Shown here in pieces: positions 1-64,000 of a stretch of DNA of 64,000 nt; positions within the stretch are counted from its first letter, which is position 1, and each line of letters begins with the position of its first letter. The translations under genes were made by a program, and so were the position numbers. The stretch lies in IMG/VR virus record IMGVR_UViG_2687453508_000006; one strand, written 5' to 3'. The notes below the pieces were generated by a model, which was given only the letters and a program-made list of their open reading frames with translations, was not told the DNA's origin and made no database searches. This DNA comes from a virus (Duplodnaviria; Heunggongvirae; Uroviricota; Caudoviricetes).

Positions 1-266
1 AAATCATTCAGCGTCCCCGGTTGAGAATCTTCATACACGGTGATGGTCCCGGCATGTGACGGCGGGAACCCTTCCACCAACAGAATAACGCTGTACTGAC
101 CGTACTCAACGTCCATGCTGTAACGACCGGCTTCATCCGGATTTTCAGAGGCCACCGTGTTCACCACCACCGTGGCGCTGTTACGTCTGGCTTTCAGTTG
201 AATGGTGCAGTTCTCTACCGGTTTTCCTGTGCCGTCTTTCAGTACACCTGAAATCTTTACTGCCAT
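1..266 (-). CDS. stf: side tail fibre protein (lambda Stf-like), N-terminal 88 codons only; gene runs off the left edge
   Basis: Minus-strand ATG at 264-266; translation MAVKISGVLKDGTGKPVENCTIQLKARRNS... matches the N-terminus of lambda-type Stf; ORF open to window edge. Confidence 0.8.
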   Translation of the reverse strand, partial: MAVKISGVLKDGTGKPVENCTIQLKARRNSATVVVNTVASENPDEAGRYSMDVEYGQYSVILLVEGFPPSHAGTITVYEDSQPGTLND

Positions 267-330
267 ATTCACCCCACAAAAAAGCCCGCCTGAACCGGCG
301 GGCTGTCATAACACTGTGTTACCTGGCTAA

Positions 331-930
331 TCAGAACTTATAACCGACACCCACGATGAAACCGTCAGTGCGCCAGTCGCCACTGCCGGAGCCTTCATAA
401 GCAATATCAATGGCCACGGATTCGGTCGGGTTAAACTGCACGCCAGCCCCCCACGCCAGAGACGTGTTGCTGTGGCGACCGTCATCACTTCCGGTCAGCA
501 CATCGTGCGTTTTCCCCTTGTTGTCAGTTACGCGAAGATAATCCCCGGAGAAAGTCGACACACGGCTGTAAGCCACACCCGCCATCGCATACGCGCTGAA
601 CCATTCATTCACGCGCACAGACGGCCCCGCCATTACGCTGAACCAGCGGTTACGCACGGAATCTTCATGCCAGCGGGTATCGCTGTAACGGGTAAGCTGG
701 CGATTCTTGTCTCCTGCATAGCTGAATGACGTCACCAGCCCCAGCGTGTCCGTAAATTCATAACGGTATTTCACGTTAATCCCGTTAAGATTATCGCTAC
801 CGGGAGCGCTCGTCCGGGCATGAAGATACCCCGCGCTCAGCGTGGCCTGCTGCTCAGACGCCCATGCAGGCGCGCCGGATACGGCCAGACAGATGGCTGC
901 GGACAAAATGGCGGCATAAAGTTTACGCAT
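331..930 (-). CDS. lom: Lom/Ail-family outer membrane beta-barrel protein
   Basis: 199-aa ORF with signal peptide [24 protein letters not shown] and C-terminal ...IVGVGYKF; lambda lom position between J and stf. Confidence 0.85.
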
Positions 931-951
931 AATTACCTCTCGCTTTTCTGC

Positions 952-978
952 AATAAAAAAGGCGCCATTTCTGGCGCC
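952..978 (-). terminator. rho-independent terminator between J and lom
   Basis: Hairpin GGCGCCAGAAATGGCGCC followed by T-run on minus strand (plus-strand A-run 952-960). Confidence 0.45.
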
Positions 979-997
979 CGTATATGGGTTATAAAAT

Positions 998-3900
998 TCA
1001 GCTGATACTGATGCCTGCGGTGGCTTTCTTCATCACCACAACCAGCAAATCGCTGATACTTGCTGTGGGATACCAGTTATTCACCAGCCATGCTGACACC
1101 GAAAACTCCAGCGTCATGTGACCGTGACCGGCAGGCATATCAATAACGCCACTGTAAATCAGCGTATTATCCAGCGCGGTACGGTTATAAATTTCAGCAC
1201 CGTTTTTCCGCACTATCAGACGGCATGAGGAGTAAATATCAGTATGCTCTCTCTCTCATGTTTAGCGCCGCTGAATGCCACCGCCGGAATAACAATCTGC
1301 CGGTCAAACGGCTGATCGTCATAAACCCTGACGGTAATGGTCCCTGATGGCCACCGTTCCGGTGCACGGGAGTCCCGGGGGAAAGCTTTGCCCACTGTTT
1401 TAACGAGATCGCCTTCAATCTGGTTCGCGGACAGTTTTCCCAGAACCCGACAGTTCTCGTTAATCGTGACGTTGTTGAGCGTCCCGGAGTTCGCATTCAC
1501 ACTGCCACTGATATCCGCATTTTTAGCGGTCAGCTTTCCGTCTGATGTCAGGGAAAATGCCGGAGGATTGCCGCCACTGGTAATGGTGGGAGCCGTCAGA
1601 TATTTCAGGAACACTTCATTCATAAATATCTGATCGCCCTGACCAACAAACATCGGCTTTGTGTTGCCATTCGCAGGATTAATCATCGCAATCCTGTCTG
1701 CCGCCAGCAGCACCTGACTCTGCATTCCTGCTGGCGTATTCTCAATACCGGCACCGATACCCGCAATATAAAGGCGTCCGTCCTGCATCTGCTGCAGTTT
1801 CACGGCCCACATGCTGTTCAGGTTATTATTTGTATCAACCTGAACTTTCTGTATCTGCTGGATTGCCGCACTCTGATTTTCCAGTTTTTTATTGACGGTC
1901 TGCGTGATTTCATTGCTGACATTCGTAATGGACGTCCTGATTTCAGCCAGGTCCGGCGCAAGCTGACCGTTATCAATCTGCGTCCACAGCTCCTGGGCCA
2001 GATGTGTTTTCCCGATTTCTCCTTTGAAAAAATCCAGGTAACCTTCCGCATCATCGCTCGCCCGACCGACAGCCTCCACGAATGCCGATTTGCCAACAGT
2101 ATTCACACTGCGGATATAAAAATAATAATCATGGCCCGGTTTGATATTGATACTGGCAGCTATCCAGTACAGCGCCGAGCCAAGATAGCGGGCTGCGGTT
2201 TCAACCTGCCTGATATCCGCAATCCGCTTTTCCGAGAACCAGAACTCAAACTGTACCGTCGGGTCATAAACGGCAAGATGCGGCGTGGCGGTTATCTGAA
2301 AATAGCCCGGCGTCAGCTCAATCCGCGACGGTGCTGCCGGTGCGGCAATCCGGAAGGTGGTGGTGGCAGGTTCACCCTGCTGGCCATAGCTGTTTATCGC
2401 CCGCACCGTCAGGGTGTATTCCCCGAGCGGCAGGCCGCTGAAACGGTGCTCCGTGTCTGCGGTGATGGCGGTGGTCACCAGTCTGGCATCCGTTCCCTTA
2501 CCACTGGTCAGGCGCAGACTGAAGCGCACGCCCTTCACCACCCGCGGCGTGTCCCATTTAGCCTGCGCCAGATACTGGCCGTCAGCTGCACTCACCTCCA
2601 CCGTCAGGTGCTGTACTGCCGGTGGGATGACGCTGTTCAGGGAACCTGACTGCGGCTCAAAGCGGGCACCGTTATCCACGATGGCTTCTTTTTCCGGTAC
2701 GTGCTGCACCGCCGTGATGGCAAAGGTGCCGTCCGTGTTTTCCCGGACGGAGACACAGCGGAACAGGCGACGGCACAGTGACGGCAGGGAGAGTCCCCAC
2801 ACCCCGTATGTCTCCACACCATCAGGCAGGGTACTGACCTGTATCCGGTCCGGCGCGGGGTGTGCGGTGATGTCCACACTCACCGGCTTACCGCTGCCGT
2901 TAATCAGGTTCACCGTGGCGGCACCGGTCTCCGGCAGTGTCACCTCACGGTCCAGCGTCAGGGTGCGGCTGGCGGCATCGATGGACAGGACACGTCCGCC
3001 GGTCATGGTCCCGGCATAGTCGTTATCACAGATTTCAATAATGTCACCGGGTGTGTGACGCAGCCCCTGTGACCCAAGCGTGAAATCCACCGTCTGCGTT
3101 TCCAGCAGTCCGGTCTTTATCACCCACAGCCCGGCACGGTGGGCCTGACCGCGACTGGTGCAGCCGAACGCATCCATCTTCAGCAGGTTGCGTCCGTAGC
3201 GCAGTATGGCTTCCGGGTCTTCCACCAGTTCCGTGGAGGTCTGCCAGCCGTTCTGCGGGTCGGTGTAATTCACCTCCACCGCCGTGTGGCGGTCCTTCAG
3301 GGCGCTGAAGCTGTAGCGAAACCCCACGCCGTTATCATCCACCACCACATCACTGCTGGTGTAGGCCACACCACATCTGACGGACGGTCCTGCACAAACG
3401 TCAGCGTCTGCCCGTTCCATACCGGCATACAGCGCATCGCCGAGCAGAAATCACTGAGAACGTCCCACGCCTTACGCTGTTGTGACAGGTACGCATTGAA
3501 AGTCATCCGCGGCTCTGTGCCCCCGAAACCATCCGGGACCGTCTGGTCGCAGTACTGCGCAATGGCATACAGCGCCCACTTGTCCACATCCGCCGCCCCC
3601 AGGCGTTTTCCCATTCCGTAGCGCGGGTGGGTCAGCATGTCCCACAGGCACCAGGCAGGGTTGTTGCTGTATGCCGGTTTCAGGCTGCCGTCCCAGATGC
3701 CGCTGTACGTGCGTTTTTCCGGGTCATAGTTTGACGGTACCTGGATGATGCGACCGCGGATATGGTAGTTCACCGTCATCTGCTGACCGCCAAACTGCTC
3801 CGCATCCACCTGCAGCCCCACAATCGCCGTGTTCGGGTAGCACTGTTTCACATCGATGATTTCGGTGTATGACGACCAGAGCGTCTTATTCTGCAGCTGG

Positions 3901-4472
3901 TCCGAGGTGCTGTCCGCTGTCTCCCGGACCATCCGGATGTTAAAGGGCCGCTCAGGCAGATTATCCAGAATCACCGACGCCAGAAACTGCGAGGTGGTCT
4001 TGCCGTTAATGGTGACATCCTTTTCCGTCACCCAGTTACCGTTACGCTGCAACTGAATCAGCAGTCGGACAGAAGAGTGATTACGGTCGCCCTTTGAGGT
4101 GGTCTCCAACAGTGACTGCACCCCGAAGGTGACCCGCAGGCGGTCAATGTTCGCGGACGTAATGGTGCGCGTCACCGGTTTTGCCTTCGTCACTTCCACG
4201 CCCAGTCCGGTTTCAGCTCCGGAGGACTCAAAGCCTTCCGGTGGTGTCTGCTCCTGCTCCCCGGCACGCCAGACCGCGGTCACACCGTGTATCACGGGAT
4301 TGCCGTCCGTGTCCGTCAGTGGGGTTTTGTTCACCAGAATACTCTGCAGTCCCTTCACCGGACCTTCTATCGGTCCCTCACCAATCGCATCAATCACACT
4401 CATCATCTGCGTGGATTTGAGATTATCCTTCGCCTCACGAGGCGTGTGTGCCTTACCGCCACCTTTTCCCAT
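998..4472 (-). pseudogene. J: tail tip host-specificity protein J, disrupted by at least two frameshifts
   Basis: Start MGKGGGKAHTPREAKDNLKST at 4472; lambda-J-like sequence continues in three different frames (3297-4472, 1216-3420, 998-1213); shifts near 3350-3370 and 1216-1290. Confidence 0.8.
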
Positions 4473-4577
4473 ACAGCCTTCCCCTGAATAAATTAACCGC
4501 CACTTGCCATTCCGTACAGAAGTCGGATATCCTTCGCCCGAAAAGCATGAAACACATTTCTGCCATGCTAAAGAAAA

Positions 4578-4610
4578 CCCCGGTATCAGCAGATACCGGG
4601 GTTTTCTTTC
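4578..4610. terminator. bidirectional hairpin terminator in the I-J intergenic insert
   Basis: Perfect 10-bp stem CCCCGGTATC/GATACCGGGG with 4-nt loop flanked by A-run and T-run. Confidence 0.4.
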
Positions 4611-4710
4611 ATGCCCACCGATAATCCTGTTGGTTAAAACCGGTAATGGCATAAAAATTCTGAATATCTTCACATTTTCACACACTGACTGTGGCGCTTA
4701 TAATTTCGCT

Positions 4711-4808
4711 GCGTTAGTGTTTTTTTGCCCGAGTAACAAAAACAACTCCTTAACATTGATCTTCATTTGTCTGTCCCCGCAGCTCCGCGATCACTGCGGG
4801 ATTTTTTT
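4711..4808 (+). ncRNA. candidate small RNA (moron) between tail genes I and J
   Basis: Sigma70-like promoter TTCACA(4677-4682)-16 bp-TATAAT(4699-4704); terminator CCCGCAG..CTGCGGG + T8 at 4776-4808; no ORF; CA-rich core AACAAAAACAAC. Confidence 0.3.
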
Positions 4809-4813
4809 ATGTT

Positions 4814-5494
4814 TTATCCCTGTCGCCCGACAACCACGACCGTTCCGCCCCCGCCTTCATCACGGGTGCTGATGTCCTGGGATATACGGCGGGAGCCAAC
4901 CAGCATTTCCCCGTAAGGCACCGGCATCGGGTTCCCCTGGGCAATCATGTTATCCAGCGAGGAAAAGTACGTGTTCTGTCTGCCGTTATCCGTTGCGCGG
5001 TAATCCGGTGTTTTTGCCTTCGGGGCCAGCATCTGGGCCACACCGCCCAGAATCATGCTGGCTCCAAGTGAAAACAGCATCGTGGTGGCAGAAAAACCAC
5101 CGGCTGCCAGGGCTGAACCCCATAACGCCATTGATGCCCCGGCAGTGAAGAAAGAGCCCACGATGGCTGCCGCCCCCAGCACAATCTGCAGTCCACCCTT
5201 TCCGGCCCCGGCCAGTCGCGGCACAATATGGATGACCGTTCCCTCACCCAGCTGTTCGTGAAGACGGGCGTACACCGCCTCCGGTGCCGTGTCATAACCG
5301 GCAATACGTATCTGGTACCAGCCTTCGTTCATCTGACGGCGAAAGCCCGGCACCTGTAACGACAGCGCCCGGATGGCTTCCGCTGCCGTGTTCACATACA
5401 GGCTGAGGCGGCGGCCAAATCGTTGTAAATCCCCGTGAAGGCAGATACGTGCCAGTGGCGGTGACGCCAGGCTGAATGCGTTCGTCGTTGCCAT
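4814..5494 (-). CDS. I: tail assembly protein I
   Basis: 226 aa, MATTNAFSLASPPLARICLHGDLQRFGRR... resembles lambda gpI; RBS AGAGG upstream. Confidence 0.85.
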   Translation of the reverse strand: MATTNAFSLASPPLARICLHGDLQRFGRRLSLYVNTAAEAIRALSLQVPGFRRQMNEGWYQIRIAGYDTAPEAVYARLHEQLGEGTVIHIVPRLAGAGKGGLQIVLGAAAIVGSFFTAGASMALWGSALAAGGFSATTMLFSLGASMILGGVAQMLAPKAKTPDYRATDNGRQNTYFSSLDNMIAQGNPMPVPYGEMLVGSRRISQDISTRDEGGGGTVVVVGRQG

Positions 5495-6135
5495 TTTTCG
5501 GAATACCTCTCCCGTTTACTCAGTTGTTCAGGCAGATGGTGAAGCAGTTCACCGTTGCCGCAGTATATGGCGGCATGATTGGCCACCGATGCGCCAAAGC
5601 AGCACAGCAGGATATCGCCAGGCTGTGCGGAAGGCAGGGAAATCCTGTAAAAACCAGTCGCCTCCATATTGTCCAGGTACAGGTTCTGACCATTGCGCCA
5701 CCAGTCATCCTCACGCTCAAAATCCGGCATATCAGTCCCCGCCAGATGATAAGCATCCCGGAACAGCGTGTAACAGTCCGTCACCCCGTGCTCAAAGCGC
5801 CGTCCTGTCAGATGTGGCACACAGCGGAATTTGTGAATGTCACCCCGGCAGACCAGCCACCAGGGCAGTGCGCTTTTTATCTGCAGCCGCCGGTCAGCCT
5901 CGCTCAGCCAGGGCAGCCCACCGGGATGACTGTGGACCAGTGCCACAATCTCCCCCTGCATCTCTGCCCGCAGCCAGTCTTCCGGTGCGATACGAAAATA
6001 CGCCTCCGGCTCTGCAGAAATATTCACACAAGGGATATACCACTCCCCCTCCGGCGTGCTTATCACGAAGCCGCACGACTCCGCAGGCGCACACCGCCGG
6101 GCATGCGCCAGAATCGCTGATTCAGTCTGTGTCAT
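5392..6135 (-). CDS. K: tail assembly protein K (NlpC/P60-like)
   Basis: Start MTQTESAILAHARRCAPAESCGFV at 6135; lambda gpK-like; the ORF-track start at 6396 is an upstream extension. Confidence 0.8.
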   Translation of the reverse strand: MTQTESAILAHARRCAPAESCGFVISTPEGEWYIPCVNISAEPEAYFRIAPEDWLRAEMQGEIVALVHSHPGGLPWLSEADRRLQIKSALPWWLVCRGDIHKFRCVPHLTGRRFEHGVTDCYTLFRDAYHLAGTDMPDFEREDDWWRNGQNLYLDNMEATGFYRISLPSAQPGDILLCCFGASVANHAAIYCGNGELLHHLPEQLSKRERYSEKWQRRTHSAWRHRHWHVSAFTGIYNDLAAASACM

Positions 6136-6145
6136 AAACCGGGAT

Positions 6146-6844
6146 TTACTGCGAAAGTTTATTAATGGAAAGGAAACCGCCAAAATTAGCCACCATGCTG
6201 CGCATCTCACACCCGCGCATGCACTTGCTGCATCTGTCCTTACGGATATCCGTGGTGGGGTTGTCGAACTCATCCGCCACTGCCCCGCCCGTGTAACCAC
6301 ACTCATCAGAGCGGTAGGTCCACATACAGGTATTCGCCAGCATAATGCGACCGGGAAACAGCGCTCCGTCCGTCTCCGTCGGTGTTGCCAGCACAAACGA
6401 GGCTGTCATGGCCGTCAGCTCTGACATCTGCTCCACCACCCAGCGGTCTCTCAGCTCCTGCTCCGGGTCCGCTTCCGGATTGCCCGCCACAAAATTCACC
6501 GCATCCAGAAAACGGGCATACACCCGGCGGCGGACCACCGTGGCACCCACCAGGCTCTGCAAATCCTCCGCCATCCCGGTGACAAGACCGAACAGATTGG
6601 ACACCGTCAGCGACGGGCGGGCACTGCTGCCCTTCCCGTTCATCTCAAAGCCACTGCCGTCAATCGGGTATACCTGATATTGCCGCCCCTGCCAGGTGAC
6701 CGCCTCCCCTTTTTCATTCAGCTCATTACAGAAAAAATACCGCTCACCGCCCTGCACCGTCAGGTCGATTTCCCAGAGCACCACCCGCGGTGACTGCTCT
6801 GACTTAACCGACTCGTTCAGGCTTTCTTCATGAATATTCTGCAT
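6146..6844 (-). CDS. L: minor tail protein L
   Basis: Start MQNIHEESLNE... overlapping M stop (ATGA); C-terminus ...NFGGFLSINKLSQ as in lambda gpL. Confidence 0.85.
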   Translation of the reverse strand: MQNIHEESLNESVKSEQSPRVVLWEIDLTVQGGERYFFCNELNEKGEAVTWQGRQYQVYPIDGSGFEMNGKGSSARPSLTVSNLFGLVTGMAEDLQSLVGATVVRRRVYARFLDAVNFVAGNPEADPEQELRDRWVVEQMSELTAMTASFVLATPTETDGALFPGRIMLANTCMWTYRSDECGYTGGAVADEFDNPTTDIRKDRCSKCMRGCEMRSMVANFGGFLSINKLSQ

Positions 6845-7185
6845 CAGTTCACCACCTGCTCTATCGTGCAACTGAAATCACTGTACCGGGCATTATCCGT
6901 GACACTCCACTCACGGCACACAACCCTCACCGTCCGGTTATGTTTCGGCGGTCGCCACAAAAAGGCACGGTAACCACCATGCCAGGATAAAAATTCATCC
7001 AGCCAGCGCCGGGTTGACTCATCCGTCACCCGGAACACCGCCTGAAACGTCTTCAGTTGAGGATTCAGCCCTGTGGGGCGGCGCTGTTCATAACCGTCAC
7101 CAAACCGCACCCTCACCACCGACGGCTTCTCACTCACCTGCATCCCTTCACGCGGGACCAGATGCAGCGTTTTTATCTCAGCCAC
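6844..7185 (-). CDS. M: minor tail protein M
   Basis: 113 aa, lambda gpM-like, between H and L. Confidence 0.85.
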   Translation of the reverse strand: MAEIKTLHLVPREGMQVSEKPSVVRVRFGDGYEQRRPTGLNPQLKTFQAVFRVTDESTRRWLDEFLSWHGGYRAFLWRPPKHNRTVRVVCREWSVTDNARYSDFSCTIEQVVN

Positions 7186-10100
7186 TCAGCATTCCTCCGT
7201 CACGTCGCATGGACAGCATCACCGCCTGCACCCGCTGGTCAATCAGCTGCACAAGACTGCCTGCCGCCTCCGGCCCTATCTGTCCGTTAGCCCCGTCATT
7301 CTGAATGGCAATGTGGTAGACCGGGGAATACACCAGACCAGCACTGCCGTTCATACTGCCCACGGCGCGTACGCCCAGCGAGCCATCCGCCGCCCGGGTC
7401 AGGGGCATAATAGCTTCAGGTCCGGCTTCCCCCATCAGCCCGGCCCCTTTTGCAAACGCAAAGTACGTGGGCGTGTCCACAATGCTGTTGCTGTACGCGC
7501 TCAGGTTTGCCGAGGTATACACGCCGCCTTTTGCATTGGCCACCGCTCCGCCCAGCCAGTCACCAATGCTGCCGAGAAATCCTCCCGCACCGGACATACC
7601 GTTTGCCGCCGTCTTAATTCCGTTGACAATCGCGGCATTCATAAGAACTTTTGATATTTCCTGCAGTACGGATGAGGCCCAGCTGCGCCATTCCACTTTA
7701 TTTCCGTTCAGCATCTCCGTGATGTTATTCACCATCCCTGAGATACCCTCCGTCGCCAGCTGTGCTGCCTGTGAGGCGTAATCGGACGCATTATCCACCC
7801 AGTTACTGAATCCCTCCTGCAGCCCTTTCTGCCAGTCCGCACGCTGCACATCCGATTCGGCATAAAAGACTGCCTGGTCCTTAAGGCGTTCGCTCAGATA
7901 CTGCGCGTTCTGTGCCAGCGCCTGTCTGTAAAAATCCTCACTGATATCCCCGGTCTGATACTGAGACTGAAGGTCCGCATCCTTCTGGCGGAAGCTGTCG
8001 CGGATCTGCTGCAACTCCCGCATGCGTTCCCTGGCTCGTTCCCCCTGCCCGTACCCCAGCAGTTCAGATTCATTTGATGCACGCGCAGCCACATTATCAT
8101 TCTTCAGGGTCTCTTCCCGGTACCGCAACTGCTCCCGGATTTTTTGCTGGTCAATCAGGGCCGCATTGCGCAGCAGTTCCTGCTTCTGTATCTCCGACAG
8201 GGTTTTCAGTTCACCCAGCGCTGTCTGGTACTTCAGCTTCGCCAGCTCCGTGTTCTGACCGGCCAGTGCCAGTTGCTCTTTCTGCTGCTTCAGCAGCCGG
8301 GAAAAACTGTCTTCCGCTTTTTCCGTCTCTGATTTTCCACCCCGGGATTTGGGTTTATTCACCTCGTTATTGCGCCAGGCTTCCAGGGCATTACTGATAT
8401 AACGTTGTCTCGCCTCCTGATACGGATCCCCCACAAAACCGAGGTCATCCGCCGCATACCCCAGTCGGACGCGCTCTTTTTCTTCCCCTTTCAGTCTGGA
8501 CAGGGCCAGCTCACGCTCTGTTTTTGTCAGGGCACTCTGCTGTTTATCATCCAGAGTGGCCTGTGGCAGCCGTAACGGCACATTCACCAGTCCCTGCCGC
8601 TGCTGAAGCAGTTCATTCCCCAGCCCCAGCAGACGGTTGAATTCCGTATACTGACCGTTCATAACCAGCATGGACTGGTACACCTTATTCTGCTCTGCCG
8701 CCTGCTGACGAATTAACGCCACACGACGGTCTTCCAGCCCGGCAAGCACATCCTGAATGGACTGCGCTTTTTCCTGCATCTGTGCCAGACGGGACTGCTC
8801 AACGGCAAGCTGCTCTGTTGCCTGAGCAAGCCCTTCCGTTACGGTCTTCACCGATGTCAGATGGTTTATCATGAATCCGTCACCGGTCGTCCAGCCCGGG
8901 TTCGCCAGAACATACTGATATCCTGCGATTTTTTCCTGCAGGGATTTCACCCGACTGGCCTGTTCATCAATCAGCCGGTTCTGCTCTGTCAGCGCCGCCC
9001 GTGTTCGTCCTTCATTATCTGAGGCTTCAGGCAAAGACATTGACGGCGTTTTATGCGCGATTTCATCTATCGTCAGTGCATACTGGCGCGCAGACTCCCT
9101 GGCCTGCTCCTGATTCTGGTACAGCGTGTACCATGCTGCAGCCCCCAGCATCACCAGTCCGGGTACGCCACCAACCAGCCCCAGCGCACCGCTCATCAGA
9201 CGTGAGCCCACCGCCGTTGTACTGTTCAGCGCATTCTGGGCGGCGCTTCTGGCAGCAATATTTCTGTTCAGGCGTTCCTGTGTGGCCGCCAGACGGGCCT
9301 CTGCAGCAATCTGCATCTCCGTCCCGCGGGCTGCCGCCACGGCCTGCTGAGCACGGTACACGGCTGCCCTTGCCCGCGCCGTGGCAATCTGCGTTCCCCT
9401 GAACTGTGCTTCCGCCAGTGCAACTTCATTACGTGCAGCCGTCACAAGTCCTGCCGTGGCAGACATCGCTCCGGAGGCCATATTGCCAAAGTACCGGGCA
9501 ACCCCGACGGCAACCAGCGCGCCCACGGCTGTTGCCACATTATCAATCTGTCCGGCAACACCGTTCAGCATGCCGGAGAGCGTTTTTGTCACCCCGCTGG
9601 CCTCATTCGCACCGCCCACCCAGGCCATAAAGGCGTTTTCCACCTTTGTGATACTACTGGAAACCGTTTCCGGCATGGCCGCATATTCATCACGTAATAT
9701 CCCCAGCTGGCTGATTAACGCGGGGACCACTTTATCCGCTGTCAGTTTTCCGTCATCCGCCATTGCCTTCAGATCTTTACGGGCCACGCCCATACCCGCA
9801 GCCAGTGCACGTACGATCCGGTCACCACTTTCATTGACCGAATTAAACTCCTCACCACGCAATACACCCTGCGCCAGCGCCTGACTGAACTGGGTGATCA
9901 CCGAGCCCGCCTCTGCCGTACTGGCACCGGAGATTTTCAGCCCTGTCGAAATGGCCTCCGTCACCTTCAGCACATCATCAGCACTGTAACCATATTCACG
10001 CATCGAGGCAGCCGAACGGGCAAACAGGGCCGCATTATCCGAAAATGCGGTGCCTGTCCGCTGGCTGATATCCATCAGCACTTTCTGTGATGACGCAAAT

Positions 10101-10420
10101 TCATCGGATGACTGTGATGCCTGTTTCAGACGGGCATTCACGGAGCTCCATTCATCCGCCAGCGAAATCAGGTGTCCGGTGGCAAAGGCACCGGCAAACG
10201 CACCGGTCATTCCGACAGCCGAAGCGCGGATTTCCGTCAACTGGCTGTGCAGCTCAGCCAGAGCCCGGCGCTGCTCCCTGGCTGCCGCAGCAGCCTGACG
10301 TCCGCCATTCTGCAGGGTCCGGTAATATTCACTGCCCATACGGGACGCCCGCTGGATCTCCGACTGGAATGACTGTGAATTTGCCGAAATTTTGATAATC
10401 AGTTCACGTAACGTCGCCAT
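7178..10420 (-). CDS. H: tail tape measure protein H
   Basis: 1080-aa intact ORF, coiled-coil-rich, C-terminal NDGANGQIGPEAA motif as in lambda gpH; RBS GGAGAAAGG. Confidence 0.9.
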   Translation of the reverse strand: MATLRELIIKISANSQSFQSEIQRASRMGSEYYRTLQNGGRQAAAAAREQRRALAELHSQLTEIRASAVGMTGAFAGAFATGHLISLADEWSSVNARLKQASQSSDEFASSQKVLMDISQRTGTAFSDNAALFARSAASMREYGYSADDVLKVTEAISTGLKISGASTAEAGSVITQFSQALAQGVLRGEEFNSVNESGDRIVRALAAGMGVARKDLKAMADDGKLTADKVVPALISQLGILRDEYAAMPETVSSSITKVENAFMAWVGGANEASGVTKTLSGMLNGVAGQIDNVATAVGALVAVGVARYFGNMASGAMSATAGLVTAARNEVALAEAQFRGTQIATARARAAVYRAQQAVAAARGTEMQIAAEARLAATQERLNRNIAARSAAQNALNSTTAVGSRLMSGALGLVGGVPGLVMLGAAAWYTLYQNQEQARESARQYALTIDEIAHKTPSMSLPEASDNEGRTRAALTEQNRLIDEQASRVKSLQEKIAGYQYVLANPGWTTGDGFMINHLTSVKTVTEGLAQATEQLAVEQSRLAQMQEKAQSIQDVLAGLEDRRVALIRQQAAEQNKVYQSMLVMNGQYTEFNRLLGLGNELLQQRQGLVNVPLRLPQATLDDKQQSALTKTERELALSRLKGEEKERVRLGYAADDLGFVGDPYQEARQRYISNALEAWRNNEVNKPKSRGGKSETEKAEDSFSRLLKQQKEQLALAGQNTELAKLKYQTALGELKTLSEIQKQELLRNAALIDQQKIREQLRYREETLKNDNVAARASNESELLGYGQGERARERMRELQQIRDSFRQKDADLQSQYQTGDISEDFYRQALAQNAQYLSERLKDQAVFYAESDVQRADWQKGLQEGFSNWVDNASDYASQAAQLATEGISGMVNNITEMLNGNKVEWRSWASSVLQEISKVLMNAAIVNGIKTAANGMSGAGGFLGSIGDWLGGAVANAKGGVYTSANLSAYSNSIVDTPTYFAFAKGAGLMGEAGPEAIMPLTRAADGSLGVRAVGSMNGSAGLVYSPVYHIAIQNDGANGQIGPEAAGSLVQLIDQRVQAVMLSMRRDGGMLSG

Positions 10421-10467
10421 TCACCTTTCTCCGGGCGTAAAAAAACCGCCTCAGCGGTTCTCATCAT

Positions 10468-11147
10468 TCATGACTGTGCTGCAAGGCTCAGCGCGTCTTC
10501 CAGCGCCGCAAACGGATCCACCTCCGGCTTATCCTCATCCTCGCCCCAGCAGAGCATGGCGTCCTTCAGTGCAACATTCATCCCCTGTGCCCCGAAAACC
10601 GCTTTCACGATCTGTGCATTACGGATATCCCCGCGCTCATCACCCAGCGGGGATATCCTGTCGAACTCCATCCACATCATCGCCTCGCTCGCACTCAGGC
10701 TGTGGCGCAGTTCGGATAAGGTGCGCCCCAGACGGAGCGCAAGTCGCATCAGAAAGCGAATTTCCGGGCGGGCTACTTTTTTCTGGCCGACTCTGCATCA
10801 GCGATCAGTTCCAGTGCCTGACGCAGCAACCGGGCATGTACCGGACCATAGACGGCCAGCACCTGCTCACGGTCGTCCGGAGTGAACACCCGCTGCAGGT
10901 CCGTATCACACAGGACATCGCAGAACAGCGTCACATCCGCTTCCAGGTTACGGCGGGTTTTCGCCACCACCGACAGGGTATCGTCATCCTCTCCATCACC
11001 ATTGAGCACTTCCTGCCACAGATACCAGGCCTCTGCCGAAGGCTCCCGCAGCACCACGCTGACATTACCCCATTCCGGCACCTTCACCGTTTTATGACGA
11101 AACCCTGACAGTCTGGCCAGCGCCAGCGTTTTCAGATCCTTTTTCAT
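10468..11147 (-). CDS. tail assembly chaperone G-T fusion made by programmed -1 ribosomal frameshift
   Basis: Heptamer A AAA AAG (minus strand, plus 10777-10783) at end of G; -1 frame reads KKVARPEIRFLMRLALR... into the T ORF 10468-10749. Confidence 0.6.
10773..11147 (-). CDS. G: tail assembly chaperone G
   Basis: Start MKKDLKTLALARLSGF at 11147; ends ...ESARKK with slippery A_AAA_AAG immediately before the stop. Confidence 0.75.
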   Translation of the reverse strand: MKKDLKTLALARLSGFRHKTVKVPEWGNVSVVLREPSAEAWYLWQEVLNGDGEDDDTLSVVAKTRRNLEADVTLFCDVLCDTDLQRVFTPDDREQVLAVYGPVHARLLRQALELIADAESARKK

Positions 11148-11161
11148 GATGACCCATCCCC

Positions 11162-11878
11162 TTATCCGGCGGCTGCGCTCACTGTCACGGTGCATTCAAC
11201 AGACGTCACACTCTGTGCTTTCTCTGCCGAATCGGTCACCACACAGGTATATTTCCCCGCATCAGCGGACTGCGCACCTGGCTTACTGAAGGTGTCTGTC
11301 GTCTGCCCGTCAACCGGCTGACCATCCTTCTTCCAGGCGTATTTATACGGCGGCGTTCCCCCGTTGGCACTGACTGACATTGTCAGCAGCGCACCGGTAT
11401 TCACGGTAAGTGTCTTATCCAGATTTTTCACAAACGCCAGCGGTACCACAAAGGACACCGGTTTGCCTTTCAGACGCAGTGAGAACGTTGCAGCCACCAC
11501 GCCGTTGGTACCGGATGACCAGGTGTGCTGGCGCACTTCCGCCAGGAACTTAAAGCCCTTACCGGACGGAAACAGCACCTTAAACGCATACAACGCGTCA
11601 TTGTCATAGGCATCACGCAGGGCGTTCTGGGCCTGATTCAGATAAAAATTGCCCGACATGGAAATCTCAGACGACGCCCCCAGACCATTGATGTTCTCCT
11701 GCTCTGTGGAGCAGAGCGTGGTCACATCAATATCCTGTTTCTGACCGGCGGTGAACTGGACTTCCTTGATGGTGCAGTCCAGGCGCAGATATTCCGCCTT
11801 ATCCATAGTTTCAGCAGTCGCCGGGGCAGATGAAATCATCACCTGCGTCAGCTGTGAGCGTTCATACAAAGCAGACAT
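11162..11878 (-). CDS. V: major tail protein V with C-terminal Ig-like domain
   Basis: Start MSALYERSQLTQ at 11878 with AGGAGG RBS; C-terminal Big_2-like segment ...GKYTCVVTDSAEKAQSVTSVECTVTV. Confidence 0.8.
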   Translation of the reverse strand: MSALYERSQLTQVMISSAPATAETMDKAEYLRLDCTIKEVQFTAGQKQDIDVTTLCSTEQENINGLGASSEISMSGNFYLNQAQNALRDAYDNDALYAFKVLFPSGKGFKFLAEVRQHTWSSGTNGVVAATFSLRLKGKPVSFVVPLAFVKNLDKTLTVNTGALLTMSVSANGGTPPYKYAWKKDGQPVDGQTTDTFSKPGAQSADAGKYTCVVTDSAEKAQSVTSVECTVTVSAAAG

Positions 11879-11946
11879 TCTGCCTCCTGATAATAAAAAA
11901 ACCCGCACGCGGCGGGGTATGGGTTTTGTAGAAAAAAAAGAAAAAG

Positions 11947-12291
11947 TCACACCGTGACCTGAAACTCCAGGGTTGCACGGTAACAGCGGTTTTCCGGAAT
12001 ATAGTCCTGCATTTCACTGACGGATCCCGGGGCCAGCAGCATTATGGCTTCACGGGCGTCCTGACGTATCTGACGCGCCTGCGTCACAGTCCCGGCATAA
12101 ACGTCTATCTGCACCGACACTGAGGACTCCGCCTGCCCGCCCATCACGTCCGCAGACACCGATGAAATCAGGCTGAAAACCACCCACGGAAGCGCCACCG
12201 ACGGCCTGCCATCCAGCAGGGGGACCACATACGGGTACACCTGCCCGCCGGCAAGATGCGCCAGATAAGGATACAAATCCGCCTCCGTCAT
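11947..12291 (-). CDS. putative tail terminator/completion protein (lambda U functional analogue)
   Basis: 114 aa, position between gp10-like protein and V. Confidence 0.45.
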   Translation of the reverse strand: MTEADLYPYLAHLAGGQVYPYVVPLLDGRPSVALPWVVFSLISSVSADVMGGQAESSVSVQIDVYAGTVTQARQIRQDAREAIMLLAPGSVSEMQDYIPENRCYRATLEFQVTV

Positions 12292-12734
12292 CGTCTCAGT
12301 ACCTCATCAATGGCCCGGTTCATCCGCGCAATCGCCACCTGAGCTGCCTGTTCACTGCGCACATCAAACGCCGGGCGCACAAACGGGTGCGGTGGCATAT
12401 TCACGGTCCCCATTTCCACAAACCGCCAGTAGAAAGCATTGCGCGGGTTATCCGCCTTCATGGTGTTATCGCTGTTACCGGTGTCCGGATTAACACCACG
12501 GATATGGACACCGGATTCCATCCCGCCATCGCGGGAGCGCCGGGAAAGGACCACCACATTGCGGCGCAGTTTTCCCCTGCGTACCGGTGCCCGTGACACC
12601 ACTTCTTCTTTCAGCACATTCGCACCCGCACGGGTTGCCTCACGCAGCACCCGGTTATTTTCCGCACCACTCAGAAGCTGCAAATCGCGGCTGATGTCCT
12701 CCAGCCCCGAAAAATCCAGCAGGGTTTCGATCAT
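12288..12734 (-). CDS. HK97 gp10-family tail-component protein
   Basis: 148 aa, MIETLLDFSGLEDISRDLQLL...; position in connector module. Confidence 0.65.
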   Translation of the reverse strand: MIETLLDFSGLEDISRDLQLLSGAENNRVLREATRAGANVLKEEVVSRAPVRRGKLRRNVVVLSRRSRDGGMESGVHIRGVNPDTGNSDNTMKADNPRNAFYWRFVEMGTVNMPPHPFVRPAFDVRSEQAAQVAIARMNRAIDEVLRR

Positions 12735-13081
12735 TTTTCCCCTCCCAGCCGACAGAGAATTTCCAGACGCCCGCCGGTCACATCCGGCACGGGCAGCCCG
12801 ACAACGTTCAGGATCCGGTCACGCCATGGACCACTCAGCACATGAAGTCGTGACGCTGCCGTGATTTCCCGGCCGGACTGACCGCGCACCCAGATGCGGA
12901 TTTCCGCCTGCGCCATTTCCGCACCGGACTGCATCCGCTCCCGGCTGCTCCTGCCACGGATATCCGCATGAATTTTCCCGCATGACACCCATTCTTCCGT
13001 CATTTCTCCGGCAGCATTACGGGTTAACACCGGGTTCAGAACACTTATCATCTGTGTCAGACGACCTGCAGATATTGCCAT
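12731..13081 (-). CDS. phage head-tail adaptor (head closure) protein
   Basis: 116 aa; connector-module position; overlapping start/stop with neighbours. Confidence 0.6.
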   Translation of the reverse strand: MAISAGRLTQMISVLNPVLTRNAAGEMTEEWVSCGKIHADIRGRSSRERMQSGAEMAQAEIRIWVRGQSGREITAASRLHVLSGPWRDRILNVVGLPVPDVTGGRLEILCRLGGEK

Positions 13082-13090
13082 TCCCCCTCC

Positions 13091-13417
13091 TCATAACACC
13101 GTCGGACAACGCAAATCGTAAATCAGCACGGACACAGAAAACGGCAGTTCCCCCTGCACGAGGTCTTCCCGCTCAGCAAGATCCGGATTCCGGTACAGCA
13201 TCCCGGTCAGTCGCATGGCAGCCCCCTTCATCCGGGTTAATGCCTCGCCCGGGATCAGCTCACCGTCCTCACGAATCACCTTATCCCGGCTGCCCTGAAT
13301 GTAGGCCAGCAGCACGGCGGTAGCCTGACGAACCTTGTCCATCAGCATGTCATCATCCGCGTCATGGTCGACACGCAGATGTGCCTTGATCTCTTCCAGT
13401 GTCAGTAATGCCGTCAT
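13091..13417 (-). CDS. gp6-like head-tail connector protein
   Basis: 108 aa, MTALLTLEEIKAHLRVDHDADDDMLMDKVRQATAV... Confidence 0.6.
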   Translation of the reverse strand: MTALLTLEEIKAHLRVDHDADDDMLMDKVRQATAVLLAYIQGSRDKVIREDGELIPGEALTRMKGAAMRLTGMLYRNPDLAEREDLVQGELPFSVSVLIYDLRCPTVL

Positions 13418-14637
13418 TTTCCGCCTCCTGCATCCCGTCCACGTTTGGCAGCCAGGGTCCAGCCTGATGAATGAGCTTCTCCGGGTTTATCACCGGTCAT
13501 ACTGTTGCAGTGCCACAGCGAGCCCCCCCACGTCACCGTATCACCGGGGTGGTAGGTTTCACCGGCTCTGAACACACCGCGGTAGAGCATCACCGGCAGG
13601 GAAAATGTTTTTTCCGTACGCTGGCCACTGCTCTGCCGGACCACCACAGTGAACGACCGTTCGCCGGTCATGCTGACGTCAATATCGGCCACCCCGTCAA
13701 CCAGGCATTCCCATCCCCGCATCCCGTGCGTTTTTTCATACGCCCGCCAGAGTCCGCCCTGGTGTGTGGCATACGTGCCCCGGGGAAAGGATTTTTGATC
13801 GTCAATGGCGGGGATTATTTCCAGTGCCGTGGCATCACGCCCGTCCTGCGGAGCCGGCAGGGCTCTCACCGCATCCAGAACAGCCTTCTGCAGAACATCG
13901 GGATCATAGTCACGACCATCACGCGGAACAGGAATATGGCTTACCGCCTCTTTCACCATCTGTTCAAGCATCGGACGCACATCATCGGGGGTAATACTTT
14001 TGCCGTCCGCCGGTACCGGAATATTCGCAACCGCATCATTCACCGCCTGCTTCAGTACTTCCGGATCATAATCACGACCGTCACGCGGAGCAGGGATATG
14101 GCTTACAGCCTCTTTCACCATCTGCTCAAGCATCGGACGCACATCATCGGGGGTGATACTTTTGCCGTCCGCCGGTACCGGAATATTCGCAACCGCATCA
14201 TTCACCGCCTGCTTCAGTACTTCCGGATCATAATCACGACCGTCACGCGGAGCAGGGATATGGCTTACAGCCTCTTTCACCATCTGCTCAAGCATCGGAC
14301 GCACATCATCGGGGGTGATACTTTTGCCGTCCGCCGGTACCGGAATATTCGCAACCGCATCATTCACCGCCTGCTGCAGTACATCCGGATCATAATCACG
14401 ACCATCACGCGGTACCGGAATGGTCCCCACAGCGTCATCCACCATCGCCTGCAGAACCGGATGTACCTCATCCACCGTCACATGCTTCTGTAATACCGCC
14501 GACAGGGAAGCCAGTTTCTCTTCAAACGCTTGTGCCTGCGCGGCCATCTTCCCCTCAAATGTGCGCTGTAAATCCGCCAGCACCGTGGAGAATTCTTCGC
14601 CCAGTGCACGAATAATGGACAGTTCCCGTTCCGTCAT
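13414..14637 (-). CDS. head-module protein with three tandem 54-aa repeats (function unknown)
   Basis: 407 aa; repeat unit ...PRDGRDYDPEVLKQAVNDAVANIPVPADGKSITPDDVRPMLEQMVKEAVSHI... x3 plus a partial fourth. Confidence 0.6.
   Translation of the reverse strand: MTERELSIIRALGEEFSTVLADLQRTFEGKMAAQAQAFEEKLASLSAVLQKHVTVDEVHPVLQAMVDDAVGTIPVPRDGRDYDPDVLQQAVNDAVANIPVPADGKSITPDDVRPMLEQMVKEAVSHIPAPRDGRDYDPEVLKQAVNDAVANIPVPADGKSITPDDVRPMLEQMVKEAVSHIPAPRDGRDYDPEVLKQAVNDAVANIPVPADGKSITPDDVRPMLEQMVKEAVSHIPVPRDGRDYDPDVLQKAVLDAVRALPAPQDGRDATALEIIPAIDDQKSFPRGTYATHQGGLWRAYEKTHGMRGWECLVDGVADIDVSMTGERSFTVVVRQSSGQRTEKTFSLPVMLYRGVFRAGETYHPGDTVTWGGSLWHCNSMTGDKPGEAHSSGWTLAAKRGRDAGGGK
13936..14421. repeat. intragenic in-frame tandem repeat, 3 x 162 bp
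   Basis: Exact 162-bp periodicity (e.g. ccggatcata at 14061 and 14223). Confidence 0.7.
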
Positions 14638-15998
14638 TTTCTCAGTATCCCCCTGAACATCGCTTTCACTGCATCATGCTCTGTTTCACTGATTGCCTTA
14701 TTACCGTCAGATGCGCCGTCAGGCAGTTGTGCTGAAACTGTTTTCCCGGCAGACGCGAACGGATCCTCACGGGCATCACGACGGGACAGCGCCTCCAGAC
14801 TGTAGTTCTGCTGCTGAAGATACAGTGCATCACCGCCGGCCAGGGGCGGCAGGTTCTCCCGTTTACGGGCCTCATTGGGCGTGAGAAGCGTATTTTTCAC
14901 CGCATCCCCCAGCGTTTTCATGCGCCGCTCACTGTCCATTCTCAGCAGCGTGGTGACATCAAATTCTGTACTCTCGTTTTCCCCCGTTTCCAGCGCCTCA
15001 TCCAGTAACAGTTCAATGGACTCAATCAGCGTCTGCAGACACTGGGAATAATACTGCTGCTCCAGCGCCTCCACGTTGTCACTGGAAGGCGGGTGGCCAA
15101 CGCCAATCTTGTAGGCCGGGACACGGAACACCGAACAGACAATTTCAGCCGTCATTTTCAGTTGTTCCACCGTCTGCGCATCCACCGGTGAAAACGTCGT
15201 GGGGCTGTATTTTGCCCCGTTGCTCAGTATGGCCGTCTTCCCGGCATTTTCGCCCGTATATCCGCTGTCCCAGTTCCCCTTCAGTTTTTTCGCGTTTTCT
15301 TCCGTAATACTGCCGGGGACCTCAATCACGCCTGATGGTCGCCCGCCATTTCTGAAAAAATACGTCGAATTTGCCTGAATATGATGCCCCTGCATGGCGG
15401 CCAGTCCTGCGGCATACACCGGCGGCAGCCCCACAAGCGGATGAAAAAAACAGTTAAAACGGTCGTGGATCACCTCCCGGGCAGGCACCGTCACCGACTC
15501 TGTGATCCCACAGTTCCGGTCCGGCGTGATGCGGTAGAACACCTCGCCGTCATCCGCCACCAGAGGTTCAACCCGGTTCCAGTCCAGAATACGCAGTTCT
15601 TTGATCTGCCCCCGGGGGGTGCGGATTTTCAGCACCACCGTATTGCCGTGACGCAATTTGGAATTCAGCCACAGTTCAAAAAACTGGATGCGATTCTGCT
15701 GCGCATTAGGACGACGACAGAGACGGGCAGTATCTCCCTGCCGCTTTTCCCGGCGTATTCCCTGTACATCAGTCTGCATCAGGCGAAGCCGCATTTTGGC
15801 AATATCCTGGGATATCAGCGAAATGCATGAAAACACCGCGTGAAAGGACAAAACGGTTTCCGGATCGGCTTTCACCCCCTGCTGCCAGGCACCGGCAAAA
15901 GGCTCAGCCACCGCCTGAAACAGGGACCGCCAGCCCACTTCTCTTACGTCACGTCCTGATTTCTGGTTTTTTCGGGTTCGCCGCAAAAGGTTCCACAT
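14634..15998 (-). CDS. portal protein (HK97 family)
   Basis: 454 aa, portal-like central region ...FRNGGRPSGVIEVPG...EIVCSVFRVPAYKIG... Confidence 0.7.
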   Translation of the reverse strand: MWNLLRRTRKNQKSGRDVREVGWRSLFQAVAEPFAGAWQQGVKADPETVLSFHAVFSCISLISQDIAKMRLRLMQTDVQGIRREKRQGDTARLCRRPNAQQNRIQFFELWLNSKLRHGNTVVLKIRTPRGQIKELRILDWNRVEPLVADDGEVFYRITPDRNCGITESVTVPAREVIHDRFNCFFHPLVGLPPVYAAGLAAMQGHHIQANSTYFFRNGGRPSGVIEVPGSITEENAKKLKGNWDSGYTGENAGKTAILSNGAKYSPTTFSPVDAQTVEQLKMTAEIVCSVFRVPAYKIGVGHPPSSDNVEALEQQYYSQCLQTLIESIELLLDEALETGENESTEFDVTTLLRMDSERRMKTLGDAVKNTLLTPNEARKRENLPPLAGGDALYLQQQNYSLEALSRRDAREDPFASAGKTVSAQLPDGASDGNKAISETEHDAVKAMFRGILRK

Positions 15999-16209
15999 TC
16001 GCCATGCTCCGCATCACGTTTCTTTTTCTGACCTGCCGGACGTCGCGCTGTGATGTACTCCGCCTTCCCCAGGCGAACCAGCACCTCCGCACACGGCTGT
16101 GCCACATCACGGATATCCCCGGCCCGGGCATCATGCGTGCCCTGCAGATATCGGATCTTTGCCATAACCTGTTACGGGAGGCGCACGCCTCCCGTCCTCC
16201 TTATCAGAC

Positions 16210-18147
16210 TCAGCCGCCGGACGCACTGCCGTAGTTCACTCCGGTGATCACCGCCACCGCCGCAGTACGGCGACGACGCCAGTTGATCCAGCGCTCCGCA
16301 CGGATGGCCACGCTGCCTGTCTGGAACATGGAAACCAGCTCCACCGGGGACGGCGTGGTACTGTCGCCGCCCGGCTCAGACTGCATTTCCAGTGATGCCT
16401 CGCGGGACATATCCACTGCCACGCCGCCGTCATCCGCCAGATAAATATCCGGGGCATTCACCAGCACCAGCTGGTCACCCACGTACTGGGAGACAATCAC
16501 CGGCAGCCCCTGGAAGGAGCCACCCAGCAGGGTCATGTCCGGGTATTCCTTCTGACCCAGCGCATTTTTACGCATGGACAGTGCCAGGGCATTGGTGCTG
16601 GACATCAGCCAGACCGCACCGGTGGGCTGCAGGTTTGCTGCCACAAACTGTCCAAACGCAGCCTCGGCATCCGCATCCGGGTTACCGGTTGATGCCGTGC
16701 CCTTCACATCATGGGTGATGGACGCCGGGGAGACATCTGCCACTGCGGCTTTTTTCGGGTCCACAAAGTCTGTATCCAGACGCGCCACCACCGCTTCCGC
16801 CAGCGCATTACGGACCAGTGCATCAGCAGCCGGACTGGAAAAACGGATCAATTCTTCCGTCAGTACCGCAATGGCCGACACCTTCGCATGACTGAAGGTG
16901 ATGGATTCAAAATCAAACTTCGTCAGGGGTTTTGCCTTACCCTCACCCACCCAGCCGGCAGCACCGCCGGACACCTGGGCGTGCACACGGATATTGAATG
17001 GCACCTGACGAAGTGCAGGGATCCCGCCCTGACCAAATCGCCCGATAATGGTCTGCGGACGCAGGTAATCAATAAAGTCCTGTGCGTATTCCTGATATTC
17101 AGACAGGCTGCCTGCCCACTGCGGATCCGTGGTGGTCCCCGCGCCCACTGCCGATTTCAGGACATGATGCAGACGACTGTCATCCGGATACTGACGACGG
17201 GCCACTTCCAGGGCTTCAGATCGGACGCCTTTAGCCGCAGCCAGCGATTTGGCAAAGCGGGCGAAGCCAATCCCCTTATCCAGTTTCTGCTCCACACGGA
17301 TCACCGGCGCAGAAGCCACCGCGGCCACATTCCCGTTACCGGCCTGTTTCACCGGCTGCGCCGTGGCGGCCTTACCGGCTTCCAGTTCACGCAGGCGCTT
17401 CAGGTGCGCATCCACCTGACGGATTTCCGCTGCGGTGTTGTCGTAATGCTCTTCCTCCTCCACATCCAGCGTGCGCCCTTCCTCTGCGGCTTTGGTCATG
17501 ACCTCCTCAAGGGAGGCTGCCAGCGCTGCACGCTTGTTTTCAAAACTTTTAATCTGTTCGCCAATATTCATTATGGTCTTTTCCTTATGAAAAACGGTTG
17601 TTGACTGTGCCGCAGCGCCGGCAGAAGATGCGATTTTCACCACCGGTTTCCGGTTGCCGGACGCGGCAGAAAACGGGCGGTCGTAAGATTTAATGGTCCG
17701 GATGGTGCATTCCGCATTCGCGGGCACGGTGACGGCAGACACCTCCATCAGTTCCCAGCGCAGAAAATGCAGTCCGCCTCCGTCCAGAAAGGTGTATTCA
17801 TGGGGACGGAAGCCCACGGACAGCCCCCTGACCAGCCCGGTCTTAATGGCCGCCCAGACCTCATCCAGCCGGGCAGCCAGTTGCGACGGCATATCCGGTA
17901 CGGGCTTCACCAGTGTTGCCGTGATTTCCAGCCCTTCGCTGACCCGGCGCACCGTACACTGCCCCACCGGGCGGGAATGGTCATGCTGCCAGAGAAACGG
18001 GATCGCACTGCCAAACTCCGCGCCCTCCGGCTCCAGGATGTCACCATCCCGATCCGGAGAAGGCGTTGACGCAATCCCGGTGATCACCCGTTCATCCTCA
18101 CTGAAGGATTTCACCGTCAGCAGGGAACAGGCCCGTTTAAGAGTCAC
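16210..18147 (-). CDS. prohead protease - major capsid protein fusion (HK97-type)
   Basis: 645 aa; N-terminal HK97 prohead-protease-like region (…FLWQHDHSRPVGQ…), C-terminal HK97-fold capsid-like region. Confidence 0.75.
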   Translation of the reverse strand: MTLKRACSLLTVKSFSEDERVITGIASTPSPDRDGDILEPEGAEFGSAIPFLWQHDHSRPVGQCTVRRVSEGLEITATLVKPVPDMPSQLAARLDEVWAAIKTGLVRGLSVGFRPHEYTFLDGGGLHFLRWELMEVSAVTVPANAECTIRTIKSYDRPFSAASGNRKPVVKIASSAGAAAQSTTVFHKEKTIMNIGEQIKSFENKRAALAASLEEVMTKAAEEGRTLDVEEEEHYDNTAAEIRQVDAHLKRLRELEAGKAATAQPVKQAGNGNVAAVASAPVIRVEQKLDKGIGFARFAKSLAAAKGVRSEALEVARRQYPDDSRLHHVLKSAVGAGTTTDPQWAGSLSEYQEYAQDFIDYLRPQTIIGRFGQGGIPALRQVPFNIRVHAQVSGGAAGWVGEGKAKPLTKFDFESITFSHAKVSAIAVLTEELIRFSSPAADALVRNALAEAVVARLDTDFVDPKKAAVADVSPASITHDVKGTASTGNPDADAEAAFGQFVAANLQPTGAVWLMSSTNALALSMRKNALGQKEYPDMTLLGGSFQGLPVIVSQYVGDQLVLVNAPDIYLADDGGVAVDMSREASLEMQSEPGGDSTTPSPVELVSMFQTGSVAIRAERWINWRRRRTAAVAVITGVNYGSASGG

Positions 18148-18210
18148 ATCAGCCTCCTGAAAATAAAAAAACCGCCGCAGCGGTTCATGATGGTTACAGT
18201 GTGAACAGGG

Positions 18211-19872
18211 TTATATGAAAAAAACCGCATATTCTTTCTTTTTCGGTTCCGGGTTAAGGGACATCAGGGAGACCGCATTGAACAGCGCCATCAGCGGGTC
18301 AATTTTTCCCCGTCCACTGGCCTGTTTGGTGATAAGAATGGCGTTACCTTTAGGCTCCACCCGGGCATTGCCGACACACCAGGCCATCAGGGGCTGGTCA
18401 CCATGCACCAGCACCCCTTCAGCCAGTTTGCGCTCGGTGGTTTTAATGGCCCCGCCCAGTTTCCAGCCCTGGCTTATCCCCACCACAATTCCGTCGGGGA
18501 TCCCGGCTTCCGCCAGTGAATCCAGAATCTGCCCCACCCCTGACGGGTCAATACCGATATGGTCCAGTAACTCAGCCTCATGAATGCGACGCACATATTC
18601 CGCCACTTCCGCCGTGTCATCCCCGACACGCCGGACAATGGTCATATCTCCACAGGCAACAAGATCCTGAAACCGGGACGCCTCGCTCTTCCGTCGGACC
18701 ACCGCGGTTTCATGCGCCCAGGCATGGCCCCAGCCCAGCCATTCGCGGGTTTCCCTGTCACGGCCAATCACGTACATTCCCAGCAGATCATCCAGGCCCC
18801 CGCCGTCAATCCCCACCGTCACCACATCAGCGCGCTGCAGGATATCGTCCAGGCTGACGCGCCTGCCCTGCTGCTCCCAGAAATCCGCACCCGCCCAGCG
18901 GTCAGAACGCAGGGCAAGACCAATTTCCACATTGGCATGTTTTGACATGAAGCCACGAAATGCTTCCTCACCAGCCTCCCGGGCTTTACGGTACTCCCGG
19001 TACAGAAAAGCCTCATCCACCGAATAACCGAGATTCGGGTTAACCATGGCGAGGTTTTCCATCAGCAGGTGAGCCCCGCTTTCCACCATTTCAGGAGGAT
19101 GCTCAAAAATCACCGGCAGAAAGTGCGGATCATGAATTTTGCCGTCACGGACATCCCGGGCGTACTGCAGTTTCTGTCTGAACACCCCGGCTGGCGGCTC
19201 ATTCGACTGGGTGGTCGTATACACCACAAACCCTTCCGGGCGGGAGGCAAGGCCGCCTATGGCTTCACGTAACATGTCCTCCGCTTTGTACTGCTTGCCA
19301 AATAACCACAGTTCATCAATCAGCGTCCCCACGGACTTGATACCGGATACCGTATTCGGATCGGCAGCCACCACCTTCAGGGTGGTGTCCGTCACCCTGT
19401 GGGTGATGGTCCGGATATGTGTCTGCACCTGACAGAGGTCATCCAGATCATCGTCCCGTCGTACCATATCCCTGGCAGGGTTGAAGGCGTTAGCCGCCAC
19501 CTCCACGGTCGGGGCCAGAATGGTGTAGCCCGCCGCCTGCCGCCAGTTCAGTAACAGCGCCGTCATCATGATCCCGGCAGCCAGCGTGGACTTGCTGTTT
19601 TTCTTGGGGATAAGGATAAAAACTTCCTTGATATGGCGTACACCGGTCTGCGCATCGTAGGAGCCAAACAGGGCCGCCACCAGGTCAAACACCCACTGTG
19701 CGCAGGACTCCCCGAACGTCGGGCTGCCCGGTGCATCCACAATCCGCAGTTGTTTAAAAATCGCCAGGGCATGTGCGGCCTGCTCCGGATAAATCGGAGC
19801 CGGAATAATCGACAGCCCCTTTTTCAGGCGCTCTGCCCAGTCCGGGCAGGCCGTGCTCCACACAGGTATCAT
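18211..19872 (-). CDS. terminase large subunit
   Basis: 553 aa, Walker-A-like ILIPKKNSKS, terminase ATPase/nuclease architecture; overlaps TerS stop. Confidence 0.85.
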   Translation of the reverse strand: MIPVWSTACPDWAERLKKGLSIIPAPIYPEQAAHALAIFKQLRIVDAPGSPTFGESCAQWVFDLVAALFGSYDAQTGVRHIKEVFILIPKKNSKSTLAAGIMMTALLLNWRQAAGYTILAPTVEVAANAFNPARDMVRRDDDLDDLCQVQTHIRTITHRVTDTTLKVVAADPNTVSGIKSVGTLIDELWLFGKQYKAEDMLREAIGGLASRPEGFVVYTTTQSNEPPAGVFRQKLQYARDVRDGKIHDPHFLPVIFEHPPEMVESGAHLLMENLAMVNPNLGYSVDEAFLYREYRKAREAGEEAFRGFMSKHANVEIGLALRSDRWAGADFWEQQGRRVSLDDILQRADVVTVGIDGGGLDDLLGMYVIGRDRETREWLGWGHAWAHETAVVRRKSEASRFQDLVACGDMTIVRRVGDDTAEVAEYVRRIHEAELLDHIGIDPSGVGQILDSLAEAGIPDGIVVGISQGWKLGGAIKTTERKLAEGVLVHGDQPLMAWCVGNARVEPKGNAILITKQASGRGKIDPLMALFNAVSLMSLNPEPKKKEYAVFFI

Positions 19873-20432
19873 CCGTTGCCCTCATTATCATTATTCACCA
19901 CCAGGCGGGGTGGTGGTGGCACCGCAAAACGGTTAGCCGCTTTTTTCGCCGCGTCACCTTTTGCCGATTTTTTACCGGCATCCCCTTTTTTGTGGTGCGT
20001 GAACTGCGCCAGCTTATAAGCCGCATCCAGCGCCAGCCTGGGGTCGGTATTAATGTTCTCCACCAGAAGACGCCCCATCGCTTTCACCGGATCGGGAAGA
20101 CCGTCCTCCATATACTCAATACCAGGAGATATCACCACGGGCGGTGGCATCTCCGGATTTGTTTCGTCCGGCTGTGGTATTGCAGCCGCCTCACGGCGAC
20201 GGGGTTTATCCTCCGGCTCTGATTTTTTCTGCCGATAAACAGGAACCTCATCCACCTCCACCGTCTCGCACTGTTTACGGGCTATAAACGCAAGCACCTC
20301 CGGATCTTTTGCCAGCTGCGAGCCTTTAACCCTGGCTGTCTTCGCCGAATAACCGGCGGCAAGGGCTGACGCTGTTTTGTTTTTCCCGGACATGAGCGCC
20401 AGCGCAAATTTTCGTTTTTGCGTTGTCAGCAC
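19869..20432 (-). CDS. terminase small subunit
   Basis: 187 aa, N-terminal HTH-like MLTTQKRKFALALMSGKNKTASALAAGYS, basic/Pro-rich C-terminus. Confidence 0.7.
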   Translation of the reverse strand: MLTTQKRKFALALMSGKNKTASALAAGYSAKTARVKGSQLAKDPEVLAFIARKQCETVEVDEVPVYRQKKSEPEDKPRRREAAAIPQPDETNPEMPPPVVISPGIEYMEDGLPDPVKAMGRLLVENINTDPRLALDAAYKLAQFTHHKKGDAGKKSAKGDAAKKAANRFAVPPPPRLVVNNDNEGNG

Positions 20433-20503
20433 AGCCTCCTCCCGGGTCCAGAACGCACTCAGCCGGGTATGGTTCAGCCCATTTTTCCCGGCGTCTCATG
20501 CCG

Positions 20504-20629
20504 CAAATGTTAACTGCTGCCTGGTTAACATTTGCTGAAAAAGCCTGTTAACATTTTTTCCGCACAACAAACTGAATAATAAAGATAAAAACCGCAAAAA
20601 TGCCCGGGCAGCCAGTTAACATGTTAACT
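20504..20629. other. cos/terminase-recognition-like region with GTTAACAT palindromes
   Basis: Inverted repeat CAAATGTTAAC/GTTAACATTTG (20504-20534), CTGTTAACATTTT, and perfect 16-bp palindrome AGTTAACATGTTAACT (20614-20629) between HNH and terS. Confidence 0.4.
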
Positions 20630-20720
20630 GCCCTGAAACGGGAATTTTTTCTCTGCGTGAGAGGGGGCGCGGTGTCCAGGGCGATCGTTTTTTTCGCCGG
20701 ATGATCCCCCCCGGGTCTGG

Positions 20721-21086
20721 TCACAGGCCAGTGATTCCGTCGGCCCTGAGCGTGCCATCAGGAAGCTCAGGCAACGTCGGATCAGGCATACCACTCGCCG
20801 CTTCACTCGCTGACTTCTGGCGATGGCATTCAGTACAGAGGGTCCAGAGGTTCGTCTCCTCATTACCACCACCGAACTGAAGTGCAATGCGGTGATCGAG
20901 TTCACTGTCACAAAGGTCAACCACGCGTCTACAGAGACAACAGTGTCCGGCATCCCTCCGCCAGATACGACGTTTGAGGGAAACCCGGGCACTGCCACTG
21001 ACACGACGCTGTTCCCCCCTCAGGACATTTATCCGCCGGGTGTTCAGAGTTTTGATTCTGCCCGGTAACGTACGAAGCACAGCCAT
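20721..21086 (-). CDS. HNH homing-type endonuclease (terminase-associated)
   Basis: 121 aa, Cys pairs and DHRIALQFGG...NLWTLCTECH HNH motif. Confidence 0.8.
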   Translation of the reverse strand: MAVLRTLPGRIKTLNTRRINVLRGEQRRVSGSARVSLKRRIWRRDAGHCCLCRRVVDLCDSELDHRIALQFGGGNEETNLWTLCTECHRQKSASEAASGMPDPTLPELPDGTLRADGITGL

Positions 21087-21127
21087 GTAAAATCCTCGCC
21101 ATATAGCTTGTCACCAGAGGAAAGAAA

Positions 21128-21355
21128 ATGTCATCGAAAAACCGGCCCCGCAGAACAACAACCCGCAACATCCGATTTCCAAACCAGATGATTGAACAAA
21201 TTAACATCGCTCTTGACCAGAAAGGTTCAGAAAATTTTTCTGCGTGGGTCATTGAATCTTGCCGCCGGGAGCTGGCAGCAGACATAAAATATGCCCGTCA
21301 GTTGACTATAAAAAAGAATGATACACAGTATGCTCTGCGATGGCTGTTCATATAA
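21128..21355 (+). CDS. ylcI: YlcI/YnfO-family small protein (DUF3950-like)
   Basis: 75 aa MSSKNRPRRTTTRNIRFPNQMIEQINIALDQKGSENFSAWVIE...; plus-strand gene inside late region. Confidence 0.65.
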   Translation: MSSKNRPRRTTTRNIRFPNQMIEQINIALDQKGSENFSAWVIESCRRELAADIKYARQLTIKKNDTQYALRWLFI

Positions 21356-21718
21356 CTATTTCTTTATATTGCTGAATTTATAAAAACTCACAGACATTAG
21401 CTGTATTAATTCCGAATTGAAATAATCAGCCATATAGAATAAAAATAAAGCATAACAATAATAATCTTCTACCCAATCAGTACATTACTGCTGTGACTCC
21501 AACACGGCAGTTTTTTTATTGAACAGATTCCAGTTTCTTCCACCATCGCACCGGACGGGCGACCATGAGGGGAGAACGCCGCGCTCCGTTTACGCGGTAA
21601 ACCCCGGTGTGTATCGTTTTTTGATTATCCCCGCACACTCTCGCAGAGGAGTCTCCCTGTCGGGCTGCGGTCTCTGTTAATGCAGGAATACGGCGACGAT
21701 ACGGCGCATCAGCAAAAC

Positions 21719-22187
21719 TTAGTTCAGGCACTGAGTGCGGATATAGTCCTGTGCCCCTTCCAGCTGCTTCTGCATTGTCATCAACCGTTCTCTGAGGATG
21801 AAATAATCCCGTTCAGCGGTGTCTGCCAGTCGGGGGCCGGTTGCATTATCCACGCCGGAGGTGCCGGTGGCTTCACGCACGGTACCGGAGCAGGTGGCGT
21901 TGATCCGCAGGCGCTTACGACCAGCGGCAACATCAGCACGCAGAGTTTCATTTTCAGCTCTCGCATCGGCTAACTCCCTCGAGTATTTTGCATCGAGCGC
22001 CAGCAACATCACGCTGGCGCACCTGCATGTCAGTAATGGTGGCATTCGCCTGTTCCAGCTCTCTGGCTTTTTTATCGCGCTGCGCTTTGTAGGTGAGCGC
22101 GTTGTCACGGTAATGGTTTGTTGCCAGCCACAGCGCACCATAGCCAACCGCCAGGACAATAATCACCACACACAGAACACGGTTCAT
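21719..22187 (-). pseudogene. Rz: i-spanin Rz, frameshifted in this copy
   Basis: N-terminal ORF 21954-22187 and C-terminal ORF 21719-22159 in different frames; extra C near 22000 relative to intact copy at 38864-39331. Confidence 0.7.
21781..21966 (-). CDS. Rz1: o-spanin lipoprotein Rz1 embedded in Rz
   Basis: 61 aa, lipobox LVVSAC then Pro-rich region, +1 frame inside Rz. Confidence 0.6.
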   Translation of the reverse strand: MRELKMKLCVLMLPLVVSACGSTPPAPVPCVKPPAPPAWIMQPAPDWQTPLNGIISSSENG

Positions 22188-22194
22188 CTCTCTT

Positions 22195-22329
22195 TCACCC
22201 CACCAGTCCCGATAACGTCAGGACTCGCCAGGCGGTGGAAAAGAAAATGGCAACCAGCATGACTAAAAATGAAATGCCGACAAGTACACAGAGGCTCTTC
22301 ACCAGCGTTATGAGTTTATCTGATATCAT
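22195..22329 (-). CDS. small hydrophobic ORF (44 aa) immediately upstream of Rz
   Basis: [44 protein letters not shown]; ends 7 nt before Rz start. Confidence 0.25.
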   Translation of the reverse strand: MISDKLITLVKSLCVLVGISFLVMLVAIFFSTAWRVLTLSGLVG

Positions 22330-22511
22330 TAGCCACCCCATCAATCCGCCTTTGTTATTTTCCCTTTGCCTGTATCAGCCAGGACAAAATCAATCAGCAT
22401 ATTCGCTTCATTTACCAGCGTACGGATTTTTGATACATGCGCGGCTTTAACCTGTTTCCACTCATTCAGCCCGGTAGCAAACACACTGGCAATGTTTTTA
22501 TCCGTTTCATG

Positions 22512-22904
22512 TCAGCACAAAGCCTGGTTGAGTTCTTCCATCACGCTCATTTTACGGGGATTAACGACAAAACCCTTCGTCCAGTACTCGTAAAGAACAT
22601 CGTCGCACTCTTCCTGATACCGGATGACCTTATCGCGGATTTCGGGTTTTACTTTGTTGGGATTAATGGTTTGTAGCCAGCCGGCAAGTTTTCGAAGTGG
22701 CATGGACACCATATTGCGTTGTTTCCCATCCTCAGCAACCATAACGATTTCCGTTATAGTTGACGCAAAACGCTGTCTTAACTTAGCCAACTGTGATTGC
22801 CAGGCCAGCCCCATCCCCGCAACGACAGGTTTCATGGGAACGTATGGTTTTTGGTTAACTACATAAAGAGAGTTGCCGTGAAACGGCACGGCCATCATAT
22901 TCAT
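22512..22904 (-). pseudogene. antirepressor-like protein (P22_AR N-domain-like), truncated in this copy
   Basis: 130-aa ORF vs 189 aa at 39485-40054; 6-bp deletion near 22850 and frameshift near 22515. Confidence 0.5.
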
Positions 22905-23172
22905 CGGTTATTTCCTTTTAGTGATGAACCTTGTCTCACAGGAATCCAGCCCACAGAAAGGCACCGACAGCCAAACCGGTATCCTCAAGGGTCATCCTGA
23001 AAGGTTCTGTGTTGTGAGATGCGCGTGAGATGCGCAGAAATGACAAAGGCATCATTACGGTGCCTGAGTTAAACAACTGCTTTGACTTTATTCACTTACA
23101 TTTTGCCAATTTGCAGGATTTCGTGTTATCCGTCCATGTAAGCAAACCTCATTTTTCAGCAAAATATTCTGC

Positions 23173-23706
23173 TTATCTGTCGATTCCCCAGCACGCCAGC
23201 GCGCTCTCCTGGTCACGACGGGATACCTGACCGTAACAGTTATTTGAGCGAATACGGCAGTCCCTGCCACCGTCCTTAATCCACCAGCGAATCGCTTCGC
23301 AGGCACCTTTTCGATCTCCTGCATTAATCCGTCTGTAAAACGTCGACGGGAAACACTTACCGGGGCCAATGTTGTACGGACAGAATGACGCGATCCCCGC
23401 TTTCTGGGGTTCGGTCAGCGGCACTCTGATGTTTTTCTCCACCCATGCCAGCGCCTTATCACGCTCAATGGCGTTAACCCGGTCGCATTTTTCCTTCGAC
23501 AGCTTCATGCCAGGAATAACAGGCTTACCATCCCCCCGGGTGGCTCCACGGCAGATGGTCCAGATACCCGCACCATCACGGTATGCTGTGGTGTGGTTAC
23601 CTTCCTTTTCATCCAGAAACTGGTCGAGGATTTCAGGCGCAGACGCCCCTGCACCAATCAGCGCCAGAACGGCAGCCGACAGGCCGTATCTGATTTTTGC
23701 GTTCAT
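23173..23706 (-). CDS. R: SAR endolysin (phage lysozyme, GH24-like)
   Basis: 177 aa, N-terminal signal-anchor-release segment LSAAVLALIGAGASA then lysozyme core. Confidence 0.85.
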   Translation of the reverse strand: MNAKIRYGLSAAVLALIGAGASAPEILDQFLDEKEGNHTTAYRDGAGIWTICRGATRGDGKPVIPGMKLSKEKCDRVNAIERDKALAWVEKNIRVPLTEPQKAGIASFCPYNIGPGKCFPSTFYRRINAGDRKGACEAIRWWIKDGGRDCRIRSNNCYGQVSRRDQESALACWGIDR

Positions 23707-23769
23707 GGATATTTATCAGGGTTTATCGATTTCAAATCCCTGGATATGTTAAGTCTTCAGGCCAGCGGT

Positions 23770-24166
23770 CTCTCAGCTCCTGCTCCGGGTCCGCTTCCGG
23801 ATTGCCCGCCACAAAATTCACCGCATCCAGAAAACGGGCATACACCCGGCGGCGGACCACCGTGGCCCCCACCAGGCTCTGCAGGTCCTCCGCCATCCCG
23901 GTGACCAGACCGAACAGATTGGACACCGTCAGCGACGGGCGGGCACTGCTGCCCTTCCCGTTCATCTCAAAGCCACTGCCGTCAATCGGGTATACCTGAT
24001 ATTGCCGCCCCTGCCAGGTGACCGCCTCCCCTTTTTCATTCAGCTCATTACAGAAAAAATACCGCTCACCGCCCTGCACCGTCAGGTCGATTTCCCAGAG
24101 CACCACCCGCGGTGACTGCTCTGACTTAACCGACTCGTTCAGGCTTTCTTCATGAATATTCTGCAT
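23770..24166 (-). pseudogene. L: L gene 5' fragment, 3'-truncated at the duplication junction
   Basis: ORF 23732-24193 = L N-terminal ~133 aa fused after ...ELRDRW to 20 codons from the R-upstream region. Confidence 0.7.
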
Positions 24167-24507
24167 CAGTTCACCACCTGCTCTATCGTGCAACTGAAAT
24201 CACTGTACCGGGCGTTATCCGTGACGCTCCACTCCCGGCACACACCCCTCACCGTCCGGTTATGTTTCGGCGGTCGCCACAAAAAGGCACGGTAACCACC
24301 ATGCCAGGATAAAAATTCATCCAGCCAGCGCCGGGTTGACTCATCCGTCACCCGGAACACCGCCTGAAACGTCTTCAGTTGAGGATTCAGCCCTGTGGGG
24401 CGGCGCTGTTCATAACCGTCACCAAACCGCACCCTCACCACCGACGGCTTCTCACTCACCTGCATCCCTTCACGCGGGACCAGATGCAGCGTTTTTATCT
24501 CAGCCAC
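24166..24507 (-). CDS. M: minor tail protein M (copy 2)
   Basis: 113 aa, one substitution vs 6844-7185. Confidence 0.8.
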   Translation of the reverse strand: MAEIKTLHLVPREGMQVSEKPSVVRVRFGDGYEQRRPTGLNPQLKTFQAVFRVTDESTRRWLDEFLSWHGGYRAFLWRPPKHNRTVRGVCREWSVTDNARYSDFSCTIEQVVN

Positions 24508-27500
24508 TCAGCATTCCTCCGTCACGTCGCATGGACAGCATCACCGCCTGCACCCGCTGGTCAATCAGCTGCACAAGACTGCCTGCCGCCTCCGGCCCTA
24601 TCTGTCCGTTAGCCCCGTCATTCTGAATGGCGATGTGGTAGACCGGGGAATACACCAGACCAGCACTGCCGTTCATACTGCCCACGGCGCGTACGCCCAG
24701 CGAGCCATCCGCCGCCCGGGTCAGGGGCATAATAGCTTCAGGTCCGGCTTCCCCATCAGCCCGGCCCCTTTTGCAAACGCAAAGTACGTGGGCGTGTCCA
24801 CAATGCTGTTGCTGTACGCGCTCAGGTTTGCCGAGGTATACACGCCGCCTTTTGCATTGGCCACCGCTCCGCCCAGCCAGTCACCAATGCTGCCGAGAAA
24901 TCCTCCCGCACCGGACATACCGTTTGCCGCCGTCTTAATTCCGTTGACAATCGCGGCATTCATAAGAACTTTTGATATTTCCTGCAGTACGGATGAGGCC
25001 CAGCTGCGCCATTCCACTTTATTTCCGTTCAGCATCTCCGTGATGTTATTCACCATCCCTGAGATACCCTCCGTCGCCAGCTGTGCTGCCTGTGAGGCGT
25101 AATCGGACGCATTATCCACCCAGTTACTGAATCCCTCCTGCAGCCCTTTCTGCCAGTCCGCACGCTGCACATCCGATTCGGCATAAAAGACTGCCTGGTC
25201 CTTAAGGCGTTCGCTCAGATACTGCGCGTTCTGTGCCAGAGCCCTTCTGTAAAAATCCTCACTGATATCCCCGGTCTGATACTGAGACTGAAGGTCCGCA
25301 TCCTTCTGGCGGAAGCTCGCGGATCTGCTGCAACTCCCGCATGCGTTCTCTGGCTCGCTCCCCCTGCCCGTACCCCAGCAGTTCAGCATCATTCGACGCA
25401 CGCGCAGCCGCATTCTCATTCTTCAGGGTCTCTTCCCGGGATCGCAACTGTTCCCGGATTTTTTGCTGGTCAATCAGGGCCGCATTGCGCAGCAGTTCCT
25501 GCTTCTGTATCTCCGTCAGGGTTTTCAGTTCACCCAGCGCTGTCTGGTACTTCAGCTTCGCCAGCTCTGTATTCTGACCGGCCAGTGCCAGTTGCTCTTT
25601 CTGCTGCTTCAGCAGCCGGGAAAAACTGTCTTCCGCTTTTTCCGTCTCTGATTTTCCACCCCGGGATTTGGGTTTATTCGCCTCGTTATTGCGCCAGGCT
25701 TCCAGGGCATTACTGATATAACGTTGTCTCGCCTCCTGATACGGATCCCCCACAAAACCGAGGTCATCCGCCGCATACCCCAGTCGGACACGCTCTTTTT
25801 CTTCCCCTTTCAGTCTGGACAGGGCCAGCTCACGCTCTGTTTTTGTCAGGGCACTCTGCTGTTTATCATCCAGAGTGGCCTGTGGCAGCCGTAACGGCAC
25901 ATTCACCAGTCCCTGCCGCTGCTGAAGCAGTTCATTCCCAGCCCCAGCAGACGGTTGAATTCCGTATGCTGACCGTTCATAACCAGCATGGACTGGTACA
26001 CCTTATTCTGCTCTGCCGCCTGCTGACGAATTAACGCCACACGACGGTCTTCCAGCCCGGCAAGCACATCCTGAATGGACTGCGCTTTTTCCTGCAGTTT
26101 TGCACCCGACTGGCCTGTTCATCATCTGAGCCGCCTGCCTGGTTCTGCTCTGTCAGCGCCGCCCGTGTTCGTCCTTCATTATCTGAGGCTTCAGGCAAAG
26201 ACATTGACGGCGTTTTATGCGCGATTTCATCTATCGTCAGTGCATACTGGCGCGCAGACTCCCTGGCCTGCTCCTGATTCTGGTACAGCGTGTACCATGC
26301 TGCAGCCCCCAGCATCACCAGTCCGGGTACGCCACCAACCAGCCCCAGCGCACCGCTCATCAGACGTGAGCCCACCGCCGTTGTACTGTTCAGCGCATTC
26401 TGGGCGGCGCTTCTGGCAGCAATATTTCTGTTCAGGCGTTCCTGTGTGGCCGCCAGACGGGCCTCTGCAGCAATCTGCATCTCCGTCCCGCGGGCTGCCG
26501 CCACGGCCTGCTGAGCACGGTACACGGCTGCCCTTGCCCGCGCCGTGGCAATCTGCGTTCCCCTGAACTGTGCTTCCGCCAGTGCAACTTCATTACGTGC
26601 AGCCGTCACAAGTCCTGCCGTGGCAGACATCGCTCCGGAGGCCATATTGCCAAAGTACCGGGCAACCCCGACGGCAACCAGCGCGCCCACGGCTGTTGCC
26701 ACATTATCAATCTGTCCGGCAACACCGTTCAGCATGCCGGAGAGCGTTTTTGTCACCCCGCTGGCCTCATTCGCACCGCCCACCCAGGCCATAAAGGCGT
26801 TTTCCACCTTTGTGATACTACTGGAAACCGTTTCCGGCATGGCCGCATATTCATCACGTAATATCCCCAGCTGGCTGATTAACGCGGGGACCACTTTATC
26901 CGCTGTCAGTTTTCCGTCATCCGCCATTGCCTTCAGATCTTTACGGGCCACGCCCATACCCGCAGCCAGTGCACGTACGATCCGGTCACCACTTTCATTG
27001 ACCGAATTAAATTCCTCACCGCGCAACACACCCTGTGCCAGCGCCTGGCTGAACTGGGTGATCACCGAACCCGCCTCAGCCGTACTGGCACCGGAGATTT
27101 TCAGCCCCGTGAAATGGCCTCCGTCACCTTCAGTACATCATCAGCACTGTAACCATATTCACGCATCGAGGCAGCCGAACGGGCAAACAGGGCCGCATTA
27201 TCCGAAAATGCGGTGCCTGTCCGCTGGCTGATATCCATCAGCACTTTCTGTGATGACGCAAATTCATCGGATGACTGTGATGCCTGTTTCAGACGGGCAT
27301 TCACGGCTCCACTCATCCGCCAGTGAAATCAGGTGTCCGGTGGCAAAGGCACCGGCAAATGCGCCAGCCATTCCGACAGCAGAACCGCGAATTTCCGTCA
27401 ACTGGCTGTTCAGTTCAGCCAGGGCACGTCGCTGCTCCCGGGCTGCCGCAGCGGCCTGACGCCCGCCATTCTGCAGGGTCCGGTAATATTCACTGCCCAT

Positions 27501-27581
27501 ACGGGACGCCCGCTGGATCTCCGACTGGAATGACTGTGAATTTGCCGAAATTTTGATAATCAGTTCACGTAACGTCGCCAT
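24500..27581 (-). pseudogene. H: tape measure protein H, multiply frameshifted (copy 2)
   Basis: Six ORF fragments (24500-24730, 24721-25419, 25259-25906, 26031-27065, 27101-27316, 27264-27581); ~161 bp shorter than copy 1. Confidence 0.8.
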
Positions 27582-27632
27582 TCACCTTTCTCCGGGCAAA
27601 AAAAACCTGCCACAGCAGGTTTTCATCATTAT

Positions 27633-28309
27633 TTATGACATTGCTGCAAGGCTCAGCGCGTCTTCCAGCGCCGCAAACGGATCCACCTCCGGCTTATCCT
27701 CATCCTCGCCCCAGCAGAGCATGGCGTCCTTCAGTGCAACATTCATCCCCTGTGCCCCGAAAACCGCTTTCACGATCTGTGCATTACGGATATCCCCGCG
27801 CTCATCACCCAGCGGGGATACCCTGTCGAACTCCATCCACATCATCGCCTCGCTCGCACTCAGGCTGTGGCGCAGTTCGGATAAGGTGCGCCCCAGACGG
27901 AGCGCAAGTCGCATCAGAAAGCGAATTTCCGGGCGGGCTACTTTTTTCTGGCCGACTCTGCATCAGCGATCAGTTCCAGTGCCTGACGCAGCAACCGGGC
28001 ATGTACGGACCATAGACGGCCAGCACCTGCTCACGGTCGTCCGGAGTGAACACCCGCTGCAGGTCCGTATCACACAGGATCGCAGAACAGCGTCACATCC
28101 GCTTCCAGGTTACGGCGGGTTTTCGCCACCACCGACAGGGTATCGTCATCCTCTCCATCACCATTGAGCACTTCCTGCCACAGATACCAGGCCTCTGCCG
28201 AAGGCTCCCGCAGCACCACGCTGACATTTCTCCATTCCGGCACCTTCACCGTTTTATGACGAAACCCCGACAGTCTGGCCAGCGCCAGTGTTTTCAGATC
28301 TTTTTCCAT
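27633..28309 (-). pseudogene. tail assembly chaperone G/T region, G disrupted (copy 2)
   Basis: T ORF 27633-27914 intact; G reduced to a 79-aa fragment 28070-28309. Confidence 0.55.
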
Positions 28310-28381
28310 AAGCCCATCCCCCGCACCATTTTACTGTCACGCATCAACAGAGTAATGCTCTGCGGCTGTTCTCTGAATCCG

Positions 28382-29023
28382 TTACCACGCAGGTATAAGC
28401 CCCCTTATCACGGACTGCGCACCTGGCTTACTGAAAGTGTCAGTAGTCTGTCCCTCAACCGGCTGACCATCCTTCTTCCAGGCGTATTTATACGGCGGCG
28501 TTCCCCCGTTGGCACTGACTGACATTGTCAGCAGCGCACCGGTATTCACGGTAAGTGTCTTATCCAGATTTTTCACAAACGCCAGCGGTACCACAAAGGA
28601 CACCGGTTTGCCTTTCAGACGCAGTGAGAACGTTGCAGCCACCACGCCGTTGGTACCGGATGACCAGGTGTGCTGGCGCACTTCCGCCAGGAACTTAAAG
28701 CCCTTACCGGACGGAAACAGCACCTTAAACGCATACAACGCGTCATTGTCATAGGCATCACGCAGGGCGTTCTGGGCCTGATTCAGATAAAAATTGCCCG
28801 ACATGGAAATCTCAGACGACGCCCCCAGACCATTGATGTTCTCCTGCTCTGTGGAGCAGAGCGTGGTCACATCAATATCCTGTTTCTGACCGGCGGTGAA
28901 CTGGACTTCCTTGATGGTGCAGTCCAGGCGCAGATATTCCGCCTTATCCATAGTTTCAGCAGTCGCCGGGGCAGATGAAATCATCACCTGCGTCAGCTGT
29001 GAGCGTTCATACAAAGCAGACAT
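28382..29023 (-). pseudogene. V: major tail protein V with frameshifted C-terminus (copy 2)
   Basis: Same N-terminus as 11162-11878 but ends ...FSKPGAQSVIRGLIPAW; Ig-like tail lost. Confidence 0.55.
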
Positions 29024-29091
29024 TCTGCCTCCTGATAATAAAAAAACCCGCACGCGGCGGGGTATGGGTTTTGTAGAAAAAAAAGAAAAAG

Positions 29092-29435
29092 TCACACCGT
29101 GACCTGAAACTCCAGGGTTGCACGGTAACAGCGGTTTTCCGGAATATAGTCCTGCATTTCACTGACGGATCCCGGGGCCAGCAGCATTATGGCTTCACGG
29201 GCGTCTGACGTATCTGACGCGCCTGCGTCACAGTCCCGGCATAAACGTCTATCTGCACCGACACTGAGGACTCCGCCTGCCCGCCCATCACGTCCGCAGA
29301 CACCGATGAAATCAGGCTGAAAACCACCCACGGAAGCGCCACCGACGGCCTGCCATCCAGCAGGGGGACCACATACGGGTACACCTGCCCGCCGGCAAGA
29401 TGCGCCAGATAAGGATACAAATCCGCCTCCGTCAT
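29092..29435 (-). pseudogene. tail terminator-like gene, frameshifted (copy 2)
   Basis: Split into ORFs 29187-29435 and 29092-29331. Confidence 0.45.
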
Positions 29436-29878
29436 CGTCTCAGTACCTCATCAATGGCCCGGTTCATCCGCGCAATCGCCACCTGAGCTGCCTGTTCACT
29501 GCGCACATCAAACGCCGGGCGCACAAACGGGTGCGGTGGCATATTCACGGTCCCCATTTCCACAAACCGCCAGTAGAAAGCATTGCGCGGGTTATCCGCC
29601 TTCATGGTGTTATCGCTGTTACCGGTGTCCGGATTAACACCACGGATATGGACACCGGATTCCATCCCGCCATCGCGGGAGCGCCGGGAAAGGACCACCA
29701 CATTGCGGCGCAGTTTTCCCCTGCGTACCGGTGCCCGTGACACCACTTCTTCTTTCAGCACATTCGCACCCGCACGGGTTGCCTCACGCAGCACCCGGTT
29801 ATTTTCCGCACCACTCAGAAGCTGCAAATCGCGGCTGATGTCCTCCAGCCCCGAAAAATCCAGCAGGGTTTCGATCAT
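29432..29878 (-). CDS. HK97 gp10-family tail-component protein (copy 2)
   Basis: Identical protein to 12288-12734. Confidence 0.65.
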   Translation of the reverse strand: MIETLLDFSGLEDISRDLQLLSGAENNRVLREATRAGANVLKEEVVSRAPVRRGKLRRNVVVLSRRSRDGGMESGVHIRGVNPDTGNSDNTMKADNPRNAFYWRFVEMGTVNMPPHPFVRPAFDVRSEQAAQVAIARMNRAIDEVLRR

Positions 29879-30226
29879 TTTTCCCCTCCCAGCCGACAGA
29901 GAATTTCCAGACGCCCGCCGGTCACATCCGGCACGGGCAGCCCGACAACGTTCAGGATCCGGTCACGCCATGGACCACTCAGCACATGAAGTCGTGACGC
30001 TGCCGTGATTTCCCGGCCGGACTGACCGCGCACCCAGATGCGGATTTCCGCCTGCGCCATTTCCGCACCGGACTGCATCCGCTCCCGGCTGCTCCTGCCA
30101 CGGATATCCGCATGAATTTTCCCGCATGACACCCATTCTTCCGTCATTTCTCCCGGCAGCATTACGGGTTAACACCGGGTTCAGAACACTTATCATCTGT
30201 GTCAGACGACCTGCAGATATTGCCAT
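29875..30226 (-). pseudogene. head-tail adaptor gene, frameshifted (copy 2)
   Basis: Split into ORFs 29963-30226 and 29875-30162. Confidence 0.5.
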
Positions 30227-30235
30227 TCCCCCTCC

Positions 30236-30562
30236 TCATAACACCGTCGGACAACGCAAATCGTAAATCAGCACGGACACAGAAAACGGCAGTTCCCCCT
30301 GCACGAGGTCTTCCCGCTCAGCAAGATCCGGATTCCGGTACAGCATCCCGGTCAGTCGCATGGCAGCCCCCTTCATCCGGGTTAATGCCTCGCCCGGGAT
30401 CAGCTCACCGTCCTCACGAATCACCTTATCCCGGCTGCCCTGAATGTAGGCCAGCAGCACGGCGGTAGCCTGACGAACCTTGTCCATCAGCATGTCATCA
30501 TCCGCGTCATGGTCGACACGCAGATGTGCCTTGATCTCTTCCAGTGTCAGTAATGCCGTCAT
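30236..30562 (-). CDS. gp6-like head-tail connector protein (copy 2)
   Basis: Identical to 13091-13417. Confidence 0.6.
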   Translation of the reverse strand: MTALLTLEEIKAHLRVDHDADDDMLMDKVRQATAVLLAYIQGSRDKVIREDGELIPGEALTRMKGAAMRLTGMLYRNPDLAEREDLVQGELPFSVSVLIYDLRCPTVL

Positions 30563-31782
30563 TTTCCGCCTCCTGCATCCCGTCCACGTTTGGCAGCCAG
30601 GGTCCAGCCTGATGAATGAGCTTCTCCGGGTTTATCACCGGTCATACTGTTGCAGTGCCACAGCGAGCCCCCCCACGTCACCGTATCACCGGGGTGGTAG
30701 GTTTCACCGGCTCTGAACACACCGCGGTAGAGCATCACCGGCAGGGAAAATGTTTTTTCCGTACGCTGGCCACTGCTCTGCCGGACCACCACAGTGAACG
30801 ACCGTTCGCCGGTCATGCTGACGTCAATATCGGCCACCCCGTCAACCAGGCATTCCCATCCCCGCATCCCGTGCGTTTTTTCATACGCCCGCCAGAGTCC
30901 GCCCTGGTGTGTGGCATACGTGCCCCGGGGAAAGGATTTTTGATCGTCAATGGCGGGGATTATTTCCAGTGCCGTGGCATCACGCCCGTCCTGCGGAGCC
31001 GGCAGGGCTCTCACCGCATCCAGAACAGCCTTCTGCAGAACATCGGGATCATAGTCACGACCATCACGCGGAACAGGAATATGGCTTACCGCCTCTTTCA
31101 CCATCTGTTCAAGCATCGGACGCACATCATCGGGGGTAATACTTTTGCCGTCCGCCGGTACCGGAATATTCGCAACCGCATCATTCACCGCCTGCTTCAG
31201 TACTTCCGGATCATAATCACGACCGTCACGCGGAGCAGGGATATGGCTTACAGCCTCTTTCACCATCTGCTCAAGCATCGGACGCACATCATCGGGGGTG
31301 ATACTTTTGCCGTCCGCCGGTACCGGAATATTCGCAACCGCATCATTCACCGCCTGCTTCAGTACTTCCGGATCATAATCACGACCGTCACGCGGAGCAG
31401 GGATATGGCTTACAGCCTCTTTCACCATCTGCTCAAGCATCGGACGCACATCATCGGGGGTGATACTTTTGCCGTCCGCCGGTACCGGAATATTCGCAAC
31501 CGCATCATTCACCGCCTGCTGCAGTACATCCGGATCATAATCACGACCATCACGCGGTACCGGAATGGTCCCCACAGCGTCATCCACCATCGCCTGCAGA
31601 ACCGGATGTACCTCATCCACCGTCACATGCTTCTGTAATACCGCCGACAGGGAAGCCAGTTTCTCTTCAAACGCTTGTGCCTGCGCGGCCATCTTCCCCT
31701 CAAATGTGCGCTGTAAATCCGCCAGCACCGTGGAGAATTCTTCGCCCAGTGCACGAATAATGGACAGTTCCCGTTCCGTCAT
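30559..31782 (-). CDS. 54-aa-repeat head-module protein (copy 2)
   Basis: Identical to 13414-14637. Confidence 0.6.
   Translation of the reverse strand: MTERELSIIRALGEEFSTVLADLQRTFEGKMAAQAQAFEEKLASLSAVLQKHVTVDEVHPVLQAMVDDAVGTIPVPRDGRDYDPDVLQQAVNDAVANIPVPADGKSITPDDVRPMLEQMVKEAVSHIPAPRDGRDYDPEVLKQAVNDAVANIPVPADGKSITPDDVRPMLEQMVKEAVSHIPAPRDGRDYDPEVLKQAVNDAVANIPVPADGKSITPDDVRPMLEQMVKEAVSHIPVPRDGRDYDPDVLQKAVLDAVRALPAPQDGRDATALEIIPAIDDQKSFPRGTYATHQGGLWRAYEKTHGMRGWECLVDGVADIDVSMTGERSFTVVVRQSSGQRTEKTFSLPVMLYRGVFRAGETYHPGDTVTWGGSLWHCNSMTGDKPGEAHSSGWTLAAKRGRDAGGGK
31081..31566. repeat. intragenic tandem repeat 3 x 162 bp (copy 2)
   Basis: Same as 13936-14421 at offset 17145. Confidence 0.7.
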
Positions 31783-33143
31783 TTTCTCAGTATCCCCCTG
31801 AACATCGCTTTCACTGCATCATGCTCTGTTTCACTGATTGCCTTATTACCGTCAGATGCGCCGTCAGGCAGTTGTGCTGAAACTGTTTTCCCGGCAGACG
31901 CGAACGGATCCTCACGGGCATCACGACGGGACAGCGCCTCCAGACTGTAGTTCTGCTGCTGAAGATACAGTGCATCACCGCCGGCCAGGGGCGGCAGGTT
32001 CTCCCGTTTACGGGCCTCATTGGGCGTGAGAAGCGTATTTTTCACCGCATCCCCCAGCGTTTTCATGCGCCGCTCACTGTCCATTCTCAGCAGCGTGGTG
32101 ACATCAAATTCTGTACTCTCGTTTTCCCCCGTTTCCAGCGCCTCATCCAGTAACAGTTCAATGGACTCAATCAGCGTCTGCAGACACTGGGAATAATACT
32201 GCTGCTCCAGCGCCTCCACGTTGTCACTGGAAGGCGGGTGGCCAACGCCAATCTTGTAGGCCGGGACACGGAACACCGAACAGACAATTTCAGCCGTCAT
32301 TTTCAGTTGTTCCACCGTCTGCGCATCCACCGGTGAAAACGTCGTGGGGCTGTATTTTGCCCCGTTGCTCAGTATGGCCGTCTTCCCGGCATTTTCGCCC
32401 GTATATCCGCTGTCCCAGTTCCCCTTCAGTTTTTTCGCGTTTTCTTCCGTAATACTGCCGGGGACCTCAATCACGCCTGATGGTCGCCCGCCATTTCTGA
32501 AAAAATACGTCGAATTTGCCTGAATATGATGCCCCTGCATGGCGGCCAGTCCTGCGGCATACACCGGCGGCAGCCCCACAAGCGGATGAAAAAAACAGTT
32601 AAAACGGTCGTGGATCACCTCCCGGGCAGGCACCGTCACCGACTCTGTGATCCCACAGTTCCGGTCCGGCGTGATGCGGTAGAACACCTCGCCGTCATCC
32701 GCCACCAGAGGTTCAACCCGGTTCCAGTCCAGAATACGCAGTTCTTTGATCTGCCCCCGGGGGGTGCGGATTTTCAGCACCACCGTATTGCCGTGACGCA
32801 ATTTGGAATTCAGCCACAGTTCAAAAAACTGGATGCGATTCTGCTGCGCATTAGGACGACGACAGAGACGGGCAGTATCTCCCTGCCGCTTTTCCCGGCG
32901 TATTCCCTGTACATCAGTCTGCATCAGGCGAAGCCGCATTTTGGCAATATCCTGGGATATCAGCGAAATGCATGAAAACACCGCGTGAAAGGACAAAACG
33001 GTTTCCGGATCGGCTTTCACCCCCTGCTGCCAGGCACCGGCAAAAGGCTCAGCCACCGCCTGAAACAGGGACCGCCAGCCCACTTCTCTTACGTCACGTC
33101 CTGATTTCTGGTTTTTTCGGGTTCGCCGCAAAAGGTTCCACAT
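31779..33143 (-). CDS. portal protein (copy 2)
   Basis: Identical to 14634-15998. Confidence 0.7.
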   Translation of the reverse strand: MWNLLRRTRKNQKSGRDVREVGWRSLFQAVAEPFAGAWQQGVKADPETVLSFHAVFSCISLISQDIAKMRLRLMQTDVQGIRREKRQGDTARLCRRPNAQQNRIQFFELWLNSKLRHGNTVVLKIRTPRGQIKELRILDWNRVEPLVADDGEVFYRITPDRNCGITESVTVPAREVIHDRFNCFFHPLVGLPPVYAAGLAAMQGHHIQANSTYFFRNGGRPSGVIEVPGSITEENAKKLKGNWDSGYTGENAGKTAILSNGAKYSPTTFSPVDAQTVEQLKMTAEIVCSVFRVPAYKIGVGHPPSSDNVEALEQQYYSQCLQTLIESIELLLDEALETGENESTEFDVTTLLRMDSERRMKTLGDAVKNTLLTPNEARKRENLPPLAGGDALYLQQQNYSLEALSRRDAREDPFASAGKTVSAQLPDGASDGNKAISETEHDAVKAMFRGILRK

Positions 33144-33354
33144 TCGCCATGCTCCGCATCACGTTTCTTTTTCTGACCTGCCGGACGTCGCGCTGTGATG
33201 TACTCCGCCTTCCCCAGGCGAACCAGCACCTCCGCACACGGCTGTGCCACATCACGGATATCCCCGGCCCGGGCATCATGCGTGCCCTGCAGATATCGGA
33301 TCTTTGCCATAACCTGTTACGGGAGGCGCACGCCTCCCGTCCTCCTTATCAGAC

Positions 33355-35292
33355 TCAGCCGCCGGACGCACTGCCGTAGTTCACTCCGGTGATCACCGCC
33401 ACCGCCGCAGTACGGCGACGACGCCAGTTGATCCAGCGCTCCGCACGGATGGCCACGCTGCCTGTCTGGAACATGGAAACCAGCTCCACCGGGGACGGCG
33501 TGGTACTGTCGCCGCCCGGCTCAGACTGCATTTCCAGTGATGCCTCGCGGGACATATCCACTGCCACGCCGCCGTCATCCGCCAGATAAATATCCGGGGC
33601 ATTCACCAGCACCAGCTGGTCACCCACGTACTGGGAGACAATCACCGGCAGCCCCTGGAAGGAGCCACCCAGCAGGGTCATGTCCGGGTATTCCTTCTGA
33701 CCCAGCGCATTTTTACGCATGGACAGTGCCAGGGCATTGGTGCTGGACATCAGCCAGACCGCACCGGTGGGCTGCAGGTTTGCTGCCACAAACTGTCCAA
33801 ACGCAGCCTCGGCATCCGCATCCGGGTTACCGGTTGATGCCGTGCCCTTCACATCATGGGTGATGGACGCCGGGGAGACATCTGCCACTGCGGCTTTTTT
33901 CGGGTCCACAAAGTCTGTATCCAGACGCGCCACCACCGCTTCCGCCAGCGCATTACGGACCAGTGCATCAGCAGCCGGACTGGAAAAACGGATCAATTCT
34001 TCCGTCAGTACCGCAATGGCCGACACCTTCGCATGACTGAAGGTGATGGATTCAAAATCAAACTTCGTCAGGGGTTTTGCCTTACCCTCACCCACCCAGC
34101 CGGCAGCACCGCCGGACACCTGGGCGTGCACACGGATATTGAATGGCACCTGACGAAGTGCAGGGATCCCGCCCTGACCAAATCGCCCGATAATGGTCTG
34201 CGGACGCAGGTAATCAATAAAGTCCTGTGCGTATTCCTGATATTCAGACAGGCTGCCTGCCCACTGCGGATCCGTGGTGGTCCCCGCGCCCACTGCCGAT
34301 TTCAGGACATGATGCAGACGACTGTCATCCGGATACTGACGACGGGCCACTTCCAGGGCTTCAGATCGGACGCCTTTAGCCGCAGCCAGCGATTTGGCAA
34401 AGCGGGCGAAGCCAATCCCCTTATCCAGTTTCTGCTCCACACGGATCACCGGCGCAGAAGCCACCGCGGCCACATTCCCGTTACCGGCCTGTTTCACCGG
34501 CTGCGCCGTGGCGGCCTTACCGGCTTCCAGTTCACGCAGGCGCTTCAGGTGCGCATCCACCTGACGGATTTCCGCTGCGGTGTTGTCGTAATGCTCTTCC
34601 TCCTCCACATCCAGCGTGCGCCCTTCCTCTGCGGCTTTGGTCATGACCTCCTCAAGGGAGGCTGCCAGCGCTGCACGCTTGTTTTCAAAACTTTTAATCT
34701 GTTCGCCAATATTCATTATGGTCTTTTCCTTATGAAAAACGGTTGTTGACTGTGCCGCAGCGCCGGCAGAAGATGCGATTTTCACCACCGGTTTCCGGTT
34801 GCCGGACGCGGCAGAAAACGGGCGGTCGTAAGATTTAATGGTCCGGATGGTGCATTCCGCATTCGCGGGCACGGTGACGGCAGACACCTCCATCAGTTCC
34901 CAGCGCAGAAAATGCAGTCCGCCTCCGTCCAGAAAGGTGTATTCATGGGGACGGAAGCCCACGGACAGCCCCCTGACCAGCCCGGTCTTAATGGCCGCCC
35001 AGACCTCATCCAGCCGGGCAGCCAGTTGCGACGGCATATCCGGTACGGGCTTCACCAGTGTTGCCGTGATTTCCAGCCCTTCGCTGACCCGGCGCACCGT
35101 ACACTGCCCCACCGGGCGGGAATGGTCATGCTGCCAGAGAAACGGGATCGCACTGCCAAACTCCGCGCCCTCCGGCTCCAGGATGTCACCATCCCGATCC
35201 GGAGAAGGCGTTGACGCAATCCCGGTGATCACCCGTTCATCCTCACTGAAGGATTTCACCGTCAGCAGGGAACAGGCCCGTTTAAGAGTCAC
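33355..35292 (-). CDS. prohead protease - major capsid fusion (copy 2)
   Basis: Identical to 16210-18147. Confidence 0.75.
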   Translation of the reverse strand: MTLKRACSLLTVKSFSEDERVITGIASTPSPDRDGDILEPEGAEFGSAIPFLWQHDHSRPVGQCTVRRVSEGLEITATLVKPVPDMPSQLAARLDEVWAAIKTGLVRGLSVGFRPHEYTFLDGGGLHFLRWELMEVSAVTVPANAECTIRTIKSYDRPFSAASGNRKPVVKIASSAGAAAQSTTVFHKEKTIMNIGEQIKSFENKRAALAASLEEVMTKAAEEGRTLDVEEEEHYDNTAAEIRQVDAHLKRLRELEAGKAATAQPVKQAGNGNVAAVASAPVIRVEQKLDKGIGFARFAKSLAAAKGVRSEALEVARRQYPDDSRLHHVLKSAVGAGTTTDPQWAGSLSEYQEYAQDFIDYLRPQTIIGRFGQGGIPALRQVPFNIRVHAQVSGGAAGWVGEGKAKPLTKFDFESITFSHAKVSAIAVLTEELIRFSSPAADALVRNALAEAVVARLDTDFVDPKKAAVADVSPASITHDVKGTASTGNPDADAEAAFGQFVAANLQPTGAVWLMSSTNALALSMRKNALGQKEYPDMTLLGGSFQGLPVIVSQYVGDQLVLVNAPDIYLADDGGVAVDMSREASLEMQSEPGGDSTTPSPVELVSMFQTGSVAIRAERWINWRRRRTAAVAVITGVNYGSASGG

Positions 35293-35355
35293 ATCAGCCT
35301 CCTGAAAATAAAAAAACCGCCGCAGCGGTTCATGATGGTTACAGTGTGAACAGGG

Positions 35356-37017
35356 TTATATGAAAAAAACCGCATATTCTTTCTTTTTCGGTTCCGGGTT
35401 AAGGGACATCAGGGAGACCGCATTGAACAGCGCCATCAGCGGGTCAATTTTTCCCCGTCCACTGGCCTGTTTGGTGATAAGAATGGCGTTACCTTTAGGC
35501 TCCACCCGGGCATTGCCGACACACCAGGCCATCAGGGGCTGGTCACCATGCACCAGCACCCCTTCAGCCAGTTTGCGCTCGGTGGTTTTAATGGCCCCGC
35601 CCAGTTTCCAGCCCTGGCTTATCCCCACCACAATTCCGTCGGGGATCCCGGCTTCCGCCAGTGAATCCAGAATCTGCCCCACCCCTGACGGGTCAATACC
35701 GATATGGTCCAGTAACTCAGCCTCATGAATGCGACGCACATATTCCGCCACTTCCGCCGTGTCATCCCCGACACGCCGGACAATGGTCATATCTCCACAG
35801 GCAACAAGATCCTGAAACCGGGACGCCTCGCTCTTCCGTCGGACCACCGCGGTTTCATGCGCCCAGGCATGGCCCCAGCCCAGCCATTCGCGGGTTTCCC
35901 TGTCACGGCCAATCACGTACATTCCCAGCAGATCATCCAGGCCCCCGCCGTCAATCCCCACCGTCACCACATCAGCGCGCTGCAGGATATCGTCCAGGCT
36001 GACGCGCCTGCCCTGCTGCTCCCAGAAATCCGCACCCGCCCAGCGGTCAGAACGCAGGGCAAGACCAATTTCCACATTGGCATGTTTTGACATGAAGCCA
36101 CGAAATGCTTCCTCACCAGCCTCCCGGGCTTTACGGTACTCCCGGTACAGAAAAGCCTCATCCACCGAATAACCGAGATTCGGGTTAACCATGGCGAGGT
36201 TTTCCATCAGCAGGTGAGCCCCGCTTTCCACCATTTCAGGAGGATGCTCAAAAATCACCGGCAGAAAGTGCGGATCATGAATTTTGCCGTCACGGACATC
36301 CCGGGCGTACTGCAGTTTCTGTCTGAACACCCCGGCTGGCGGCTCATTCGACTGGGTGGTCGTATACACCACAAACCCTTCCGGGCGGGAGGCAAGGCCG
36401 CCTATGGCTTCACGTAACATGTCCTCCGCTTTGTACTGCTTGCCAAATAACCACAGTTCATCAATCAGCGTCCCCACGGACTTGATACCGGATACCGTAT
36501 TCGGATCGGCAGCCACCACCTTCAGGGTGGTGTCCGTCACCCTGTGGGTGATGGTCCGGATATGTGTCTGCACCTGACAGAGGTCATCCAGATCATCGTC
36601 CCGTCGTACCATATCCCTGGCAGGGTTGAAGGCGTTAGCCGCCACCTCCACGGTCGGGGCCAGAATGGTGTAGCCCGCCGCCTGCCGCCAGTTCAGTAAC
36701 AGCGCCGTCATCATGATCCCGGCAGCCAGCGTGGACTTGCTGTTTTTCTTGGGGATAAGGATAAAAACTTCCTTGATATGGCGTACACCGGTCTGCGCAT
36801 CGTAGGAGCCAAACAGGGCCGCCACCAGGTCAAACACCCACTGTGCGCAGGACTCCCCGAACGTCGGGCTGCCCGGTGCATCCACAATCCGCAGTTGTTT
36901 AAAAATCGCCAGGGCATGTGCGGCCTGCTCCGGATAAATCGGAGCCGGAATAATCGACAGCCCCTTTTTCAGGCGCTCTGCCCAGTCCGGGCAGGCCGTG
37001 CTCCACACAGGTATCAT
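35356..37017 (-). CDS. terminase large subunit (copy 2)
   Basis: Identical to 18211-19872. Confidence 0.85.
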   Translation of the reverse strand: MIPVWSTACPDWAERLKKGLSIIPAPIYPEQAAHALAIFKQLRIVDAPGSPTFGESCAQWVFDLVAALFGSYDAQTGVRHIKEVFILIPKKNSKSTLAAGIMMTALLLNWRQAAGYTILAPTVEVAANAFNPARDMVRRDDDLDDLCQVQTHIRTITHRVTDTTLKVVAADPNTVSGIKSVGTLIDELWLFGKQYKAEDMLREAIGGLASRPEGFVVYTTTQSNEPPAGVFRQKLQYARDVRDGKIHDPHFLPVIFEHPPEMVESGAHLLMENLAMVNPNLGYSVDEAFLYREYRKAREAGEEAFRGFMSKHANVEIGLALRSDRWAGADFWEQQGRRVSLDDILQRADVVTVGIDGGGLDDLLGMYVIGRDRETREWLGWGHAWAHETAVVRRKSEASRFQDLVACGDMTIVRRVGDDTAEVAEYVRRIHEAELLDHIGIDPSGVGQILDSLAEAGIPDGIVVGISQGWKLGGAIKTTERKLAEGVLVHGDQPLMAWCVGNARVEPKGNAILITKQASGRGKIDPLMALFNAVSLMSLNPEPKKKEYAVFFI

Positions 37018-37577
37018 CCGTTGCCCTCATTATCATTATTCACCACCAGGCGGGGTGGTGGTGGCACCGCAAAACGGTTAGCCGCTTTTTTCGCCGCGTC
37101 ACCTTTTGCCGATTTTTTACCGGCATCCCCTTTTTTGTGGTGCGTGAACTGCGCCAGCTTATAAGCCGCATCCAGCGCCAGCCTGGGGTCGGTATTAATG
37201 TTCTCCACCAGAAGACGCCCCATCGCTTTCACCGGATCGGGAAGACCGTCCTCCATATACTCAATACCAGGAGATATCACCACGGGCGGTGGCATCTCCG
37301 GATTTGTTTCGTCCGGCTGTGGTATTGCAGCCGCCTCACGGCGACGGGGTTTATCCTCCGGCTCTGATTTTTTCTGCCGATAAACAGGAACCTCATCCAC
37401 CTCCACCGTCTCGCACTGTTTACGGGCTATAAACGCAAGCACCTCCGGATCTTTTGCCAGCTGCGAGCCTTTAACCCTGGCTGTCTTCGCCGAATAACCG
37501 GCGGCAAGGGCTGACGCTGTTTTGTTTTTCCCGGACATGAGCGCCAGCGCAAATTTTCGTTTTTGCGTTGTCAGCAC
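37014..37577 (-). CDS. terminase small subunit (copy 2)
   Basis: Identical to 19869-20432. Confidence 0.7.
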   Translation of the reverse strand: MLTTQKRKFALALMSGKNKTASALAAGYSAKTARVKGSQLAKDPEVLAFIARKQCETVEVDEVPVYRQKKSEPEDKPRRREAAAIPQPDETNPEMPPPVVISPGIEYMEDGLPDPVKAMGRLLVENINTDPRLALDAAYKLAQFTHHKKGDAGKKSAKGDAAKKAANRFAVPPPPRLVVNNDNEGNG

Positions 37578-37648
37578 AGCCTCCTCCCGGGTCCAGAACG
37601 CACTCAGCCGGGTATGGTTCAGCCCATTTTTCCCGGCGTCTCATGCCG

Positions 37649-37774
37649 CAAATGTTAACTGCTGCCTGGTTAACATTTGCTGAAAAAGCCTGTTAACATT
37701 TTTTCCGCACAACAAACTGAATAATAAAGATAAAAACCGCAAAAATGCCCGGGCAGCCAGTTAACATGTTAACT
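37649..37774. other. cos-like GTTAACAT palindrome cluster (copy 2)
   Basis: Same motifs as 20504-20629. Confidence 0.4.
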
Positions 37775-37866
37775 GCCCTGAAACGGGAATTTTTTCTCTG
37801 CGTGAGAGGGGGCGCGGTGTCCAGGGCGATCGTTTTTTTTCGCCGGATGATCCCCCCCGGGTCTGG

Positions 37867-38232
37867 TCACAGGCCAGTGATTCCGTCGGCCCTGAGCGTG
37901 CCATCAGGAAGCTCAGGCAACGTCGGATCAGGCATACCACTCGCCGCTTCACTCGCTGACTTCTGGCGATGGCATTCAGTACAGAGGGTCCAGAGGTTCG
38001 TCTCCTCATTACCACCACCGAACTGAAGTGCAATGCGGTGATCGAGTTCACTGTCACAAAGGTCAACCACGCGTCTACAGAGACAACAGTGTCCGGCATC
38101 CCTCCGCCAGATACGACGTTTGAGGGAAACCCGGGCACTGCCACTGACACGACGCTGTTCCCCCCTCAGGACATTTATCCGCCGGGTGTTCAGAGTTTTG
38201 ATTCTGCCCGGTAACGTACGAAGCACAGCCAT
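37867..38232 (-). CDS. HNH endonuclease (copy 2)
   Basis: Identical to 20721-21086. Confidence 0.8.
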   Translation of the reverse strand: MAVLRTLPGRIKTLNTRRINVLRGEQRRVSGSARVSLKRRIWRRDAGHCCLCRRVVDLCDSELDHRIALQFGGGNEETNLWTLCTECHRQKSASEAASGMPDPTLPELPDGTLRADGITGL

Positions 38233-38273
38233 GTAAAATCCTCGCCATATAGCTTGTCACCAGAGGAAAGAAA

Positions 38274-38501
38274 ATGTCATCGAAAAACCGGCCCCGCAGA
38301 ACAACAACCCGCAACATCCGATTTCCAAACCAGATGATTGAACAAATTAACATCGCTCTTGACCAGAAAGGTTCAGAAAATTTTTCTGCGTGGGTCATTG
38401 AATCTTGCCGCCGGGAGCTGGCAGCAGACATAAAATATGCCCGTCAGTTGACTATAAAAAAGAATGATACACAGTATGCTCTGCGATGGCTGTTCATATA
38501 A
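38274..38501 (+). CDS. ylcI: YlcI/YnfO-family protein (copy 2)
   Basis: Identical to 21128-21355. Confidence 0.65.
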   Translation: MSSKNRPRRTTTRNIRFPNQMIEQINIALDQKGSENFSAWVIESCRRELAADIKYARQLTIKKNDTQYALRWLFI

Positions 38502-38863
38502 CTATTTCTTTATATTGCTGAATTTATAAAAACTCACAGACATTAGCTGTATTAATTCCGAATTGAAATAATCAGCCATATAGAATAAAAATAAAGCATA
38601 ACAATAATAATCTTCTACCCAATCAGTACATTACTGCTGTGACTCCAACACGGCAGTTTTTTTATTGAACAGATTCCAGTTTCTTCCACCATCGCACCGG
38701 ACGGGCGACCATGAGGGGAGAACGCCGCGCTCCGTTTACGCGGTAAACCCCGGTGTGTATCGTTTTTGATTATCCCCGCACACTCTCGCAGAGGAGTCTC
38801 CCTGTCGGGCTGCGGTCTCTGTTAATGCAGGAATACGGCGACGATACGGCGCATCAGCAAAAC

Positions 38864-39331
38864 TTAGTTCAGGCACTGAGTGCGGATATAGTCCTGTGCC
38901 CCTTCCAGCTGCTTCTGCATTGTCATCAACCGTTCTCTGAGGATGAAATAATCCCGTTCAGCGGTGTCTGCCAGTCGGGGGCCGGTTGCATTATCCACGC
39001 CGGAGGTGCCGGTGGCTTCACGCACGGTACCGGAGCAGGTGGCGTTGATCCGCAGGCGCTTACGACCAGCGGCAACATCAGCACGCAGAGTTTCATTTTC
39101 AGCTCTCGCATCGGCTAACTCCCTCGAGTATTTTGCATCGAGCGCAGCAACATCACGCTGGCGCACCTGCATGTCAGTAATGGTGGCATTCGCCTGTTCC
39201 AGCTCTCTGGCTTTTTTATCGCGCTGCGCTTTGTAGGTGAGCGCGTTGTCACGGTAATGGTTTGTTGCCAGCCACAGCGCACCATAGCCAACCGCCAGGA
39301 CAATAATCACCACACACAGAACACGGTTCAT
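38864..39331 (-). CDS. Rz: i-spanin Rz (intact copy)
   Basis: 155 aa, N-terminal TM helix [22 protein letters not shown] then coiled-coil periplasmic domain. Confidence 0.8.
38926..39111 (-). CDS. Rz1: o-spanin Rz1 embedded in Rz
   Basis: 61-aa lipoprotein ORF in +1 frame within Rz. Confidence 0.65.
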
Positions 39332-39484
39332 CTCTCTTTCACCCCACCAGTCCCGATAACGTCAGGACTCGCCAGGCGGTGGAAAAGAAAATGGCAACCA
39401 GCATGACTAAAAATGAAATGCCGACAAGTACACAGAGGCTCTTCACCAGCGTTATGAGTTTATCTGATATCATTAGCCACCCCA

Positions 39485-40054
39485 TCAATCCGCCTTTGTT
39501 ATTTTCCCTTTGCCTGTATCAGCCAGGACAAAATCAATCAGCATATTCGCTTCATTTACCAGCGTACGGATTTTTGATACATGCGCGGCTTTAACCTGTT
39601 TCCACTCATTCAGCCCGGTAGCAAACACACTGGCAATGTTTTTATCCCGTTTCATGTCAGCACAAGCCTGGTTGAGTTCTTCCATCACGCTCATTTTACG
39701 GGGATTAACGACAAAACCCTTCGTCCAGTACTCGTAAAGAACATCGTCGCACTCTTCCTGATACCGGATGACCTTATCGCGGATTTCGGGTTTTACTTTG
39801 TTGGGATTAATGGTTTGTAGCCAGCCGGCAAGTTTTCGAAGTGGCATGGACACCATATTGCGTTGTTTCCCATCCTCAGCAACCATAACGATTTCCGTTA
39901 TAGTTGACGCAAAACGCTGTCTTAACTTAGCCAACTGTGATTGCCAGGCCAGCCCCATCCCCGCAACGACAGGTTTCATGGGAACGTATGGTTCGCCATT
40001 ATGGTTAACTACATAAAGAGAGTTGCCGTGAAACGGCACGGCCATCATATTCAT
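39485..40054 (-). CDS. antirepressor-like protein (P22_AR N-domain-like), intact copy
   Basis: 189 aa MNMMAVPFHGNSLYVVNHNGEPYVPMKPVVAGMGLAW...; sits between R and Rz as in some Stx-type phages. Confidence 0.5.
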   Translation of the reverse strand: MNMMAVPFHGNSLYVVNHNGEPYVPMKPVVAGMGLAWQSQLAKLRQRFASTITEIVMVAEDGKQRNMVSMPLRKLAGWLQTINPNKVKPEIRDKVIRYQEECDDVLYEYWTKGFVVNPRKMSVMEELNQACADMKRDKNIASVFATGLNEWKQVKAAHVSKIRTLVNEANMLIDFVLADTGKGKITKAD

Positions 40055-40324
40055 CGGTTATTTCCTTTTAGTGATGAACCTTGTCTCACAGGAATCCAGC
40101 CCACAGAAAGGCACCGACAGCCAAACCGGTATCCTCAAGGGTCATCCTGAAAGGTTCTGTGTTGTGAGATGCGCGTGAGATGCGCAGAAATGACAAAGGC
40201 ATCATTACGGTGCCTGAGTGTTAAACAACTGCTTTGACTTTATTCACTTACATTTTGCCAATTTGCAGGATTTCGTGTTATCCGTCCATGTAAGCAAACC
40301 TCATTTTTCAGCAAAATATTCTGC

Positions 40325-40858
40325 TTATCTGTCGATTCCCCAGCACGCCAGCGCGCTCTCCTGGTCACGACGGGATACCTGACCGTAACAGTTATTTGAG
40401 CGAATACGGCAGTCCCTGCCACCGTCCTTAATCCACCAGCGAATCGCTTCGCAGGCACCTTTTCGATCTCCTGCATTAATCCGTCTGTAAAACGTCGACG
40501 GGAAACACTTACCGGGGCCAATGTTGTACGGACAGAATGACGCGATCCCCGCTTTCTGGGGTTCGGTCAGCGGCACTCTGATGTTTTTCTCCACCCATGC
40601 CAGCGCCTTATCACGCTCAATGGCGTTAACCCGGTCGCATTTTTCCTTCGACAGCTTCATGCCAGGAATAACAGGCTTACCATCCCCCCGGGTGGCTCCA
40701 CGGCAGATGGTCCAGATACCCGCACCATCACGGTATGCTGTGGTGTGGTTACCTTCCTTTTCATCCAGAAACTGGTCGAGGATTTCAGGCGCAGACGCCC
40801 CTGCACCAATCAGCGCCAGAACGGCAGCCGACAGGCCGTATCTGATTTTTGCGTTCAT
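40325..40858 (-). CDS. R: SAR endolysin (copy 2)
   Basis: Identical to 23173-23706. Confidence 0.85.
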   Translation of the reverse strand: MNAKIRYGLSAAVLALIGAGASAPEILDQFLDEKEGNHTTAYRDGAGIWTICRGATRGDGKPVIPGMKLSKEKCDRVNAIERDKALAWVEKNIRVPLTEPQKAGIASFCPYNIGPGKCFPSTFYRRINAGDRKGACEAIRWWIKDGGRDCRIRSNNCYGQVSRRDQESALACWGIDR

Positions 40859-40908
40859 GGATATTTATCAGGGTTTATCGATTTCAAATCCCTGGATATG
40901 TTAAGTCT

Positions 40909-41253
40909 TCAGGCCAGCGGTGGAGTCTTCAGAGAACCCGTAATTATTCCCGGTAGTTTTCCTCTGTAGGTTATCAACACATCCTGCGCCTCTAAAATTA
41001 CGGGACGCTTTTCCGGTAACGGACCATCCCCTTCACATAACCCGGCAGCAACATCCATGAAAAACTGCTTCGCCTGCTTTTTCGCCTCAGCTTCGTAAAA
41101 CTCCAGCGTGGCACCTTCAGTACGGTCAAGACTAATCGCCACATGTGGCAACAACAACGACGGATGCCCGCCAATTTCAAGTGCCACAGTAACAGCAATC
41201 TTATCCGGGTAATTATTTATCTCTTTAACAACCAGTTCGTATTTTTTCTTCAT
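40909..41253 (-). CDS. hypothetical soluble protein inserted between holin S and endolysin R
   Basis: 114-aa ORF MKKKYELVVKEINNYPDKIAVTVALEIGG...; no TM segment; right duplication junction (40914-40921) lies in its last codons. Confidence 0.45.
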   Translation of the reverse strand: MKKKYELVVKEINNYPDKIAVTVALEIGGHPSLLLPHVAISLDRTEGATLEFYEAEAKKQAKQFFMDVAAGLCEGDGPLPEKRPVILEAQDVLITYRGKLPGIITGSLKTPPLA

Positions 41254-41257
41254 CGCT

Positions 41258-41473
41258 TTAGTCTCCCCGCGCCGTCTTACGGCGGTCCTCCCTGATTTTG
41301 AAATACAGGTTAGTCAGATACGTCAGCAGGCCAAACAGCAGACTCCCCAGTACACCTATTGCCACCCACTGGGACGGAGAGACTTTGTCCAGCAGTTGCA
41401 GTAACCAGTATCCCGTCCCTACCGCTGACGTGGTGTATGACACACCTGTTGTGATTTTTTCCATCTGGTACAT
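41258..41473 (-). CDS. S: class II holin (phage-21 S-type pinholin) with dual start motif
   Basis: [71 protein letters not shown]; two in-frame ATGs at 41473 and 41464; paired with a SAR endolysin. Confidence 0.8.
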
Positions 41474-41622
41474 ACCCCGTCTCCCGTTATCCGGAAGCTG
41501 ACAACAATAAAAAAGCCACCAGTTAACTACTGATGGCTCTGATAACTCATGCAGGCGTCTCAGACGACCCACTGACACTACCGGTGAGTTTAACGATACC
41601 TTCCATTTGACTGGCTCACTTT

Positions 41623-43476
41623 TTATGATGATGCCGGTGCATTTATCTCCAGCACCAGACTTTCTATCTCAACGCCATACGCTGCATTTTTTGTAACATC
41701 CGTCAGCGTCAGCGCATTCAGTCCCAGTGTCAGACTGTCTTTTATAACCTGGAATGCCGGGCCAGCCACTCCATTCAGTTTCGGAGTAACCGTGGCACTG
41801 CCGGCGGTGAACACCAGCTCCAGCGTCTGCCAGTCGTTACCGTAATCGCCGAACTCCCCCAGCTTCGTGTTTCCGGCTTTCCTGTGATGCATCAGATTCA
41901 CTCTGCCGTCAGTGGTCTGAGTGAAGTACGACATCAGGAACGGATTACCGGTACCCGTCATCGCCACACCATCAGGAACGGGAGCATCCGTATACAGATA
42001 AATCCCCAGCCCGAACTGATTGTTGGTCAGTGCGCCTGACAGGCGGAACTTACAGTTCAGTCTGCCGCCCTGTGTCAGCAGGGTAATTGCGTCATCCACC
42101 GGATGCGTCAGGGACCAGGTTTTATTGCTCTGCCTGGTGATCTTAAATACACCATCTGACAACTGAATTCCGCCATCCTTAATGCTCCAGCCCTGCGCAG
42201 CAGCCTCTCCGGCTGCCGGCAGCAGGGAGATTGTGCGAACGGACGTATCTGCAGACGGACCCGATGGCGTGTTGCCGCCGGGCGAGGGTTTGATTTCCGG
42301 TGCCTTACCACTGATGAAGGCGGAGGTGCGCCCGGCTGCGTTCAGAATAGCGGTTGCCAGACGATCCGGAATAATGCTCCTGCGCGCCCATGAACTGAAA
42401 TGTGTCGGGCGGTTTGATGATACCTGGTTTCCATTCGTTCTCGATGCCGCACCGTAATATCCTGATGCCGGAATATCCGGATCTTCTGCCGGCGCGTTAG
42501 TGGCGGTATTGACGCCGTTACCGTCTGTCATGAAGGGCACAAAATAAACGCCCTCACTCTCCCTGTTTTTATACCCGCCGTACACGGTGTCGTATTGGGT
42601 AGCGTATGTATTTTTCCAGTAATACGTCGTGTCACCACAAATCCACGGCACATCTGCAGCGCTGCCACCATGGCACTGCGCGTTAAACACGGAGAGGTCA
42701 GCACGAAACTGTGTCAGCATGGCTGTAAACAGCGCAGGTTGCTGTGCGTGGGTGGCGGCGCTCATGTCAAACTCACCCTGCATCCAGCAGACGGCCAGCA
42801 GAACGTTTTTGGGATTTTTCTGCAATGCCGCTTTTGTGCGGGAAATCAGATCCTGATATAACGGCTTGCCCACCCCCCAGCGTGCCGAATCCTGACTGGC
42901 CCCCGTGGACTCGCTGAATGTCCCCTCCGCGCCCTGGGTAAATGCCGAACCACCACGACAGCATGGTACCAGCAGGATCCCCGCGTTATTCGGGATATAC
43001 GGGAGCAGTTTTTTGGCAATATGTAAACCCTGGCCGACACAGCCGTACTGCCCTTTGCTCAGGTCAGCCCTCGGATGATTCAGCGTACTCATATCCTGCA
43101 CATCATGCAGACAGTGGTCAGCCGGAATAATATCGTTATATCTGCAGGCAGCCCCGCCCGGCGTCACTGTACTGCGGCGCGCCAGCTGTTTAATGCGCGG
43201 ATCCGGAGCATCGTATGAATCCGGCAGCGGAAGCCCTTCACCGTAAGCCATGGCATTGGACTGCCCGGCCAGTACGATGACGTAGTACCAATCCGGCTCA
43301 GATGAAGGGCCGACCTGTGGCTCTCCTTCAATAGCCACCGCCTGCATCAGTGTGTACGGCGTAATGGCAACCGGTCCGCCGTATGGCTGCCAGCCCTCTT
43401 TCAGTTTGTGTGTCAGCTTTTCCGCAAGGTCTGACGGCGACGCCGCCCTGACAACATCATAATGTTTAAATGTCAT
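41623..43476 (-). CDS. nanS: prophage sialate O-acetylesterase NanS-p (DUF1737 + SASA-like esterase)
   Basis: 617 aa, N-terminus [37 protein letters not shown] typical of NanS-p upstream of S in Stx-type phages. Confidence 0.8.
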
Positions 43477-43628
43477 TATTCCTCCCGGCCGGGATAGTGT
43501 ATTAAATCAGATATGGAGTGGGCTGGCTGTAGTCCGGAAGCCTGAATGACACTCGGGGACTACAGCCCAAGAAATGAAAAAAGGCCACGCAGTTGCGCAG
43601 CCTGATAAACCCTGGTTAAAATCCACAC

Positions 43629-43690
43629 GATAACAACACAACAATATCAGTATCTCATGCTATTGCCCGAACCCATTCGGGCATTTTTTA
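43629..43690 (+). ncRNA. candidate small RNA convergent to the moron transcript
   Basis: Putative promoter TTGCGC(43593)-18 bp-TAAAAT(43617-43622); CA-rich ACAACACAACAA; plus-specific terminator GCCCGAA-ccca-TTCGGGC + ATTTTTTA (43665-43690); no plus-strand ORF. Confidence 0.25.
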
Positions 43691-43693
43691 CCC

Positions 43694-43719
43694 ATAAAAA
43701 AGCCCCTCCGGAGAGGGGC
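43694..43719 (-). terminator. rho-independent terminator ending the terB-moron transcript
   Basis: GC-rich hairpin GCCCCTC-cgga-GAGGGGC followed by T-run on minus strand. Confidence 0.5.
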
Positions 43720-43886
43720 ATGTTTGCATGCACATTCTTTTTCTTGCATGGTGCCGGGTGCCTCCCGGTGAATTCAGTATCAGCACCTGAATCCGCGATT
43801 ATCCCATATACCTGGTTGCTGATCGCCCCTCCGCACAGGGGGATTCACCATGCAGAAGTGTTTTTAATAAACAGCAAACAAAAAAA

Positions 43887-44054
43887 TCAAGCATTATGCA
43901 GGCTGTTTCTTTTTATCACCGGCCACAGCAATACCACAATGCCGCAGACCAGCACCCCATCCGCCAGCACCGACATGATTCTGCTGGTGAAATCCACCAT
44001 CACCACCAGAAACAGCAGGAGTGCAGCCACAGCCAGGCGCAGTTTTACCGTCAC
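43887..44054 (-). CDS. small two-TM membrane protein, possibly coupled to the TerB-like gene
   Basis: 55-codon ORF; GTG start overlaps terB-like stop (GTGA); hydrophobic LRLAVAALLLFLVVMV and VLADGVLVCGIVVLLWPVI. Confidence 0.3.
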   Translation of the reverse strand: MTVKLRLAVAALLLFLVVMVDFTSRIMSVLADGVLVCGIVVLLWPVIKRNSLHNA

Positions 44055-44482
44055 AGGTGATTCTCCAGACGAAGACCCAGAACACCGGCAATCTCTTCCA
44101 GCACCTTGCGCTCTTCCGGCTCAATTTCGCCGTCTGCCTCCGCAATGGCCACCGCCACATCCAGCACATCTTCCGCTTCACGCGTATCGTGTTTCACATC
44201 CTCAATCTCGCGTAACGCGGCACGACGACCAATTTTAAAATTGGTATCCAGCTGACCGATAATAGTTGCGCTAATCGCATTAATTTCCGAGGTAAACGCA
44301 GACAACGCAGGCTGATTACGTAAGACCTGTTCGATCTTCGCTTTCTCGGATGCCTCGCATTCACCATCTGCATAGGCCACCAGGTATGCAGCGTTAATCA
44401 CCGCCTGTGCCAGATCGCGTTTCTCAAACTTTTTAATTTCCGCTGCCGCTCTGCGGGTTTTCTTTTTGAAGATTCCAAACAT
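44051..44482 (-). CDS. TerB-like (tellurite-resistance TerB family) protein, moron at the stx-equivalent position
   Basis: Start MFGIFKKKTRRAAAEIKKFEKRDLAQAVINAAYLVAYADGECEASEKAKIEQVL at 44482; acidic C-terminal repeat; RBS AAAGGAAC. Confidence 0.5.
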   Translation of the reverse strand: MFGIFKKKTRRAAAEIKKFEKRDLAQAVINAAYLVAYADGECEASEKAKIEQVLRNQPALSAFTSEINAISATIIGQLDTNFKIGRRAALREIEDVKHDTREAEDVLDVAVAIAEADGEIEPEERKVLEEIAGVLGLRLENHL

Positions 44483-44612
44483 CGTGACGTTCCTTTGGGT
44501 GGGTGAGCCAACGCCCGGGAGCGATCTGCCCACAGAGAAAGTCACACTGACCACTCCGTAAGCTCACCCCCGAAAGGCTCTGTGGTTGATATGCGCCGGG
44601 CGTGGCGCAGAT

Positions 44613-44638
44613 ACAAAAAAGGCCCGCCGAAGCGAGCC
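44613..44638 (-). terminator. possible terminator after tRNA-Arg
   Basis: Imperfect hairpin GGCTCG-cttcgg-CGGGCC followed by TTTTTTG on minus strand. Confidence 0.35.
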
Positions 44639-44651
44639 TGGAAAATAAGTG

Positions 44652-44728
44652 TGGCGCGTTGTAGTGGAGTCGAACCACTGACCGATTGCTTAGAAGGCAA
44701 TTGCTCTGTCCGGCTGAGCTAACAACGC
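44652..44728 (-). tRNA. tRNA-Arg (anticodon UCU)
   Basis: 77-nt cloverleaf GCGTTGTTAGCTCAGCCGGACAGAGCAATTGCCTTCTAAGCAATCGGTCAGTGGTTCGACTCCACTACAACGCGCCA; anticodon loop CTTCTAA; encoded CCA. Confidence 0.85.
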
Positions 44729-44828
44729 AGAATACCGATAATGGACCGCCATCGGGGACCCGCCCCCGCACCAACAACCCTGTTATGGTGTCGTCTGCTC
44801 TTCCTGATAAGCTAATGGCGGTTTGTGA

Positions 44829-44904
44829 TGGTGGCCCTTGCTGGATTTGAACCAGCGACCTGGCGATTATGAGTCGCTCGCTCTCACCACTGAGCTAAAG
44901 GGCC
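44829..44904 (-). tRNA. tRNA with CAU anticodon, ileX/ileZ-like (Ile2; Met not excluded)
   Basis: 76-nt GGCCCTTTAGCTCAGTGGTGAGAGCGAGCGACTCATAATCGCCAGGTCGCTGGTTCAAATCCAGCAAGGGCCACCA; anticodon loop CTCATAA. Confidence 0.85.
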
Positions 44905-44942
44905 GGGAGCAGAATAATAACGGTCCGTAATTAATTCCGCAA

Positions 44943-44965
44943 TAAAAAACCCGCTCAATGGCGGG
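44943..44965 (-). terminator. tR'-like terminator downstream of the Q-like gene
   Basis: Hairpin CCCGC-cattga-GCGGG followed by T6 on minus strand, ~80 nt after the stop at 45044. Confidence 0.5.
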
Positions 44966-45043
44966 TTCTGGTAAAGTTCATGCGTTTGGTTCGCCTCGCG
45001 ATACAGCTTTGCGAAGCTTACCGGAATTGAAGCAGTTTTTACG

Positions 45044-45598
45044 TCAAAAAGCAATAACTTTTTTCTCTATACCAAAAGCCATAACCATTGGTTTGTACAA
45101 AATAAATTCTGCCACCTTTAGCCAATGCTCAATGCGTCTTTCACAGGTTCTTAAACTCCATTCCGGATGTGCATCATTCAGCAGTTCAGCCATTTTGCGC
45201 TTAGTCATCCCCCGCCCCACATAACGCTGACTCAGAACATTGAGCAGCCCGGGATAACCTGCCAGTACTTCACCAATAACCCTGTCGATTATTAACGCCT
45301 CTGAATCGGTACAATGCACCAGCCAGCTTTTTTGCTTGCCGTTGATCATATCCCGCAAAAAAGCCTCAAGTTTAGGTTTGTCCAGACCTGCTTTTTTCAT
45401 CCTCCGGAGCGCCTCGTTAATTGCCGTTTTTGTCAGCTTTTTAGAGGTCAGCAACTGGTTGAACATATTTCCCGTCTTACCGCCGCCAATATACGACCAG
45501 CGCCCCCACATACGTAGTTTCCCCTGAATCCAGACACTTTCCAGCGTGGTGAGACGAAGGTGCTCTCCGCTTTTTCCTGTGTTCGTTGGGTAAATCAT
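45044..45598 (-). CDS. putative late-gene antiterminator (Q-like)
   Basis: 184 aa from MIYPTNTGKSG...; last nin-type gene before terminator, tRNAs and lysis cassette; start overlaps ybcO stop; family not recognised with certainty. Confidence 0.45.
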   Translation of the reverse strand: MIYPTNTGKSGEHLRLTTLESVWIQGKLRMWGRWSYIGGGKTGNMFNQLLTSKKLTKTAINEALRRMKKAGLDKPKLEAFLRDMINGKQKSWLVHCTDSEALIIDRVIGEVLAGYPGLLNVLSQRYVGRGMTKRKMAELLNDAHPEWSLRTCERRIEHWLKVAEFILYKPMVMAFGIEKKVIAF

Positions 45599-45885
45599 AA
45601 ATAACCGTCCTTTCTCCAGATCTCTTGTGTGCGAAAAACACCTTCTGCATGCATCAGGCGCAATTCTTCTTTGGTGTAATCGCTGGTTTTTACTCTCCCG
45701 TCGATTAAATCGTGGCATGAGTTACAGGCAATCGCTGCCTGCATATCGTGTGGCTTTATCGCTGTTCCGCACGTTCCCGCCAGCCTGTAATGCGCCAGCA
45801 CAGAGGTTTCGGGATTGTGATTGCAGTAGCCAGGGATTCTGATCTGGCATATCTGGCCTTTAGCCGCTTTACGTAAATTCACCAT
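45595..45885 (-). CDS. ybcO: YbcO-like protein (DUF1364, Cys-rich putative nuclease)
   Basis: 96 aa MVNLRKAAKGQICQIRIPGYCNHNPETSVLAHYRLAGTCGTAIKPHDMQAAIACNSCHD... Confidence 0.7.
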   Translation of the reverse strand: MVNLRKAAKGQICQIRIPGYCNHNPETSVLAHYRLAGTCGTAIKPHDMQAAIACNSCHDLIDGRVKTSDYTKEELRLMHAEGVFRTQEIWRKDGYL

Positions 45886-46484
45886 TACGCAAACTCCAGT
45901 AGTTGTGCGGCCACATTTTCAACTTCCTCCTGAGAGGAGAATTTACGGAACAGAATCCAGTTCCACAGCACATTCAGTACAGATTTATAAACCTGCTGAA
46001 ACTCGACTTCGTCCATATTCGCAAAAGCGATGGATTTTGCCCGACGCCCACGGCTACCGTCCGGATAAATATGCTCGGTGTAAAATCCGGCCTGAATGGT
46101 TACCCACTCGCGGAAAGCCTCAAACGACTTTAGCAACGCCGTATCCCGGGTTCTACGAGTCGCAACGGTGTTAAGGTATTGCTCTGCGGCATCACTCAGG
46201 GCTGGCGTGTGTTCCCGACCAACTGATTCGCACAGGTAATCAACGAAACCAGACAGCAGTTCTCGTTCGCGAGGCGTGATCGCCCCACCGACCGGAGTCC
46301 AGTAATCGAATCCCAGTTGCAGGAGTTTGAAAAAACGCTTGTGGAATGCGTAGTTACGCACACGCTTAAAATCTGCGTGTATCCACTCACCTATTTTGAT
46401 TTGATGCAGAAAATCGCAACTCTCCGGCGTCGCCGGGAGAAGTAAACCAGAAGAAGTTTGTTTGACCAGTTGTATATGCGCCAT
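45885..46484 (-). CDS. nin-region protein (DUF1367-like)
   Basis: 199-aa ORF upstream of ybcO-like gene, typical nin-region position. Confidence 0.5.
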   Translation of the reverse strand: MAHIQLVKQTSSGLLLPATPESCDFLHQIKIGEWIHADFKRVRNYAFHKRFFKLLQLGFDYWTPVGGAITPRERELLSGFVDYLCESVGREHTPALSDAAEQYLNTVATRRTRDTALLKSFEAFREWVTIQAGFYTEHIYPDGSRGRRAKSIAFANMDEVEFQQVYKSVLNVLWNWILFRKFSSQEEVENVAAQLLEFA

Positions 46485-46903
46485 TTCTCAATCTCTCGAT
46501 GGCGCAGTGCAGCAGATGCCAGTTGTTCAAGCTAGCACGCAAATTGTAAACCAGAATGCCAGGAAAAAACAAAACCCGCCGAAGCTGGTTGTGTGCGGTT
46601 GCGTTGAAGTCTCCTAGCCAAAGAGTAGCGGTGACCACTCCCCGCCGATAATCTTAGTTGTTTAATTTCGTAAGCTAACTAGGCTAAAAGCTCTCTGTTG
46701 TCTGCCTGTTGTACAATTAACAAAATGAACAACGAACTAGATATACCAACGCCAGAATGGTGCAACAAATCCCAAACAACACAGCAATGCAACAATAACA
46801 TATGTTATTTTCCTCTCACGGGATTCAGTCCTGAATTCTCATAAAGCTAATCTTTTTTTAAAAACATACTGTTAGATCACATGCACTTTCTTTCTTAACA
46901 TCG

Positions 46904-46931
46904 TTGACTTCGCATGCGAAGCGTTTAAAAT
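46904..46931 (+). promoter_or_regulatory. promoter of the GHKL operon with palindromic operator-like site in the spacer
   Basis: TTGACT(46904-46909)-16 bp-TAAAAT(46926-46931); perfect 14-bp palindrome CTTCGCATGCGAAG at 46908-46921; RBS AGAGAG before ATG 46984. Confidence 0.4.
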
Positions 46932-46983
46932 CAACAATTTGCACTTAAGGTATTTATTTTCCCAAACACATAGAGAGTAAATT

Positions 46984-48375
46984 ATGACTGAGAACACGAC
47001 TCCAACAGCAGACTTTAGTCCTAGTAAAAGATTTTTTGTAAGTATGCTAACTCGAGATATCGACTTAAACGATGCCATACTTGATCTGCTTGATAACTGC
47101 GTCGATGGGGCTTTACGTACAATAAAAGACACAAAAAAAACTTCAAAACCATATGAAGGATTTTATGCGAAACTTACGATTAATAAAGATGTCTTTATTA
47201 TAGAAGACAATTGCGGAGGTATCCCTAAAAGCTTCCGAGAATATGCTTTTAAAATGGGACGACCCCATCAAAAAGAAGAAGAAAATGAAGGCACCGTTGG
47301 CGTCTATGGTATTGGTATGAAAAGAGCCATTTTTAAAATGGGTAGAGATTGCTCAATACAATCGAATAATCCCGATGGCGCATTCACTGTAGATATAACA
47401 CCTGATTGGATCGATGGTGATGGTTGGAAAATACCGATGCACGAGAGTGACTATGATAACAAAAATCCAACAGGCACAACTATAGAGATAAAAAAACTCC
47501 ATTCTAATGTGGCACAAAAATTTAATGAGAGCACATATCTTACTGATCTCTTTTTACAGATAAAACACTCATTGTCATTTATTATTCAAAAAGGATTTAA
47601 AATAGAATTAAATGGAGTTGTTGTTGAACATAATCCGATTAACATCATAACTGATCATTCTAAAATAGAACCATACATATATAAAGCTAAAATAGACGAT
47701 GTTGATATCGATTTAGTTGTTGGCTTCTATAAAAATTTAGAAGATGACAATGATGATGTTTTAGAAAAAAGGAGTTCTGATGATGCTGGATGGACTGTCA
47801 TTTGCAATGACCGCGTTGTTCTATATTGTGATAAGACACATCTCACAGGTTGGGGCTTTGCTAATGTACCAAGGTTTCATACCCAATTTATAGCAATTTC
47901 TGGGGTTGTTCGCTTTACCAGTAAAAACCCAGAAAAATTACCAATAACAACAACGAAACGAGGTGTCGATCTTAGTTCTACATTGTACAATGATGTACGA
48001 AATAAAATGATTGAAGGGATGATGCATTTTATTCGATTCACCAATCAGTGGAAAGGTGAGCATCTTGAAGAAGGGAAAAAATTACTTAAGTCAGCTCAGT
48101 CACATGAAGCTCAATCTTTATTTGAAATTACCCCACAATCAACTCCAGAAGATAAAAAAAATAACTGGTCCAACCCTAATAGAAACAAAAATGAGTGGCG
48201 ATATACACCTAAGCTGCCTACCCCAGTAAAAAAAAGCTCTACTGTACGAATAATCTTCACCAGAGAGAAAGAAGATGTTAAAATTTTATCTAAATATTTC
48301 TTTGGACATGAAGATGCTAGCGCTTCTGATGTGGGGATGCAATGCTTTGATACGGTGATTGAAGAGGTGAAGTGA
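46984..48375 (+). CDS. GHKL/Bergerat-fold ATPase (MutL/MORC/histidine-kinase-like) with ~330-aa uncharacterised C-terminal region
   Basis: 463 aa; N-box LDLLDNCVDGA (res 33-42), G1 box IEDNCGGIP (73-81), G2 box GVYGIGMKRA (106-115); AT-rich codon usage. Confidence 0.8.
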   Translation: MTENTTPTADFSPSKRFFVSMLTRDIDLNDAILDLLDNCVDGALRTIKDTKKTSKPYEGFYAKLTINKDVFIIEDNCGGIPKSFREYAFKMGRPHQKEEENEGTVGVYGIGMKRAIFKMGRDCSIQSNNPDGAFTVDITPDWIDGDGWKIPMHESDYDNKNPTGTTIEIKKLHSNVAQKFNESTYLTDLFLQIKHSLSFIIQKGFKIELNGVVVEHNPINIITDHSKIEPYIYKAKIDDVDIDLVVGFYKNLEDDNDDVLEKRSSDDAGWTVICNDRVVLYCDKTHLTGWGFANVPRFHTQFIAISGVVRFTSKNPEKLPITTTKRGVDLSSTLYNDVRNKMIEGMMHFIRFTNQWKGEHLEEGKKLLKSAQSHEAQSLFEITPQSTPEDKKNNWSNPNRNKNEWRYTPKLPTPVKKSSTVRIIFTREKEDVKILSKYFFGHEDASASDVGMQCFDTVIEEVK

Positions 48376-49364
48376 TGTCTGGACAATACATTCCCTATCA
48401 CTTAAGGCATAATAAGTCTATTGATAGAGAGATTTTTCTCGAAAGCCTAAACCTCTTAAGCAAAAGACTAAATATTCAAGAATATACATATATAGGTTTT
48501 GGTGGTCCGATGCTTGAAGATTTTAGAATCATGCATAATCGTATCGCTCTTTCTGATATGATTTCTCTCGAAGAACAAGAGTCTACTCACATCAGACAAA
48601 AATATAATTTGCCTTATAATTGTATTGATTGTAAGCTAATATCAGCTCATGACTTTATTCTTGATTATAGTTTTTCTAAACCATCAATAACATGGTTAGA
48701 CTATGCCTCCCCGAAAAAAATACAAACGGATCTAGATGATATACACTTACTAAGTACTAAAGTAAGCTCTTTTGATATTTTGAAGGTCACCTTCCCCATA
48801 AATCCTAGTTCTTATTACCAACGTAGAGTTGGAGAAAGTTTAGATATTTTTAAAGAAGCTTTTATTAATTCATTAAAATCATTGCTTGGGAAAAAGTATC
48901 TTGATTTTAATCTTCAGATATCAAATGCAGATCTTTCAGATCGTAAGATTAAAGCTCTTTTAATACGAATTATTACAAACGCTTTTAGATCAGCAATAGA
49001 ACGTGGTCTTTCAGGACGTAAGGATAAGATTCAGTATTACCCATTATCCTTAAATCAATATAATGATGGCAGTCATACCATGTTGACAATATCAGGTTTT
49101 TTCTCCTCAGAACAAGAATATATAGAGTTATCTAAGGCATGCGACCTTTCTAACTGGCAATTTTATTCAACAAATTGGGAAGACGTGCAAGAAATAGCAA
49201 TACCAACACTAACAATTAAAGAAAAGATAAATTTAGATAGTAAACTGCCTGATAAAGAAGCATATCAGGCAGCCGCTGAAGAGTTCTCTTTAAACGAAAA
49301 TGAACGGGATAACTATTATAAATACTATAGGTTATACCCTAACTTCCAAAGAATTATGGTTTAA
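48375..49364 (+). CDS. uncharacterised partner protein, translationally coupled to the GHKL ATPase
   Basis: ATG overlaps upstream TGA (TGATG); 329-aa acidic protein MSGQYIPYHLRHNKSIDREIF...; no family recognised by eye. Confidence 0.65.
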   Translation: MSGQYIPYHLRHNKSIDREIFLESLNLLSKRLNIQEYTYIGFGGPMLEDFRIMHNRIALSDMISLEEQESTHIRQKYNLPYNCIDCKLISAHDFILDYSFSKPSITWLDYASPKKIQTDLDDIHLLSTKVSSFDILKVTFPINPSSYYQRRVGESLDIFKEAFINSLKSLLGKKYLDFNLQISNADLSDRKIKALLIRIITNAFRSAIERGLSGRKDKIQYYPLSLNQYNDGSHTMLTISGFFSSEQEYIELSKACDLSNWQFYSTNWEDVQEIAIPTLTIKEKINLDSKLPDKEAYQAAAEEFSLNENERDNYYKYYRLYPNFQRIMV

Positions 49365-50483
49365 ATATTCGGGCTGTACTCTTTTATTTAATAAATTGTA
49401 CAGCCCCTTTAATATATATTCAGCAACTATTGGTGACACGCTATTTCCTATTTGTCTGAAACTATGCCATTTAGTTACATGAAAGCGAAACCAATCAGGG
49501 AAGCCTTGTAATCTAGCAGCTTCTCTTGGTGTAATCACTCTTGGATGATAAGGGTGGATCGGCCTGACGGCTTGAAAGCTTCCTTTATCTCTAGCGGTTC
49601 CCGCCCTTAAAGTCGGGCAAAAACCATTTGGATCTAATCTTGTAGATCTTGAAATTTTATCAGTTTCCCCAAAAGATAAGGAAGCATAACGCTCTTGGAC
49701 GATTTTGCTATGTAATGTTCCGGTACATCCAGATATGATATTATTTTTTAACTTAGCGATCGATTCTGTATCACCAACATTCCGAGGGATCTGCCCCCAT
49801 AATTTTTCATAAAATCCCCCTTTTCGATCTTTTTTAATTGTTCGCCAACTCTCAGAGTCTGATTGCCAATTGGCATCGATAATATCTGGTAATCCATACA
49901 AAGCATCTTTTACAGTAACCGGATCAATCATTTTAGGCATAAATACTTCATCTGAAATATCAAGCTTCAATGATTTTTTTACACCGATAAAAAAATATCT
50001 AGTTCGAATAGTTGGAGCACCATAATCAGATGCTTTTACCTTGATGGGATCAAGAATATCATAATCACCGCTAACCAAATTAAATGCTTTATTTCTAATG
50101 CCAGAATATTTCTCTTGCATAATACCTGGAACATTTTCTGCCAAAAAGAATAATGGCTGTAATTCTGATACTAAACGGTAGAAATGCATGTAAAGCTGAT
50201 TCCTGCTATCATCAGGATTCCCCTTGCCTATTGAACTAAATCCTTGGCACGGAGGACCGCCAATAATACCATCTATGGGCATATCGTTTTTAAAAAAACC
50301 CTTAATTATTTCTGCATTTAGTAAAGAAACATCTTCTTGGACGTGCAAACTTCTTGGAAAATTAATTGCGTGAGTATTAATAGCATGTTGATCAATTTCA
50401 ACTGCCATTTTAACATCAAATCCAGCACGTGCAGCACCAAGACTTAGACCTCCAACGCCAGAAAACAAATCTATTACATTCAT
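49332..50483 (-). CDS. DNA (cytosine-5)-methyltransferase (Dcm family)
   Basis: 383 aa; motif I DLFSGVGG, motif IV GGPPCQGFS, motif VI ENV, motif X QIGNSV; convergent with and overlapping the partner gene 3' end by 33 bp. Confidence 0.9.
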   Translation of the reverse strand: MNVIDLFSGVGGLSLGAARAGFDVKMAVEIDQHAINTHAINFPRSLHVQEDVSLLNAEIIKGFFKNDMPIDGIIGGPPCQGFSSIGKGNPDDSRNQLYMHFYRLVSELQPLFFLAENVPGIMQEKYSGIRNKAFNLVSGDYDILDPIKVKASDYGAPTIRTRYFFIGVKKSLKLDISDEVFMPKMIDPVTVKDALYGLPDIIDANWQSDSESWRTIKKDRKGGFYEKLWGQIPRNVGDTESIAKLKNNIISGCTGTLHSKIVQERYASLSFGETDKISRSTRLDPNGFCPTLRAGTARDKGSFQAVRPIHPYHPRVITPREAARLQGFPDWFRFHVTKWHSFRQIGNSVSPIVAEYILKGLYNLLNKRVQPEYLNHNSLEVRV

Positions 50484-50744
50484 ATAGTTGCAACGTCTCT
50501 TATTAGTTTCTATGTATTATAACACAACTGTTCTTGATGTTTTAACCCCATAAGATAACCTCATAAAGGCTATCCCTTGAAAATACCGGATCGCATAAAT
50601 TTAATCTTTCAAAACTACTTGTCTATTAATCGAGCAATTTAAGGTTGTTTTAGTCATGTCGATACCGACATAGTTAACTAAACCCATTTCATCGTCCAAC
50701 AAATGGGGGTAATACACTTTGATTTATAGTCGGGTGGGTTTTTC

Positions 50745-50780
50745 TCTATCTGCCTTTGGTGTTCATGCCCAAGGCAGATA
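50745..50780. repeat. perfect 11-bp inverted repeat hairpin at the right edge of the low-GC island
   Basis: CTATCTGCCTT-(14 nt)-AAGGCAGATAG; no flanking U-run. Confidence 0.4.
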
Positions 50781-50834
50781 GCCTCAAGCACCCGCAGCAA
50801 TTCTACTTAACTATCCTTTTCCCGCAAATCGTTT

Positions 50835-50918
50835 TTATCCCCAGCGGCAAATCGAATACACAACCAGCGCCACCGCCATCGCAATTCCTACCGTTGTGAA
50901 TGCTTCAGGCCAGGTCAT
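50835..50918 (-). CDS. possible 27-aa hydrophobic peptide coupled to upstream gene
   Basis: MTWPEAFTTVGIAMAVALVVYSICRWG; ATG overlaps stop of 50915-51400 gene (ATGA). Confidence 0.2.
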   Translation of the reverse strand: MTWPEAFTTVGIAMAVALVVYSICRWG

Positions 50919-51400
50919 CGTGAAACATCCTCCACGCTTATAAGTCCGCTTCGCTCCAGGTAGTCCATCACTTTATCCGGCAATTTGCAGCCCGGTTTCG
51001 CTTTCTTCAGTTGACTAACCAATTGTTTAACCAGCATTGTCAATTCGCGAACTTGTTTCCCGGGCTCCCCTTTGCCCTGAAGCAGGGCAGCGCGGCAAGC
51101 GTTCCATCCCTCAGCATATGTTTCAGTTACACCATCGAGATGGCATGTAAGCAAATCCATTTCTTCCGGCACTACGGGCGCTGGAAAAACGGCATAGGGT
51201 GGCGTCCATTTTGGCGCTTTATCTCCAGCCGAACGCTGCTACCAGTCATCCGGTTTGTATTCATAAAAATCACCAACTGGCTCTGCTTCCAGCGATGCCA
51301 GCGCAATCCGTGCCAGTTCCATTTGTTCACCACGGGTAAGCCCGTTTTCAACCGGATTTTTAATGAACAATTCAATACGTTCTTTGGTAATAGTGGTCAT
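50915..51400 (-). pseudogene. phage early-region gene interrupted by in-frame amber codon
   Basis: ATG at 51400 (MTTITKERIELFIKNP...YKPDDW) then TAG at 51239-51241, then same frame continues through ...EEMDLLTCHLDGVTETYAEGW... to 50915. Confidence 0.45.
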
Positions 51401-51410
51401 GTGTTACTCC

Positions 51411-51674
51411 TTAACCCGCAGTGCTTTCAACTGATGAGGGGAACAAAATCTTTTCATCAAACCCTGCATTCATATCATGAACAGCAACACACCAATCCAT
51501 CGACGAACGATTATCAAGAGCCTCCATGATTTCATCCATGCGGCGTAGGTCATACAGGTAAATGCTTTTATCGCCAATGGTGTAAAAGCCAATTTTTTTC
51601 GGTGATGGACAGCGATCAAGAACTTCCTGTAATTCGTTCAACCATGCCCGTTCTTTTTTTGTCAAAGTTGCCAT
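51411..51674 (-). CDS. hypothetical phage protein
   Basis: Start MATLTKKERAWLNELQEVLDRCPSPKK...; ORF-track start at 51764 is an extension. Confidence 0.4.
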   Translation of the reverse strand: MATLTKKERAWLNELQEVLDRCPSPKKIGFYTIGDKSIYLYDLRRMDEIMEALDNRSSMDWCVAVHDMNAGFDEKILFPSSVESTAG

Positions 51675-51925
51675 ATCAGTTTTCCTTATACGGATTAATT
51701 TTATTGTGCAGTGTGTTGAATGACGCCCATACCACGTCGTTATACAATTCAATAACTGGCTCAATTATTTTTCCGATTATCCAGACTAGGATTAACGGGG
51801 ATATCGGTATCATCAACACGATAAACAGAATGAGAAACAGAAATTCTGTTGTTCTACTCTTTCGCGGATATTTTTTCTAAATAATGTGACCATTCATTAC
51901 CGCCCTTTCGGGCGGCCTCCTGACA

Positions 51926-52138
51926 TTAATCGTTGTGATAACTCATAGCTTCATTTGCAGCATCAACTGGATCAACCTCCCTCCAGCAATAATTTGGGTC
52001 GGCTCCTTCAGGCGTCCACGGTTCTAATTCATTTTTTGCCGCATTCTCATCGCCAGTAATTTTAAAAATCTGCTCAGAGAATTTTCTTGCCCACTCGTTA
52101 TATTTTTCCGCATTAATGGCTTTCTGTGTATTTAACAT
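51926..52138 (-). CDS. hypothetical phage protein
   Basis: 70-aa ORF with upstream RBS-like sequence. Confidence 0.35.
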   Translation of the reverse strand: MLNTQKAINAEKYNEWARKFSEQIFKITGDENAAKNELEPWTPEGADPNYCWREVDPVDAANEAMSYHND

Positions 52139-52243
52139 AAATATACCTCCAGTTAAGGATTAAATTTTATTTACAGTGCTGAACTTAATTATTCAGATTT
52201 GGATTATGCTTTCTCTTCACGAAGTTCCGATTGTTAATTTGGC

Positions 52244-52666
52244 TCACAACAGCACCTTCTGAAAATTACCCTGATAGAAAGCCAGTACACGCTGCATAGC
52301 TTCGCTCTTCCGGCACTCGCTACAGATTATGTTCAGACGCCTGTCGTAGCGGCGTATTTCTCCGTCTGGTAATGACCAGATAAGATCCGGATCAACCACA
52401 ACCGGTTTCTTCACCTTTGCCCTTGATAGTTTTTTGCGGGCGTTTTGCCAGTCTTTACGCGCCTGCTCAGACGGGAATAATCCGTAGCCTGAATTGTAAA
52501 CATCACCACTGGCGACCAGTTCTCTGGCGAGAGTGCTTATGTAATACCTTGATGCACCGGTTTTAGCCTCCAGAGCCCGTAACGTCTCGCGACCGCTCAG
52601 ACGTACAAGTTCAACAACCTGCCCTTTAATTTTTTCCCGCTCTTCTGGTGTAAATACTTTTGCCAT
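52244..52666 (-). CDS. hypothetical phage protein
   Basis: Start MAKVFTPEEREKIKGQVVELVRLSGRETLRALEAKTGASRYYISTLARELV...; possible HTH-like segment. Confidence 0.4.
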   Translation of the reverse strand: MAKVFTPEEREKIKGQVVELVRLSGRETLRALEAKTGASRYYISTLARELVASGDVYNSGYGLFPSEQARKDWQNARKKLSRAKVKKPVVVDPDLIWSLPDGEIRRYDRRLNIICSECRKSEAMQRVLAFYQGNFQKVLL

Positions 52667-52681
52667 AGGTGCCTCCGGCAA

Positions 52682-53443
52682 TCACTTTTCCGACACAATA
52701 CGACTGGAGGAATCGAAAATCTGTCGAACAATATCCCGGTGCTTGTTCAGCTCCCGCAGCGCGGCGCAGACTCGCTCCCACTTCTGGACATGATTTTTCG
52801 CCCGACGCAGTTCGCGGTTTGCCATATGCAGCGATGGTAAAACCAGGTCATCCGCTCGCGTTTCAGTAAACGATGGCAGCGACTGCACAATGTCCGCCAC
52901 CGTTTCTGTTTTAATATCTTCCTGTGTTGCAGCCTCCTGTACTGGTAACGCAACACCTGTGGGCTGAGGAAAGGCCTTACCATCAGTTTCCGCTACCGAT
53001 GCTGCTTTCGGCTCTGCTGGTAAATTATCGCCCGGTATGCAGTAACGAAATTTACCGTTCTGGTTTACGCGAATCAGGCGTCCTTTGCTGATAGCCATTG
53101 CCAGCGTTGAAGCTACTTTGCGTGATGTGGTACCGAACAATGTAGCCAACTCATCCGCCGTTTGTGGGCCACGTTGTTCAATCGTCGCGGTTAAATCGCA
53201 CTCTGAGATTTTCGCTACTGTTGCCATGGTGGTTTCTTCCGGCAGCTCTGCCGGCGCTGGCTGTTCCTGCTGAACGTTGTTATCAGCCACGCGCCAGGTG
53301 TATACGCTTTTATCAACGAAGCCAGCCTTTTTCAGTTCCCACAGCTCGTTCAGCACTTCTTCTCGACTGATATCAAGTCGCGTAGCCAGTTCTACCGACG
53401 TGGCTTTTCCCATCGCTTTCAGTGCGTCAAAAACGGTCTCCAT
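52682..53443 (-). CDS. hypothetical phage protein with two winged-helix-like repeats
   Basis: Start [44 protein letters not shown]; second similar segment [30 protein letters not shown]. Confidence 0.45.
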
Positions 53444-53465
53444 TAAAATTTCCTCCCGGTAAAAA

Positions 53466-54212
53466 TTACTTCTCAATACCTGGCTGACCAACATTCGGGC
53501 GCCAGCTCTCCCAGTTAAAATTCACCCAGCGCCCGCCGTTCATGGTCATGCGATCCATAATCCGCTCGCCGAGCAATGTTTTCATGGCCTCATAGTTCAG
53601 GTTTGTCAGCATCCCCACGCTGCGCATTGACGCTGTCCGGCGATCAACAATCTGGTGCAGTACCACCTGCTCGTTTTTCGTCTCGCGCTGAATACCAATT
53701 TCATCAAGAACCAGCAGATCAACTTCGCACAGTTCCCGCAAAAATTTTTCGCCTGACTGCCCGTCGTCATAGCTGGCGTGCAGGGCGCTCATAACATCAG
53801 CCACGGTAACCACAATCACTGTCTGGCCATCTTTCAGCAGGCGATTCCCGATAGCCGCCGCCAGATGGTTTTTTCCGGTACCAGGTTTTCCGCTGAACGC
53901 GAAATTTGTGCATCCGGTAACCAGTTCGTCAGCGATAGATTTCGCCTGACTCAACGCGTATCGCTGGCCGTCGTTCTGCACCTGGTAATTCGCAAACGAG
54001 CATTTGCGGTGCAACGGCTGTATGCCGGAGCGATTCAGGATTTTTTCCACCCGCAACTGACGATTCTGACGGTTGATCTCCTCACAACGTTTCTGGCCTT
54101 CTGCAAGTTGCCACTCGCGCCACTCCGCCACCGTCCTGAATGGCGCGGTTACATGTGGCGGGGCCAGTCTGCGGATACGTTCCAGAACGCCGCCTGTCGC
54201 AATATTTTTCAT
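53466..54212 (-). CDS. ydaV: DnaC-like helicase loader / replication protein (IstB-type AAA+ ATPase)
   Basis: 248 aa; Walker [16 protein letters not shown], Walker B LLVLDEIG. Confidence 0.8.
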
Positions 54213-54218
54213 GGTCTG

Positions 54219-55007
54219 TTACCCCCTGAAGCCTGGCGGGATCGCACTGTCCGGAAACGAGACGGTGTTAATCTGTCGGAGCAACGTCTCTGGCCGAACA
54301 CCTTTCGGCGCGAACAAGCCCTGGTATTCATTGGCGATGCTGTGTCGAATCACCTGCTCAGGTGAAAAACCCTGCTGGCGGAATTTTTCCAGCTCCCGTA
54401 TCGCCCCGTTAGCGCCCTGCTCCGTTCGAATCGGTTTTCGCAATGCCTGCCTGAACTGAACCCACTCATGCCAGAGTGTTTCCGGCAACCAGTCAGGCAG
54501 CTCGATAGCCTCCGGTTCGAATTTTTTAGACGCTCGTTTTTGGCGAGGGGGATTTAGGGGGAGATAAGTATTTATATCTTCCTCTTTCTCTTCCTCTGGT
54601 AACGCTTTTTGATCCGTTTTTGTAACGCTGGCAGCGTTACCTTTTCGTTTCAGTTCTCGTATTTTTGTTACTCTCTCGTTTGTAACCGCCCGTTTTTTAG
54701 AGCTTTTCCCGTTATGGCGCTCAAAGTTAGGAAGCGACAACACACCATTAGTTTCGACCAGCCATCCAACCTGAATTAACGCATCAGCAAAACCAGCCAT
54801 AAAAGTGATGCGATCTATTGCACTTTTTGTAACGCCGCGAGCGTTACACTCTGCGTTACCGTCTATCATTTGTTGATCCGCCCATGCCCAGAAGCGAATG
54901 ACTTTCCCTAATGCGGCATCTGGATCAATATTCAGAATCTCAGCAAGCCTGAATATTTCCGGCTTATCCGGCGTAATAACTTCGAGCTTTATCCAGTTTG
55001 AAGCCAT
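54219..55007 (-). CDS. ydaU: replication initiation protein (YdaU-like)
   Basis: 262 aa MASNWIKLEVITPDKPEIFRLAEILNID...; upstream of DnaC-like gene as in Rac. Confidence 0.55.
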   Translation of the reverse strand: MASNWIKLEVITPDKPEIFRLAEILNIDPDAALGKVIRFWAWADQQMIDGNAECNARGVTKSAIDRITFMAGFADALIQVGWLVETNGVLSLPNFERHNGKSSKKRAVTNERVTKIRELKRKGNAASVTKTDQKALPEEEKEEDINTYLPLNPPRQKRASKKFEPEAIELPDWLPETLWHEWVQFRQALRKPIRTEQGANGAIRELEKFRQQGFSPEQVIRHSIANEYQGLFAPKGVRPETLLRQINTVSFPDSAIPPGFRG

Positions 55008-55084
55008 TTGTTTTCACCTTGTAACGCTCGCAGCGTTACATTTAACTGATACCGAACAAAACAGTTCGGTACGATTAATTTCAA

Positions 55085-55507
55085 TCAATGCACTACGACA
55101 GAATCGCTAGGAGAACCGCCGCCGCTGAAATGTGCTTTACGGTAAACGGCCTGGACTGCATCATCATGCGCATCAATTGCCGTACTCAGTGCATCCTGTG
55201 CCGCCAGTAATGCACGGCGTTCCAGGGTATCGAAGATGCAGAGTCGGTGACGCAGCTCGCGAGGAAGAATTGCCAGAACCGCAGGGATCAGTTTCTGAAT
55301 TTTTTCCCTTTGCGCATTCGTTTCACCTTTCAACCAACGATGATAGATATTCTGCTGATTGTTCCAGTCCTTGCCTGGTACCAGGGGCAATTCGCCGCCC
55401 CCCTGGCGCAGATATTCTTCAGTAATTGCGTTAGCGACCCACGCCTGCCCTTTTTCGGCTGCCAGGGCTAACAACACTGATTCGATGTGCTCATGCTTGA
55501 TTTTCAT
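55085..55507 (-). CDS. ydaT: YdaT-like early regulator
   Basis: 140 aa MKIKHEHIESVLLALAAEKGQAWVANAITEEYLRQGGGELPL... Confidence 0.65.
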   Translation of the reverse strand: MKIKHEHIESVLLALAAEKGQAWVANAITEEYLRQGGGELPLVPGKDWNNQQNIYHRWLKGETNAQREKIQKLIPAVLAILPRELRHRLCIFDTLERRALLAAQDALSTAIDAHDDAVQAVYRKAHFSGGGSPSDSVVVH

Positions 55508-55758
55508 GAATCAACTCCCATCAGCTTTTTCGTAGTAGTTTTATTTCTGCCAATAGTTAAAATTGCATCGGCAGAAAATAATCCGTTTGATGCATGAGCG
55601 ATTTTTTCAGCGTAATTTGTTTCGCCGGTATATTCTGTGCGAGGCAATTTACCGTTATCCATCCATTTGTAGATTGCTCTTTGGCTGACACCACAAACGT
55701 CGGCCACAACAGAAACGCGAACAGTTTTGATTACATCTTCAAGTGTTTTCTGGTTCAT
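55504..55758 (-). CDS. ydaS: Cro-like HTH regulator YdaS
   Basis: Start MNQKTLEDVIKTVRVSVVADVCGVSQRAIYKWMDNGKLP at 55758; divergent from racR. Confidence 0.65.
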   Translation of the reverse strand: MNQKTLEDVIKTVRVSVVADVCGVSQRAIYKWMDNGKLPRTEYTGETNYAEKIAHASNGLFSADAILTIGRNKTTTKKLMGVDS

Positions 55759-55837
55759 ATCACCCTCACAATGTGAACTTTGAGTACATGCTATAACAGA
55801 ACTGACAGTACATTCAAGAGCGAATATCATTGAACTT
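55759..55837. promoter_or_regulatory. divergent racR/ydaS control region with repeat elements
   Basis: 80-bp intergenic with near-palindrome TCACAATGTGA and direct repeats AGTACAT x2. Confidence 0.4.
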
Positions 55838-56257
55838 ATGGTTCATGAAGATAAAGCGCGTAAAGAGTTCGCCAGTAGGCTTGCGCTAGCCTGTGAAAAC
55901 GCTGGTTATGAACAACATGGAAGGCAGGCAGAAATTGCCCGTCGAATGAAATTAACACCAAAAGCGGTTAGCAAATGGTTTAATGGTGAAACAATTCCTC
56001 GCCGAGAGAAATTAAGGGAATTAGCAACACTCATTGGAACAACACCAACCTATCTTTTGGGAGAGGATACAGAAGAAAGTGGACAGATACGTTTCTATCA
56101 GGAGTTAAATCCAAGACAAAAAATCATCATTGACCTTCTGGACGAGCTCCCTGACAGTGAGACAGATGAACTTTTAAAAACTCTTGAGGAGAAAAAACAG
56201 AAGTACAATGCAATTTACGAAGAGTTAGCACGAAAGAAAAAACAAAAAGCCTCTTAA
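55838..56257 (+). CDS. racR: prophage repressor RacR-like (XRE-type HTH)
   Basis: 139 aa MVHEDKARKEFASRLALACENAGYEQHGRQAEIARRMKLTPKAVSKWFNGE... Confidence 0.7.
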   Translation: MVHEDKARKEFASRLALACENAGYEQHGRQAEIARRMKLTPKAVSKWFNGETIPRREKLRELATLIGTTPTYLLGEDTEESGQIRFYQELNPRQKIIIDLLDELPDSETDELLKTLEEKKQKYNAIYEELARKKKQKAS

Positions 56258-56544
56258 ACCAGCATAAATCCGGTAGCGTCCCCCTCCGGGTTTGTGCTTC
56301 ACTTTATCCCGTCTCATTTTTTTATACATAAAATGTACTTAAAGTACTTTACAATGATGAACACAAAGTACATTATATACCTACCAACCCACCCCGCCCC
56401 ACAGAACGCCGGGCAATACTTCGAGTTACCAGGCAGTGGTCAGGGGTTAAGTAGCCAGCCCGAGGCGTATGAACATGACGGCGGGATTCAAATTTTGCAG
56501 TGCAGCAGTTAGTTCCGCCACCCGGCGTTAAGGGGATAGATAAG

Positions 56545-56679
56545 ATGGTGCATTACGAAGTAGTTCAGTATTTGATGGATTGTTGCGGTATCACTTACAA
56601 CCAGGCTGTGCAGGCTTTACGCAGCAACGACTGGGATCTCTGGCAGGCAGAAGTCGCTATACGTAGCAACAAGATGTGA
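56545..56679 (+). CDS. small Rac-type early protein (44 aa)
   Basis: MVHYEVVQYLMDCCGITYNQAVQALRSNDWDLWQAEVAIRSNKM. Confidence 0.35.
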   Translation: MVHYEVVQYLMDCCGITYNQAVQALRSNDWDLWQAEVAIRSNKM

Positions 56680-56689
56680 GATTCGCAAA

Positions 56690-56845
56690 ATGCAAAAAAT
56701 CGACCTCGGCAACAACGAATCCCTGGTGTGCGGCGTGTTCCCCAACCAGGATGGAACGTTCACTGCCATGACGTATACCAAAAGCAAAACATTTAAAACC
56801 GAAACTGGTGCGCGCCGATGGTTGGAGAAGCACACAGTAAGCTAA
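56690..56845 (+). CDS. small Rac-type early protein (51 aa)
   Basis: MQKIDLGNNESLVCGVFPNQDGTFTAMTYTKSKTFKTETGARRWLEKHTVS. Confidence 0.35.
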   Translation: MQKIDLGNNESLVCGVFPNQDGTFTAMTYTKSKTFKTETGARRWLEKHTVS

Positions 56846-57330
56846 CGATTAAAACGTCTACTCCTGCTGTTCCAGAATAACTTCATAAAATGGGAGTATT
56901 TTTCGGTGACGAGATAATAAGAACAGTTTGCGCTATCACTCTGATGTTGAATGATGCCCTTCCGTTCTAATTTTTTCATAACCGGGTTACGGCAAGGAGA
57001 AGTGATAATAAGATTTCCTGTTTTAAGGAAATCTTTAAATACAGCGATTTCTTTCTCAGATAAACGAAGCAATACTCGTTGCTCTGGTAGTAATGAATAA
57101 TGCTTTTGAATATGTGCTCGCAATCTTGAGAAGGAAATGGCGACCACGAAAGAAAAGGCAAAAACGATAATCTGAAAGAGCCAAGGTATTTCAGTATAAG
57201 CATTGAATGCGACAGTAAACTCTTTCGGTATCAGCCAGAGAGTGAGACCAAAAATGATAATCGTATACATAAGTCTTTCGAGTGGCTCGTTAGCAAAAAG
57301 TTTCAACAATGGAGTAAATACATCCAACAT
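56842..57330 (-). CDS. sieB: superinfection exclusion protein B
   Basis: Start MLDVFTPLLKLFANEPLERLMYTIIIFGLTLWLIPKEF... at 57330; two TM helices. Confidence 0.8.
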   Translation of the reverse strand: MLDVFTPLLKLFANEPLERLMYTIIIFGLTLWLIPKEFTVAFNAYTEIPWLFQIIVFAFSFVVAISFSRLRAHIQKHYSLLPEQRVLLRLSEKEIAVFKDFLKTGNLIITSPCRNPVMKKLERKGIIQHQSDSANCSYYLVTEKYSHFMKLFWNSRSRRFNR

Positions 57331-57771
57331 ATCAATAACTCTCAACTGTAAGGGTATTGAAATGTTAACACAAGCTCTCGCTGTAGGGGTATAGCCGAGA
57401 CCACCGAAGCCCGGAGGTGGTGAAATAAAACCGGGCACAACACGAAGGCGCATTTCCGATATCCATAAAGAGTCGGTCTTGTCTGTTAAATTTAAATGGT
57501 GGGAGTGCGCCTCCGGTTGTAAATAACGACATTGCTGTGTGTAGTCCTGGCGGCATCAGTTTTTTTCTTGAAGTTCGGCTGATGTCCGCCCTTTTTAAAG
57601 TGAATTTTGTGATGCGGTGAATGCGGCTAAGCGCACGTGGCACAGTTAAAAGTCATGTTAGTCCTTATTGGTTTGGGTGGGAAAGCCGACTGTAATTGTT
57701 AACTGGTTGCAGTCACCTGGAGGCACCAGGCACCGCATCAACAAAGTTCATTTGTAAAAATGGAGATAATT

Positions 57772-57993
57772 ATGATTGCACATCACTTCGGAACTGATGA
57801 AATACCACGTCAGTGTGTGACTCCTGGCGATTATGTTCTTCATGAAGGCCGGACATATATTGCCTCGGCAAACAATATTAAAAAGCGAAAACTATATATT
57901 CGTAACCTGACCACAAAAACATGCATTACTGACCGCATGATTAAAGTCTTCCTCGGTCGTGATGGTTTACCTGTAAAGGCGGAGTCATGGTGA
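57772..57993 (+). CDS. kilR: KilR-type cell-division inhibitor
   Basis: [73 protein letters not shown]; alternative start 57760. Confidence 0.75.
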
Positions 57994-58163
57994 TGACTAA
58001 GAAAATAAAATGTGCTTACCACCTTTGCAAAAAAGACGTTGAAGAAAGCAAAGCTATTGAAAGAATGCTTCACTTCATGCACGGGATTTTATCAAAAGAC
58101 GAACCGAGAAAATATTGCAGTGAAGCTTGTGCCGAAAAAGACCAGATGGCACATGAACTTTAA
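57993..58163 (+). CDS. ydaE: small Cys-rich (zinc-binding) protein YdaE-like
   Basis: 56 aa [56 protein letters not shown]; start overlaps kilR stop. Confidence 0.6.
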   Translation: MTKKIKCAYHLCKKDVEESKAIERMLHFMHGILSKDEPRKYCSEACAEKDQMAHEL

Positions 58164-58237
58164 TTAATTGACTATTCGAAACTGAATTTATGCCAGAAAT
58201 GGCAGGTATTCGCTCAACCTTAATTAAGGAGAAAAAC

Positions 58238-58513
58238 ATGATTACCAATTATGAAGCCACTGTTGTAACTACCGATGACATTGTTCACGAGGTGAATCTG
58301 GAAGGAAAGCGCATTGGCTACGTAATTAAAACAGAAAATAAAGAAACCCCATTCACTGTGGTTGATATCGATGGTCCATCAGGCAACGTAAAAACACTTG
58401 ATGAAGGTGTCAAAAAAATGTGCCTGGTGCATATCGGAAAGAATCTGCCCACAGAAAAAAAAGCCGAATTTCTGGCAACTCTAATTGCAATGAAATTAAA
58501 AGGTGAAATCTGA
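58238..58513 (+). CDS. racC: RacC-like protein
   Basis: 91 aa from MITNYEATVVTTDDIVHEVNLEGKRIGYVIK...; immediately upstream of recE. Confidence 0.6.
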   Translation: MITNYEATVVTTDDIVHEVNLEGKRIGYVIKTENKETPFTVVDIDGPSGNVKTLDEGVKKMCLVHIGKNLPTEKKAEFLATLIAMKLKGEI

Positions 58514-58614
58514 AAGAAATAGCCTGCGTATGGCGCAGGCTATGAACAGTGTGTATCCGGCAAGATCATTCACTGAACAAAACGAATTTTAATCTGAGTT
58601 GAGGTTAAAAAACA

Positions 58615-61215
58615 ATGAGCACAAAACCACTCTTCCTGTTACGGAAAGCGAAAAAATCATCCGGTGAACCTGACGTCGTCCTGTGGGCAAGCAACGATTT
58701 TGAATCGACCTGTGCCACTCTGGACTACCTGATCGTTAAGTCAGGTAAAAAACTGAGCAGCTATTTTAAAGCTGTTGCCACGAATTTTCCTGTCGTTAAT
58801 GACCTGCCCGCTGAAGGTGAGATCGATTTTACCTGGAGTGAACGCTATCAACTCAGCAAAGACTCCATGACATGGGAACTAAAACCGGGAGCAGCACCAG
58901 ACAACGCTCACTATCAAGGCAATACCAACGTCAACGGCGAAGACATGACTGAGATTGAGGAGAATATGCTACTCCCAATTTCTGGCCAGGAACTGCCCAT
59001 TCGTTGGCTTGCTCAACACGGCAGCGAAAAACCGGTAACGCACGTTTCACGCGACGGACTCCAGGCATTACACATTGCTCGGGCTGAAGAACTACCGGCT
59101 GTTACTGCCCTGGCTGTTTCCCACAAAACCAGCCTGCTCGACCCGCTGGAAATTCGCGAACTCCACAAACTGGTTCGTGACACTGACAAAGTTTTCCCTA
59201 ATCCTGGTAATTCAAACCTGGGACTGATAACTGCTTTTTTCGAAGCATACCTGAACGCTGACTACACCGATCGAGGACTGCTGACAAAAGAGTGGATGAA
59301 GGGTAATCGTGTTTCACACATCACTCGCACGGCTTCCGGTGCTAATGCTGGCGGCGGAAACCTCACCGATCGCGGCGAAGGTTTCGTACACGATCTGACG
59401 TCACTGGCGCGCGACGTAGCCACTGGCGTACTGGCCCGTTCAATGGATCTGGACATCTATAACCTTCATCCGGCACACGCTAAACGCATTGAGGAAATTA
59501 TCGCTGAAAATAAACCGCCCTTTTCTGTTTTCCGCGACAAATTCATCACCATGCCTGGCGGGCTGGATTATTCCCGCGCCATCGTGGTTGCGTCCGTAAA
59601 AGAAGCACCAATTGGGATCGAGGTCATCCCCGCGCACGTCACTGAATATCTGAACAAAGTACTGACTGAAACCGATCATGCCAACCCTGATCCGGAAATC
59701 GTGGATATTGCCTGCGGTCGCTCCTCTGCCCCGATGCCGCAGCGAGTAACAGAAGAAGGAAAACAGGATGATGAAGAAAAACCGCAACCATCTGGAACAA
59801 CGGCAGTTGAACAGGGAGAGGCTGAAACAATGGAACCGGACGCAACTGAACATCATCAGGACACGCAGCCGCTGGATGCTCAGTCACAGGTAAATTCTGT
59901 TGATGCGAAATATCAGGAACTGCGGGCAGAACTCCATGAAGCCCGGAAAAACATTCCATCAAAAAATCCTGTCGATGCCGATAAATTGCTTGCTGCATCA
60001 CGTGGTGAATTTGTTGACGGAATTAGCGACCCGAACGATCCGAAATGGGTAAAGGGGATCCAGACTCGCGATTGTGTGTACCAGAACCAGCCAGAAACGG
60101 AAAAAACCAGCCCGGATATGAATCAACCTGAGCCAGTAGTGCAACAGGAACCGGAAATAGCCTGCAATGCCTGCGGCCAGACTGGCGGGGATAACTGCCC
60201 TGACTGTGGTGCGGTGATGGGCGACGCAACATACCAGGAAACATTCGATGAAGAGAGTCAGGTTGAAGCTAAGGAAAATGATCCGGAGGAAATGGAAGGC
60301 GCTGAACATCCGCACAATGAGAATGCTGGCAGCGATCCGCATCGCGATTGCAGTGATGAAACTGGCGAAGTCGCAGATCCCGTAATCGTAGAAGACATAG
60401 AGCCAGGTATTTATTACGGAATTTCGAATGAGAATTACCACGCGGGTCCCGGTGTCAGTAAGTCTCAGCTCGATGACATTGCTGATACTCCGGCACTGTA
60501 TTTGTGGCGTAAAAATGCCCCCGTGGACACCACAAAGACAAAAACGCTCGATTTAGGAACCGCTTTCCACTGCCGGGTACTTGAGCCGGAAGAATTCAGT
60601 AACCGCTTTATCGTAGCACCTGAATTTAACCGCCGGACAAACTCCGGAAAAGAAGAAGAGAAAGCGTTTCTGAGGGAATGCGCAAGCACAGGAAAAACGG
60701 TTATCACTGCCGAAGAAGGCCGGAAAATTGAACTCATGTATCAGAGCGTTATGGCTTTGCCGCTGGGGCAATGGCTTGTTGAAAGCGCCGGACACGCTGA
60801 ATCATCAATTTACTGGGAAGATCCTGAAACAGCAATTTTGTGTCGGTGCCGTCCGGACAAAATTATCCCTGAATTTCACTGGATCATGGACGTGAAAACT
60901 ACGGCGGATATTCAACGATTCAAAACCGCTTATTACGACTACCGCTATCACGTTCAGGATGCATTCTACAGTGACGGTTATGAAGCACAGTTTGGAGTGC
61001 AGCCAACTTTCGTTTTTCTGGTTGCCAGCACAACTATTGAATGCGGACGTTATCCGGTTGAAATTTTCATGATGGGCGAAGAAGCAAAACTGGCAGGTCA
61101 GCTGGAATATCACCGCAATCTGCGAACCCTGGCTGACTGCCTCAATACCGATGAATGGCCAGCTATTAAGACGTTATCACTGCCCCGCTGGGCTAAGGAA
61201 TATGCAAATGACTAA
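58615..61215 (+). CDS. recE: exodeoxyribonuclease VIII RecE
   Basis: 866 aa; acidic N-terminal region and C-terminal exonuclease domain (...[38 protein letters not shown]...). Confidence 0.9.
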
Positions 61216-62017
61216 GCAACCACCAATCGCAAAAGCCGATCTGCAAAAAACTCAGGGAAACCGTGCACCAGCAGCAATTAAAAATAACGACGTGATTAGT
61301 TTTATTAACCAGCCATCAATGAAAGAGCAACTGGCAGCAGCTCTTCCACGCCATATGACGGCTGAACGTATGATCCGTATCGCCACCACAGAAATTCGTA
61401 AAGTTCCGGCGTTAGGAAACTGTGACACTATGAGTTTTGTCAGTGCAATCGTACAGTGTTCACAGCTCGGACTTGAGCCCGGTAGCGCCCTCGGTCATGC
61501 ATATTTACTGCCTTTTGGTAATAAAAACGAAAAGAGCGGTAAAAAAAACGTTCAGCTAATCATTGGCTATCGAGGCATGATTGATCTGGCTCGCCGTTCA
61601 GGTCAAATCGCCAGCTTGTCAGCCCGTGTTGTCCGTGAAGGTGACGAGTTTAATTTCGAATTTGGCCTTGATGAAAAGTTAATACACCGCCCAGGAGAAA
61701 ACGAAGATGCCCCTGTTACCCACGTCTATGCTGTCGCAAGACTGAAAGACGGAGGTACTCAGTTTGAAGTTATGACGCGCAAACAGATTGAGCTGGTGCG
61801 CAGCCAGAGTAAAGCTGGTAATAACGGGCCGTGGGTAACTCACTGGGAAGAAATGGCAAAGAAAACGGCTATTCGTCGCCTGTTCAAATATCTGCCCGTA
61901 TCAATTGAGATCCAGCGTGCAGTATCAATGGATGAAAAGGAACCACTGACAATCGATCCTGCAGATTCCTCTGTATTAACCGGGGAATACAGTGTAATCG
62001 ATAATTCAGAGGAATAA
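61208..62017 (+). CDS. recT: recombinase / single-strand annealing protein RecT
   Basis: Start [32 protein letters not shown]... overlapping recE stop; 269 aa. Confidence 0.9.
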
Positions 62018-62072
62018 TTCAGCCTGGCGGTGTAATGCACCGCCAACTTGAAATATTTTTATGAGAAAAATT

Positions 62073-62222
62073 ATGAGATATGACAATGTTAAACCATGTC
62101 CATTTTGTGGTTGTCCATCAGTAACGGTGAAAGCCATTTCAGGATATTACCGAGCGAAGTGTAACGGATGCGAATCCCGAACCGGTTATGGTGGAAGTGA
62201 AAAAGAAGCACTCGAACGATGA
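62073..62222 (+). CDS. ralR: restriction-alleviation protein RalR/Lar-like, apparently shortened by a TGA
   Basis: MRYDNVKPCPFCGCPSVTVKAISGYYRAKCNGCESRTGYGGSEKEALER then TGA at 62220-62222; frame continues NKRTTGNNNGGVHV to TAA overlapping ydaC start. Confidence 0.5.
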   Translation: MRYDNVKPCPFCGCPSVTVKAISGYYRAKCNGCESRTGYGGSEKEALER

Positions 62223-62259
62223 AATAAACGAACCACTGGAAATAATAATGGAGGTGTTC

Positions 62260-62448
62260 ATGTATAAAATTACCGCCACTATTGAAAAGGAAGGTGGCAC
62301 TCCTACTAACTGGACAAGATATTCAAAATCTAAACTAACGAAATCAGAATGCGAAAAAATGCTCTCAGGTAAAAAAGAAGCAGGCGTTTCCAGAGAGCAG
62401 AAAGTAAAACTGATAAATTTTAATTGCGAGAAACTTCAGTCCTCGTGA
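62260..62448 (+). CDS. ydaC: YdaC-like small protein
   Basis: 62 aa MYKITATIEKEGGTPTNWTRYSKSKLTKSECEKMLSGKKEAG... Confidence 0.5.
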   Translation: MYKITATIEKEGGTPTNWTRYSKSKLTKSECEKMLSGKKEAGVSREQKVKLINFNCEKLQSS

Positions 62449-62547
62449 ATTGCATTGTATTCAAATTAAAACTTCATAGCTGATTATTAATAATCAACAT
62501 CGGGCGTCAATTTAAGTCTAACATTGGCGCCTGCCAGAGGTGATGCG

Positions 62548-62763
62548 ATGGCACAAGTAATCTTTAATGAAGAGTGGATGGTTGAATACGGCCTGATGCT
62601 TCGCACTGGTCTGGGGGCCAGACAAATTGAAGCATACCGCCAGAACTGTTGGGTGGAAGGCTTCCACTTCAAACGAGTATCTCCTTTAGGGAAGCCAGAC
62701 AGTAAGCGAGGGATTATCTGGTATAACTATCCAAAGATAAATCAGTTTATCAAAGACTCATGA
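62548..62763 (+). CDS. xis: excisionase-like protein
   Basis: Start [48 protein letters not shown]...; directly upstream of integrase. Confidence 0.55.
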
Positions 62764-62764
62764 T

Positions 62765-64000
62765 ATGTCTAAATTACCAACAGGTGTCGAGATTCGAGGT
62801 AAATACATTCGCATCTGGTTCATGTTTCGAGGAAAACGATGTCGGGAAACATTGAAAGGCTGGGAGGTTACTAACAGTAACATTAAAAAAGCCGGGAATT
62901 TAAGAGCGTTGATAGTTCATGAAATCAATTCCGGTGAGTTTGAGTATTTAAGACGTTTTCCCCAGTCCAGCACTGGGGCAAAAATGGTGACAACGAGGGT
63001 CATAAAAACGTTCGGGGAGCTTTGTGATATCTGGACAAAAATTAAAGAAACAGAGTTAACAACAAACACAATGAAGAAAACGAAATCACAATTAAAAACA
63101 CTCAGGATAATAATTTGTGAGAGTACTCCGATATCGCATATTCGTTATAGCGATATCTTAAACTACCGGAATGAACTGCTGCATGGAGAAACGCTTTACC
63201 TGGATAATCCAAGATCCAACAAAAAAGGAAGAACCGTGCGCACAGTTGATAACTATATCGCCCTGCTCTGTTCGTTGTTACGTTTTGCGTATCAGTCGGG
63301 ATTTATATCAACCAAACCATTTGAAGGAGTAAAGAAATTACAGAGAAACAGAATAAAGCCTGACCCGTTATCTAAAACAGAATTCAATGCATTAATGGAA
63401 AGTGAAAAAGGACAGAGCCAGAACTTGTGGAAATTTGCCGTATACTCCGGGCTTCGTCACGGGGAACTGGCTGCTCTGGCGTGGGAGGATGTGGATTTCG
63501 AGAAGGGAGTTGTGAATGTCAGAAGAAACCTGACGATACTGGATATGTTCGGTCCCCCAAAAACAAATGCGGGGATCCGGACGGTAACACTACTGCAGCC
63601 TGCTCTTGAAGCACTGAAGGAGCAATACAAACTGACCGGGCATCATCGCAAAAGCGAAATCACCTTTTATCATCGGGAGTACGGCAGAACCGAAAAGCAA
63701 AAACTGCATTTTGTTTTCATGCCCAGGGTGTGTAACGGAAAACAAAAACCTTATTACTCGGTAAGCAGTTTGGGGGCAAGGTGGAATGCAGCAGTAAAAC
63801 GTGCTGGTATTCGCCGCCGTAATCCGTACCATACGCGGCATACTTTTGCCTGCTGGCTGTTGACGGCAGGAGCGAACCCGGCATTTATAGCCAGCCAAAT
63901 GGGGCATGAAACTGCGCAGATGGTGTATGAAATTTACGGTATGTGGATTGATGACATGAACGACGAACAGGTAGCCATGTTGAATGCGCGGTTATCATAG
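62765..64000 (+). CDS. intR: tyrosine integrase (lambda/Rac IntR type)
   Basis: 411-aa ORF ending in TAG at 63998-64000; C-terminal catalytic region with ...HTRHTFACWLLTAGANPAFIASQMGHETAQMVYEIYGMWIDD... (catalytic Tyr context). Confidence 0.9.
   Translation: MSKLPTGVEIRGKYIRIWFMFRGKRCRETLKGWEVTNSNIKKAGNLRALIVHEINSGEFEYLRRFPQSSTGAKMVTTRVIKTFGELCDIWTKIKETELTTNTMKKTKSQLKTLRIIICESTPISHIRYSDILNYRNELLHGETLYLDNPRSNKKGRTVRTVDNYIALLCSLLRFAYQSGFISTKPFEGVKKLQRNRIKPDPLSKTEFNALMESEKGQSQNLWKFAVYSGLRHGELAALAWEDVDFEKGVVNVRRNLTILDMFGPPKTNAGIRTVTLLQPALEALKEQYKLTGHHRKSEITFYHREYGRTEKQKLHFVFMPRVCNGKQKPYYSVSSLGARWNAAVKRAGIRRRNPYHTRHTFACWLLTAGANPAFIASQMGHETAQMVYEIYGMWIDDMNDEQVAMLNARLS

Follow-up and report, generated by a model that had tools for sequence, protein, structure and literature searches.

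The question raised by this locus is what a small foreign insert in a prophage is for. Within the window, by which is meant the whole stretch of 64,000 nucleotides that was analysed, an AT-rich insert of ~4.2 kb with a foreign composition is carried by a prophage of E. coli O157:H7. The original prediction was that it encodes a restriction-modification (R-M)-like module for methylation-based self/non-self discrimination, composed of a GHKL ATPase, a partner protein and a convergent C5 methylase. The low-GC block described with that proposal is borne out by a windowed GC profile, in which the value lies at 0.31-0.38 over about 46750-50750 against 0.47-0.57 (~0.50) on both sides. The composition break coincides with the homology breakpoints: relative to E. 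coli prophages without the island, homology on the left stops at window position 46533 (in a few, at 46607) and resumes on the right at 50736, and the single sharp-edged, GC-poor block between these points holds all three genes. The open reading frames are likewise placed as predicted, with a plus-strand pair joined by a TGATG overlap and a C5 methylase that converges on it and overlaps its 3' end. The features are as follows.

About 46534-50735: AT-rich island of three genes, delimited by the GC drop and the homology breakpoints
46534..46983, no strand: left arm, AT-rich and non-coding, with a candidate promoter-like site and GAGAG
46984..48375, plus strand: MORC-like (paraMORC-type) GHKL ATPase, 463 aa; RefSeq WP_000138556.1, 'ATP-binding protein'
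48375..49364, plus strand: Methyltransf_35 (PF20553) protein, 329 aa; RefSeq WP_000016656.1, 'O-methyltransferase'
49332..50483, minus strand: C5 cytosine DNA methyltransferase, 383 aa; RefSeq WP_001100703.1, PDB 3G7U
50484..50735, no strand: right arm, upstream of the C5 methylase, with a candidate promoter-like site

This island is a cassette of three genes gained by horizontal transfer. Its left arm carries a promoter-like site on the plus strand (TTGACT-16-TAAAAT, 46904-46931) and a GAGAG 8 nt 5' of the ATPase ATG, and its right arm a promoter-like site on the minus strand (TTAAAA-18-TG-TATAAT, 50545-50516); both sites are candidates only, since the overall count of the promoter scan was not above shuffled expectation.

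The first protein belongs to the GHKL (Bergerat-fold) superfamily. The three signatures originally picked out, LDLLDNCVDGA, IEDNCGGIP and GVYGIGMKRA, are all in the translation as N-box, G1-box and G2-box, and Pfam HATPase_c_3 confirms them (E 2.9e-9, 37.5 bits, cut-off 25). The remainder of the protein had been described as devoid of recognisable motifs; no nuclease domain was detected there, but it does hold one of the folds that was to be sought, an S5 domain. The GHKL and S5 transducer domains together occupy approximately residues 1-330, the C-terminal ~130 aa being helical, and the S5-fold transducer has the conserved basic residue of MORC/paraMORC modules. The residues of the ATP-binding motifs and the S5 lysine are invariant across 35 diverse ATPase sequences. 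The closest folds are those of MORC3, SMCHD1 and MORC2, which combine GHKL and S5 domains, rather than MutL. The MORC family proper is marked by a GhXhhpXXRhl signature in its S5 domain (PMC2292703); for the present protein, PDB profile matches to MORC3/MORC4 are marginal (E 0.04-0.14) and confined to the G1-G2 region, and hhalign against an approximate MutL sequence aligned only the G1 box. In MutL (E29), GyrB (E42) and MORC the general base is a Glu four residues before the Mg-binding Asn. Here, as judged from motif register only, that position is taken by Asp34, which is invariant in the family. Such a substitution could make the ATPase slow or switch-like, and it counts against the reading preferred below.

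The partner begins at either GTG 48372 or ATG 48375 (329-330 aa), of which RefSeq and the homologues favour the ATG. With this start the ATPase stop and the partner start share one base, and on the evidence of the sequence the partner is translationally coupled to the ATPase. Contrary to the initial view that it matches nothing known, it is covered at full length (residues 2-329) by Pfam PF20553, Methyltransf_35 (E 2e-89, 300.4 bits, cut-off 27), a family that also matches 77/77 of its diverse homologues. Its fold is that of a class I SAM-dependent methyltransferase, Rossmann-like and with extra helical elements, and 156 sequences, whose median identity is 31%, all retain motifs I (GFGG), II (E67) and IV (WLDY, D110). 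This conservation of the SAM motifs points to a live enzyme, and the partner is probably a catalytically active SAM-dependent methyltransferase that acts on a nucleic acid. The best Foldseek matches reach TM-scores of only 0.3-0.4 and are enzymes that act on small molecules or tRNA, and the structural neighbours comprise methyltransferases of RNA and of small molecules that modify N, C or O atoms, none of these types clearly prevailing; the 'O-methyltransferase' label in Pfam and RefSeq derives from the profile only.

The third protein is a Dcm-type C5 methyltransferase with the canonical motifs that had been listed for it, namely FSGVGG (I), GPPCQ (IV), ENV (VI) and GNSV (X). It is matched by Pfam PF00145 DNA_methylase (E 2.6e-61, 208 bits), TIGR00675 (157 bits) and PADLOC MTase_II (E 2e-98), and it is the same protein as the solved structure 3G7U (3g7u_A, E 1.3e-254, residues 1-367). 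Its gene converges on that of the partner with a 33-bp overlap at the 3' end.

If the cassette were an ordinary type II-like R-M system, the ATPase and its partner would supply the restriction function. Searches of Pfam, NCBIfam and PADLOC together with fold comparison detected no nuclease in either protein, be it by fold or by profile and whether of the PD-(D/E)xK, HNH or another type, and they gave no hit to a type II endonuclease of the PD-(D/E)xK, HNH, GIY-YIG or PLD kinds; with no nuclease detected, the conventional type II-like reading does not hold. The pair had not been recognised as any named defence system, in agreement with PADLOC-DB 2.0, which returned no family for the ATPase and none for the partner at E values up to 1. 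The searchable literature yielded neither a description of the pair nor a restriction or phage phenotype for it.

Whether the three genes belong together was addressed by a synteny survey of about 75 loci from many phyla, in which denominators refer to assessable loci. The ATPase adjoins the partner in 67/69, and a C5 methyltransferase lies at most 3 kb from the pair in 31/39 fully assessable loci. The convergent layout of the window, which had been proposed as R-M-like, is the commonest arrangement (25 loci). The trio recurs in Gammaproteobacteria, Alphaproteobacteria, Verrucomicrobia, Gemmatimonadetes, Bacteriovoracaceae and many metagenomic contigs, and no additional neighbour is conserved in more than four loci of the survey. 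Of the first 19 pair-linked C5 methylase relatives, 17 form one lineage in which even the TRD region can be aligned (27-57% identical). Enterobacterial prophages with the trio retain an identical 33-bp convergent overlap, and in E. coli the three genes stay together: 172 genomes have the methylase and 173 have the pair, at an identity of at least 99% throughout, and in the sole exception one deletion has removed the methylase along with most of the partner gene. These data contradict the idea that an orphan Dcm-type phage methylase merely lies beside an unrelated ATPase-partner moron, to which we assign a negligible chance. Solitary methylases are indeed frequent in lambdoid nin regions, and the opposite orientation of methylase and pair is what such a juxtaposition might produce, but the trio recurs in many lineages, most commonly with the convergent overlap, the three proteins have correlated pairwise distances (rho 0.19-0.38, Mantel p <=0.02) and one sharp-edged block encloses all three genes. 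The trio is a co-inherited functional unit rather than an accidental juxtaposition.

A gene for Vsr is found next to the methylase in 16 loci, implying that 5mC is indeed present in the resident DNA. Vsr is stimulated by MutL in E. coli, and SRAP adjoins the module in two loci, so that one might picture a MutL-like ATPase and its partner aiding Vsr-type T:G repair or the removal of other methyltransferase-made damage. A companion repair function of this sort is nevertheless improbable: the nearest folds to the ATPase are those of MORC3, SMCHD1 and MORC2 rather than MutL, most loci, the window included, have no vsr in the cassette, repair of this kind offers no function for a methyltransferase-fold partner, and relatives of the pair are also embedded beside the N6-adenine methylase DrmMI in DISARM operons.

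In 8/39 fully assessable loci (~20%), three cyanobacterial genomes among them, the pair has no DNA methylase nearby. It follows that the lack of a linked methylase does not necessarily make the pair lethal, provided that no gene at another site supplies the cognate enzyme. The same loci lend some weight to an abortive-infection or toxin module, in which the Methyltransf_35 protein would methylate RNA (rRNA, tRNA) or another cellular target and so arrest growth once the ATPase senses infection, with the methylase only loosely coupled. In addition, 12 loci have a second, paralogous GHKL gene whose C-terminal extension gives weak DUF4145 (HEPN-clan) matches, although these do not reach the gathering threshold and are seen in only 2/8 sequences, and it has been proposed that HEPN-paraMORC fusions guard R-M systems in the manner of PrrC (PMC3710099). 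However, fold similarity at TM-scores of 0.3-0.4 does not discriminate between substrate classes, and the strong linkage to C5 methylase and Vsr is not accounted for; we regard a toxin of this type as quite unlikely.

The wider genomic settings of the pair are compatible with mobile or defence-related cargo. At one locus it separates hsdS from hsdR in a type I R-M system, and at another it adjoins an hsdR; it also occurs at the accessory end of the Pseudomonas Pf filamentous phage PfAC20, beside a TrwC relaxase in one element and in Tn7-like elements. A census of flanking genes is dominated by mobile-element and miscellaneous genes over known defence genes, which counts against a defence reading. 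In a proteobacterial sub-lineage the pair lies inside class 1 DISARM operons, in the order drmD-drmMI-GHKL-MT35-drmA-drmB-drmC, directly after DrmMI. There are six such operons (Microvirga, Ferribacterium, Cupriavidus-like, Burkholderia, Bauldia and Massilia), often headed by a C5 methylase and Vsr; their pairs share at least 79% identity and hence represent roughly one evolutionary event.

These contexts also bear on whether the cassette could be dedicated to modification, its ATPase loading or stimulating the second methyltransferase to produce a double or unusual mark that would shield the DNA of prophage or host against other restriction systems or have an epigenetic role, with no restriction arm. 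Methylases on phages are often anti-restriction devices, and the cassette specifies two methyltransferase-fold proteins and no detected nuclease. The C5 methylase has the orientation of the prophage early and nin genes, as would suit this role, whereas the pair is transcribed against the direction of lytic transcription, unlike the prediction for protection of DNA in the lytic phase. The full DISARM system of Serratia raises the completeness of methylation (bioRxiv 10.1101/2021.12.28.474362), which speaks in favour of such a role. Against this, most copies lie on chromosomes or within defence operons and not in virulent phages, with the pair in 1/50,697 records of the phage collection; the pair is also found alone; and on this view there is no obvious reason why a MORC-type clamp ATPase should be kept at ~45% identity across phyla. 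A purely modifying cassette seems to us an unlikely explanation.

The reading that we prefer, with a probability of about one half, is a defence cassette of paraMORC type with methylation-linked self/non-self discrimination, in which the effector is a MORC-like clamp with an active methyltransferase instead of a nuclease. The C5 methyltransferase would mark resident DNA with 5mC, and the coupled ATPase-partner pair would be the effector arm. By analogy with MORC, MutL and GyrB, the ATPase may dimerise on ATP and clamp or scan DNA, positioning the Methyltransf_35 protein upon it; unmarked DNA would then be disabled non-nucleolytically, by entrapment or silencing and/or by inactivating methylation. 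We infer that the pair would form a complex, that it would distinguish DNA by its methylation, that a nucleic acid would be the methyltransferase substrate and that an anti-phage effect may follow, the prophage carrying the cassette as a defence or exclusion module. That neither protein of the pair has a detectable nuclease or other classical effector counts against this reading. What survives of the R-M-like proposal is a co-inherited, convergent, methylase-linked unit found in mobile and defence-related contexts.

The most specific form of this idea, that the pair is itself a non-nucleolytic immune effector in which a MORC-type clamp and a SAM-dependent methyltransferase silence, entrap or inactivate unmarked DNA, is doubtful. 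If true, it would amount to 'restriction by methylation or compaction', it would be a prokaryotic counterpart, possibly an antecedent, of eukaryotic MORC-dependent methylation-coupled silencing, and it would constitute a plug-in module recruitable by class 1 DISARM.

Among known systems, the closest parallel was drawn by Iyer, Abhiman and Aravind (2008; PMC2292703), who predicted MORC/paraMORC GHKL ATPases in R-M systems with Dcm, Vsr and SF-II helicases. The cassette shares with these an ATPase that combines GHKL and S5 domains and is extended at its C-terminus in a family-specific way, the sporadic and laterally mobile distribution, the two different GHKL paralogues at some loci (there MORC with paraMORC1) and the proximity of cytosine methylases and Vsr, SF-II helicases (SNF2 and DrmA) appearing here in the DISARM-embedded relatives. 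That work is purely computational; the accessible text does not name a methyltransferase-fold partner, and the nucleases stressed in its model are not present in this cassette. Type II R-M systems with a C5 methylase and Vsr are similarly compact, convergent or co-directional, mobile and frequently equipped with Vsr, but here there is no endonuclease fold and the place of the 'R' component is taken by an ATPase and a methyltransferase-fold protein.

Class 1 DISARM consists of drmD, drmMI, drmA, drmB and drmC with or without drmMII. Self is marked by methylation in this system, the way in which it restricts is not yet clear, and its nuclease DrmC is dispensable (bioRxiv 10.1101/2021.12.28.474362). 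Although relatives of the pair stand between drmMI and drmA in six operons, drmA, drmB (DUF1998/MZB), drmC and drmD are absent from the three-gene island of the window; conversely, the six-gene system of Serratia has no GHKL or Methyltransf_35 gene (bioRxiv 10.1101/2021.12.28.474362), and the DISARM models in PADLOC do not cover the pair. BREX may offer an analogy in its working, for it too has ATPases and methylation-based self/non-self discrimination with no known nuclease, and according to PMC11842806 its SAM-bound methyltransferase PglX/BrxX is needed for both defence and modification. There is no homology found between the two, the cassette having no PglZ, BrxC, BrxL or PglX; its methylase is a C5 enzyme, and its second methyltransferase-fold protein comes from another family. 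Finally, HEF_HK/Response_reg_2 paraMORC-like pairs downstream of C5 methylases (PMC8011034) have the same N-terminal HATPase_c_3 domain and the same link to a C5 methylase, and paraMORC3 is GHKL-Shedu, where experiments on VcSduA show an anti-phage effector under the control of an ATPase of paraMORC type (PMC12137116). In those systems the ATPase is accompanied by receiver-like domains or a DUF4263 nuclease, whereas here it is accompanied by Methyltransf_35.

The AT-rich block that carries the MORC-like ATPase, its Methyltransf_35 partner and the C5 methylase is a discrete ~4.2 kb insertion, because prophages that lack the island break off and resume at its edges: homology stops at 46533 (in a few prophages at 46607) and begins again at 50736. 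Windowed GC content is 0.31-0.38 over approximately 46750-50750, against about 0.5 in the flanks, in agreement with the original prediction of a low-GC block, and the open reading frames, the one-base TGATG coupling of the first two genes (hereafter the pair), the 33-bp convergent overlap with the methylase gene that completes the trio, and every motif then quoted were all found in the sequence or its translations. The features of the island and of the neighbouring prophage region are listed here in window coordinates.

43628-43689, plus strand, AgvB (anti-GcvB) prophage small RNA, Rfam match above threshold
43690-43882, minus strand, STnc100 prophage small RNA, Rfam match above threshold
44051-44554, minus strand, TerB-family gene
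44655-44728 and 44832-44904, minus strand, prophage tRNA genes (tRNA-Arg, tRNA-Ile in RefSeq)
46904-46931, candidate sigma-70 promoter upstream of the ATPase gene
46984-48375, plus strand, ATPase, 463 aa
48375-49364, plus strand, partner
49332-50483, minus strand, methylase
50545-50516, candidate sigma-70 promoter upstream of the methylase gene
50669-50793, minus strand, sok-antitoxin-like RNA at the island's right edge

The promoter candidates come from a scan in which total matches across the AT-rich island were not above chance. In the prophage, early-right transcripts would cross the methylase gene and continue antisense to the pair, which might promote modification and dampen the effector upon induction. 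The sok-like RNA reaches 50.2 bits where the gathering score is 59, and 65 bp of the match correspond to the annotated sokW of phage 933W; it is probably a remnant, since there is no Hok-like ORF nearby. The Q-like antiterminator region is followed downstream by the TerB-family gene and both tRNA genes.

A 4.15 kb region is 100% identical in EDL933 and in other O157:H7 and O111 chromosomes, where RefSeq names the three products 'ATP-binding protein', 'O-methyltransferase' and 'DNA cytosine methyltransferase'. The host element in EDL933 is a Rac-like lambdoid prophage with recET, kilR, sieB and ydaSTUV, and the island sits between replication/early genes on one side and DUF1367/DUF1364/DUF1133 'nin' genes on the other. 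Among 5426 complete E. coli genomes, 172 carry the methylase and 173 the pair, with identity never below 99%. The only broken trio among these 173 is that of the O157:H7 strain F6294 (NZ_CP038372, locus L042, 6392-6895), in which one deletion has taken out the methylase as well as two-thirds of the partner gene, from its distal end, but spared the ATPase. This single event is compatible with restriction-modification logic.

The ATPase matches HATPase_c_3 in Pfam and belongs to a family of more than 5430 clusters, a lower bound from a word-limited search, with about 45% identity across phyla. Invariant positions include the ATP motifs, the N-terminal strap and K325 of the S5 domain, while the helical C-terminal ~130 residues matched nothing. 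At residue 34 in the N-box, four positions ahead of the Mg-binding Asn, Asp is invariant and occupies the place of the catalytic Glu of MutL, GyrB and MORC; the assignment is read from motif register, because hhalign against E. coli MutL aligned the G1 box alone.

The partner had been described as resembling nothing known, a view that no longer holds: it matches PF20553 (Methyltransf_35, 'putative O-methyltransferase') from end to end (E 2e-89). Searches of PADLOC, NCBIfam and PDB sequences gave no match besides PF20553, and a 77-sequence partner profile found no PDB sequence and no second Pfam family. An exhaustive profile search recovered 2213 representative clusters at 50% identity, 1179 of them at E 1e-30 or better, and the best 150 of the 2213 are all stand-alone proteins of ~320-350 aa with zero fusions. 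In an alignment of 156 diverse sequences (median identity 31%), K15, R19, Y40, R75, W108, D110 and Y230 are invariant, R12, D50, E67, N79, T140, D232 and E284 are kept at 95% or more, and motifs I (GFGG), II (E67) and IV (WLDY) are retained. From this conservation we infer that the partner is an active enzyme, probably with a polyanionic substrate; the 'O-' of its name is a label taken from the profile. An abortive module in which the partner methylates RNA is an unlikely reading of the system.

The methylase has the canonical C5 motifs and a PF00145 match, and it is the protein of a structural-genomics crystal structure (PDB 3G7U, E 1e-254). Seventeen of the first 19 pair-linked methylases form one lineage in which the TRD region aligns (27-57% identity); at other loci the methylase comes from another C5 lineage (~24% identity).

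How firmly these genes belong together was judged on ~75 non-redundant loci, gathered by scanning species genomes, viral contigs and metagenomes and by context look-ups; alignment A1 seeded the metagenome scan, the broader alignment A4 being too diverse to serve. The ATPase lies directly upstream of the partner in 67 of the 69 assessable loci (in one of the two exceptions, two small ORFs intervene), and a C5 methylase lies within 3 kb of the pair in 31 of 39 fully assessable loci. The methylase is downstream and convergent, as in the window, at 25 loci, upstream on the same strand at 21 and downstream on the same strand at 8. At eight loci, three of them in cyanobacterial genomes, the pair lacks a neighbouring DNA methylase, and mirror-tree comparison of pairwise distances within the trio gave a significant yet weak correlation (rho 0.19-0.38). 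Chance adjacency of the three genes, which the synteny across loci contradicts, is very improbable and we reject it.

Vsr occurs near the pair at 16 loci, and a role as a companion to 5mC repair is a distinctly remote reading of the trio. A second, paralogous GHKL protein of 570-658 aa (570-626 aa in the linkage count) accompanies the trio at 12 loci (L005, 9067-10830; L007, 10246-11964; L009, 9105-10922; L109, 13743-15719; and eight more). It has the N-box, G-box and NDR/WH/LPWNTAKT motifs in common with the ATPase, by motif register likewise places Asp at the catalytic-Glu position, and bears a C-terminal extension with conserved R..E and VH motifs. Two of eight sequences gave matches to DUF4145, of the HEPN clan, all below threshold, which makes HEPN a tentative assignment at most. 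Neighbours were clustered in search of any further conserved gene, for example a nuclease: C5 methylase, Vsr and the second GHKL protein alone recur, all other clusters being confined to four loci or fewer, which argues that there is no hidden nuclease. With no nuclease of any kind, a classical type II restriction-modification system is rejected. The original prediction of a restriction-modification-like defence module thus stands as regards the methylase linkage and the trio as a unit, and falls as regards classical type II identity. A cassette that serves modification only is doubtful.

The genomic settings are varied. In enterobacterial prophages, both the 33-bp overlap and the low GC are retained. 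The trio occupies the accessory end (280-3711) of the 13.6 kb Pseudomonas filamentous phage PfAC20 (PP058144); another short cytosine methylase is encoded further on in this phage. Plasmids are a rare home (2 of 72,556 records). Tn7-like and integrase genes accompany the pair in some loci, AAA_15/AAA_21 ATPases stand beside it in others, and a TrwC relaxase adjoins it in one. At one locus the pair lies within a type I system, between hsdS and hsdR, and another adjoins hsdR. In an Opitutaceae locus (L018, 8957-10069), the gene directly 3' of the trio encodes both MrcB_N, an N-terminal DNA-binding domain like that of McrB, and NOV_C; a methyl-directed element may here stand next to one that methylates. 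Defence-island enrichment was not seen in the flank census, and because integrases, Tn7 genes and miscellaneous genes dominate it, we limit the claim to mobile cargo that is sometimes in defence loci.

The most telling of these loci are class 1 DISARM operons, in six records of which the pair lies between drmMI and drmA (L105, 7001-9415; L107, L108, L110, L111 and L112, each at 10001-12415). They come from Microvirga, Ferribacterium, a Cupriavidus-like contig, Burkholderia, Bauldia and Massilia, and often begin with a C5 methylase, in some cases accompanied by Vsr. Their ATPases form a large alpha-/beta-proteobacterial sub-lineage of at least 79% identity; one relative, from Asticcacaulis, is stand-alone. 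Being closely related, the six loci count as approximately one acquisition; they nonetheless link the pair with methylation-based defence of a proven kind. The pair is not among the six genes of the experimentally tested Serratia class 1 DISARM (bioRxiv 10.1101/2021.12.28.474362), so that the operons that include it constitute an eight- or nine-gene variant absent from that description. The pair could account for the extra genes of this widespread variant.

As the original prediction had it, the pair is no named defence system: PADLOC 2.0 models match neither protein. PHROGs gives both as function unknown, and no description of the pair was found in the openly accessible literature searched. 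With more than 5,000 ATPase and 2,200 partner clusters at 50% identity across bacterial phyla, the system has no name and no defence-database model, and the trio is carried by the reference EHEC strains EDL933 and O111, in which it may influence superinfection, Stx-phage traffic and 5mC patterns. Should it prove to be a defence system, it would add a mechanism that is linked to methylation, lacks a nuclease and has a MORC-like ATPase at its core, with a bearing on the role of prokaryotic MORC proteins and the origin of eukaryotic MORC silencing. 

Iyer, Abhiman, and Aravind (2008; PMC2292703) predicted computationally that MORC and paraMORC GHKL ATPases work alongside Dcm, Vsr and SF-II helicases in restriction-modification-like systems. 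The trio fits this class, and differs from it as set out there in its obligate methyltransferase-fold partner and its lack of a nuclease. We therefore favour, at a probability of roughly one half, a methylation-linked self/non-self cassette whose effector would be a MORC-like clamp acting with an active methyltransferase. Nearest to it in logic are BREX and DISARM, in which defence is not obviously reliant on a nuclease; for BREX, the methyltransferase is reported to be required for defence itself (PMC11842806).
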